A stretch of 58,628 nucleotides of DNA, the filler included, from Squatina squatina (taxonomy: Eukaryota): NCBI GenBank assembly GCA_031763465.1. It is 3 parts of 3 records of this genome, joined end to end, with 100 filler letters (N's around TTAATTAATTAA, not from the genome) between each part and the next. Parts side by side here need not be neighbours in the genome. Positions count along the whole stretch, not along the records: positions 21,057 to 45,566 come from JARFOE010000001.1; 2 more parts are not named here. One strand, 5' to 3'. Within the stretch, counting starts at the first letter, position 1. Every line of letters starts with the position of its first letter. The position numbers and the translations under genes were made by a program. The notes under the pieces are model-generated. The model saw only the letters and a list, made by a program, of their open reading frames with translations. It had not been told where the DNA came from and did not search any database. Below are positions 1 through 58,628 of the stretch, piece by piece.

Positions 1-462
1 GAGTAGGAAGTTAGAGGGGGCACCGGGAGAGTGTGGCAGAAGTGTGCAGAGTAGACAGATCATGGCGTTATTCAGCGTGTAACACTGAATTGATGCCAGT
101 GCTGCCATTTTGGAGCTCAATGCGCCAGCTGATACCCTCTCTTAAGCTTGCACAGCTGAACATGTGACCAGCAGCTTAAAGGAGGACCCACCATTTAAAA
201 GGATCATTGCCTGCTTACAGGTTAGTTGCTGGTTGATTTCTGCTGACTTATTGAGTTTGTAGAAGTGTTTGGTGATTTGTACAGTTATTTAAAGTTGCTA
301 AAGTCTACAGGGAGTGGGGTGGCAGGTGCTGAAAGACTGTCCTGACTTCAAGGATTCTGCACAGACCACTTGCTCCCAGACGTGGGTGCACTGATAGGCA
401 TTCCACTTGGCCTATAGCATGACAGAGAGAATGAGCAGAGGCAACACAGAGCAGGACAAGCT

Positions 463-835
463 GTGAGAAGAGGGAGGAGGAGGGGGAGAAGGTCTCTCAG
501 TAGGAGGCCATATCCGCCCAGTGTGTTCAGGGAGCAATACTCCTGCCTGAACCTCAGCGAGAAACAGTGTGTGAGACATCTGCGCTTCACCAAGGCCGTC
601 CTTACTGAAATCTGCCACCTGCTACAGTCGCAACTGCAACCTCAGAACAGGGCGAGGACCGTGTTGCCCGTGGCTGTAAAGGTCATGGTGGGCATGAACA
701 TTTATGCGTCAGGCTGCTTACATGCTGGAGATGGAGATATTTGCAACATCTTCCAGTTTACTGTGAACTGTTGTATAAGCGAGGTAATTGAGGCTCTGTA
801 TTACAAGAGAGATAATACATTTCATTCTCATAGAC
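463..835 (+). mobile_element. PIF/Harbinger transposase, decayed N-terminal (HTH) part; interrupted near 841 by another repeat
   Basis: The translation RRPYPPSVFREQYSCLNLSEKQCVRHLRFTK...LPVAVKV...YASG...GDICNIFQFTVNCCISEVIEAL resembles HARBI1-type transposase N-termini. The same motif recurs at about 40535. Confidence 0.8.
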
Positions 836-840
836 ACAAG

Positions 841-1200
841 GGGGGTAGAAATTGAGCATGTTAGTGCCCCAGTTAGCACCTGGTGGGGGCGCTAACGGGG
901 TGTTCAGGCAGTCGCACTGTGGCGGGGCGAATCCCATGCCGCACGGCAAATTCACCGGCCCCGTAGCGCCAATGATAACAGTTAGCGCCTCGGCACCTTT
1001 TGCCATGCAAATCATGATGCCAGCAAGCGCTGCACACTCGTTGGATGCCCGATCTGCAAACTTCAGTAGCGACCCCCGCCTTACCACCTCATGCTGACAG
1101 TGGCAGGGAGCGAAGGTGTAAACCAGCTGGCTGGCAGCTGGTGGGGTGCTATTTAAAGGGATGCGCCCCAGCTGTCAAGGAACTTCTGTTCCCACGGTCA
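841..1200. repeat. GC-rich DNA-transposon end (Harbinger-like) nested in the preceding element
   Basis: It starts abruptly with GGGGGTAGAAATTG and contains TAGCGCC/GGCGCTAA motifs. A related opposite end (GGCGCTAACGGGG...CAATTTCCAGCCC) lies at about 36460-36510. Confidence 0.5.
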
Positions 1201-1479
1201 NNNNNNNNNNNNNNNNNNNNNNNNNNNNNNNNNNNNNNNNNNNNNNNNNNNNNNNNNNNNNNNNNNNNNNNNNNNNNNNNNNNNNNNNNNNNNNNNNNNN
1301 CGTTTGCCAGTGGACGGGGTTCTCTTCTGGCACTGTTGACACGCAGGATTGTCCCGTTAGTGGAGTAGACCGGCTAGATGGGCTGTCGTGTTTTCTTCTG
1401 ATTCTTGGGTTCAGGAAAGTGATTCTAAGTTTAAGACACAGGGGTAGAGAGGGAGAAAAGGTCTGGCAATACCTCAGAA

Positions 1480-1875
1480 AAGAAAGAACTTGTCAGTTAA
1501 AAATGTGCCTTTCACGTCCTGTTGTCATGTCGGGAAACACAGCAGCCACTTTGCGCACAGCAAGGTTCCACAAACAGCAACAAGGTAAGTGATCAGTTGA
1601 TCTGTTTTGGTGATATTAATTGCGGGATGAATGTTGTTCAGGACCCCAGAAGAACCCGCTGCTCTTCAGTAGTGTCGTAGAATCTTCTACATCCACTTGA
1701 AATGGCGGATGAGGATCACTGTTGAGTTTCTCGTCTGAAATACAACAGTGGAGTGTACCCTCAGTAGTGTCAGCCTAGATTAGGTGATCCAATCTCGGGG
1801 GTGGGTCTTGAACTTCCAGAGTCGATCTTCTAACTCTGAGGCAAGAGTACTACCAACTGAGCCACTGCTGACAAC
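1480..1875 (-). mobile_element. Deu-domain tRNA-derived SINE (SacSINE1/AmnSINE1-like), degenerate
   Basis: Its reverse complement matches the SINE at 14960-15390 (blocks GCACAGCAAG.TTCCACAAACAGCAA and CTCAGTAGTG). Confidence 0.6.
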
Positions 1876-2279
1876 ATCCTTAGTAGTGTTAAGTAGTGTT
1901 GAGAGGTGACACACCTGTACTATCCCAAGCCATGCAGGCAAATCTGCCACCTATTAAACTGTCAAACCATATTCAGAGTATTTGACTGAATCACATGCGC
2001 AGGGCGTAATGGTTTTGCAGAGTTTAGAGAGCCAATTGCCCTTTTCAGAGTGGAGCGGTCGAACAGAATTCTAGTTAATGTGATAACACATATAATTAAT
2101 GGCTCTATTTCTGTTTATACCGTGAGAGTCAATAAAATCAACAGGGTCAACCAGCTGAGGAGCAATTGTCACAATATGTCTAAAAAAAACAGATTTGCTT
2201 TTCTGGCGTCTCCAAAATTAAGCGTGGCTAACTGGAAGGCGGAAGCATCAATATTTTAGTTATACTTGAATAACAACAG

Positions 2280-2520
2280 CGAGCAACAACATGCTTTTGT
2301 GTAATGCCTTTGATGTAGTAACACAGGAGTAAAACTCTCTGTAAGGCGCTTCACAGGAGCGTTATCAGACAAAATTTGACGCTGAGCCAAATAAGGAGAT
2401 ATTAAGACAGGTAACCAAAAGCTTGGTCAAAGCGGTTAAGGAGGGTCTTAAAATAAGAGAGAGAGCCAGAGAGGTTTAGGGAGGTAATTGCAGAGCTTAG
2501 GACCGAGGTAGCGGAATAAG
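2280..2520 (-). mobile_element. L2 LINE 3' end
   Basis: AAATTTGAC.CTGAGCCA.ATAAGGAGATATTA...AAGCTTGGTCAAAG is shared with 30770-31220 and with the reverse complement of 48590-49000. Confidence 0.6.
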
Positions 2521-2584
2521 TGAAATTACTCTGTTTATTATCATTATCAAATGTATAGATCTCCCTATTGCTGAGGGTGGGTAT

Positions 2585-2732
2585 TTAGGCTAGATTCGCT
2601 GGAATTTAGAAGATTAAGGGGGGATCTTATAGAAACATATAAAATTCTTAATGGATTGGACAGGCTAAATGCAGGAAGATTGTTCCCGATGTTGGGGAAG
2701 TCCAGAACCAGGGGTCACAGTTTAAGGATAAG
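2585..2732 (+). mobile_element. CR1 LINE ORF2 C-terminal fragment
   Basis: Encodes LEFRRLRGDLIETYKIL.GLDRLNAGRLFPMLGKSRTRGHSLRI, the typical CR1 ORF2 end. Confidence 0.85.
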
Positions 2733-4075
2733 NNNNNNNNNNNNNNNNNNNNNNNNNNNNNNNNNNNNNNNNNNNNNNNNNNNNNNNNNNNNNNNNNNNN
2801 NNNNNNNNNNNNNNNNNNNNNNNNNNNNNNNNATTTTGAATACTTTAATCTAATGATCCTTGGTGATATGCTGGAGTGCCCTTTCCTTCTGAATTACATT
2901 CCCCAAATTAAAAGTGCATCAGTGCTCATTTTGAGTGGCGTGTCTACATCACCGAGTCCAGGCCATACAATTTATCGGGCTTTGCGTCTCTTCCCTTCCC
3001 TTCCCTTCCATAAGAGCAGAGCCTGTGGAAAATTCTGTAGATGTGCCATAAATCCCTGCTTCATTAAATTGTAATGAGATTGTACATCCGCTGAACAACT
3101 ACTCCATCTAGTACAGTTAAGTGTTTCTTGTGCAATGATTCTGGTGCTGCCCTAACAGAGGATGAATATTTCATCAGCCCAATACTTACTTGTTCATCAC
3201 AGGGAGCATGGAGAGATTTGAAATACAATGGATTGCTCTTCAGGCTGGTTTCACATTAGGTGGTTTCACATCTCACTCTTGAGGTGGAATTTTAACTCTC
3301 CCCAATCAGCAGGGAAGGAGCTGGGTGGGCGGGGGTGGGGAGCGGTTAAAATGGAGCAGCTNNNNNNNNNNNNNNNNNNNNNNNNNNNNNNNNNNNNNNN
3401 NNNNNNNNNNNNNNNNNNNNNNNNNNNNNNNNNNNNNNNNNNNNNNNNNNNNNNNNNNNNNACTCGCTGACTGTCTTTTCAGCTCCTTGCCATCAGTAAA
3501 GGCGGTGTCACCAAGACTCCATTGTTGCTATGTCTCCGTCCCCTCAGCACGGCTACAATAACAGGCTCCACCATTCACTAATGGATGTAATGGCTGGCAC
3601 TCAGCAGGCTGATAAAGAGCCTGCAGCAATCTGCTATGTAAATGCCTCTTTAATGAAGGTTAATGGCACAAAGGGGGCCCTCCGCTCGATTTCTTTTGAC
3701 ATGTGACGACGGGACAAGGTCACCCACACTTGTCAGCCTGTCTCTCTCACAACAGAGTGCAGAAGGCGTTGACCGCTCCTCGCGTGGCCCTCGCTGTGTC
3801 AGTGTCGGAACTCTACAGCTCGGTTACTGAGGCAGCCATCGTCAATCACTTGCAATTGCCAAGGAGGGAGGGAGGGAGCTCCAATAGTCAGGAGTCAAGT
3901 GGTTGAAGAAGTGACCACTGCAGGTGGAATGGAGAACGAGATGCAGGTCAATGTTCTCAGCCTGTAGGATGTGCCNNNNNNNNNNNNNNNNNNNNNNNNN
4001 NNNNNNNNNNNNNNNNNNNNNNNNNNNNNNNNNNNNNNNNNNNNNNNNNNNNNNNNNNNNNNNNNNNNNNNNNNN

Positions 4076-4254
4076 CTCTCCTCACTCCCTCAGTTAATGC
4101 TGCCTCTGTCCTCACTCCTCCAGTTAATGCTGCCACTCTCCTCACTCCCACTGTTAATGCTGCCTCTGTCCTCACTCCTCCAGTTAATGCTGCCAATCTC
4201 CTCACTCCCCCAGTTAATGCTGCCACTCTCCTCACTCCCCCAGTTAATGCTGCC
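4076..4254. repeat. 30-bp minisatellite, about 6 copies
   Basis: C(A/T)GTTAATGCTGCC recurs at 4091, 4121, 4151, 4181, 4211 and 4241. Confidence 0.95.
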
Positions 4255-5239
4255 CCCACCCTCCTCTCTCCTTGCTCCCTCAGTTTGTGCTGATACTCTC
4301 CCCGTTTCCCCCTTTCCCCCGCCCATTATGTTGGCATTCTCCTCTCTCAGCACCACTGTCCATTCTGGCTCCTTTTAGCGATCAGAACAGGACTGGGAGT
4401 ACAGAATGTTTTAACACCTGCTTATTTTGGCGGAGATGCTCCCCAACTGACTCATTACCTGTGCACGACCACGTCTTGCAGGCGGTGTTGATATTGGCAC
4501 CGATTTTGGCACCGTTAGCGCATTTGCCAGTTTGTCACTGCACACTGGCAACACCAATGTGCAGCATCCTGTGATAATGCCAGCGCCAGTTCAGCAAACA
4601 AATCACCTCCCACGGCGCTCAGTCTGGGGGCCTTTAGACAGGACTAATTAGATTGCATTGTTCTGTGGTCAGCACTAAATAGGCTGACAGCGGATCAATT
4701 AGCTGCATGCAGAGATCATCAGTGTAGCGCATCGTTACATTATTAAGTAGACGGAAAGCAACAAGATCCTCGAAGCAAAGGATTTTCCAATTTTATCTTT
4801 CATCATTATCTTTTTAAATACAGGTGCCAGCCATTGGTGGCCCTTCTGCCCCTTTTACCTGTGACCCTTGGCAGATTTGCTGCTCTCCGCACATTTTATT
4901 TATGGAGACCATTTTGTGCATCGATAATTGCTTCCTGCAGAGGTCCCGAATTGCTTTGGTTAATGTCTTGCAGTTTTTAAATGGTTGAGCACTCGTATAG
5001 TTGGTTCAAGTGCCAGTGTGACAAAAATTGTAAAAAAAAAAGCAGCCTATTTGGTCTGTGTTGTAAATAGCTCATTAAAAGAATGTTCCAGAGAGAAACG
5101 TTAGTTNNNNNNNNNNNNNNNNNNNNNNNNNNNNNNNNNNNNNNNNNNNNNNNNNNNNNNNNNNNNNNNNNNNNNNNNNNNNNNNNNNNNNNNNNNNNNN
5201 NNNNNNGCTCACTAAAGCTGGAGGTATTTGGAACGCTTT

Positions 5240-5574
5240 TTCCAATGGTCAACATGAGATCCAAACGGAACTGACTGACCTCCAGTGCAACGACCATCTC
5301 AAGAGGAAATTGGCTGCAGTGGGTTGCTGGTGTTCTAGAATTAAGAGGTAGGGAATTTGTAAGCTTGAGTCGGCAAGCCCAGCACATACGATCATTGTCC
5401 TGCGGCGCCTATGTGAGCAAATACGTTTTCCGAAGAACGAACCGGCAGGAGCCCTACTTCCGCACAAGGATCCTGGACAAGCATCTGCAGGGTGCCTTTC
5501 ATTGGCCCAGGCCAAAGCTGGCACCAGGAACGAATGGGCTAGCAATGAAAGTGCAATTCCAGATCTCATACTAA
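5240..5574 (+). mobile_element. hAT (Charlie/SPIN/GTF2IRD2-like) transposase C-terminal dimerisation region, decayed and frameshifted
   Basis: EIQTELTDLQCNDHLKRK, then CGAYVSKYVF...FRTRILDKHLQG...KVQFQISY*, parallel the family motifs QxELIDLQC, GSTYxCExxFS, RSRLTDxHL and QxSH*. Confidence 0.6.
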
Positions 5575-6014
5575 AAAACTGGCTCTGCAAAATGTCAAGG
5601 GAGAAATGATTGTGCAATAAACCTAAAGAGCCTCCCGTTGCAAATGTAAAACTCAGACCACACATTCAGAAACAGACACTGAAAGCGTGGTGTGAGATTA
5701 CTTCCTGAATAAAAGTGGGAATGATCTATTGCAAATGAAAACTGTGTTGTTGGGTAATGAGTTTTTTGCCTGTCCCAAAAGCATTGTAAACACACATGAC
5801 CCATTCACTGGTTATGATACATGGGTCTGTCCCCTTGCTGCACAATGTTGGCTACCCTGATTTAGGGCATGGCAGAGACAGGAGGTAGGAATTGGCTTCA
5901 GAACACTCGATTATCCATCGCTTAAGTTAAGGGAGAGAGGTTTGCCCTTGGCAGAGAGCTTCCATCTGTCCTACATTCCAGATTCACTCGGATGCTGCCT
6001 GATCTGAAGAAATA

Positions 6015-6420
6015 GAAATACGAGGAAAGGCTGTACAAGACCAATGTGGATTACAGGGCAATATGATTATAATTTAGAAAGGATGGGTAGATAGAAGCAG
6101 ACTGTTTCTAGTAGTTGAGGGGTCTGAAATGAGAAACCATAGATATAAGATTAGATGTAAGAGATTTAGAACAGAGGGCAGGAGAAACATTGCACACAGA
6201 GAGTTGTGAGGCTGTGGAATTCACTTCCTGGGTAAGCGGTTGAGGCAGAAATTAGGTCAACTTTCAGAATTAGATTGGATAGGTAGATGAAGGAAGAGGA
6301 ATTGAAGGGATATGGGAGCAGGATAGGTAAATGTGATTAGGACTATCTTCTCACATGGAGGGTAAATGACAACATGGACAGGTTGGGCTGAATGGTCTGT
6401 TTCTGTGTTGTAACCTGTAC
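6015..6420 (+). mobile_element. CR1 LINE 3' end, old copy
   Basis: Contains CACAGAGAGTTGTGAGGCTGTGGAATTCACTTCCTG and the GGGCTGAATGGTCTGTTTCTGTG tail. Confidence 0.65.
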
Positions 6421-6489
6421 GTATTTCTCTCTGTATTACAAAATCTCTCCTTCCCTCGTCTCCTGATGGCACGGACTCAAACTTGTTAC

Positions 6490-6800
6490 CCTCTGGTACT
6501 CACTTAACTGGCCATTCTTCATGTGTGAACCTTGACATTGAGTGGCAAACAAGAGGGACATCACAACTCAGCCTGGTCCCATCTTCAACTAACATCCATA
6601 CATGTACACTTCCAGCATGAGTTACTGGACATTTATCAAAAGCAGGAGCCCTGGTTGATTTGATTTCCTCTCTGTGGTCTAGATGTAGGCCAAATGTAAC
6701 GTCCTTACTGCCAGCCGAGCGGTGATCAGCTAACTCATCACTAGCCAAGGATCAAACCTGGGATGTCCGTGGTCTGTTCGATTCAGCACCAGACTGGGTA
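6490..6800 (-). repeat. Unclassified old SINE-like dispersed repeat
   Basis: TGGCCATTCTTCA(T/C)GTGTG and adjacent blocks recur at about 20095-20200, 49725-49940 and 50760-51080. Confidence 0.45.
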
Positions 6801-6863
6801 AAGATGTGTTTCCATGTAACCGATCCTCTTACATTAAAAAAAAACTATTTCTTTTCATTCCAG

Positions 6864-6950
6864 TTCCAGACAGCAACTCAAGAATTATTCCAAAGACCAT
6901 CGAAATCTCACTCTACAAAGAAGGGAACAGCTTTGGGTTCGTGATGAGGG
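6864..6950 (+). CDS. GRIP2: Glutamate receptor-interacting protein 2, internal exon (start of PDZ2)
   Basis: Bounded by ttccAG and GTtagt; 87 nt, phase 1/1. Encodes [30 protein letters not shown], close to GRIP2 [24 protein letters not shown] as I recall it. Confidence 0.88.
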
Positions 6951-7957
6951 GTTAGTCATTTTATTATTCTCAATGTTTTCCCTCTTCCTTTGTTTTCCCC
7001 TGTTTTTGCATCTAATTCAGATGCAAGACCCGCCCAATGGAATTCCATTTTGTATCTGTAAATCACTGTTCATTGGAAATCAGCAGGAGTCCTATTCATT
7101 TCAGCAAAAACGCTCCATTAATCAGTAATTAAAGGAATGTGCCCTCAGAGAAACATGTATGGCAAACATGATGTGACATGGTTATGTAANNNNNNNNNNN
7201 NNNNNNNNNNNNNNNNNNNNNNNNNNNNNNNNNNNNNNNNNNNNNNNNNNNNNNNNNNNNNNNNNNNNNNNNNNNNNNNNNNNNNNNNNGGGAGAATGTC
7301 TTTTAAAAGAATATATATATTTTTGTTTTGTTTTTAATTTGATATTTGACGACTTCATTCGATGGCTGAGCAAATTCAAAAGTGACACACGTCAGTGTTG
7401 TCTCCGTCCGGTATTTTCTGCAGGTTGTAGCAAAGAATGGATTTCCCCTTTTCTCTCGTTTCGTTTTTATTTGTAAAAAAAAACTCTCTTCAGCAAGCTC
7501 GTGACCATTAAGTAAGCGAACAATCTCTTTCATCCTCGTCCCTCTCGGTGATGTATAAGGCCAGCGGGGGCAGGGGTGGGGGGGAAACCAACAAAAAGGT
7601 TCAAGACAACAAACGGCGCTTCGATTCGTTCAATCGATGAAAAACAAAATATTCTCTTTTCCTCGTTGTTCCTCTCGCGCTCTCTTCAATCCGTTCTCTG
7701 GCAGGAGTTCAGGTTCCAAAGATCTTCCTGCTCTCCATTCCGTTCCCCATTCCTTCCCTCTTTCCGGTTTAAAAAATCTTTGACAAATTAACTTCTTGCA
7801 TTTTATTTTTTTTTGCAATGGAGTTCGGGTTTTCATGCAATAACTTTTAATATTCTCGTTAATCCTTTTTTTTTTGTTGTAAATTATTAATAATTGTTTT
7901 TTTTTCTCTTTTCTCTCTTTTCCATTTACCCGTAACCTCTCAATGGCCAACGGACAG

Positions 7958-8092
7958 TTAAGGTTCAGAAGAGTGACCACCATCACTGCTGGGACCCCTG
8001 CGTCAACTACTGCCACACCTACCACCCAGGGCACTGCAAGACGCCTACCTGGAGTGCACCGACCCCTCTATCCAACTCAGACTACTGCAAAT
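7958..8092 (+). CDS. GRIP2: GRIP2 His/Cys-rich linker exon (between PDZ3 and PDZ4)
   Basis: Bounded by acAG and GTacag; 135 nt, phase 1/1. Encodes VKVQKSDHHHCWDPCVNYCHTYHPGHCKTPTW, similar to GRIP2 [32 protein letters not shown]. It is absent from the ORF track. Confidence 0.8.
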
Positions 8093-8979
8093 GTACAGTA
8101 ACTTAGCTATCTCTCTGAACCCGCACTCAACCCCAGCAACCCCTTCAACACCAGCTCCAGGAACGGCCAATCTCTTAGAATGAATCTTTTCTTTATGAGC
8201 TAGCCTGTTTATTTTCTCATTCCCCATTCCCTTTCTCTTGGCCTCATGGTGCTCTGCACCATTCCCTCACCAAGTGGTTGTGCAATGGCGACCTTTGACC
8301 CAGGGCATCTGTCAGCACCAAATGTTAGGAGATGTTCAAAGTCCCCCTGCAATAATTCTGCCTTTGATGTTGCCTTCTCTGTTGGCACCTGCTTGGTTCC
8401 ACGGTACAACAGAATGGCTGATATTGGGCATTTACCCTCTGGGCACTGGGTACTGACTGTGTGACACTGTTCATTGGAGTCCCGATGTGCGGGTCAATCT
8501 TAAGATGCCCAATCAGCACATACTGTGTTAAAGCTGGAAATTCAGTCTCCCCTGGGACAGTAGAGTTGAGCCCTATGATTCCTGCTCGTTCCTGCAGTGT
8601 ATGTTTTGCCGAGGTAGCATTAATGTTACAGAGAAATAGTTACTCCTGCCCAACGTTATTACTGTAATGATGAGCCATCTTCTGCATCACGGTGAGATGG
8701 TGTGCTGAAAATTGACCGACCCAGGGTGCCCACAATGCCTTGCAGTTGGGGACATTCCACAAGTTAAGGTTACATACCTTGAGAGTGCTCAATGGGACAA
8801 GTCAGTGCTCAAAAATATTTGCTTAAAAATTAAATTGTTGAACGTATATAAAAGTATAAATCCACTATAAGGTTCAGCAAAATGAGAAGAAATGCAGATA
8901 ATCACTCATCAACACTTGCTAAAACATGATACAGTTATCACCTGCATGTTGCTGGCTGCCTCTTGAACGAACGGATTAG

Positions 8980-9406
8980 GTAAAGATGGCAGGACTGATG
9001 TATGAGGAGAGATTGGGTCGACTGGGCCTGTATTCACTAGAGTTTGGAAGAATGAGAGGGGATCTCATTGAAACATATAAAATTCTGACAGGGCTAGACA
9101 GACTAGATTCAGGGAGGATGTTTCCCCTGGTTGGGGAGTCTAGAACCAGGGGTCACAGTCTCAGGATATGGGATAAGCCATTTAGGACTGAGATGAGGAA
9201 ATATTTCTTCTCACACAGGGTAGTGAACCTGTGGAATTCTCTACCACAGAAGACTGTGGAGGCCGGGTCACTGAGTATATTCAAGAAAGAGATAGATAAA
9301 TTCTTAGACATCAAAGAAATTAAGGAGTTTGGGGAGAAAGCGGGAATATGGCGTTGAGATAGAGGATCAGCCATGATCATATTGAATGGCGGAGCAGGCT
9401 CGAAGG
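8980..9406 (+). mobile_element. CR1 LINE 3' end, relatively young (open frame)
   Basis: 123-aa ORF YEERLGRLGLYSLEFGRMRGDLIETYKIL...SRTRGHSLRI...FFSHRVVNLWNSLP, followed by the 3' UTR. Confidence 0.92.
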
Positions 9407-9630
9407 NNNNNNNNNNNNNNNNNNNNNNNNNNNNNNNNNNNNNNNNNNNNNNNNNNNNNNNNNNNNNNNNNNNNNNNNNNNNNNNNNNNNNNNNNNNNNN
9501 NNNNNNTCGTTAGATGAGGAGTAAATTTCAGGGGGAAGGCGCAGAGAACTGAGGGAGGGGATTTTTGGGAGGGCGAGCGGAAGGTGGGTTTTCACGTGGA
9601 CTTTGGGTTGAATTTTCGTTCTGTTTTTAG

Positions 9631-9770
9631 GACCGGGGCTATTCACATAGGGGACAGGATATTAGCCATTAATACCGTGAGCCTTAAGGGCAAACCGCTG
9701 AGCGAAGCCATCCACCTGCTCCAGATGGCCGGGGAGACGGTGACCCTGAAAATCAAGAAGCAAGCAGACC
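9631..9770 (+). CDS. GRIP2: GRIP2 exon (C-terminal half of PDZ6)
   Basis: Bounded by tttttAG and GTgagt. Encodes [45 protein letters not shown], the GRIP PDZ6 sequence. Confidence 0.92.
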
Positions 9771-9824
9771 GTGAGTATTATTTGTGGGAGTGTTGTGGGG
9801 AACGATACTGGGGATTAGAGTGTT

Positions 9825-10240
9825 AAATTATGAGGGCAAGTAGCATAAGCTTGACTCGTATTCTCTTGAGTTTAGAAGATTGAGAGGTGATTCCAATTAA
9901 AATATTGAAAGGATTTGATAGGGTAGAAACTATTTCCTTTGGTGGGAGAATCAAGAACGAGGGGAAATAATCTCAAAGTTAGAGCTGGGCTGTTCAGGAG
10001 GGAAATCGGGAAGTACTTTTTCACACAAAAGGCAGTAGAAGTCTGGAATTCTATTCCGCAGAAAGCTGATGATATTTGGGACAATTGGAGCTTTCAAGAT
10101 TTTGGTTGGATAAGGGTATCTAAGGGAATGGAGCAAAGGCGGCTAGATGGAGTTAAGATACAAATCAGCCGTGATCTAATTGAATGGTGAAGCAGGCTCG
10201 AGGGATAAGTAGCCTACTCCCGTTCCTAATGTCCCTGATG
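9825..10240 (+). mobile_element. CR1 LINE 3' end
   Basis: Encodes VGESRTRGNNLKVRAGLFRREIGKYFFTQKAVEVWNSIP, followed by the GCAGGCTCGAGGG...CCTACTCC tail. Confidence 0.85.
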
Positions 10241-11548
10241 CTGTAAATAATACTGAGACCAGCGTGTAAAACCTGACAGAGTNNNNNNNNNNNNNNNNNN
10301 NNNNNNNNNNNNNNNNNNNNNNNNNNNNNNNNNNNNNNNNNNNNNNNNNNNNNNNNNNNNNNNNNNNNNNNNNNNNNNNNNNCCCTTGCTTGGGTCGTTG
10401 CACACGGGTTGCGGAGGTGGAGCCGGCGGGTGGGGGGTGGGGGGTGGTGGGTGTGTGTGATGCGGGGAGAAGGGCTGAGCTTCCACTGGATCCAGGACAA
10501 GAAGAGTGCAGATGAGGGCCAGGGGTTGCTGGAACTGTGGCTTGAGTTCCGTGGTTTCCTGCTGGTGGAAGCATTATCAAAAAAACATTAGTAACTAACG
10601 TTGACATCATGAGAATCAAAAGCAAAGTGGTGGGGACAGAGGCGAGAGTGAGTATCATAGAGCAGGCAGAGTTTGGTCTTTAAAACAAAAACATTCCAGA
10701 CTCTCGTGTCTGATTTCCATTTTTGAAATTTCTGCATATCTCAGGTCACTCAAAAAAAGAAAACCCATTGGTGGTTCACAACCCCTGAGCCAAGGGCAAG
10801 AAGGAGGGTGCAGGAGGGAGGGAGGGAAGCAAAGAGGCTTTAATAGCATTGAGCAGGGGGAAGATTAAAATCATCGCAAATCTGGAGCACTGGAGAGTTC
10901 TAAAGCTTAAAGGGGGAAACCTTGTGTCGCTTCAAAGATGGAAGAGGACAACTGTGAATAGTATTGAGACAGCAAGGCTTCTGTCCCCACCCACCACATT
11001 GCATGAACTCCTCCCCGGGCCATCTTGAACGGGTCTCAACGCTGATCACACAGCTTGTAGAGTAGGCTGCTGCCCAACCTTCGGTCTGTTTGCGTGCGTG
11101 TGTCAATGTGATAGCTCACAGTTTCTTACTGTCCTCATTGTTACCCCGTCCCTTCACCCTGTTGTCTGTCACATTGTCTTTGTTCTTTTTCTCTTCTCAG
11201 GTTGTCTGTGTCTCAGCTCTGAGCTCTTTTCCCATCAGCCTTCTTAACTAACCGTCTGGGAGGCTCCCGGCTTCCCCCACATTCTGCATTCCCTCTTGCT
11301 TCTTCTGTGTTNNNNNNNNNNNNNNNNNNNNNNNNNNNNNNNNNNNNNNNNNNNNNNNNNNNNNNNNNNNNNNNNNNNNNNNNNNNNNNNNNNNNNNNNN
11401 NNNNNNNNNNNGCTTTCACCTCAGTCCCTCAGTTCCTCACTCCCGCCACTGGCTCTTAAAACACAGGTTGCGGTTTTGGAACAGACCATCCGAGCTCTTT
11501 AATGGGGGAAGTGGGCCCGTTAAAATGTTAATGTTCTTCCGATGGCAG

Positions 11549-11761
11549 GTAAATCACATCCGGACGAGGGACTTTGACTGTTGCCTGACGGTGCCCCTCA
11601 TCTCGGAGTCGGGAGACAGCCTGGACCTGGTGGTCAGCCGGAACCCCCTGGCGCTGACCACGCGCACCAGATCCGAAGACTGCGACGGGTCGCGGAACAG
11701 CCGCCGTCTCCTGCAGCGCGCGGAGAACAGGGACACCAGGAAGAACACGAGGACACTGTGA
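11549..11761 (+). CDS. GRIP2: GRIP2 terminal coding exon (end of PDZ7 and C-tail)
   Basis: Starts after gcAG. Encodes [35 protein letters not shown]...TRTL*; the [13 protein letters not shown] motif is diagnostic of GRIP PDZ7. Confidence 0.92.
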
Positions 11762-11943
11762 GCGGGAGAGACAGAGACATCCCCATGCTGTGAGACAATT
11801 TCCAATGGTGCTACCCTCCTTTCCAATTGCACAGTACCCGACTGCTGTCACTTAGCGCTCGGCAGTCCTAGTCGCAGCTGAACTGCCTCCGCACAGGAGG
11901 AGCAAAACATCTCCAGTCCCGCCATCAATTGTCCGCCCTCCCA

Positions 11944-12185
11944 AGAGGTTGGCAACCCTCCAGGATTGTTCTGGAGTCACCAGGAATTAAAAATTAATCC
12001 TTAGGACACTGCTACAAGCAACCTAGGAGAAAAATCATAGGAGCATGAAACAAATTATATTTTTACATTTTTTTGAACTCTTTTTCATTTTAGCTATAAA
12101 ACTACTGATGATGGGGAAAAAAAAGCTTGTTTAACCAGGCAAGTCATGTGATGAAACCTCCAGGAATATGTCCAACAAGAGAACT
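11944..12185. mobile_element. MITE of about 250 bp (same family as 38198-38455)
   Basis: The two copies share CAGGATTGT.CTGGA.TCACCAGGAATTAA, GGAGAAAAATCATAGGAGCAT and GTCATGTGATG.AACCTCCAGGAATA. Confidence 0.7.
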
Positions 12186-13978
12186 CCCCTGCTCCTCTTC
12201 AAGCAAGTTCCATAGGAATTTTACGTCCACCTTAGAGGGCAGATGGGGCCTCAGATCTGAAAANNNNNNNNNNNNNNNNNNNNNNNNNNNNNNNNNNNNN
12301 NNNNNNNNNNNNNNNNNNNNNNNNNNNNNNNNNNNNNNNNNNNNNNNNNNNNNNNNNNNNNNNNNNNNNNNNNNNNNNNNNNNNNNNNNNNNNNNNNNNN
12401 NNNNNNNNNNNNNNNNNNNNNNNNNNNNNNNNNNNNNNNNNNNNNNNNNNNNNNNNNNNNNNNNNNNNNNNNNNNNNNNNNNNNNNNNNNNNNNNNNNNN
12501 NNNNNNNNNNNNNNNNNNNNNNNNNNNNNNNNNNNNNNNNNNNNNNNNNNNNNNNNNNNNNNNNNNNNNNNNNNNNNNNNNNNNNNNNNNNNNNNNNNNN
12601 NNNNNNNNNNNNNNNNNNNNNNNNNNNNNNNNNNNNNNNNNNNNNNNNNNNNNNNNNNNNNNNNNNNNNNNNNNNNNNNNNNNNNNNNNNNNNNNNNNNN
12701 NNNNNNNNNNNNNNNNNNNNNNNNNNNNNNNNNNNNNNNNNNNNNNNNNNNNNNNNNNNNNNNNNNNNNNNNNNNNNNNNNNNNNNNNNNNNNNNNNNNN
12801 NNNNNNNNNNNNNNNNNNNNNNNNNNNNNNNNNNNNNNNNNNNNNNNNNNNNNNNNNNNNNNNNNNNNNNNNNNNNNNNNNNNNNNNNNNNNNNNNNNNN
12901 NNNNNNNNNNNNNNNNNNNNNNNNNNNNNNNNNNNNNNNNNNNNNNNNNNNNNNNNNNNNNNNNNNNNNNNNNNNNNNNNNNNNNNNNNNNNNNNNNNNN
13001 NNNNNNNNNNNNNNNNNNNNNNNNNNNNNNNNNNNNNNNNNNNNNNNNNNNNNNNNNNNNNNNNNNNNNNNNNNNNNNNNNNNNNNNNNNNNNNNNNNNN
13101 NNNNNNNNNNNNNNNNNNNNNNNNNNNNNNNNNNNNNNNNNNNNNNNNNNNNNNNNNNNNNNNNNNNNNNNNNNNNNNNNNNNNNNNNNNNNNNNNNNGG
13201 GAGGTAGGGGAGGGGAGGGGGACAATCACAAGAGACAATCTGAGTGGGAACTCCCTTTTACTCTGAATGAAGTTGAAGCACAATTAATGTAACTCAGATA
13301 GGCGAAGCCTTGCACTGTGAGGCTGATGTGCTGACTTTGTGTGTGTGTGTGTGTTTCTACATGTAAATTATGCATCATTTGTGTCCTAGGATGTCAAGTG
13401 TTTTAAAAAGAGAAAGAAATTGAACTTCAATACTAAATTGAAAACCACTCTCTGCTAAAATCATCTCTAACTCATCCTATCCACCATTTTATTAGCAAAA
13501 GCCTCAGACATTGTATCGCAAGAGGAGATAACGGGGGACCAGGTGTGTTCGCCGTCCCTGTACAATCCTCCTCTTGGACCCAGTTTTCTCCCTTCGTCTC
13601 CCAAAGGCGCTGACTCTTGCTGGGGCGTGGGTTCCACGGAAACTCGGTGGCCTCCGGCACATTGACTGTTGTCCCCGTCTGAGCTCGGTGAGTGCCCATT
13701 GTTTGCACCTGCACATGCTCAGCAGAGGGGTGGGTGGTCACTGGCTTATGATCAGGAGGGGCCAGACCCTGGCAAAGTCTCCTCTCCGAACCCAGGGCTG
13801 CTGAAACTGATTGGAGTCCCTGTACCGTGGACTTTTCTTTTATTCATTCACGGGATGTGGGCGTTGCAGGCAGGACCANNNNNNNNNNNNNNNNNNNNNN
13901 NNNNNNNNNNNNNNNNNNNNNNNNNNNNNNNNNNNNNNNNNNNNNNNNNNNNNNNNNNNNNNNNNNNNNNNNNNNNNN

Positions 13979-14859
13979 TCCGCTACATTTAGCCATCATG
14001 ATAGGTTCTGAGACCATCACAGGAGGAGGAGAAGGAGAAAGAGGAGGTTGAAGAGGTTGAAGAAGAGGAGGAAGGGAGAAGGCAGGCAGCAGATCCCTGT
14101 TCCAGGCGAGCTGTCCGTGAGTGACTTACCAGATTTCGGTTCCAATGAATGAAACCCCAGGTCCCTGTTGCTCACCACTTCCCCACCTTACCATCCCTCT
14201 GTCACAGGACATCTTGGACACAGAGCTGAAATGAGAGCCAGCACAAAACAAACATTCCAGGCATAATTTATAAATTTATGAATTCCAATACTATACAATA
14301 ACGTCAAATAATTACCCTTGTGCTTTCCCTTAGTGTCTGTCTTTCGTGTTCCTTTTCCTAGTGCTACCCCAGTGAATGCAGCATGGCTGGTGGGAGGCTG
14401 CTAACTTTCAGTAGGGGGAACTGCAGATGGCCTTGCAGGATGACCTCAAGCAGCTCTCGGCTTAGAAAGCACAGCTGTGGACTGCACCACCTCAGCATGG
14501 ACGACAGCAGTCTGGACTGGCTGGATGACAGGCAGCAGCGAGGGCACTGGAAAAGTGGCAGGGGTAGGAGTATGAATGTTGTCATCCTGAGAGAGGACAG
14601 CAGGTTCTTGCTCCACGGTGCCACTGCCACTTCCCCGGGGAGGCACTTCAGATTGGAGGACAGATTGATGGATTGCTACAAGATCCTGCAAGCCCCTTTC
14701 CATACTCATAAACACAGCCGCAATGGCAGCAGTCTGATCTTACGTGGTAGCAAGCTGAAACTGCAGGAGAGCATTCTGAGCTTCCACTGCAGCACTGAGT
14801 CATTTCTCCTGCTTATGCTGCAATGGAAGCTGCAAGATTATCCATCACACCCAGCATCA
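13979..14859. mobile_element. Harbinger-like internal fragment (transposase 3' end on +; probable accessory-gene remnant downstream)
   Basis: LH.LAIM...poly-E...RFQ* tail matches the end of the Harbinger ORF at about 41110-41180. The downstream GC-rich block resembles other repeat copies in the window. Confidence 0.45.
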
Positions 14860-14959
14860 NNNNNNNNNNNNNNNNNNNNNNNNNNNNNNNNNNNNNNNNN
14901 NNNNNNNNNNNNNNNNNNNNNNNNNNNNNNNNNNNNNNNNNNNNNNNNNNNNNNNNNNN

Positions 14960-15390
14960 GAGTCAGAAGGTTGTGGGCTCAAGTCCCACTCCAGGAACCT
15001 TGAGCACATAGCCCAGGCTGACTCTCTGTGCAGTGCTGAGGGAGTGCTGCACTGTCGGAGGTGCTGTCTTTCAGTTGAGATGTTAAACCGAAGCTCGGTC
15101 TGCTCTCTCAGATAGACATAAAATATCCCGTTGCACTATTTTGAAGAAGAGCACGGGAGTTCTCCGTGGTATCCTGACCAATATTTATCCCTCAACTAAC
15201 ACCTTAAACACAGATTATCTGATCATTGTCACATTACTGTTTGCGGAATCTTGCTGTGCACAAATTGGCAGCTACATTTCCTGCATTACAACTGTGACTG
15301 CACTTCAAAAGTACTTCATTGGTTGCAGAACAGTTTAGGATGTCCTTAGGTCATGGAAGTCACTGTATAAATGCAAGTTTTTCCTCTTCT
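14960..15390 (+). mobile_element. Deu-domain SINE (SacSINE1/AmnSINE1-like), near full length, with L2-like tail
   Basis: tRNA-like head (GG.TCAAGTCCC), Deu core GCACTATTTTGAAGAAGAGCA.GGGAGTTCTCC...CCAATATTTATCCCTCAAC and tail ...TATAAATGCAAGT. Confidence 0.8.
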
Positions 15391-15425
15391 CTGTCTTAAC
15401 GGATAATTTTCCATCTTCGTCACAG

Positions 15426-15621
15426 AAATCCGAGCACAGTTGACGGAGCAGCTGAAATGCCTGGAGCAGCAGTCGGAATCCCGTCTCCAGCTCCTGCAGG
15501 ATCTGCAGGAGTTCTTCCGCAGGAAGGCGGAGATCGAGGTGGAGTATTCCCGGAGCCTGGACAAACTGGCGGAAAGGTTTGCAGCGAAGATTCGCAGCTC
15601 CAAGGAGCACCAGCAGTTCCG
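15426..15621 (+). CDS. SRGAP3: SLIT-ROBO Rho GAP 3, F-BAR exon (second coding exon)
   Basis: Bounded by acAG and GTaagt. Encodes EIRAQLTEQLKCLEQQSESRLQLLQDLQEFFRRKAEIEVEYSRSLDKLAERF...SSKEHQQF. Confidence 0.93.
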
Positions 15622-15940
15622 GTAAGTCCACCAGTGAAATCCGGCCTCCACACAGGCCTCTACTCCAACATTATTTCTTACATATTTGAGGATGCCTTAG
15701 TGAAGGGCCGAGGCTCGCGGGCTCCCCACAGCACCAAGGCGAGAACACAAGAGGGGGAAAATGGTGAGGTGGAGCAGTGAGCTATGGACACCACGCTTGG
15801 GTTTTTAAGGGAAATTATAGGGAAGATTGACAGGTCCTGGAAAGAATCACATAGGTGATGATGCAATAGGTTTTGCATCAATACAGTGAGAAGGAAGAAT
15901 GGGGGATTAGCAGTTTATCAGGAACCAGAGCAAAGTCATT

Positions 15941-16058
15941 CGTAATTCATTCCCGGGTATCCATCATTATACATAAAAACCACCCGAACCCCTCGATTAG
16001 ATTCCAGCCTGTAACTCATTCCCGGGTATCCATTATTCTACAAATAAACCACCAAACT
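15941..16058. repeat. Minisatellite remnant, about 69-bp period, about 1.7 units
   Basis: GTAA(T/C)TCATTCCCGGGTATCCAT occurs at 15942 and 16011. Confidence 0.7.
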
Positions 16059-16253
16059 CCTCATAGACATAGGCAGAGAAAATAGGAGCAGGAGTAGGCT
16101 ATTCGGCCCTTCGAGCCTGCTCCGCCATTCAATACGATCATGGCTGATCCTCTNNNNNNNNNNNNNNNNNNNNNNNNNNNNNNNNNNNNNNNNNNNNNNN
16201 NNNNNNNNNNNNNNNNNNNNNNNNNNNNNNNNNNNNNNNNNNNNNNNNNNNNN

Positions 16254-17634
16254 TCCCTGTTAAAACAATTACTCTTTCACCCCAGCCGTTCCCCATGTAC
16301 GGCCCTGATCTTTGCTCCTTTTAGTCCAAGGGACACAGATTTGAACGGATATGACGGACAACTGGTTTAGCCAATCACCGCCAGATCTGGCTGGACCACA
16401 AAACATTATGGGTTCCTGCTCTCATCTGCCAAAATTGTGCACCATTCCAGAATCATTTTGGAATGTAAAGGTAAACCCCAGTTTCCATTCTCCACTACTA
16501 ACCGTCTTTTTAAACATCACCCCGACCCCACCGACAATAAATGTGAGGAGCTCATGAACTTCTTTGTCTTTAAGATTGAGACCATCCATTCGGCCACCTC
16601 CTCTTCCCTTCCTTCCCCATGCCCACTGAGCCAAACTTCCTCTAAGCATCCCTCCTGCCCTAGCCCTGACCTCACATCCTTCTCCAGTTTCTCTCCGATC
16701 TCCGCTCATGATCTTTATGAGCTCGACCTGTCCATGAGACTCGCTTCCTGCTCCCTTGACCCCATTCCCATCAATCTGCTGACCATCCAACTTCCTTTTC
16801 TGGCTCCCAGGTTAATTGACATTGTTAACAGTTCTCTCCCCTCAGGTACTGTTCCCCTCTCTCTCAAATCTGCGGTCATCACCCCTCTCCTCAAAAAACT
16901 AACCCTTGACCCCTCCGTCCTTGCAAACTACAGCCCCATCTGCAACTTCCCTTTCCTATCCAAATTCCTTAATGTGTTGTTGCCTCCCATATCCATGCCC
17001 ATATTTGCCGCAATTCCATGCCTGAATCCCCAATCTGGTTTCCGATCCTGCCACAGTACCGAAACAGCTCTCATCAAAGTCACGAATGACGTCCTTTGAC
17101 AAAGGCAAACCTTCCCTCCTTGTCCTTCTTGACTTGTCTGCAGCCTTTGACACGTTTGACCACTCTATCCTTCAACACCTCTCCACCGTCATCCAGCTGG
17201 GTGGGACTGCACTCATCTGGTTTCATTCTTATCTATCTAATCGTAGCCAGAGAATCACCTGCAACAGCTTCTCTTCCTGCCCCGTACCTCTGGTGTCCCT
17301 CAAGGATCTATCTTTGGCCCCCTCCTATTTCTCATCTACATCTTGCACCTTGGCGACATCATCCGAAAACTCAGCATCAGTTTCCACATGTACGCTGATG
17401 AGATCCAGTTCTACCTCACTACCACTTCTCTCGACCCCTCCTCAGTCTCTAAATTGTCAGACTGCTTGTCTGACATCCAGCATGAGTAGAAATTTTCTCC
17501 AATTAATTATTGGGAAGACCAAAGCCATTATTTTCAGCCCCCGCCACAAAATCCGTTCCTTAGCCACTGACTCCATCCCTCTCCCCAACTTCTGTCTGAG
17601 GCTGAACCACACTGTTAGCAACCTTCATGTCCTA
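16254..17634 (+). mobile_element. L2 LINE ORF2 reverse transcriptase, frameshifted
   Basis: Motifs SCSLDPIP, IVNSSLPSGTVP..LKSAVITPLLKK..LDP..LANY.PI.N, QSGFR..HSTETAL, LVLLDLSAAFDT and YADE. Confidence 0.92.
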
Positions 17635-17734
17635 NNNNNNNNNNNNNNNNNNNNNNNNNNNNNNNNNNNNNNNNNNNNNNNNNNNNNNNNNNNNNNNNNN
17701 NNNNNNNNNNNNNNNNNNNNNNNNNNNNNNNNNN

Positions 17735-17811
17735 AAGCTGCCTCTACACTGTCCCATCAAACACTCCCAGGGCAGGTACAGCACGGGTTAGATACAGAGT
17801 AAAGCTCCCTC
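17735..17811. repeat. One unit of a shark-type tandem repeat of about 65 bp, at a contig edge
   Basis: CTCTACACTGTCCCATCAAACACTCCCAGGGCAGGTACAGCACGGGTTAGATACAGAGTAAAGCTCCCTC; the end overlaps its own start. Confidence 0.5.
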
Positions 17812-18258
17812 AGTCCTGCTCCACCAATGCCTGAATCACACCCCAAGAATTGTACGCTGTTCTCACCAGTATCATACTTCCATTTCTCACACTAGCTATC
17901 CTTTTTAATCGACAACAGGCAGTTGCACTCACAGCCTGCCCAGTGTTAACCCTGTCACCCTGGGTGGGATTCAAACCCAGAGCCCAGAGTGAATGGACAC
18001 TATTTAACCCAATGCACCACAAGATCATTTTTGTGTTTTTGTCAGCAATCTAATTAACAGCAAGGGGTTTGCTCCATTGAAATTCTGTATAATGGGAGTG
18101 AATAGGAAGATGTTTGGTCCATTGGAATTCTGTGCAGACGAATGGGAAGTGGATTAGTCTGTTCTTGAATTGAGTACAAGTCTATCTGACGTTTCTGTAT
18201 ATGAACAATTCAGTAAATATTCTTATCATGTGTTTCCCTTTTCTGTTTTCTTTCTCAG

Positions 18259-18387
18259 CGTCAAGCCAAGTACTCTGAAAACAAACTGAAGTGCACCAAA
18301 GCAAGGAACGACTATCTGCTTAACCTTGCAGCAACAAATGCTGCAGTGGCCAAATACTACATCCACGACGTCTCCGACCTGATTGAC
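18259..18387 (+). CDS. SRGAP3: SRGAP3 F-BAR exon
   Basis: Bounded by tttctcAG and GTcagt; 129 nt. Encodes RQAKYSENKLKCTKARNDYLLNLAATNAAVAKYYIHDVSDLID. It is absent from the ORF track. Confidence 0.93.
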
Positions 18388-19638
18388 GTCAGTATTCTTT
18401 ACTTTTCTGGTGAATTTTGTGCTTGTTAAGGTGAAGCATCCAGTGTCTGTATCAAGTCCTGGCAGGTCCAGGACACCTTGAGCAGAATGTCTTGTGTGTG
18501 TGTGTGTGTTGGGGGGGGCGGGGGGAATAAGAGGGATAACGAATGGTCACTGAGCGAAGGTGGGAGAGTTCGAAGAGGTGATGGAAATCTTGGCTGAGAA
18601 GACTAGTTTTGGGGAGGCTTTAAGTGTCAGCTGTGACAGGGTAGTTGCACTCTCACCTCTGAGTCTGCGTTTTACTCTATTTGCTAAAGTTAAAATTACC
18701 CCCTTTAAGCTTAACCACTCACCATGGTGAGACTGGAACCCACCAACTCTGGGTTGTTGGTTTAGTACCACAACACCGCTGCACCCACAGCCACCAGGTT
18801 CCATACAACCTCAAAGTTCAGAATCAACAGGCTGAGTTCGACCAACCCTCAACCCCAGANNNNNNNNNNNNNNNNNNNNNNNNNNNNNNNNNNNNNNNNN
18901 NNNNNNNNNNNNNNNNNNNNNNNNNNNNNNNNNNNNNNNNNNNNNNNNNNNNNNNNNNNTGAACACTGGGAAACATGCCACTTTGTAACAAGTGGGATTG
19001 ATGTGGGGAACCATTGCTGTTCAAGGTTCCTCAGCTCAGACATGAAAGTGGCTTTGATGGTGCAGCATCTCAGATACCCTGTGAGGAATAGGCTTACATC
19101 CCCAGGGTGTCTCAGAGACACAGCGAGAGACAGGCTGACATCCCCAGGCTTTAGAGTCAACCCCATTGGTGTGGAACTGGAGCCACATCGGCCCAGACCG
19201 GATAAGGTCGTCCGGTTTCCTTCCATAAAGGACATTGGTGAACCAGTTCGGTTTTTACAACAATCCGACAGCTGCATGGCCACTTCAAAAAGGAGTTGGA
19301 TAAACGTATCATGGGGAAGGGGGTTGGAGGTTAGAGGTTATCAGTATGGGCAAAGGTGACCAAATAATCCAGGGGTGGTAATGGCTTTTGTGCTGCAGTG
19401 GCATATAGGGAGGGAAGGTTGTCTAGGGGTAAGCAGAGCAGTGAAGAATGGTGAAGATAGTGATGGATGAATATTCGGAAGTTCTCCTTGATTACCTTTG
19501 GGAATCGGGGGGAATATTAATCAAGGACTTTCCCTCGAGGTTAAATGGGTGGGGTAGAGTCCACAATCGGGTGGAGGAGAGGGCTGGATGGGCCTTTTCT
19601 TTCTCCTTGAGCTCTTATGTTCGTGTGCTTGCCTCCAG

Positions 19639-19836
19639 GTCAGGAAGACATTGGACGCCACCATGCAAACACTGCAAGACATGCTCACCGTGGAGGACTT
19701 TGATGTGTCTGACGCATTCCATCACAGCCGATCTACCGAGTCGGTTAAATCTGTCGCCTCCGAGACCTATATGAGCAAACTTAACATCGCAAAGAGGAGA
19801 GCCAACCAACCGGAGACCGAGATATTCTACTTCACC
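19639..19836 (+). CDS. SRGAP3: SRGAP3 F-BAR extension exon
   Basis: Bounded by ctccAG and GTaaga; 198 nt. Encodes VRKTLDATMQTLQDMLTVEDFDVSDAFHHSRSTESVKSVASETYMSKLNIAKRRANQPETEIFYFT. Confidence 0.93.
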
Positions 19837-20420
19837 GTAAGACCTCTACTTGGGGTTAAAGAAAAAAATCAGAACACTGGACTCTGGGAATTGGGGGGGT
19901 GTCAAAGGCTACTGGTTTGACTATGTTGTGCAACACATAAGAGGCGACCAATTCGAGTTTTTAAAGTTTCTAGCGCTAAGNNNNNNNNNNNNNNNNNNNN
20001 NNNNNNNNNNNNNNNNNNNNNNNNNNNNNNNNNNNNNNNNNNNNNNNNNNNNNNNNNNNNNNNNNNNNNNNNNNNNNNNNCTGCCGCTTGCTATCTAAGC
20101 TCACAGGTGAAGAATGGCCATGTGGGTGAGATTCCAGAGGGTGCCCGGCGCCAATGGGACCAAACAGATAGCAGTGGTCAGCACCTCAAGAGAGAAGGAG
20201 AGGGAGGGGATAAGTCGCTGGCTTACAGGCTTTCAGTATGCTTGTGTTATAACGAAACATAATAGGCGCTGACCTCATACAAAGCGCTATATAATGGTGT
20301 GTTGTTATAGCTGCTGTTAAACATTGCTTCTGTACTCAGATGACTAATCTTGTTCTTCGATCCAAGTTCTTCAAAGTATATTGTTTTCTCTGTATGTTGA
20401 TTTTGTTCCATTTCTCTCAG

Positions 20421-20523
20421 GCCCCCATCGCTTCCCCCTAAGCCACAGAAAATGAGGAAGCCTAGGCCTCGCTCACAGTATAATCATAAATTGTTTAATG
20501 GCGATATGGAGACATTCATACAG
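20421..20523 (+). CDS. SRGAP3: SRGAP3 exon preceding the RhoGAP domain
   Basis: Bounded by tctctcAG and GTactt. Encodes PPSLPPKPQKMRKPRPRSQYNHKLFNGDMETFIQ. Confidence 0.88.
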
Positions 20524-21000
20524 GTACTTGGTGGCAGGCGCTGACAGACTGCAAACGCTGAATGGAATGGTGGCTTTCTGTGTCTTTCCAAACCCTTGCT
20601 AGTTCTGTCTCGTCCGGGGCTGCGGTGCATCTCTCTTGCTCTTGTTAGGCTGCTGGCCCAGACAAGCTTGGTATTCAGCTAACCACTGGAGTATTAATTG
20701 CAGATATTTATCTGTGGCCCAGTCAAGGGTGTCGTGCTGTCAGACCCTGGATAAAAGTTGTCCTGAGGGAGGGCTGGTGGAGTGTCGTGGTGTGGAGACG
20801 AAGGCAGGTTCAAGTCTTGCCCCGTCCTTTCCTAATCTGAGAAGCATCGAGCAGGGAGACACCAGGAGTAGGCTGCGATGGCTGTAGCGGGGAGAAGCTC
20901 AAAGTAGAATCGGGCCTGGGCAGTCTCTGGCCCTCTCAAAGCTGGCCGCAAGAGGCNNNNNNNNNNNNNNNNNNNNNNNNNNNNNNNNNNNNNNNNNNNN

Positions 21001-21012
21001 TTAATTAATTAA
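21001..21012. other. Artificial scaffold-joining linker (six-frame stop)
   Basis: TTAATTAATTAA centred in N44...N44; an identical construct is at 45611. Confidence 0.95.
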
Positions 21013-21059
21013 NNNNNNNNNNNNNNNNNNNNNNNNNNNNNNNNNNNNNNNNNNNNTTT

Positions 21060-21500
21060 ATTTGTACGAAAAATTGAATCACAAGTTGGCTAAAGCAGAG
21101 ACCATTATTACATATAGAGTAAAATAGGTGTGAGCGAAAACCAACCGATATTGTTGAACAGCCAGATCCAAATGGCTCGAATTTTCTCCAACTCATTCTG
21201 AGCTGCATCCAAGATCTGGTGGACAATCTTCTGCACCGACAATCCGCTGCCTATTTTAATCTGCTGGAGGAGATCAAAGATTGATGTGAGTAACTGTGAG
21301 CTATTAATTAAGGCCAGAGCATTAGACTCAATGAAGAAACAGCTAGATGTTGCACTGGGAATCCAGTAGGGTTGGTCTTCTGAAAGGATGATGTCAAAGG
21401 GACACCTCCATCTGAACCTATTGTTACAGTTTGGAATCTTTCCCACTGTCTTTCCTGGTGTTTGTAGTAAAATTCAGCTTCCATTGAGAGATACATATCT
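21060..21500 (-). pseudogene. Possible viral envelope/fusion glycoprotein C-terminal fragment, decayed
   Basis: The frame reads YVSLNGS*ILLQTPGKTVGKIPNCNNRFRWRCPF...INSSQ...ILDAAQNELEKIRAIWIWLFNNIGWFSLTPILLY. It has N-glycosylation sequons, cysteines, an amphipathic helix and a Trp-rich then hydrophobic end. Pattern-based call only. Confidence 0.3.
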
Positions 21501-21539
21501 CTAATGATCAGAAGCTTACATCCATCATGGCAATAGGAT

Positions 21540-21695
21540 GCCAAAGGAACGATAAGGAATAGGGAATTCAGAAGAAACGTCTTTACCCAGAGAGTGATGA
21601 GAATGTGGAACTCGCTACCACAGGGAACGGTGGAAGCGAATACTTTAGATGCATTTAAGGGAAGGCTAGACCAGCAAATGAGGGAGAAGGATGGT
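21540..21695 (+). mobile_element. CR1 LINE 3' fragment
   Basis: Encodes FTQRVMRMWNSLPQGTVEANTLDAFKGRLD. Confidence 0.8.
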
Positions 21696-22376
21696 GTGAC
21701 ATATAAAAGCAAGTTCTTCCTTCTAGCTATCAAGATATTGCAGTTTATTATTTCAATTTGTACTCCATCACCAAAAGAACAGACAGAGGCCAGTCTGCCT
21801 ATCGAGCCTGTNNNNNNNNNNNNNNNNNNNNNNNNNNNNNNNNNNNNNNNNNNNNNNNNNNNNNNNNNNNNNNNNNNNNNNNNNNNNNNNNNNNNNNNNN
21901 NNNNNNNNNNNGACCTAATGGATCCCAAAGCTTTCACCACTGGGTGTTTTCCTCGCCTCATGTCTGGGTCTGTTGTGGACTAATGAATAAATTGATTGCT
22001 GGGATCCGTCAACAACTCTTACAGTTGTATCCTGTGACTAACAGGATGGTAGAAGGCGAACTAGCTCTTATCGTCGAGCAATTCCTATGTTCCTATAAAA
22101 GGTTATAGGGAATTGGGGATTAGAGTAGATGTCTTTTTTTGTCAAACACACAATGGGTCAAATGGAGATCTGTGCTGTAATTGCCATCATTCCACTGTGT
22201 AGGAATTGAGCACGAGCCCATGTCCTGTGAATGTGCTCTGGATATCTAGTACAGTGCAGCCCGGTCATGTGCTGCCCCCTACAGGACTTGTATCTTCAAG
22301 TAGGTGTTCAGGTCCTCCTCTCAGCTGTTTATTGAATCTGCCTGGTTTTATTCTTTTTATTTTTCTGTCATTACAG

Positions 22377-22580
22377 AAAAGTACAAAAACTGCTATTGAA
22401 GTTGGGAGGACCTTTGCCACGATGTTTGCCGACATAAACTTCCGTCAGAAGCTCTTGGAAGCCAAAACAAAGGAGGAGTTTAAAGAGACCCTAGTTCTTC
22501 AGCGACACCTGCTGACCGTGATCCACAGGGAGCCAGGCAACAAAGATGATTCCAAGGAACAGGAAGATAAACCCCCAAAG
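22377..22580 (+). CDS. SLC4A11: Solute carrier family 4 member 11, cytoplasmic-domain exon
   Basis: Bounded by ttacAG and GTaaca; 204 nt. Encodes [46 protein letters not shown]. Confidence 0.9.
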
Positions 22581-22806
22581 GTAACACCACTTCCCTTGTA
22601 TGCATGCCAACTTGACTCAGATACAGCATTGCCAACCCCCACCCCACCCCAGGATGGTCCTGGAGTCCCCAGGAATGAGATTAATCCCCTGGGTACCACT
22701 GTGAGCNNNNNNNNNNNNNNNNNNNNNNNNNNNNNNNNNNNNNNNNNNNNNNNNNNNNNNNNNNNNNNNNNNNNNNNNNNNNNNNNNNNNNNNNNNNNNN
22801 NNNNNN

Positions 22807-23260
22807 ACGCCGAGAGCCTGCGCCATTGGCAGGAGCTGGCGGTGTCGCCCTTCGCCCTCCCGAGCCCCTACCCTACCCTGGAGGAAGAGCTACTGCTCAG
22901 CGCCAACCTCAGCAACTCCACCGACTGCGGCGAGGAGATCCTGCTGTACGGCGAGGTGGAGAAAGTGATCATCGGAATCGTGCTCTCCATTATCACCCTG
23001 TGGACCATGGCCGGCAACTCCATGGTCATCATCTCGGTGTGCGTTGTCAAGAAGCTCCGGCAGCCCTCCAACTATCTGGTGGTGTCCCTGGCCGCCGCCG
23101 ACCTCTCGGTGGCCGTGGCCGTCATGCCCTTCGTGATCATCACCGATCTGGTGGGGGGAGAGTGGCTTTTTGGCAAAGTTTTCTGCAATGTCTTCATCGC
23201 CATGGATGTAATGTGCTGCACGGCTTCCATCATGACCTTGTGTGTGATCAGCGTGGATAG
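22807..23260 (+). CDS. 5-HT7-type serotonin receptor, first coding exon (N-terminus to TM3; start codon lies in the gap)
   Basis: Encodes CGEEILLYGEVEKVIIG...VKKLRQPSNYLVVSLAAADLSVAVAVMPF...FCNVFIAMDVMCCTASIMTLCVISVDR|gtgagt. The intron falls inside the DRY motif, as in HTR7. Confidence 0.92.
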
Positions 23261-23479
23261 GTGAGTTTCTCTCTCTTATTGTGTCTCCTATCAATAACAC
23301 ACACACACACACACATATATTATATATATGACAACATCACTCTGAGTCTGGACTTAAAGCAAACGCCCTCCCCTCCACTNNNNNNNNNNNNNNNNNNNNN
23401 NNNNNNNNNNNNNNNNNNNNNNNNNNNNNNNNNNNNNNNNNNNNNNNNNNNNNNNNNNNNNNNNNNNNNNNNNNNNNNN

Positions 23480-23590
23480 CATCTTGTAGATGGTACTCAC
23501 TGCAGCCACGGTGCGCCGGTGGTGGAGGGAGTGAATGTTTAAGGTGGTGCATGGGGTGCCAATCAAGTGAGCTGCTTTGTCCTGGATGCA
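23480..23590 (-). mobile_element. Non-LTR retrotransposon C-terminal fragment (RTE-X/CR1-like)
   Basis: Encodes LIGTPCTTLNIHSLHHRRTVAAVSTIYKM. Confidence 0.55.
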
Positions 23591-23781
23591 GAGTGGTGTA
23601 GCTAAATGAAGTTTGAGACTCAGAGCCTGTTATTTTAATCACACTGCATTGTTTAATTGAAGAATAATGTGCCTGAAGCTTAGATTCAGAATGTGAAATA
23701 AGCAGCATCTTCTGTTTTACATTATCATGTATAAAGAGCAATTAGAGTTGATAAATGTATTTCTCTGATTGTGTGTTTCAG

Positions 23782-24094
23782 ATACTTGGGAATAACACGT
23801 CCTCTGACATACCCGGTGAGACAAAACGGAAGATCAATGGCCAAAATGGTGATCACCGTTTGGCTTCTTTCAGCATCCATAACCCTCCCGCCATTGTTTG
23901 GTTGGGCCAAAAATGTTACGGTGGACAGGATGTGTCTCATCAGTCAAGACTTTGGCTACACTGTCTACTCTACAGGGGTGGCCTTTTACATCCCCATGAC
24001 TGTCATGCTGATTATGTATTACAGGATCTTGACTTGTTTAGACAGCTTCTATCAAATGCACACATTGCAGTCAGCATCACTTCAGACACACTGA
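23782..24094 (+). CDS. 5-HT7-type receptor second exon (TM4-TM5); homology ends at about 24028, stop at 24092-24094
   Basis: Starts after tttcAG. Encodes YLGITRPLTYPVRQNGRSMAKMV..VWLLSASITLPPLFGWAKNV...CLISQDFGYTVYSTGVAFYIPMTVMLIMYYRI, then 21 unrelated residues. Confidence 0.85.
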
Positions 24095-24613
24095 TGTTGC
24101 TACAGTGTTGGCTGCCTTACAAATTTCAATCTTGATAAATGTAAAACTAGTTTACTCAGATTTTACAGGCTTGGATGAGAATAACTATAGTAAAGCATGG
24201 GAGTCAAATGTGATGCACCAATTAGCCTTGAGAATATTGCTAATTATTTACAACCACAGTAAATATTTAACTTTCTATTTGAATAAAAACTTCAGCAAAT
24301 CCTTACACCACAGCTATTTACTCATTCCATCAGTGATTATCCCAAAGCATAAACTACTCAATAGTTATGTTACTGGATTAATAATGATTTGGAGATTTGA
24401 GTTCAATTTCCACCGAGGCAGCTGAGGAATTTAAATTTATTTAATTAAATAAGTCTGGAATTAAAAAGCTAGGGGCTGAAATTCATTTNNNNNNNNNNNN
24501 NNNNNNNNNNNNNNNNNNNNNNNNNNNNNNNNNNNNNNNNNNNNNNNNNNNNNNNNNNNNNNNNNNNNNNNNNNNNNNNNNNNNNNNNGGCAGGACTTGA
24601 GGTCGGGAACAAA

Positions 24614-26219
24614 ATGATGGAGGATAAGATATCCTCATATGTGTGTAGCAAGGCAGATGTTTCTGAGCCATGGGTACAAGAAATGATACACTCTGTCAAT
24701 CCGTGGGAAAAAGCGATAGAGTGGACAGTTAGTAGTAACCATCGGGAATCGAGAGAAAAAGCAATTTGGCTAATATGTTTGCAAAAACAAAAGCAGATTC
24801 TCATGAAGAGAGTAAAACAATTAGAAGAAGAAAAAGAGGAGTTAGAAAGTAAAGCAAGTGCTGGGGAAGCAGTACGAGATTGGTTGATGAAGGATTTAAC
24901 TGATGAAAGACAGGAAAGGAAAATGAAGGAAGCAACGGCACGAAATACGATGTATTTACAATGCCAGGTTACTGAGTGTAGGAGACAGTATCAGACTCGT
25001 TACGAGGAAAGCATAAGGAACCTAGAGCGAGCCGAAGAGGCAGAGGAACGATTGAAAGATATGAAGATGGCATGTAGAGTAGCCCGAAAACAGGGGTACG
25101 AAGGGGCTGATCAGGTGCCATGTAAGGAAAGAATTCGTAAACTGACCTTCACACTATCCGGGGCTAGAGGTATGGTTTGTCTCATGGAGCCGGGAGAAGT
25201 TGGGGAAGACTGGTGTGAGAGGGGAATGAACCTGATGATGGGCCCTAGTATAGTGAATGTCAGTAGGCTCCCAAGGCTCCGGGACCACCGAGGCCAATGT
25301 GGCCCCTACGACAGCAAAAGTTCAGTCCACTGCTAACGGATGGTGGCCCGGCGCCATTGCAGAGTGACTATGTGCTCCCATGTATGCCCTTCCAGTTACA
25401 GGAAATGCTGGCTAACGTGGTGAAATTGAAATATGGAGGAGACGCCTCTGCCTATTTTGCCAATGTAGAACAGATAGGTGGTATCAATAATTGCAACGAT
25501 GACCAGATGAAGAAACGATTACTGTTCTCCTTAGATGGGAAGCTGTATCAGAGTTTGTCGGCCACCATTAAATTGGGAGGCGGTACTAGAAACGGTTTGA
25601 CGGAAGAAATTTTAGCAGCACCAGGATATAATCAAGGTAGTCCTTTCTTACAGGTTGAGCAGACTAGGCAGCAAGCAGGCGAGTCACCAGACACATTTGC
25701 GGATAGACGGTGGCCAGTATATCTGAGAGCAACTGGAGGAAATCTAGCAAGCGCAGACTTAAGAGGGGCTCCCAGAAATCATTGTTTAAGTACCATAGTG
25801 TTCAACACCTTGCCGTGGATCAGGGCAAGGGTCGAGTCATGGTTTGACAATAATAATTCTGAGGCGGGCATGCTGAGAAAGCTAACATTATCCTTCAAAT
25901 CAGACAAAGGGGAATAATATAAGCAAAAGGGGAAGGTGCATGAAGTAAGAAGGAATGGAGGCACGAGCAGGGTAATGCGAGTAGATCCCAAGCGTATTTC
26001 AATTGTGGGAAAATGAGACACTGGAGTAAGGAGTGTAGGTTCCCGAAAGAGGGGAAACCAGGACATGAGGGATCAAAACCACGGGTGGTAGAGATAAGAC
26101 AAGAGAAGGTAGAAGACCCTCTTAGTGAAACTTAGTGGCCGCATGACAGCAGAGATCAGGGGAAACTGGACGCTGCCGTGAGTGACGGAGGACCCGGCGT
26201 GTCCGCACCCCCACGGTGA
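24614..26219 (+). mobile_element. Endogenous retrovirus-like gag, frameshifted (coiled coil, capsid, zinc knuckle)
   Basis: ORF 24614-25336 is a charged coiled coil. ORF 25297-25917 has the MHR-like QQAGESPDTFADR. The knuckle YFNCGKMRHWSKEC lies at 25995-26036. Confidence 0.75.
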
Positions 26220-27215
26220 CGGGGCCGTGCCTAGCCCAAATACCTGTGTCCCCTCACCTATGATGAGTGGGGCAGACCGTGTGTAGATATTAAAGTAGAG
26301 ACCACTTGGGAAAGTATCTAGTGGACACTGAAGCCTCTAGTACAGTGGTCCACTCACCAAATCTGACCACTTCCCCATGGTCGAGTGGAGTCCCATTTAA
26401 ATTGACAGGTTTTACAGGTAATGAACAGGCTGGGGCGGTATCGCTACCCTTGACTGTAAAGTTAGGACCCGTTGTCACCAAGTGGGAATGTGTTCTGATG
26501 AAGTGGGAACAACCCGGTTCAGGGGTTCTTGGAGCCGATTATATGTTAGCTCACCGTGTGGTAGTAAATATGAAAAACAACTGTCTATGGGGGGGGCAGT
26601 TGATTCAGATAAACTAGAGGAAATTTTAGTTATTCCCAAAGATGAAAAAGTTAAAGGCAGTGCCTGTACGATGAAGCTAAAGGGAAGTTGTGACATAGAA
26701 CAGTTGATTAATAGTGTCCGGGCAAAGTACCAAGTGAGTGTACGGGGTAACATTGCCGTGTTTGCTACCCACAGGCATGATTGTGGAAGGGTGACGGGGG
26801 TAGAGGTGAAGGTAGATGGGGGTCCTAATGTCGCGGCCTCAGAAACAGTACAATTTTCCCCAAGAAGCATAAAGGGATTTGGAAACTGCGATAAACTCCT
26901 TGGTGGATCAAGGTGAATTGAGACCAATAGCCCTTTTGTGAATTCACCCCTTTGGCCAGTTAAGAAACCCGATCAGTCATGGAGAGCCATGATAAACTAC
27001 CAGGCTCTGAATAAAAATATTCTAGCCTGCACGTCCACTGTAGCGGCAGCAGCAGATCTGATAGGAAGTATCTCCGTGTCGGCAACGACATTCACCGTAC
27101 TCGATATATCAAATGGGTTTTGGTCGATCCCCATGAGGCAGGAAGACCAGTATAAGTTCGCTTTTACATTCAAAGGACAACAATATACGTGGACGTGTCT
27201 TCCACAAGGGTTTAG
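26220..27215 (+). mobile_element. Endogenous retrovirus-like pro-pol (aspartic protease plus N-terminal half of RT), decayed
   Basis: Motifs GRPCVDIKVE, YLVDTEAS (DTGA-like), VLGAD, VFATHRHDCG, PQKQYNFPQEA, NSPLWPVKKPDQSWR, LDISNGFWSIP and YKFAFTFKGQQYTWTCLPQGF. Confidence 0.9.
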
Positions 27216-27342
27216 AAACATAGAAACATAGAAAAATAGGTGCAGGAGTAGGCCATTCGGCCCTCCGAGCCTGCACCGCCATTCAATATGATCATGGCTG
27301 ATCAGTACCCCGTACCTGCTTTCTCACCGTACCCCCTGATCC
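27213..27342 (-). mobile_element. CR1-type 3' tail inserted antisense into the RT gene
   Basis: (TAGAAACA)n-AATAGGTGCAGGAGTAGGCCATTCGGCCC. The same tail occurs at about 16065, 31680 and 51738. Confidence 0.8.
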
Positions 27343-28149
27343 NNNNNNNNNNNNNNNNNNNNNNNNNNNNNNNNNNNNNNNNNNNNNNNNNNNNNNNNNN
27401 NNNNNNNNNNNNNNNNNNNNNNNNNNNNNNNNNNNNNNNNNNCAACTAAACATATATTTTTCCCCCAAAATGCTTCAAGTATTGAGTGCTGATGACATTA
27501 CTGGCGCAGTAACTAAGGAAATATTTGCAGGGCTGTGGGGAAAGAGCTGGGGGATTAGGACTAATTGGACAGCTCTTCAAAGAGGCGGAAAAGGCACGAC
27601 GGGCCGATGGTCTCTTTCTGTACCATGTGGTTCTATGATTAAGTGGCTGAGCATAGTTAGTTACCCTGTCAATATTATGGAGCTGAATTAACATAAGCAG
27701 AAATAGTCATTAACCCAATAGGGCTTCAGAGATTGTGACATTCAGCTGTACCTATTCATTCAGCCCCCTCACATTGTTGGATTTGGTGACTCCTCCCAGT
27801 CAGTTCTGCCAACTGATTCAATGATTATAATGATTAGGCTTCATGCTTGGGTGATACTCAGGTTTATCCATGTGAATTGATACGTATGGCCCTGCTCAAA
27901 GCTGAATATAATCAACATAGAGTTGCTGGGAAGTCTTAAGACTGGAATCAGTATAGTCTGAATGAACGGTTATACAATTAAGACCACAGGTTTTTCAAAT
28001 CTATTTCTTCATAATCAGCAGGTAGCTTAGTTGGCTGAGTGCTTGACTGAGGCCGAATAGACACTAGAATTGAATAGACACTCAGGATGAAGTCAGAGTT
28101 TTAAAACAGTTAAATTCAACTCAACATATTTTTTCCCTAAAAAAAACTT

Positions 28150-29200
28150 TAAGGGCACCCAATCGGCACTAAATGGGTGCAGAACGGGCGTTGGGGGTCG
28201 AACGCCCGTTTTTGGTGCTAAATTGAAATTTGCGCAATTTAGGCCTCAGTTTAGCACCGGCACTAAACGAGTGCTAACTCAGGAGCGCTAGAAACGTGGT
28301 GCTAGGCGCTAAATGGCCTCCGTCACGTCATCAGAGGGCACACCGCCCAAAATGGCCGCCCGACAAAAAATTGCACTCAATTCTTTGGGCGCTAAACGGG
28401 CGGCGACACCGCCTGGTTTTTTGGGGAGGTACCACCCGTGCTGACATTTCTATTAGAGCGCAAAATCATAGAGAACCATTCCAAACCATTTTTGCTGCAT
28501 AAATCCCCATCTAGAGAGCATAAAAAACGTTTAAATTGGTGTGCGCGACTTTGAACGGCCATTTCTATGAGTCGCGGTGATTTTGGATGGCCTCTTGAAA
28601 AGTGCAAAAATCGGACTATTCGTCCAAGAGAGCCATCAATAATGGTGAAGTGGGGATGGACGTGCAGGGTTGGCTTCCTTTTGCCCTGAGTCCACAGGAA
28701 GAGGAGGTGTTAGACCTCATAGGCAAATGTGCAGGTGGCCTTGCAGGAGAGAGTGAGGTTGGAGGTGAGCTGGCAAGAAAAGGTTGTTAAAGGCTGGGCA
28801 TCATCTGTAGTTTGAGCTTCATGTGCTTTCTCAGATTGTTGCAATGCCTTTCCACTCACCTGCTATTTGTTCAAAAGCAAATGTCTGTGTGCACAGCTGA
28901 ACAAGCTATTCTGTCTTTCACACAAGGAGTACTTTGAAGTAAGAGGCCAAGCACCCCGATAACTGCCCGGGTGCTTCCGGATCCATAGCTGCTGCCATGC
29001 CCTAGTCAACTCTCCTGGGATTTTATATGAGCAGGATCCAGCTCTTGAGACATATACTTGTTAGACAATCAGAATAATTTTCACCGGGATGTCACTGAGC
29101 GCAAGTGAAGATGAGAACCCAAGGATAGAAGAAAGGGATGGTGCTATTCTTTCATGGAGGACGAGAAATTACCACCCTCAGCTGAGGATCCTTGGCACCC
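28150..29200 (+). mobile_element. Harbinger-like element with a possible Myb/SANT accessory-gene remnant
   Basis: A GC-rich subterminal region rich in GCGCTAAA/TTTAGCAC motifs is followed by LSPQEEEVLDLIG, which resembles the L(T/S)PxEE motif downstream of Myb/SANT domains. Confidence 0.45.
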
Positions 29201-30121
29201 AGATCTCTGGGGCTTAGTCTTCAAAAGACCAATGATTTGAGAGCGTTGATCTCAAGTGCAGGCAATGTAGAAGGTTTATCAGCATATTAAAACATAGAAA
29301 CATAGAAAATACAGCACATAACAGGCCCTTCGGCCCACGATGTTGTGCCGAACCTTTGTCCCAGATNNNNNNNNNNNNNNNNNNNNNNNNNNNNNNNNNN
29401 NNNNNNNNNNNNNNNNNNNNNNNNNNNNNNNNNNNNNNNNNNNNNNNNNNNNNNNNNNNNNNNNNNGTAACAATAAAGCACACAAATTCATATAAGTATT
29501 TAACATTAAGTCCATGGCACTAACCTAGGCAGCACAAAACAAAGCAGTATGCCCTACTGACAAAAACTTGTTTATAATTTACATAAAACACATTGCTTGT
29601 GAGTTGGTTGCAGTATTCAGTCCATAAAACAAAAAAAAAGGCAAAAGACAAAAATAATTTATGTGTGTACACTATTTCTTAAGAGCTGGTCGCAGCACTC
29701 GTAGTTTAAGAACTAATTTAAAGAGTTACTTGAAAATCTAATAGGAGGTGCATAGCTGTGGAATAAACTTAAAATTGATACTATTTGACCTGAAGAGACA
29801 AATCTTCAAAAATCTTGATGACAAGTTGTTAACATATACAAAATATAGAAATGTTGGTAATGTACTTATCCATAGTTTCTAAATTGAATTGCACTTTGAT
29901 GATGGCCAACAACATCCTCTGGAGTGAGAAGTATTAAAACACCCCCTGTTCTTACAATATCCCAAACTAAAAGTACATTGCAATAAATATACAGTATCTT
30001 ATTTTTTTCCATGTGCTCTCAGTCGATGATTTTAATGCTGCTGTAGCAGATAGGTACAATGTGTACAAGCTCAGCATGTTCACACATAACTGCTCTGGAG
30101 ACTTCAGGTTTCATAACACAG

Positions 30122-30281
30122 GAAGGTTTTCAACAGACTCAACTTCTACATCCCCGATGACGTGGTTCGTAAGGTCGCCCAGTGTTCGCCTGGAGTCGCG
30201 GAGCTGGTGCTGAGCACGTTACGGCTAAAGATTGAAGAGAAACTAAAACAGAAACAGAACAAGGCGGCTTCATCACCACAG
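30122..30281 (+). CDS. SPEF1: Sperm flagellar protein 1, exon at the end of the CH domain
   Basis: Bounded by acacAG and GTacgg; 160 nt. Encodes RKVFNRLNFYIPDDVVRKVAQCSPGVAELVLSTLRLKIEEK, similar to human RKVLKRLNFSVPDDVMRKIAQCAPGVVELVL. Confidence 0.9.
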
Positions 30282-30590
30282 GTACGGAGAAATGACAGAA
30301 AGTTTAGGCGTTTTGTCCCAAACAACTTTAGGGATTTGTGTTTTTTTTGTTGGAGATGCAGAGCTAGCTCATCCTATGGCATCAGTGGAAAGGCATTGTT
30401 GGCACTGCAGTCCTACTATCATTTTGAGCTCTTCACCGTGCTTTGAATGATGGTTTACCTCCACATTCATATTTTTAGGAACAGGTACAANNNNNNNNNN
30501 NNNNNNNNNNNNNNNNNNNNNNNNNNNNNNNNNNNNNNNNNNNNNNNNNNNNNNNNNNNNNNNNNNNNNNNNNNNNNNNNNNNNNNNNNN

Positions 30591-30756
30591 ACCACGAATA
30601 GGTCAGTTCACTATGGGCCCTTTAGCGCTAAAGTTTGCACATGTTTGAACGCTCAAATTGTAAAGGGGCTTCACTGTAAATTTTCAAAGCGTCCAGTTTC
30701 CAGCGCTAAATTCAGCACTTAGCGCTAGAAACTTTAAAAACCCGAATTGGCCGCCC
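30591..30756. mobile_element. DNA transposon right end; TIR matches 19941-19980
   Basis: CTTAGCGCTAGAAACTTTAAAAACCCGAATTGGCCGCC is the near-exact reverse complement of 19943-19980. Confidence 0.75.
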
Positions 30757-30769
30757 AAAGTGTCTTTAA

Positions 30770-31220
30770 TGGAGTAAAACATCCCAAGGTGCTTCGCAGC
30801 AGCGTTATTAAACAAAATTTGACACCGAGCCACATAAGGAGATATTAGCGCAGGTCGCCAAAATCTTGGTCAAAGAGATAGGTTTTAAAGAGCATCTTAA
30901 AAGAGGAGAGAAAAATATAGAGGCAGAGCGGTTCAGGCAGGGAATTCCAGAGCTTAGGGCCTGGGCAACAGAAGGCACGGCCACCAATGGTGAAGTGATT
31001 AAAATCGGGGATGCGCAAGAATTGGAGGAGCGCACAGACCTCTGAAGGTTGTGGGGCTGGAGGAGGTTACAGAGGTAGGGAGGGGCGAGGCCATGGAGGG
31101 ATTTGAACACGAGGATGAGAACTTTAAAATCGAAGCGTGTTGCCAATGTCGGTCAGTGAGCACAGGCACGATGGGTGAACATCATTTGGCGTGAGTTAGG
31201 ACACACGCAGCAGAGTTGTG
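30770..31220 (-). mobile_element. L2 LINE 3' end
   Basis: Encodes RFDFKVLILVFKSLHGLAPPYLCNLL, followed by the L2 3' UTR. Confidence 0.85.
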
Positions 31221-31789
31221 AGGCAGCATTTTAACACACGAGAAATGCTTCTGTTTGTATTTACTTGCAGTCCTGTGCGAAGGTTCGCTTTTCCCTGCAA
31301 CAATCAGCGTCCTGGTAAACTACAGTCACATGCTTTGCTGGAGGCCAGCTGGTCCTTCACTTTATGAATGGAATTTTTCTGGTGGGAAGGTAGTTACAGT
31401 AAAGTGCATTACTGAACTTTACCAAAAGTAGCATTTCTTTTTGACATTTATTCTTGAACTAAATACCTAGAATTGCATTAGTCACTTGTTTTTTAAGAGG
31501 TGTCATAATAGAAACTGAAATAAATTTTCTGGTCAGCAATAACTAATGCAAAAAGGAAGTTGTGCTTCTTTGTAAAATGCAAATTTTTCTAAATCTATGT
31601 TTTTTTGTAAGCAGTCATGTCATCACTGCTTAAGAACTAGTATTTCCCGCCCCCCCCCAAGCTAGAAGCAGTAAGAACAGAGAACAGAGGAGCAGTAGGC
31701 CATTCTGCCCTTCGAACCTGCTCTGCCATCCAATATGATCAGGGCTGAGTGTCACTTCTATTTCTTATGTTCTTGTACAAGGGGAAGCA

Positions 31790-32285
31790 AACATAAAAAA
31801 AGAGTCTAGAAAGGTTGAGAGGAGGTATGAACAGGGGAAGACTGGCTTTATCGAAAGAGCATGGAATTCTTCTGCATTACCATGGAAAAAGGCAGGCACC
31901 GATATTAAACCATTGAAGGGGCACTTCGACATGTCCAGTGTGCCACTGGGAACGATGAAAGACCGGCAGGCGACATAAAGATAAAAGGAGAAATACTGAA
32001 AGACTTTATAAACAAGCAAAATACAAAAGAATAGTTAATAGGAAGAGCAGGGTTGAATTAGAGATGGGAAAAGCAAATCTTATGGAAGGGCGGAGATGCT
32101 TTGCCTCGATTTCCGCAGATAGTGGGAATGAAAACGCATAGGAAGAGGCAGTAGAGCAGTTCGACAGGATGACCATGGATGAGGAAGTAGCACTGAAAAA
32201 AACTGGAGGAACTCAAAGCAGAAAAGCCTGTGAGTCGTAACAGTATCCATCCTAGAACAGGATCATTGAGGAAATAGTAGAAACC
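31790..32285 (+). mobile_element. Old CR1 ORF2 internal fragment
   Basis: Degenerate region upstream of the RT (KKLEELKAEK..., IHPR) with many disruptions. Confidence 0.5.
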
Positions 32286-32585
32286 NNNNNNNNNNNNNNN
32301 NNNNNNNNNNNNNNNNNNNNNNNNNNNNNNNNNNNNNNNNNNNNNNNNNNNNNNNNNNNNNNNNNNNNNNNNNNNNNNNNNNNNNAACACAAGTTACAGT
32401 TGTTTTTGAGTTACTTTCCTTTTATCTCCTAAGAAAATACAAGACAGATCTTGTGATTTAAAAAATCATTATTCCAGATATATGAATTTCATGAGAAGGT
32501 GACATGTCTGCAGTACAACTGACTCTCCCCATATCCCCAGGCACTGTAACTCAATAGGGCTGGAACCATTTCCTAACGGTCTTAC

Positions 32586-32776
32586 ATTTCGGGATGAATC
32601 TCAGAGACGACGCTGATGCAGTTGTCTTGAAAGATAGTGAACTCGTGATACAGGACCCAGGAAGGAGGCAGAGGCCGAGGCTTCTTGGTGAGGTAACACG
32701 ATAACGGATGGAGGTGAGCCACGTGCTTATGATTCAGCATCAGATAATTCCCAGAGCCATCCACGTCTCTTGCGAC
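32586..32776 (-). CDS. DQX1: DQX1 (DHX32-family DEAH-like helicase), OB-fold exon
   Basis: Bounded by ttctAG and GTaag; 191 nt. Encodes [64 protein letters not shown]. The C-terminal half is closer to DQX1 ([23 protein letters not shown]) than to DHX32. Confidence 0.75.
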
Positions 32777-34460
32777 CTAGAAAGCAGGTTTGGTTTTTGT
32801 TGGAGGGAAAGGGGCAACAGGAGGAAGGGAGCAGAGAGGAAAGACAAAATAAAAATAGCGTAATTAATCAGTTAAAATAAATGTCCTTTTTTAATTTACC
32901 ATGGAATTAAACTGAGCTNNNNNNNNNNNNNNNNNNNNNNNNNNNNNNNNNNNNNNNNNNNNNNNNNNNNNNNNNNNNNNNNNNNNNNNNNNNNNNNNNN
33001 NNNNNNNNNNNNNNNNNNATCCCTTGTCCCATTCTAACTGCCTGAGTGTGGGGTTATTTCTTACAAATTGATACTGACTATCATCAGTCGAATAAGACAG
33101 AGACCCTGGCCCTACTTGATATCTACTGATTGTTTGTAGCAGTGGTCAGAACCTGAGTGCAGCACTTAATAGTTTTGGAAACCTCCAAGTGAGCCACACA
33201 AAATTCTATTTGAATGTTCTTCTGAAACACTCACCCTCGTATTGTTCAATAGCATGCTTGTGGTCAGTGAGCAGCAGAAATATCCCCCCACCCCCACCCA
33301 CTAACCCCCGCCAACCGCAAACCCACAGTAAGGGTCTTTTGCCTGCAGTTGTCTCTTATTTTCCTTGTGCTAATGGGACTCAATACTGTCCATTTTATGT
33401 GGCCACTGCTCTGTTTTGTATTTTTCTTTCAGGTTCTTCCCTTAGCTTTCCATAATTAGGCTGCAGTGCTCTGCAGTATTCATTATTTTCATCTGATGCT
33501 CCAGCATGATTTTAGGGTTACCTTGATAATTACCACGGAAATGTTTGCAGCCTTGGCTGCTTGTTGCAAATTGTTGACTGTTTGATGGTTTTTCTGTTGG
33601 GATTTATAAGATGGTTCCATATGATTGGTTTCTCACTGTCTGTAGTTATTACTGTTTATTTCAGTAAAAATAACTTACAAATCAGCAGTTTTAAAAATTC
33701 ACTTAAAAAAAGGTTCATGTGCATGCTAAACTGACCTGAGAATAGTTTCTGTTGTGCAGCAGTCTTCGTAAGGAACACAGTACCCAATCTCATGGCCCAC
33801 ATTTAAGTCCAGTTCATCTGCCACACATTGTGCCAAGCACATGGCAGACAGGCTGTGGGGTTGTGTGCAGACCACCATGCCATATTGATACTGAACCGAG
33901 AGGGCATACTCAGCACACCATTGGGAAATCTAATGAGGGGAAACAACAACAATACAAGGCAGATATTAACTTTTAATTTTGTAAATCATACGAACACCTT
34001 TTACTGCTTGCTCGGTCTCAATAATACATCTTAGGACAACTTGCAGTAAAATTAACATTTTTTCTGGAAACTGCTGGAGATAATAAGAAATTCTTACTTG
34101 ATTAAGTAACAATTAGCGTCAGAGCAGTGATTGATTGACTGCAACTTCAGGATTTCCGCATTACAGCGTGCGCGCGCTACATTGTGGTGAAGTTGCGGTC
34201 AGTTTCAAAGGGGTCTTATTGCCCACCGCAAATTCCGGGCCAAAATTAATCTTCTTTTGTGACCATAATGCCAAGAGATGTTAGTGCTGGGTGAGGTGAA
34301 TCAAATTATCTCTCACTTTTCGATTTCTCATATTTCAGNNNNNNNNNNNNNNNNNNNNNNNNNNNNNNNNNNNNNNNNNNNNNNNNNNNNNNNNNNNNNN
34401 NNNNNNNNNNNNNNNNNNNNNNNNNNNNNNNNNNNNNNCCCCGACCAGTATAGCACTGAC

Positions 34461-34781
34461 CTGAGTACTTTTGCCACATCCCAGTTTGCCAGAAACCAGC
34501 ACCACAGTATTGTTGACAAGGCTTTCCATGAAGTGGTACTTGACCCTCCAGACCGGCAGAGCTTTCCTCAGTTTTAATAGCTCGTAGTACCGCGAGGAAA
34601 AAGGCAGCCCGTCGAAAGGATTGACTTCCAGATCGCCGCCGTCGCAGATCAAGCCCTCGTCCTCGTCCTCGTCCTCATCTAGTTCAGGGTTAAAGCCGTT
34701 CAGTTTTAAGGAGGAGACCGAGATGGAGTCGACAGCCGGCCCACTGGCCTCAGCCTCGCTGTCCATCTTGCCACTGTCCAT
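34461..34781 (-). CDS. DQX1: DQX1/DHX32-family helicase, first coding exon (acceptor at 34830)
   Basis: Encodes M...[28 protein letters not shown]...[15 protein letters not shown]|gtcagt, including the Walker A GKST motif. Confidence 0.78.
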
Positions 34782-34877
34782 TTTGCTGAGTCACCTTTAC
34801 AATCCAAGTGCTGCCTTCAAAGCTACATGCTGCAAAGAAACAAGGGCTGTCAGAAATTAAAGGCAGTCAGCAGAAGT

Positions 34878-35105
34878 GGCACAGCAAAATCCCACAAACA
34901 CAATGAGATAAATCACCAGATGATCTGTTCAAGTGATGCTGGTTGAGGGATAAATATTGTCCAGCACACCAGGGAACACACTCCTTTTCTTCTTGGGATC
35001 GTTTACGATCCCTCCAAGCTGGTGCCTTGGTTTACCATCTCATAATAGTGGCACTAACTGGTGCTCATAACGGCACTACTGAGCTGTGCCATGTAGTTAG
35101 AGCTC
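34878..35105 (-). mobile_element. Deu-domain SINE fragment
   Basis: GTTGAGGGATAAATATTG and GCACAGCAAAATCCCACAAACA are the reverse complement of the Deu core. Confidence 0.65.
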
Positions 35106-37367
35106 AGACCNNNNNNNNNNNNNNNNNNNNNNNNNNNNNNNNNNNNNNNNNNNNNNNNNNNNNNNNNNNNNNNNNNNNNNNNNNNNNNNNNNNNNNNNNN
35201 NNNNNNNNNNGGACTGTCCTTAAAAAACTTTTTGAGAGCTTTTTGTTTTGCTCAAGCACACAAGACATGCTTTCCTGGATTCGTACTGTGGATGCCAAAT
35301 TTGGAGTTGGTGAGTTCTGATGAACTGAGTGTGTGTCCGTCTGTCAGTGAGTGTGTTTTAAAATGTAGCCTCGGGAAAGTGTCATCAGTAGCATTCGGTG
35401 ATAGTTGTAACACACAGAGGAGTCGAGCAACAGTTATTTCCTGGCCAGCTGAGTAGACACAAAAAAAAACGGATAACGAGAACAGGATGTGGTTCAAAAC
35501 AAGTAATGCAATTGCAAAAGGAAAATAATATCCCGGGTGTGAGGATTACAAACCGTCCAGCAATGTACAATGGTCCCTCCAGCAGTGCAGTGAAAGCAAA
35601 GTAGTCCGTTCAACCCAGTGCCGGCTCCAAGAAGGAAGACGTTCGCCAATTCGCCCTCCAGCAGAATTAGTCACCGGAGTAGTTGTAACTGAGAATTGTA
35701 GCCTCTAAGCGTGACAGTCATTCATGCTGTAACACTCTCTTTAATAACTGTAACATGCATTTAGGAAGCACCTCAGAAACACATGGAGGGAAACACAGAT
35801 GCCGTATTGGGCAGGGTGGTCCTTGCTGCAGGAAGGTTACCAGTGTTCTGCCAAGGTGTGACAAGCAGTTTAGTTGGTTAAACTCTAGTGTGCGTTTTGG
35901 AATCTCTGAGCCTGAACACTTGGTGTAAGTAAGTGGGCTGTGCCTCTACACAGAGAGCCGCTGCACTCTAAGTCTGACAAACAGAAACTCTCAGCTAAAG
36001 TTTTCAGAGACTCTTAACATGTTGCCTGGTGTCAGACACCTGACTCGCCAGGAGGCGGGGGGGAAAAAATCCTTCATTCCTCTTCTGTACCAGAGGAGCA
36101 AGCACGAGGTTAAAGTGGGACTTGGGCCTAGAAAAATGTTACTTGAAATAAAGAACTGACCAGAGAGAGAGAGAGAGAAAGGATGGGAAGAGGTCACTTT
36201 ACAAAGTTCAGTACAACTTATCAGTAGCTTTTGGCAAGTGTCTTGAAAGTTTGCGAGAATTTTATGTTCTTGCTGCAATGATTAGCTGCAGATTGTATTG
36301 TGCGAGTCTGAGCGTTCTGTTTGACGAGAAGGANNNNNNNNNNNNNNNNNNNNNNNNNNNNNNNNNNNNNNNNNNNNNNNNNNNNNNNNNNNNNNNNNNN
36401 NNNNNNNNNNNNNNNNNNNNNNNNNNNNNNNNNGTTTTCTTCCTGTTACACCCCATTAACGCCCCGTGGAGGCGCTAACGGGGCACAAAAGGAGATCAAT
36501 TTCCAGCCCCTTTTGACATCCAAACCTACCATCCCAGTCTGTGTGGCAGAGCTCCACAATGAACAGCACATCTTCCCCGCTGAGCTGGCGACGAGCTCTT
36601 TAAAAAAAACACAATTAGTTAGTGCTGTGCAATGATGAGATGGAAGGTCAACGCAGTTTATTTCCAATATTTCCATTGGTACATGGAAAGCTTACAAATT
36701 GCACCTGTTCAAGCTGAATGGAATTATTCCATAACACACTGGAACTGGTGTGAAATTAAACTTGAAGAGTTTGGTTAAATTAGAAGCAAGCGAATATATA
36801 TTTTTTTTCATTTAAGAAATTCTGATTAAGTGACTCCGACACACACACACACAGGAGAGAAAAAAAAATTGGGGAATATTTATTAGAACAATCTTCTGGA
36901 AAATACAATCAAAAAAAAAATCATGGCAGAATACAATTTGAAACTGTAATTACTAAGAGTTTAGGCCTAATACACTTCAGAATATTTCCCATTTGTCACT
37001 GTCAATTTTANNNNNNNNNNNNNNNNNNNNNNNNNNNNNNNNNNNNNNNNNNNNNNNNNNNNNNNNNNNNNNNNNNNNNNNNNNNNNNNNNNNNNNNNNN
37101 NNNNNNNNNNGAGCATATTGTTCGCTCAATATAGAACCTGTCCGATTTTCATTTCCATTGATTTTAACTTGTATTTATCTAGCACCTTTTGCATGGAAAG
37201 TGTCCATTGAGTTTCATAGAGAAGGATAAAAATGGACACTGAATCTTTGAGAAAGACAGTTGGGAAGGTAACTGAAATCAGGGAAGAGAGGTAGCGAGAC
37301 AGAACCATTTAAGCAGGGAGTTACAGAAAGTAAGATGAAGACAGCGGAACAATCTGCCACCATTACA

Positions 37368-37445
37368 AAGCAAAATACTGCGGATGTTGGGAAACTGAAA
37401 TAAAAATAGAAAATGCTGGGAATACTCAGCAGGTCAGGCAGCTCT
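37368..37445. repeat. Penelope-like element terminal fragment
   Basis: GCAAAATACTGCGGATG.TGG.AA.CTGAAATAAAAA.AGAAAATGCTGG.AATACTCAGCAGGTCAGGCAGC; a decayed second copy lies at about 37810-37880. Confidence 0.45.
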
Positions 37446-38197
37446 GCCACCATTGGTGGGGTGGGAGGATGCCCGGAAGGCAAAAGGGCAGTTTACATAT
37501 GTGGCTTGGCAAATTCATTTGAATTAATTTAGATTCATGCACTGATGGCTTTAATGCGCTATCTAATCTCCCTTCTCCATTATATCTGCAACCCACCACT
37601 GTTCATTTTATATTCCCACTGCTTATTCCCATCCCCTAGTCTAATCATGTTGCTCTTATTCACATTAGACTGATCAGCCCTGCGCCATCCAGATTGCTCT
37701 ATTCTTTAACCGCCTTTTGATTATCCGGCTACAGTTGCATAAAAGTGCCGAGACAGAGAAAATCTGCATGCTGTGCAGAGAGCGATCTCAATGCTAGATA
37801 GAAGAGAAGACAAAACTCTGAACGCTGGGAATCTGAAGTAAAGAAAATGCCAGAAATGCATGGCCCTCAGTCAGCATCTTGGACAGCTCCTTCAAAGAGC
37901 TGGCACAGGCACGATGGATTGAAAGGCCTCCTTTGGTGCCATATGACTCAATTTGATTCTAAGATGATGGTTAATCCTAGATGTTTGCTCAGACTGCCGA
38001 CTATTTTCTGGTGGTGAGGTCCCCAGACTGTACTCGGGAATTTGCTCTCTCAGAATTCTGCAATGGTTCAGTGTACAAATGCACCATTGTGTGGGATCAT
38101 GAGCCATACAGACTGATTCAATCCCCAATCTGCACTAAACTAAGTGATCACATGGGTGGCAGTGATAGCTTAACAACCAGCCTCATTGTGGCTGGCC

Positions 38198-38455
38198 CAG
38201 AGTTGCCAACCTTACAGGATTGTCCTGGACTCACCAGGAATTAAGAATTAATCTCCTGCACACTGTTGTGTGCAGCCCAGGAGAAAAATCATAGGAGCAT
38301 TAAAAAGCAATGTGTGTGTTTTTTTTTCATTTTCATTAAACACATTCATTCATTTGTTATTCAAATTTTGAAAAAGTACTGCTTGACTGGGTTGGAAACA
38401 AGAGGTCATGTGATGGAACCTCCAGGAATACAGTCACCCAGAGTTGGTAACCTTG
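38198..38455. mobile_element. MITE with imperfect 13-bp TIRs
   Basis: CAGAGTTGCCAAC ... GTTGGTAACCTTG; the interior is shared with 11944-12185. Confidence 0.75.
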
Positions 38456-38861
38456 GTCCCAAGTGAAATGAGTTTAGATTGTCTCAATCCAGTTCCATGT
38501 GCCCATAGGTTAACTGAACATTTATTGAGGCTACAGGGTTGCTGCTGTGGGAAATGTCACATTGTTGAAGGAAAGCAACGTGGTTACGGCTATCTCCTTC
38601 TTCTATTTCTGTGATGTACCAGTCTAACAGAAGATCCTTCGCATTCAGCTGTTGACAGATCCATTGTCTCGAGAAATACCACCAACGCTGCCTTCGCAAA
38701 ANNNNNNNNNNNNNNNNNNNNNNNNNNNNNNNNNNNNNNNNNNNNNNNNNNNNNNNNNNNNNNNNNNNNNNNNNNNNNNNNNNNNNNNNNNNNNNNNNNN
38801 NCGCTCTTCCCCAAGGGACCTCGCACAACAAGATTGCTAATCAGTCCTTTCTCATTGTAGA

Positions 38862-39280
38862 GCCTGGGGATGTTCTCCTTAGAGCAGAAAAGGTTAAGCG
38901 GGGATCTGATAGAGGTGTTTAAAATCTTGAAGGGTTTTGATAGACTAACGGAGAAACTGTTTCCAGTGGCAGAGGGGTTGGTAGCCAGAGGACACAGATT
39001 TAAGGTGATTGAACCAGAGAAAAAGAATCAGAGGCAACATGCAGAAACACTTTTTATGCAACGAGTTGTTATGATCTGGACTGCGCTTCCTGAAAGCGTG
39101 GTGGAAGCAGATTCAATAATAAATTACAAAATTCAATTCGATAAAAACTTGAAAGGGTAAATTTGCAGGATTATGGGGAACGAGCAAGATAGTCGGGTGA
39201 ATGGGATAAGCTCTTTCAAAGAGCCGGCACAGGCACGAAGGGCCGCATGTCAGCCTTGTGTTGTACGATTCTATCGTTCT
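38862..39280 (+). mobile_element. CR1 LINE 3' end
   Basis: Encodes LGMFSLEQKRLSGDLIEVFKILKGFDR...RGHRFKVI...FMQRVVMIWTALPESVVEADS. Confidence 0.88.
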
Positions 39281-39974
39281 GAGTTACCCAACCATCCCAA
39301 CTATCCTGAGTGCTTCTAAACCCATCACTTACTTCAAGTGCTTCCTGTCCTCCCCATCTGTGTTCGGGCTTCCTGCCCCATTGCTCATTTTTCCCAAGTG
39401 CTTGCCAGCTTGCGCGCCGTCCTGTGCAAGGTTGCTTTTTGCCTCCCAACCTCCCTGCATACCTGACCTCAAAGCTTTGTTCCATTGGTGTATGTGAGGC
39501 CTCACCCAGGCCTGGTGTTTCCCAAAATCGATCTGCCGCACCTCTCATAAATGTTTGCAGTTTCCTAGTTATTTATCCAATTCCTTCTTTCCTTTTACCC
39601 TGAATTCCAATGGATATTCTTTAATTAGGAATCATTTCCTTTGAACCTTCCATTACTGTACCTGCTGCACTGTACACCTCCTCTCTGGTTATGTTCAACA
39701 ATGTCTTATAGATGCCCTGTGATGCTTGAAGATTAAGGGGTTGAATCTCCCTGGCTACTAATGTTAGGAAGTAAGAGGGGCGATGATTAACACTGGGCCA
39801 GGACACAGTTACATCACTCGAGGATTACCTGGGCCTTCCCCAAAGGGGTGGATCTCGGCCTGGCTCTCTGTCTGCAAACAGTCCCATAGAAGTATGAAGG
39901 GAAATCTCACAGTTAAACAATTTTAATTTTGCGGTAATAGTCAACTAAAGATTTCTTCTTTTGTTTATTCACAG

Positions 39975-40057
39975 CCTGAAGTCACATTTTGGGGGTGAAA
40001 CTCAGCAAGAGCTGTTGATGCAGAGTTGGCACCCAGATGTGAAGGCCTTATTTAAAC
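39975..40057 (+). CDS. Unidentified internal exon
   Basis: Strong acceptor (ttcttcttttgtttattcacAG) and donor (AC|GTgagt). The open frame reads LKSHFGGETQQELLMQSWHPDVKALFK. Confidence 0.45.
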
Positions 40058-40479
40058 GTGAGTGTTGCAGTAACCTTCTGACGTGCCAGTAGCAATGTGA
40101 ATTATAAAGAAGTAATTAAAGGTCAAAGATATAAGTGAAAGAGTTCTTGAAAACCAACCTTGCACTTTATTTAACTTTACTGCTTCTTCAAGGAAGGGCA
40201 TTTTGCTGGAGATATCTTCCACATTCACTCATGGGGGCTGTTCTTGCAGTGGACCTGCTGCTTTTGTAGCATCTCACCAGGTATCTTCAGAGAAAGCGAG
40301 GGTGGCGCCAGCTACAGCAGCAAAGGGTCCTAGAGAGGAAGGCTCAAGGGGCAGAGGACCTGAGGCTGAACCAGATGTGCAGCCCATTGGAGATGCAGAT
40401 GCTGAGGCCCCTGCAGCTAGGCAGAGGCAGAAGGAAGGCAGAGAGGGAGGGGCAGGCAGGCACAGCCATAACCAGCCCC

Positions 40480-41182
40480 ACTTGCCCAACAGGATGACCA
40501 TTCTGCCAGAGGAAGAAGACTTTGCAGGGTTGGGGAGAGGAGGCCTTACCCTCGTAGGATATATCGCCAGCAGTTCTCATACATGCATTTCAATGAGCAG
40601 CAATGTGTACAGCGGCTTCGTTTTACAAGGGAATTCATCACTGAGTTCTACCATGTCCTGGCCCCAGTTAAGACGAAGGACAACTCTCTCAGTGGCTGTC
40701 CAAGGTGACCAGCGCCTTAAATTTTTATGCAAATGGCTCTTTCCAGGCAGCTACTGGAGACATAGCTAACATTTCTCACTTTCCCATTCATTGGCTATAC
40801 TGGCAGTGCCCACAATGTCTTCATCTTGTTCCAGAGCAGGGTGCCGTGCCAGCACTCTTCCAGCCACCAAATTAGCCTCGGGGCTGGCTGCTCGGGGACA
40901 AGGGCTATCCGCTACAGACCTGGCTAATGACTGCCCTCTGAAATCCCAACACTGCATCCCAGCAGGCATACAATGACAGCCATGCCACCAGCAGGAGCAT
41001 CATAGAGCAGACAATAGGACTGCTGAGGCAGTGGTTCCGTTGTGTGGACCCTCGGGAGGAGTCCTTCATTACTCGCCTGAATGGGTCTCCTTATTTGTGG
41101 TCGTCTGCTGTATGCTACACACCCTGGCCATCATGGGGGATCAGCCCTTGCCAGCAGAAGCTGCCGCAGGAGCTGAGGAGCA
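40480..41182 (+). mobile_element. PIF/Harbinger transposase, internally deleted
   Basis: RRPYPRRIYRQQFSY..FNEQQCVQRLRFT, then the DDE motifs GWLLGDKGYPLQTWLMT, YNDSHATSRSIIEQTIGLL and VVCCMLHTLAI. Confidence 0.88.
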
Positions 41183-41469
41183 NNNNNNNNNNNNNNNNNN
41201 NNNNNNNNNNNNNNNNNNNNNNNNNNNNNNNNNNNNNNNNNNNNNNNNNNNNNNNNNNNNNNNNNNNNNNNNNNNNNNNNNNATTTCTGTTCTTGTGACT
41301 CTTAATCCTTAAATGATATCTACTTGCAAGAACCCAGCAAGTGTAAGTCATAGTCTTCAACCAGCTCAAAACTGCCCTCGTAAATAGAATCCAGACGTTT
41401 ACAAAACTGTTCAAACTGAAGAATACAGAGATAAATCACAGAGGTACTCTTCTGAAGTACAGGCTCCCG

Positions 41470-41915
41470 AGAACTGTAGAACTGTAGAATTTTACAGCAC
41501 AGAAGGAGGCCGTTTGGGTTGTCATGCCTGACTGGCTCTTTGAAAGAACTGTCCAATTTAGCTCCACAGTCTACCTTTTTTCCTTCAACCCTGCAAATTA
41601 GTTCTCTTCAAGTATATATCCAAATGATCTTTGAAAGTTCCTATGTAATCTGATCGTACTACCCTTTCAGGTAGTTTGTTCCAGATCATAATAACCCTCT
41701 GTGAAGAAACTTCTCCTCATTTTCTAGTTCTTTTGCCAATTATTTTAAATTTGGTTACCGCCCCACTTGCCAGAGTAAACCATTTCTCCCTGCTTGTTCT
41801 ATCAAAACCTCTCATCAATTCAAATACCTCTTCTAGGCCTCCCTTTAGCCTTCTCTGCTCGAAGGAGAATAATCCCAGCTTCTCTAGTCTCTCCATATGA
41901 CTGTAGTCCCTCAAG
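41470..41915 (-). mobile_element. CR1 LINE 3' end
   Basis: Encodes ERLEKLGLFSFEQRRLKGGLEEVFELMRGFDR. Confidence 0.85.
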
Positions 41916-42439
41916 ATTCAAACTATAACCGTTCGAAATATTACAGTTGAGTGTTTTGCTTTGTGAGAGCAATATTGATATTCTTACACAGAAACACTCA
42001 GCAGGACCTCACAGAATAAGCTTTTCAGTTTTATTTGAAGCACCAAATTCTTATATTCCAGCCAAGGGAATGACAGCAATGGGATTCAGAAATGCATTGT
42101 CCAATTTGTAACTTGCATCAGTTTAATTAGGATTCAGTACTTACATAACATAATCTAAAATGATTCATTTGTAAACCATAACCTACAGTGCTTTGGGTTG
42201 CTATTAGACATACAGTCTTAATAGAGCTTAAGACTGTAATGCCCTGATCTAATTAATTTTAGAGACACTAGTGTGTTAAGTAATCTGCCATTATTTGACA
42301 ATTTGCCAAACATCACAAATGACTCTCCATTGGGCTTCAAGCATTTTTCTAGTTTTATATCTATTTTTCATAAGATTACAGGATAATGACTGCTGTAGAA
42401 GGCCATTCTTCTTAATCTGCTGCATTTCTTGTGGTCCTA

Positions 42440-42653
42440 CTTACCACCCTCCGTAAACTTAAGTTCATCCAAAACTCTGCTGCCCCTATTCGAACTGGCA
42501 CCAAGTCCCGTTCACCCATCACCCATGTGCTCGCTGATCTAAATTGGCTCCCGGTCTGGCAATGCCTCGAGACTAAGATTCTCATCCTTGTGTTCAAATC
42601 CCTCGCTAGCTCTATAACCTCTTCCAGCCCTACAACCCTCTGAGATCTCTGCG
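42440..42653 (+). mobile_element. L2 LINE ORF2 C-terminal fragment
   Basis: Encodes LRKLKFIQNSAA....TKSRSPITHVLADLNWLPV. Confidence 0.8.
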
Positions 42654-45319
42654 NNNNNNNNNNNNNNNNNNNNNNNNNNNNNNNNNNNNNNNNNNNNNNN
42701 NNNNNNNNNNNNNNNNNNNNNNNNNNNNNNNNNNNNNNNNNNNNNNNNNNNNNTGGAGGTGACGGATTTGGGAAGAAGAAGCCTTGTCATCATATTTGGG
42801 ATCACACGTGAAGAATGGGCATTTGAAGGTACCAGAAGTGTGGCAGCTTCCATGGAACTGTATCCCACCAAGAATCGGTGCCTTTGGATTGGAGGGGAGG
42901 AATTGCGTGGGAGTTGGTGGGCGAAGGGGAGAGAGATAAAGCTTGTGTGATACTCAGTGGCTGGGAAGAGATGATGTGAAGACAGTGCGAGCAACCCAGC
43001 CAAAGGAAGACCAGCAATGGTGGTCTAATCCATTACACCATCCCTAGTGAGGAGGGTACAGGCATTGTCAATCAGCCGCAAGCAAAGTCAAACAGGATGA
43101 GCTAGAGGACCAATAAATCAATATTAAAAAGTAAGTACTTCATGCGGTGACGTTCTGTCTGCTGGAGAGAAGAAACATCACAAACAAAATTATTTTGATA
43201 GAATGCGCCATGTCCCATCCCTCACAGACAAAATAAGTGCAGCTCCTTTAGATTGTCACCCGGTTAGATATTGAGAGAGCAACACTGGTAATCCCCTCTT
43301 TTCAGGGCTCAATGCCTCTGACAAGCTGTAACACAAACAGCACAATTTCCACTGTGTTTAAATTGGATTTGACTCCCTCTAGGTTCTTTCGATTAGCATG
43401 TTAAGGAAAGATAAATAGCTGTAGTATGATTAATGAACGTGTTACTCAACCACTGGTCTGCAATGTAAATAGGCTGATGGATGGCTTTCCAGCCATGATC
43501 CTGGGGCAATACTTTTGCAATAATCTGACGAGTATACAGGGTACATTACGGGCATTCTGTACAGAGCTCCAGCTTCCAGAAAGATTTTAACCCTTTGTGT
43601 GCTCAGGTTGACTGAAAACGAGTCTTGCATGGCTCGCTATCTGGCAGCTCCGAAGCTCTGAATAAACGAGGTGGGGAGTGGGGGGTAGCGGCTACTAAGT
43701 CTTTCACTTCCAACCNNNNNNNNNNNNNNNNNNNNNNNNNNNNNNNNNNNNNNNNNNNNNNNNNNNNNNNNNNNNNNNNNNNNNNNNNNNNNNNNNNNNN
43801 NNNNNNNNNNNNNNNAGTGCACTGATCCCTTGGTTCCCAAATTGAGGGAGGACAGTATTGAATCAATAAAAAGGAAACCGATGACTGACTCCAAGATGCC
43901 TCACATTAAGTTGCTGGGTTGTGCAGCCGAATGCCATCCCTGTGGTGAGTTGCCTTCCAATTTCTCCTCGCTTCCCGTGCCACACGAGGAAACACCTTGC
44001 CCCCAGTTGGGTGCCTGTTCCCTTAATGGCCGAACTAGGGAATTCACCACAAGAGGGAATCATGGGCACCACCCACGTGGATTAGGGCCTTGCATATTCG
44101 GGTTCGTTCCATAAAGCTGGGGCCGCAACGATCAGGGTTCACATAGCTGCCCCAATAGATTGAAATTCCCCGGTGAGCTACTTTTAGCATGACGGTCAGT
44201 GCATCAGTTAAAACTGCCCATTTGACGTGAGTAGGTTTGCCAATGGGCTAGATAGAAATATTAATGCACAGAGTAATTTCAACTCCACAGCGATAGGTTG
44301 ACTAAACACTCTCTCTTGACTTACTCCATCCTAGGCTCTTCAATCTTGGTAGTGACCTGCACTACAGGGCTCTTCAATTCAGTTTCCCAATTCAATAAAA
44401 AAGAGACACTGGGGTAAATTTTATGATTCTTTGCACAAGAGAAAAATGTGCAGGCTATAATTTGGATCCAGTAACCTCAACAGTTAAATTCCCAATCCTG
44501 TTGATGAAAGTCTTTTTTTTTTTAAATTACCCCTCCCCCACAGAGAAGGAGCCCGCAGATCTAACTAGAACTTGTACAACTTCTAATCATTGTTCCTTAT
44601 GGATCTAAATGATCTTTATTTTGATCCAAAAGTACACTTGATAATTTCTCTCTCGTTTTTCCCTCTCCCTCTCTCTGACTCTAGATTTAGATATATTTAG
44701 TAGCAATTTTAAACAATTCGATTTAATTTTTGAAATATAGCATTCTTAAATTACACCCTGTAAATACGTAGAATACTTTTTTTTTGCATTTGTGTTTCTC
44801 CATTGTGGCAATATTTCTAAAAATACAAAAGCTGGTGTTCAGGAAACAGTCACCTCATGGAAACAACTGGCTTCTGTAGTCGTACGAGAAGTCCTCAAAC
44901 AGGAAGTGGTCAGAAGGGAAACAGGAAGTTGCCATCTATGTTGACTTTCCCCCCGCGAATTCAGTCTGCAAATGGTTAAGTTCCAGAGTTCATAAGAACC
45001 AAAAGCATTTCCTTTTAGATTTTTTTGCCATTAAGTTTTGGTGTTGTCGGCTCTTTTTCAAATTGTTCTTTTCTCTCTCCAGTCACTCGGGATGCCCATT
45101 TTTGTTGCACTGACTGCTCCAGGCATGTATTCAGACCTAGTATCAATGTGAAAAGTTGACAAGGGGTGCAGCCAGGATTTGGAGCTTTCGGGCCTGTCGG
45201 AAAAATAAGAAGAAATTGGTCACACCCGTCCATTCTTGAGTCACTGAGACAGGGTGTGATGGAGCAGAGTTAACAGCAGTGCAGAAATAACCATTAACCT
45301 GGGATAATTCGCATTAACT

Positions 45320-45500
45320 TGTACATTTGTCGTGTGTGCGACAGCCTCTGCCTCTACTACATTAATGTGTATCTGCATGTGTCTGTGTCTCTGTCTGTCT
45401 ATTTATCTGCAGTGTGTGTGTCTCTCTGTTCGCATGTGTGTGGCTTTATCTGTCTACACATGTGTGTCTGTTTGTGTGTGCATGTCTCTATCTGTCTATA
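45320..45500. repeat. Degenerate (TG/TC)n microsatellite
   Basis: Low-complexity run of TGTGTCTG-type units. Confidence 0.8.
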
Positions 45501-45610
45501 TTTTATTAATATATTTGTTCCTGGGATTTGGGCGTCGCTGGTAAGGCCAGCATTTATTGCCCATTGNNNNNNNNNNNNNNNNNNNNNNNNNNNNNNNNNN
45601 NNNNNNNNNN

Positions 45611-45622
45611 TTAATTAATTAA
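45611..45622. other. Artificial scaffold-joining linker
   Basis: TTAATTAATTAA inside an N run. Confidence 0.95.
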
Positions 45623-46385
45623 NNNNNNNNNNNNNNNNNNNNNNNNNNNNNNNNNNNNNNNNNNNNAAGAAGGCATGTCACAGCATCTGGAATCTCTCCT
45701 ACTAACATATGCAAGCACCAATATCATTACACACATCCTAGAGGATGCAGGTGATGAGCTCTTGAGAAGGCGAGTCATTGTGTATAGGTGAAAAGGAGCA
45801 AGTGATAGTGGTATCTGTTAGCTCGAATGGCCCATGGCTTGCAGCAATAACCATCTCTACTTTGGGAAATGCAGCAGGTCAGTGACATTGGGCAGACATG
45901 TTACAATTCTGTTGCTATTCAGTGGAGAAGAAGGAGAAGGAGAAGAACATGTTGATATTGCACATGATCCTTATACTAGTCTGGAAAGTGACAGAAATGT
46001 TGAAAGCAATGGAGAGCTTGCCTGCCATTGGTAATGCTGTCCCTACGTTGAAAGTAGGTTGCAGGGTCATTTCAGCTGATGGCAAAAATGTGCCGATGGC
46101 TCTGCGCTGATTCGGAGCCTGTGGGGCCAGGTGTCCTTGGTCATTGAAGTCAATGGAAAAGAAAAATCGGGCATGGTGTAAACTGGGCTGCCGATTCGCT
46201 ATGAGCCCATTTCAAGCTACTGGTGCAGACCAATTTCATCCTCAGGATATTAAATCATCATCATAAATTAGAACATACAAATAGACACAACTCCTAAAAC
46301 AGACCAATAATACCATGTATCACAACTGCAATTACTTACGAACCTTTCATTGGTGTTTCACACTTAACTTATTTTTTTGACTGAC

Positions 46386-46541
46386 CTTGTGTACAAATTG
46401 TTCTACTCTTGTCTGAAGTCCCCAGACTTCGAATTTAACAGTCACCAGTTTATTGGAGCACATAACTGGCTTCTGAGTTTCCCTCCAGCCTTCTTTCAGC
46501 ATGCCTCGCTGCGTCTTCTCTGACTTAAAATACCTGAGGTC
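46386..46541 (-). CDS. PITPNC1: Cytoplasmic phosphatidylinositol transfer protein 1, internal exon
   Basis: Bounded by tttcAG and GTcagt; 156 nt. Encodes DLRYFKSEKTQRGMLKEGWRETQKPVMCSNKLVTVKFEVWGLQTRVEQFVHK. Confidence 0.92.
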
Positions 46542-46712
46542 CTGAAACACAGTGACATGTCATAGTAAGTCAAGTGAATTTGATTTTTTATGTTTTTCAG
46601 CACAANNNNNNNNNNNNNNNNNNNNNNNNNNNNNNNNNNNNNNNNNNNNNNNNNNNNNNNNNNNNNNNNNNNNNNNNNNNNNNNNNNNNNNNNNNNNNNN
46701 NNNNNTACTTAC

Positions 46713-46784
46713 ATTATCATTCGATCCATTGTTATCTTCATATTTTGTTTCTATATGAATGGAGAATTTAGGCAAAAAGGAGCA
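46713..46784 (-). CDS. PITPNC1: PITPNC1 internal exon
   Basis: Bounded by ttttcAG and GTaagt; 72 nt. Encodes CSFLPKFSIHIETKYEDNNGSNDN. Confidence 0.92.
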
Positions 46785-48589
46785 CTGAAAAACACAATTA
46801 AATGAATGAATCACCTTTTTGTAACATTCAGACAACAGAATGTTCAATGTGGAAGCATAACAAAGGCCATTGGCCACAAATTCGCTAAGGTGTTTTAAAA
46901 AAAGATAATTTTGTCCAAAGTCAAAACTACGCCAAGTTCTCTCGAGAATCACCGGTTTGAGCTGTTTCTCCGTAATTTCCATGAATCTTCTGCCGAAGTT
47001 ACGATGGACAATCCGGAGAAATCCATGGAACCCCACTGTTTATGTTTAGAGATTCACTATTTCTAAGTTTAGAAATTCACCGTTTCAAGCTTTTAAAACT
47101 TACTTTAATGAGCTTCCTTGAATGTCAATTATCCCTTCCTTCATCAACCAGGTTTGATGCAGCTCTGAGATGATGCTAACCTTCTTTACAGCCAGCCCTC
47201 AAGAGGCACCAGAGACCACTCTCCCTACCAATTGTGTAAATCTTCCTTCACTGCAGGGGAGTGAAAAAAGGAGCACTGAAAAACCACCGCTGTCTGTCTG
47301 TTGCACTCAGTCAGGAACAGAGCAGACAGGAAATCTATCCCCAGTCTGTTTCACTGAATATTTGTGCTTTTAACATTTAGCACCACCATGCGACATGGTT
47401 CTTCAAATTTCAAAATTGTATTTCTGATTGGAGAGCAAATCATTTATGTAAATTTACCATTTACAACAGCAGTCTCAACACATAAGTTTGTTATCTATTA
47501 TGCTACTTGGCCCGACTCCACTTGCTCTGACCTTAGTAATGAGTCTACCAGTGGTCCCGTTAAGCTGCGCGGCCGCACAGCAATCTGGAGGTCCCGTGCA
47601 GGCCGCTCACCAGCTTTTCAATGGGAACACCCACGCATGCACGAAGATTTGAATGGGTNNNNNNNNNNNNNNNNNNNNNNNNNNNNNNNNNNNNNNNNNN
47701 NNNNNNNNNNNNNNNNNNNNNNNNNNNNNNNNNNNNNNNNNNNNNNNNNNNNNNNNNNTAAACTAGGTACAATCCTTGATATCCTCTCTCCCTTTTCATT
47801 TCTTCTCCACTAAAGGTTTTAGGTTGTCAAATGTTGCTTGTATGAAGATATGAGAAAGTTAAGGGTGTTGGGAATAAAGTAATGCCTCCCAGTAACTGAG
47901 ACTACAATGTTTGCTAATTGCCACAATCTCATTTACAGTATTCAGCACACAACATTAGTTACAAGCCTACAAGGTGACAAGTTATATTTGAATGTGCTGC
48001 AGGCTATAAAAAAAGGATTAAAACTAAATCTCAGAGTGTCGCAGAATCAGCTACAGATAAATGACCAGATAGACTCTAAGATGAAGAAAACCTACAAAAT
48101 TACCGAGGGACCATGAAATGATTGCTTCAGGAAAACTACTAGCATAACAATTTGTGTATTTCAAAACCGTATCTTTGTAACACAAATCCAGAACTATCTC
48201 CTGGGTCTTAAAAACAAAATCAACTCAAGGGCAGCATTGTGACACATGCGTGTTGTACCATTGAGTTTTAGGAGAAGGGGTTTGCCATTGCTCGCACAGT
48301 AAATTCTCTGTTTCAGCCACTAAGGAGGTGAGAGTTTCCCCAAAGGGGAACAAGAATTAAAAGATACAAAATCAAAAGGTGAGTTACCCTGAATTCTTCT
48401 CTTGCGCTTTGTTAGGATGGTTACAGAGTAGCACTGGCAGAATGGTGACAGCACATTACTTCCCTGCTCTCAGCAACAAAAAGGTGTNNNNNNNNNNNNN
48501 NNNNNNNNNNNNNNNNNNNNNNNNNNNNNNNNNNNNNNNNNNNNNNNNNNNNNNNNNNNNNNNNNNNNNNNNNNNNNNNNNNNNNNNAA

Positions 48590-49000
48590 GTAACGCCTCA
48601 GTTTCAAAATTCTCATCCTGTTTTCAAATCCCTCCATGGCCTTGTCCCTCCCTATCTCTAATCTCCTTCAGCCCCACAACCCCCCGAGATATCTGTGCTC
48701 CTCAAATTCTGCCCCCTTGAGCATTCCGGATTATAATCGCTCAACCATTGGTGACCATGCTTTCTGTTGCCTGGGCTTTAAGCTCTGAAATTCCTTCCCT
48801 AAATCTCTCTGCCGCTCTACATCTCTTCCCTCCTTTAAGAATCTCGTTAAAACCTATCTGACTAAGCTTTAGGCCATCTGTCCTAATTTCTCCTTATGTG
48901 GCTTGGTATCAAATTTTTTGTTTTATAACATTTCTGTGAAGCGCATTGGGTTGTATGAGTACGTTAAAGGCGCTATATAAATACAAGCTGTTGTTTTAAC
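48590..49000 (+). mobile_element. L2 LINE 3' end
   Basis: Encodes FKILILFSNP-like residues and ends ...GTGAAGCGCATTGGG...GGCGCTATATAAATACAAG. Confidence 0.8.
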
Positions 49001-49314
49001 AAAAGTCCATGAGCTCCTCACATTTATTGTTGGCAGTGAGGGAGGAGGAGGGACAGGATGGTTTGAGAAGGTGGTTAGTGGAGGAGAAGAGAAGCCTGAT
49101 GTTATTTTTGCCATCATGGATGATCTTGGAATAGTGGAGCATTGTAACGATGGAGAGCAGGACCCGGCAGTGCTTTATATGATCGAGCCAAATCTGGTGA
49201 TGGATGATCAGACTNNNNNNNNNNNNNNNNNNNNNNNNNNNNNNNNNNNNNNNNNNNNNNNNNNNNNNNNNNNNNNNNNNNNNNNNNNNNNNNNNNNNNN
49301 NNNNNNNNNNNNNN

Positions 49315-49722
49315 TGAAAACACGGCAGGGGGTGAGATTGGAAGAAGGGATGGGATCAGAGGAAAGTGAAGGGGAAGAAGGTTCCAGAGGAGTGTTGGTG
49401 TCCAAGAGTTGCTGAAGCTTACGGTCCTTGACATCTGAAAGGAAAGAAAAAAGTTTGTTATTAAAGCGTCGGATGAGGCGATGGATGAAATGGAACTGCG
49501 GACCAGGACAGCTTAGAGTGAGTCGGTGCTGTTGAAAAGAGAGGTCAGGAGCATGCATATGTTGGCGCATGGTGTTCAGCGTGGATCTCAGGATGCGGCG
49601 AGAGCAGTGGTTCGAGGAGCGCTGGATATCTTGGAGATATCTGTAGTCCTGGGTGGATCCAAAACATGAAGGGTGGAATTTCAGTTGGAATCCACGTGGA
49701 TTAAGTCGGAGCCGGAGACAGT
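49315..49722 (-). mobile_element. Penelope-like element ORF, N-terminal region
   Basis: Encodes LRLRLNPRGFQLKFHPSCFG...CSRRILRSTLNTMRQH...KDRKLQQL...CRVF, resembling PLE ORF N-termini. Confidence 0.6.
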
Positions 49723-52700
49723 CCCAGCCGAATTAACTGGTCTCAGCTAAGGTATCCCTAGAACTATATAATTGGCCACAGCAACCCTGGGCTATGAAGG
49801 GGAATATGAACTCTTGTTCCTGCCCCGATCAACTGCTCAGTGGTCCCTGCTGTAAAGTACACTGGTGTGAACACCTGATGGAAACCAGATCATGATTTGT
49901 TGTGATGCCTCCCATGATTGAATAGTCTGCTGACACTTATGGGCTGATATTAAGGTCCGCGCGCCGCGTTGGCACATCTATGCATGAAAGAGCTGACCTC
50001 GCCAGATAATGTGAGGTCAGGTCTTTTGAATAATCTTCTGGCACTCCAGCAGCCAGTGAAAGGCTGACAACTGACTGTCGGACGTCACCAATTTTTGGCC
50101 AATGTGACTAGTCTGGGGAACAACAAACTCCTTTGTTTGGCCAAGGAAACAGCAAGAAGGAAAATTGTAAGCAGAGAGCAACCCTGGAGTCAATTTCCTT
50201 TTCTGCCAGCCTTCCTTTCAGTACTCCATCAATACAGGCACTGAGCATCTGGAACACTGCTCAGGTGCTCCAGGAGCAGTATGGGCTCTTCCCCTAACTT
50301 GAATAGGAACAGGAGCCTTAATGAGCCCTGTGCACAGTGTGATTGACCGTGCTCGTGAACAACATTATGGGGCACTCTGTGTATTGTGTGCTGAGTAGAC
50401 CTCAGTGGCTGACTGTGCGAGGTAACCATGCATAATGCACAGTCGTGCTTCGGGCACTACAGGCTGCATTATCAGTCACTGTGACACATGCTGAATCTAT
50501 AAAGCTTGCCAATTGTGATGTATTAATAGATCAATGCATCGTTTAATAGATTGGTATGCAATCTTTTTGCTTTTGAGGAGAAAAGCAAATTGAATTTGTT
50601 GAAAATGTTTTGCATCAAGGAATAGACATTAGGTAGTGTGTCAAGCTTTGAAAGAAATGACTGCAATATATATAGCTTGACTTTTAAAAAGGATTACTGT
50701 GTAATTTGAAAATTAATAATTGTGGTGTTCTGTGGGGATTTACGATGTGCTGAGTTCGCTGTTCTCCACACAATGGAACACCACAAGTAGCTTTTGTGTC
50801 TCTAGGCTAGAGAGACAGAAAAACAAATCATGTTTCCAACTCCTGCTGGTTATTCAGCAAACGCCCTGCCAGAACTTGCATGTGTACAGACATTAGATGA
50901 GGACTGAATCAGGCTTGTGTTCTAATGTCCTTAATGCACTAACAGCCAACCAACATGCTCTTTGAGGCACAGATGTGAAGAACCACTAGTTGTGTAAGGT
51001 ACTGGAGGGTTACCTATGACTGTGTAACTATATCATAGCCAGTGTCAATACCTCTTGGAGAGGCAGGGAGAAACATTTACAAAAAATCTTCATGATAGAC
51101 AGTAATTCCATGGTGAGCACAATAGGTGTTGTGATAGTACTTAACTTCTTATGTATACACCTGTCCTTAGTCCAATACCTGCATCTACTGGCCAAGACAA
51201 AAGAGATCTATTTTGGTGCATTNNNNNNNNNNTATGAATGTCGCCATATAGTTGGGTGCTACCTCTTGGAAGCCACCTGCAGACAGCTTATACCTTAGGA
51301 ATAGCTCTTCTTGTGAACGTGAATTATATTTCCATGCCACCGGATCCTTCCAAGCTATCTCCAGTGATTTGCATCAAATCAGTCGGTCATTATCCCAGAT
51401 GCATCAAGCAAATGATGGAATCCTTGTTTTCAAGGGGCAACACATTCATCACTTTTCCTATGGAATGGAGGCATCAGCTAGATAGGGCACAGAACATTTC
51501 CTGAGTGCTGGGGTTTCCGTAAGTACAGCTTGCTGTATTGCTGACCCATGTATTGTACGCACTGTTGAGTCTGGCTGCCATCTGACAGACAATATCCACT
51601 GATGTTCTCTGGGAGGGTGCCCTGAAGTGCCAAACAGNNNNNNNNNNNNNNNNNNNNNNNNNNNNNNNNNNNNNNNNNNNNNNNNNNNNNNNNNNNNNNN
51701 NNNNNNNNNNNNNNNNNNNNNNNNNNNNNNNNNNNNNCAGGAGTAGGCCATTCAGCCCCGAGCCTGTTCTGCCATTCAGTTAGATCAGGGCTGAGCTGAA
51801 TATAGCAACACTTTAAAAATCTAAATATACCTTGTTGCCATAATTAAAAACAGTGTTACGTAGCTCATGGTTCAGGCTCAGATTGGCATCATTATACAAA
51901 AACAGGAGGTTGAAACTATTCAATCCAGTATATTTTTAAGATTTGTCTGTAGGAAGGTCTAAGATTACAACAGTGAAGACAGATACTGTCATGGTCAGAA
52001 TGTAAGTAAACATCACATATATTGCACCAGGAGGAGAATGGAAAAGTAGGTAGTCCTGTAATGTAGCAGATTTGTGTACCAACTTGTTACACCAAGGTGC
52101 AATGAGATACAACACTCCTCCACTCTCCCCACTTTACGTTTCCAATCTTGGTTGTGCTAATTCAGAGAAGTAGAATATAGGCCAAAGACTCATGAAAATG
52201 GAGGGAAGAAAATTCGATAGTTATATCACCTTGGGCTACTATCACAAACAACCTGACAACTTGTTTCAGAGTAGCATTGGCAGGTGCATGTTAGCAGGTC
52301 ACCTGCTTGCCCTTTCAACCAGAAGATAGTTTGTAACATGGCTATAAAATTAAACCAAAAATAACGGGATGGAATTAAATATTTGAGAACAGAACTGAGG
52401 TTGCACCTAATAGGCGTGTTCAGTACGCTTCCCACCAATTCTCAGTTCTTATAATCCACTCTCTTACAAGCATGTTAATGAGTCTTTATATTTGTCTTTC
52501 CAATCATGCAATATGGTTTTCATTTCTTTTCGTAATGCGATGGAATTAATTAGTATTTTGTTCAAATAACTAATGGAAGANNNNNNNNNNNNNNNNNNNN
52601 NNNNNNNNNNNNNNNNNNNNNNNNNNNNNNNNNNNNNNNNNNNNNNNNNNNNNNNNNNNNNNNNNNNNNNNNNNNNNNNNGCAGGCTTCACAGCCTTTCT

Positions 52701-53784
52701 TATCATGTTCTGCCTTTTCATGTGACTGAGAAGGGGTTGACAATGAGCAATAAGTAAATTACACATTAACTTAGCATTAGACACTTGGCATTCACAGTGG
52801 TGTGCACCTGACTCATGCAAATAGAGCACTTGCACCATATGTTACTTTCCAGGGTTGACATTTATGTGCTGTATGTTGGAAACTTTTCGAACATCCAAGA
52901 TTTTATGAGGTCAAAAGTTTTTTTTTTAAAAAGTTATTTTTATCCATGAGTGCATCATGTGGTCCGCATGTCAGCACCATATGTTGTAAAGCAGTCATAG
53001 GATCCATGGAAAATATCACATTCCAGACAGATCATACCCAAGTGCAGCACAAGCTGGGTGAACAGTTCAATTCTTGTTCAGGCCTGTTCCTCAAATCATG
53101 TATCTGGTTAAAAACCTAATGGTGAACAAACATTCACTTAAATTACACAACTGACTTGATGGGTATTGGGATCTTGGGGAAACTGTTACTAACTTGCTGT
53201 TAAGTCCCATTAAAGATCTTTGTTTTCTATTAATTAAATGTAAAGTGACCAGACCCCTTGGGAAATAGTGTAAGTGTAACCCCCACCTCTTCCAGGTTTA
53301 CTACTATGAATGGGAAGACCAGTTCCCTGCAGTGTTAACATTCTGGTAAGCGAGTTATCAGTGTTTGCTACTCTAAATAAATCACTAGCAAACAGATTTT
53401 TTTAGCAAGTAGGTGTGTCAAGATAGCTGGAAACAATCATTAAGATCACAAAAAAAGGAAAGTGCTATTTGCAGGTGTCTTGAATTGATCCTCTAATAGT
53501 TTATGCTGTTGTTTATTGTTTGTGTATGTATACATAGAAAAGAAATCCCCATTGCAAAATATTTTCAATCATGCATCATTTGCCACTCTCTTTGACCATT
53601 GCCCATTCACTCTGATCAGCCAAAAGAAGATTTGAAGCAATATCAGTAAAACTAGCATATCAATCAGATTATTATTTTTTCTTCCTTTCCCATCAAAGAA
53701 GTTCAAAAGCTTGCTGTGGGCATCTTAAATTTCCAATTAAATTGCATCTAGGATTCAAATTTTGAAAAAAATGTCGATGAGCAG

Positions 53785-54258
53785 ATAGACTTAAAGGTGG
53801 CAGGGCAAGTTAATAAGGCAGTTAAAAAAAACATATGGGTTACTTGGGTTTATAAATCAAGGCATAGAATATAAAAGCAAAGGGATCATGGTAGAACTTT
53901 ATAAATCACTGGAGTAGTGTGGACAGTTCTGAGTACCACACTTCAGGAAAGGTGTTAACCCCTTAGAAAGGGTATGGAGGAGGTTTACCAGGATGTTAAC
54001 AGGGATGAGGGACTTGAGTTATGATAAGAGGTTGGAAAAGTTAGGACTGTTCTTGGAACAGGGAAGGTTAAGAGGTGACCTAATAGAGATTTTCAAAATG
54101 ATAAGTGGGTTTGATAGAGAAAAACTATTCCATCTGGTGAGTGGGTCAATAACCAGAGGTCATAGATTAAAAATCACTGTAAAAAGATCTAGAGGGGAGA
54201 TGAGGAGAATTTCTTTTCACTCAGAGAGTTGTCGGGATCAGGAACTCTCCACCTGAAA
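53785..54258 (+). mobile_element. CR1 LINE ORF2 C-terminal part
   Basis: Encodes GMRDLSYDKRLEKLGLFLEQGRLRGDLIEIFKMISGFDR...TRGHRLKI. Confidence 0.85.
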
Positions 54259-54259
54259 A

Positions 54260-54404
54260 GACTAAACTAAGGGCTCTATATCTGAATGCACGTAGTGTCC
54301 ATAATAAAATGAATGAACTAGTGGCAGAAATAGAGATTAATGGGTATGATCTGATAGCCATTACAGAGACATGGTTACAAGGAGATCAAAGCTGGGAACT
54401 CAAT
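54260..54404 (+). mobile_element. CR1 ORF2 N-terminus (APE endonuclease)
   Basis: Encodes KLRALYLNARSVHNKMNELVAEIEINGYDLIAITETWLQG. Confidence 0.85.
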
Positions 54405-54504
54405 NNNNNNNNNNNNNNNNNNNNNNNNNNNNNNNNNNNNNNNNNNNNNNNNNNNNNNNNNNNNNNNNNNNNNNNNNNNNNNNNNNNNNNNNNNNNNNNN
54501 NNNN

Positions 54505-55036
54505 AGCGGGGAGCTTCAGGGAGATGGGATGGAGTGTTGAGGCGAAGAAGATGGAGAAGAGCGTCGTTGTGATGACACAGCCTTGCTTGACCTCAGTTTG
54601 CACCTGTATTGGATCTGTGGTTGAACCGTTGCTGAGGATCACATCATGGAGCAGGTGGAGAATGATACCTAATTTTTGCGGCAGCCCAATTTGAGGAGAA
54701 CCCTCCATAATCCCTCCCAGTTGACAGAGCCGAAGGCCTTTGTGAGGTCAAAAAAGGCCATGTACAGAGGTTGATGCTGCTCCGCACTTTTCTTGGACTT
54801 GCTGTGTGTTGAAAATCATGTCCATTGTGCTTCTTGATGGGCGGAATCCGCATTATGCCTCTGGGAGGAGCTCTTCAGCCACTGGAAGCAGACAGTTGAG
54901 GAGGATTCTTACGATGACCTTCCCTGTGGCAGACAGCAGGGAGACCCCCTCTGTAGTTTCCGCAATTGGACTTGTCTCCTTTCTTGAAGATGGTCATGAC
55001 TACGGTGTCTCTGAGATCCCCTGGCTTGCTCGCCTC
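54505..55036 (-). mobile_element. RTE/BovB-clade LINE reverse transcriptase fragment
   Basis: Encodes GVSLLSATGKVIVRILLN.L....EELLPEA*CGFRP.RSTMDMIF and VKQGCVITTTLFSIFF. Confidence 0.8.
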
Positions 55037-56820
55037 CTCCCAGATGAGGGAGATGANNNNNNNNNNNNNNNNNNNNNNNNNNNNNNNNNNNNNNNNNNNN
55101 NNNNNNNNNNNNNNNNNNNNNNNNNNNNNNNNNNNNNNNNNNNNNNNNNNNNNNNNACTAATCCTTCTGTGATTGTAAGGTTGGAAGATGATAAATGTCT
55201 ACCTGTTTTTAAATCTGATTTATAATATATAGAATGCACTTTGGGAATTCTCTAAGGTTACATCATTGAGGTCATGCAAACAGCCAAAATATCAGGTCAT
55301 GGTAGCACTTGAACAAATAACCAGAATATAAAAAGTACTCGTGACAAAGATGGCGGTCATATGAATGAATCACACCTTGTTGGAGATTTTCTCCCATGTT
55401 ATTTATCCTCTTCAATCTTTCCTTTTCTGAGGGTGTCAGAAGATATGTACCTTCCAAAGACTCGAGTTTAATCCTCTGAAAGGCTGACTATAATAGGTTT
55501 CCTCACCTAGAGATGCACAGGTGACTTGATTGTTTTGTTCATTAATCCTACTATTAAGGTGGTCGCTGGAAGACTCACAGAAGCACCCAGGCTTGTAGAT
55601 TTTTCTTCATGAGCACCTATTGAAACAGAACAACATGGTAGAATGGTGGTTTCCTCAAACCCGATCTTACATAGCTAAAGGTTTGTGTTATGCTGCTTTT
55701 TTGTAATGTATGCATGTGAAGCAAGAAAAATAAAAGGATGGAATTAGCCCTGCTCTTTGGAGAGAACCTCCAGCTTCAGCCTGGCCTGGCTATTCACGTG
55801 GAGTAAGCTGTCTAAAATGAGGGGTAGCTCCACTGTTGTGGGTCTTGTGTGTGACTTTGTTCTGTAAACAGAGAAGTAGTGCTAACATGATGGATGTTTG
55901 ATGAGTACATACAAAGTGGGCACCCTGCATTCCAGGTTGTGTGAAATAACCAGAAATTATACAGGTTAGATGTGTGGTAAACCTGCTTGTATTTTCCAAG
56001 TGGTCATGTGACAAAAGTTGCTAGTGATGTAGTGTGCGAAGTGAAACTTTGCATTTGAAATTTTGTATTGCTTACTTTCTTGTACTCAGAAGACAATGCA
56101 GGTTCTCCCGCTTACCTGTCGTAATCTCAGTGGAGGAGGCGGGTAAATTTATGTGGTTCGCTGATGTCCTTTCATGAAGGAAACCTGTCACCCCTACCAT
56201 ATGCCTCCAGTCCCACCCTCAGGGCAACGAGGGATGGGTAATAAATACTTCCTTGCCAGTGCCACCCACATCCCAAGATCAAATAATGGATTACAATGCA
56301 TTCCCACACCGCTCCAGTGATGGAGCCTTCAGCTATCTCTGCCCTGCACTCTGGAATTTTCTTCAGATACCTCTCAACCTTGTCACACGTTCCTCCACCT
56401 TCAAATCCTTAATTTAGTTCAATCATGTCTTTGGTTATGGTCTCTAGCATTCTCCAAAATCCAGCTTGTATCCTATATAGTTGCATGTAAAGCTCCCTGT
56501 GATGCTTTAGCACATTAAAAGCACTATTTAAGTTGTTGTAGCTTCTCTGAGTGGAANNNNNNNNNNNNNNNNNNNNNNNNNNNNNNNNNNNNNNNNNNNN
56601 NNNNNNNNNNNNNNNNNNNNNNNNNNNNNNNNNNNNNNNNNNNNNNNNNNNNNNNNAGAATAAGACTAATTCTAATGAAATATTCTGAACTTATTTTATT
56701 CGAAAACTTAGAAGGGGGATATAAAACCAAGGTTGATGTTAATTTTTGTAGCGTGCCGCGGCTTCCGCTTGAGCTCGTAATGTTTGAGACCAACAGGGTA
56801 AACAAGAAGAGTTTCACTCC

Positions 56821-56835
56821 AGCGCCATCTGGTGA
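56821..56835 (-). promoter_or_regulatory. CTCF-like motif in PITPNC1 intron 1
   Basis: The minus strand reads TCACCAGATGGCGCT, matching the CTCF core, and lies in CpG-retaining DNA. Confidence 0.55.
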
Positions 56836-57505
56836 CAGCCGTGGGTGGATGATTGCATTATACTGTACGATAAACGTATTCGCATTTTTATGTTTACCAT
56901 GCGCTATTCTAACAATAAAAGATGACCTTGTTTTTAATGCAGTTCAAGCTATGCAGTTAAGCGCCATACCATATAGTAATAAATCAGTAGTCGTGTAGGA
57001 AGGATAGGATACCATATTCAATTGGAAAATCTAAACAAAGGCACCCTGCATACCAAAGAAACGTTTTTGGTGTAAGTAGCTCGTCCTACTCACTCCCTCA
57101 GCGGCGTCTTATATCTCATCAGCTGCCACTTTCACCGATTTTCCTCAACTTATTTGTTTCTTTTCACTGCTAAATAGTCGTACTTCTGGTAAGGCGGGGA
57201 AGCTTTCTATTGTGTTCAAGACGCAACCCCGTGGTCAGTACACAGCGCCGTCATATGATTTCTGTTATGTGTGATAGCAATGCTTTACAATACATACATG
57301 TATAAACCGAAACAAACGGATCGTTTCCTAATTCTAACAAGCGACCGGAAACGTGCTCAAAACCACGCAAACCCACCAAAACAATTAAACCGTTATCCAG
57401 GACAAATACTATGTGAAAATAAAAACCGAATTTGGCTGCAATTACACAGATCAGACGTGTATTTTGTAGGCCACATTAAATATTTACCATGTGAGCTATA
57501 CTTAC

Positions 57506-57553
57506 CTCCTCTACTGTCAGGGGCATGCAAATCCTGAACTCCTTCACCAACAT
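57506..57553 (-). CDS. PITPNC1: PITPNC1 first coding exon
   Basis: ATG...GAG|GTaagt; 48 nt. Encodes MLVKEFRICMPLTVEE, similar to human MLLKEYRICMPLTVDE. It is absent from the ORF track. Confidence 0.9.
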
Positions 57554-58628
57554 AGTCCTTCCTCGAGAGATTCCTTCTTTGCCTCCCTGAAACTCGTACT
57601 ATTACTCAGGGGTTACTGTAGTTGCGGAGTCACTGCACAGCAAATGAGGTGAAGCAAATCAACCGTTAGCTTCTGAAGGTTCATGCATCAAAACACAATT
57701 GAGTCGACTCTTCCCTTTCTTTCAGATCTTGTTTCAAGTTCAGATCATGTGAAGGCAGAGAGTCGGAATGGACTGAAACAGCTCCTTTCCGAGCATTACG
57801 CGCAATTGTATGTTGTTTGAGGGGGTAAAAACCAAGGAAGAGAGCACTTTCATTCCAACAGAGCCATTGGCAAGGCAACCTTAAGGATGCATTAACCCAG
57901 CAAAACGTGAATGAGTTAACCTCACACTTCACGATACAGCAGGACTACTTGTTCCTTCAGTCTTTCCTTCCCTAGATAAACGCAAACTCGGNNNNNNNNN
58001 NNNNNNNNNNNNNNNNNNNNNNNNNNNNNNNNNNNNNNNNNNNNNNNNNNNNNNNNNNNNNNNNNNNNNNNNNNNNNNNNNNNNNNNNNNNAAATCCTTT
58101 TTCTTTCTACCTTGCTTGTAATAAAAATGAATATAAATAATAACTGAGACCCTCCTAATGTTGTGAATATACTTGGCAAAAGAGAAAGTTCATGTCTCAG
58201 CTAATTTTCTTCACACTTCTAAATGACTGAAAACTATCACGTTGCATGAAGCTTGATGCTATTTCTCATCAAAAGTAGTAAAAGGATTTTCAGCTTGTTC
58301 ACGACATTAATGCCAGTTGATGAGGTTCAAATAAACTCTTGCATTTAGTTCAACTTAAAAATGCTGTTCGTGTTGCTTGTGACGCTAAGAGCACTTGTAA
58401 GAGCACAAGAATCAATAGACTGTCAAGCTTTTAATGTAACCAATATTTGCAAAGTCATCATCATTTGCTTTGTTTATTATGCAGGCAGTTACAAAAATGG
58501 TCCAGGAGTGCTATACATACGTCAATCAGATCACTGACTTGCCAATCAAATTGAGATTGATTGACACTTTGCGCACTGTCACAGCTGGGAAGGTTAGTAT
58601 GTTTTCACCTGTTCCTAAAAGGATGCTT

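Follow-up and report, generated by a model that had tools for sequence, protein, structure and literature searches.

The window analysed here is a stretch of 58,628 nucleotides, filler included, from Squatina squatina (GCA_031763465.1). It comprises 49 pieces separated by N-run spacers, mostly of 100 N, and a single piece of about 2.75 kb (24589-27342) contains the whole of an endogenous retrovirus (ERV) fragment. This fragment covers gag, protease and the 5' part of the reverse transcriptase (RT) at 24614-27213, and the piece ends in a host repeat:

24614..25333, plus strand: 5' portion of gag, frame 2; short helices at the N terminus precede a long coiled-coil helix (about 24743-25090)
25267..25914, plus strand: capsid-like part of gag, frame 1; major-homology-region (MHR)-like motif at 25660-25722
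25995..26036, plus strand: single nucleocapsid zinc knuckle, frame 3; first ligand degenerate
26133..26318, plus strand: gag-pro junction, frame 3 throughout; stops at 26133, 26217 and 26232, followed by a pre-protease segment
26306..26593, plus strand: retropepsin, frame 2; 57% identity to the relative P0062 over 96 aa
26599..26826, plus strand: protease-RT linker, frame 1; H(K/R)xDCG motif
26828..27213, plus strand: 5' part of RT, read in frame 2 up to about 26935, with a stop at 26870, and in frame 1 from 26938
27215..27342, strand not assigned: very high-copy host repeat interrupting RT; short tandem tail and a 71-nt repeat with three occurrences in the window

The predicted order gag-pro-RT is borne out by matches to RVT_1 (E=2e-12, 26917-27228) and to a gag-type aspartyl protease (E=0.0014, 26294-26614), and, for 25267-25914, by ESM Atlas matches with retrotransposon-Gag features (top scores 0.93-0.94). 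The fragment is decayed, with six frame changes and several stops across 24614-27213; the first three frame changes are positioned from motif content alone, and the later frames, from the protease onward, are set by comparison with the close relative P0062. The coding sense of gag frame 2 is probably lost near 25270-25330, at the switch of frame. The retropepsin has its catalytic triplet near 26324, with a non-canonical residue in third place, and RT is cut off upstream of the catalytic YXDD. The piece spans 25 nt upstream of the first gag ATG to the terminal repeat and is devoid of LTRs, primer-binding site and env. The Env of snakehead retrovirus (SnRV) as query found no match in the window, a Pfam scan of the other frames of at least 75 aa in the window (132 of 150 covered) found no additional retroviral part, and a tRNA search of the window found none. 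This copy is predicted to yield no working protein; because all of its gene parts are broken, co-option is not indicated.

The repeat at 27215-27342 is likely, as we take it, to be the reversed 3' end of a shark CR1-type LINE or SINE. A literature search with its sequence found no paper, and the passages on the HE1 SINE that were available are without sequence. Read depth in sequencing run X1 is 0.5-1.3 million on the repeat versus mostly below 50 on the element. Two X1 contigs track RT to 27213 and then carry on into RT-like coding sequence; thus, the repeat interrupts this copy and is not the natural end of the element. An assembly misjoin at the repeat may instead explain the junction. X1, which may come from another species, holds related copies in 29 of the 30 bins along the element, differing from it by about 8.5% in the eight longest pieces (146/1710 nt, manual sum). 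Run X2 has 27 reads, all on the repeat, run X3 has no reads on the queried sequence, and the runs listed as carrying the element include no RNA run. Depth in X1 also climbs to about 3,600 at 27132-27203, the site of conserved RT motifs, versus mostly 10-60 elsewhere on RT, hinting at commoner, more distant related ERV families in the X1 genome.

For the gag frame from 24614, AlphaFold2 (single sequence) models an unbroken helix of 116 residues (residues 44-159, pLDDT mostly 77-90), in line with the original prediction of a coiled coil of more than 100 aa. The helix consists to 53% of E/K/R/Q/D, has zero Pro, and reaches a crude heptad score equalled by 4 of 200 shuffles. A search for Gag homologues retained none of 2003 candidates, an Atlas search with the coiled-coil part gave generic bacterial matches only (0.90), and Foldseek of the coiled-coil model against viral structures gave 291 matches, none at E<=0.001. 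The AlphaFold2 model of the capsid part is unusable (pLDDT 31); the MHR-like motif within this part weakly matches SnRV Gag and the coelacanth protein P0006 (E=0.005 in a small set). Sequence similarity between the element Gag and SnRV is weak overall (E 0.007-0.35 against 2.75 kb).

Two further predictions on Gag stand in part. A single CCHC knuckle is present, but it keeps three of its four ligands and its Pfam zf-CCHC match (E=0.011) is under the cut-off. No Gly-2 follows the ATG at 24614, but the gag frame stays open up to the piece edge at 24589, so that the absence of an N-terminal Gly is valid solely if 24614 is the true start. The knuckle and the pre-protease segment are both in frame 3 with three stops between them, which would be the same-frame gag-pro layout found in SnRV.

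The RT piece as query recovered 12 proteins among 110 candidates. Nearest by RT are P0001 (Logan, 79% identity) and P0002 (JGI, 73%), followed by frog and coelacanth Pol proteins named 'NYNRIN-like' (50-58%). P0062, a 1392-aa Pol, is a member of the P0002 cluster, and the Pol proteins of both P0001 and P0062 contain RT, an RNase H-like tether, RNase H and integrase. In both, Pol is an open, intact-looking frame (1145 aa in P0001, 1392 aa in P0062) on a contig of a public assembly (5.0 and 8.5 kb, respectively), suggesting younger copies of the same family in some host. The frog and coelacanth proteins P0004-P0008, P0013, P0015 and P0016 bear the automatic names 'NYNRIN-like' or 'Gypsy integrase-like 1'; judged by domain content, they appear to be whole retroviral Pol proteins of this group rather than host genes. 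An alignment scan of viral contigs found one locus, L003 (10,688 nt), which is taken to be SnRV: its length agrees, and by eye its RT does not differ from the SnRV entry in the lokiretrovirus paper. Viral contigs yielded nothing with P0001 as query and no hit with a lokiretrovirus (Loki) pattern, and metagenome contigs yielded two weak, uninformative loci.

Reference rows for foamy, gamma, epsilon, alpha and beta retroviruses were chosen and labelled by motif. Loki-type rows, unnamed or automatically named, were selected via the motifs of PMC7947760 from the 150 best matches of a search of representatives; their hosts (coelacanth, medaka, eel) fit Loki. Over 92 alignment columns, the element RT is identical to P0001 at 79% (73/92), to P0062 at 78% (72/92) and to P0068 at 61%. 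SnRV is the closest named virus in this computed comparison, at 53% (49/92), and frog and coelacanth rows are at 43-58%. Identity is 42% to WDSV-type, 36-41% to foamy, 35-38% to gamma and 23-32% to Gypsy-type rows, and 34-43 of 91 positions (37-47%) are shared with Loki-type rows. The prediction that the element is neither gamma- nor epsilon-like is upheld. The RT motifs quoted in that prediction were found where it had placed them, but NGFW loses its value as a foamy mark, being present also in SnRV and, in the part of the Loki data available, in most Loki RT rows. SnRV and the element share the motifs LDISNGFWS and LPQGF in RT, and the H(K/R)xDCG linker motif is common to the element, SnRV and the frog and coelacanth relatives.

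The element row fills just 92 columns of the RT trees and is anchored by P0001 and P0062 with support of 100/99 or better. A first tree of 49 rows, for which 10 of 58 proteins had been set aside because their RT was short or odd, separates the element and 21 retroviral-type rows from Gypsy-type rows at 100/100; later trees use hand-picked sets of 29-43 reference rows. Among 30 retroviral rows, SnRV groups with 13 rows including the element (97/94). This tie to SnRV has support of 78/70 (RT) and 83/78 (RT plus connection) once Gypsy rows are added; under a mixture model, Gypsy rows are scattered without resolution among the SnRV-like rows. With eight Loki-type rows and Gypsy rows (LG+G4), Retroviridae receive 100/99 with Loki (100/100) as sister, and the element falls in a 13-row clade with SnRV (87/94); P0082, one of the 14 rows pre-labelled SnRV-like, is placed outside this clade. 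The LG+C20 mixture model on 34 rows (10 rows left out) again gives Retroviridae 100/99 and puts the element in an 11-row group (87/95), which SnRV joins in 32% of bootstrap trees and which sits in a basal polytomy of Retroviridae. The element is on the Retroviridae side of the split from Loki in both the LG+G4 and the LG+C20 tree. A clade of SnRV and the element is rejected in no RT test. On this phylogenetic evidence the element RT lies inside Retroviridae and outside the lokiretroviruses, grouped with ERVs that include those of coelacanth and frogs; the predicted retroviral rather than Ty3/Gypsy character is upheld, and the element is not nested in a Gypsy clade.

RNase H and integrase lie past the point at which the element RT is cut, and their signal comes from the relatives P0062 and P0001, at 78-79% RT identity to the element. 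In the RNase H tree, P0062 and P0001 are among 16 rows that include Loki and foamy viruses (85/94), while SnRV is joined to gamma/epsilon rows (97/97), the latter flagged as a long-branch join. The P0062 integrase has bit scores of 187-229 against four Loki-type rows and of 85 against another, compared with 132 against SnRV; integrase identity of the relatives is 39-43% to Loki-type rows versus 33% to SnRV. A single clade of the RT-defined set including SnRV is rejected by approximately unbiased (AU) tests for both RNase H (p=0.037) and integrase (p=0.024), in quick trees. Pairing P0001/P0062 with SnRV is rejected for RNase H (p=0.015) and not rejected for integrase (p=0.059). These trees are short and unrooted, and the available parts of the Loki (PMC7947760) and Odin papers describe such RNase H and integrase trees as unreliable and swaps as frequent. 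In the RT tree of the Loki paper, as far as the available part goes, SnRV is a lone representative. Two accounts are offered: SnRV may have swapped its RNase H and integrase, or this group may have diverged early as a branch of its own, which is the unlikely option. What remains of the 'basal lineage' originally proposed is the deep position of the group, which is not settled among the RT, RNase H and integrase trees.

SnRV is an exogenous virus with a complex genome, and its Gag can barely be aligned with that of the element. Like the element, SnRV Gag (L003) contains a coiled coil (about residues 150-274) and a single CCHC. It has no Gly-2, and the SnRV pol continues in the same frame after the gag stop. 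The available text of the Ovex1 paper likewise describes SnRV Gag as unmyristoylated, with a coiled coil, one zinc finger and stop suppression. The RNase H and integrase of SnRV do not group with those of the relatives of the element.

The closest published lineage is that of an ERV of the elephant shark, like Squatina a cartilaginous fish. According to the available text of Han 2015 (PMC4422223), CmiERV lineage I groups with SnRV. By eye, the accessible sequence of CmiERV_Scaffold 2, a member of this lineage, has a long charged coiled coil, an MHR-like motif and one CCHC, as well as an in-frame stop ahead of the protease and the same linker motif as the element. CmiERV lineage I is complete, with LTRs and env according to the material seen, while the piece studied here has neither, and the CmiERV RNase H looks, by eye and in the portion seen, nearer to the coelacanth rows than to P0062. 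The comparison with CmiERV is by eye, and the trees contain no CmiERV, ERV4 or Odin row. The element and CmiERV lineage I likely share a lineage, as far as such comparisons can tell. Because RT identity to CmiERV_Scaffold 2 is just about 60% (55/91, counted by hand from the PMC4422223 DNA; the same hand count gave 48/91 for SnRV versus 49/92 computed), the element represents another family. Thus, the match to a described shark ERV envisaged earlier holds at the level of lineage, and not at that of family.

The Gag combination that had been regarded as odd is therefore not odd, being described for SnRV and seen by eye in CmiERV lineage I. Because known SnRV-like members share these Gag features, the element most likely represents a new family and not a new kind of virus. 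Among the options that had been named, an SnRV-like affinity is the most likely, a Loki affinity fails (AU p=0.003, PQG), and 'undescribed lineage' is too strong, since an SnRV-like ERV lineage of cartilaginous fish was published in 2015 (PMC4422223). No paper naming the family of the element was found in the literature searched; the Xu 2018 supplements, Repbase and Dfam may list it. The SnRV-like clade (Hayward 2015, as reported in part by citing papers) includes ERVs of fish, coelacanth, amphibians and reptiles, and clade Huo (Xu 2018, PMC6001957, available in part) is described as infecting every major lineage of vertebrates; the named relatives found here have hosts that match this range in so far as these sources describe it. 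Clade Huo, by the definition in the text available, includes class III ERVs, although these fell apart from the element in the LG+G4 and LG+C20 trees. Membership of ERV4 (Chong 2014) was considered and rejected: that group is defined, in the passages available, by a Gag without a zinc finger, and the element keeps a knuckle remnant.

We conclude with good confidence that the element is a dead, truncated provirus fragment of the SnRV-like group (clade Huo), in the lineage of CmiERV lineage I but in a separate family. A quite improbable alternative is that it belongs to a deep Retroviridae branch of its own, with coelacanth, frog and chimaera kin, in which the likeness to SnRV reflects old shared features and RNase H and integrase are Loki-like. 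The mixture-model RT tree, in which the 11-row group stands in the basal polytomy without SnRV, would fit this, as would the grouping of the P0062/P0001 RNase H with Loki and foamy rows and the integrase scores with four Loki-type rows, which exceed that with SnRV. However, the RNase H and integrase trees are those deemed unreliable in the accessible parts of the Loki and Odin papers, their signal comes from relatives and not from the element, and the integrase pairing with SnRV is not rejected. Swaps in SnRV alone would account for the pattern, and the LG+G4 trees retain SnRV in the group. A broader form of the same idea, which we consider unlikely, is that the Squatina family, CmiERV lineage I and the coelacanth and frog 'NYNRIN-like' ERVs form an early branch of Retroviridae mislabelled as SnRV-like, in which a true retroviral RT is combined with RNase H and integrase of the types that Loki has retained.

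Three other classifications are far less plausible. The element is very improbably the first lokiretrovirus of a cartilaginous fish. Lokiretroviruses (PMC7947760) share with the element or its relatives, in the data available, a dual RNase H, a coiled-coil Gag region (N-terminal in the Gag of the Loki-related Bik-1) and NGFW; the same source reports them in none of six chondrichthyan genomes, a gap that such an element could fill. The relatives are automatically named NYNRIN-like, and the Loki integrase is described in the part seen as near CGIN1. The 'NYNRIN-like' label was rejected as a sign of Loki, being an automatic name that the RT tree contradicts, and in the available text of the NYNRIN placenta paper no passage on sharks or coelacanth was found. 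Lokiretroviruses differ from the element in RT motifs and tree position: the published Loki RTs that could be inspected have PFG in 24 of 24 cases versus PQG here, placing the element, P0001 and P0062 with the eight Loki-type RTs is rejected, and in the LG+G4 and LG+C20 trees alike two branches with support of 100/99 or better lie between the element and Loki. Equally slight is the chance that the element is a foamy-like ERV (clade Tu). The best PDB matches of the element RT are to foamy Pol (E=5e-19), and the AU test on RT alone does not reject a placement of the trio with foamy rows (p=0.097). However, these PDB matches include no SnRV-like RT, RT identity to foamy rows is well below that to SnRV, and RT plus connection rejects the placement (p=0.020). 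The element moreover has a knuckle and an MHR-like motif, and spumaviruses are without both according to the available part of the Ovex1 paper, so that the original exclusion of foamy viruses is sustained. A Ty3/Gypsy retrotransposon is hardly credible: grouping the trio with seven Gypsy-type rows is not rejected in the tree without Loki rows (p=0.069) and the Atlas matches of the capsid part show a likeness to retrotransposon Gag, but RT identity is lowest to Gypsy-type rows, the 49-row tree splits the retroviral rows from them at full support, two strong branches intervene once Loki rows are added, and the relatives carry a dual RNase H.

As a member of the SnRV-like group, the element would derive from a retrovirus that entered the germ line and multiplied to several copies. 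By analogy with SnRV and general retrovirology, its Gag likely assembled without myristoylation, with the long coiled coil as an oligomerisation rod; the single knuckle likely packed RNA, and, as in the published account of SnRV, translation likely continued through the gag stop to give Pol. Later, the copy studied here would have decayed neutrally, and a LINE or SINE insertion would have struck RT.

The locus itself is an ordinary dead ERV piece, and the Pol frames of P0001 and P0062 make more suitable material. With this locus, a group of which few members have been sampled grows from a chimaera to, most likely, a shark. The group has a position close to the base of Retroviridae. Neither the root nor the past of RNase H and integrase is settled in that region, and SnRV is often its sole representative in published trees; adding sequences of this group would make the question of root and domain history testable. 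If the early-branch reading were true, the group would offer the closest known picture of an ancestral retroviral Pol, and the 'replaced' integrase of Loki would be the ancestral one.

Neighbouring pieces carry intron-split exons resembling a 5-HT7 receptor at 22809-23261 and 23735-24091 (match at about 23780-24045), which are of vertebrate type. Because the order across gaps is unproven, these exons show a vertebrate host and not the insertion site. Within its own piece, the second exon ceases to match the profile at position 182 of 260, and it may be truncated or differently spliced. The window also contains a second RT fragment (17247-17486), a DDE_Tnp_4 transposase fragment (40942-41181), a PDZ exon (9518-9823) and a 30-nt tandem repeat (4076-4285). 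At 21001-21012 and again at 45611-45622, two runs of 44 N enclose a palindrome of 12 nt that has stops in every frame and looks like an artificial scaffolding linker.
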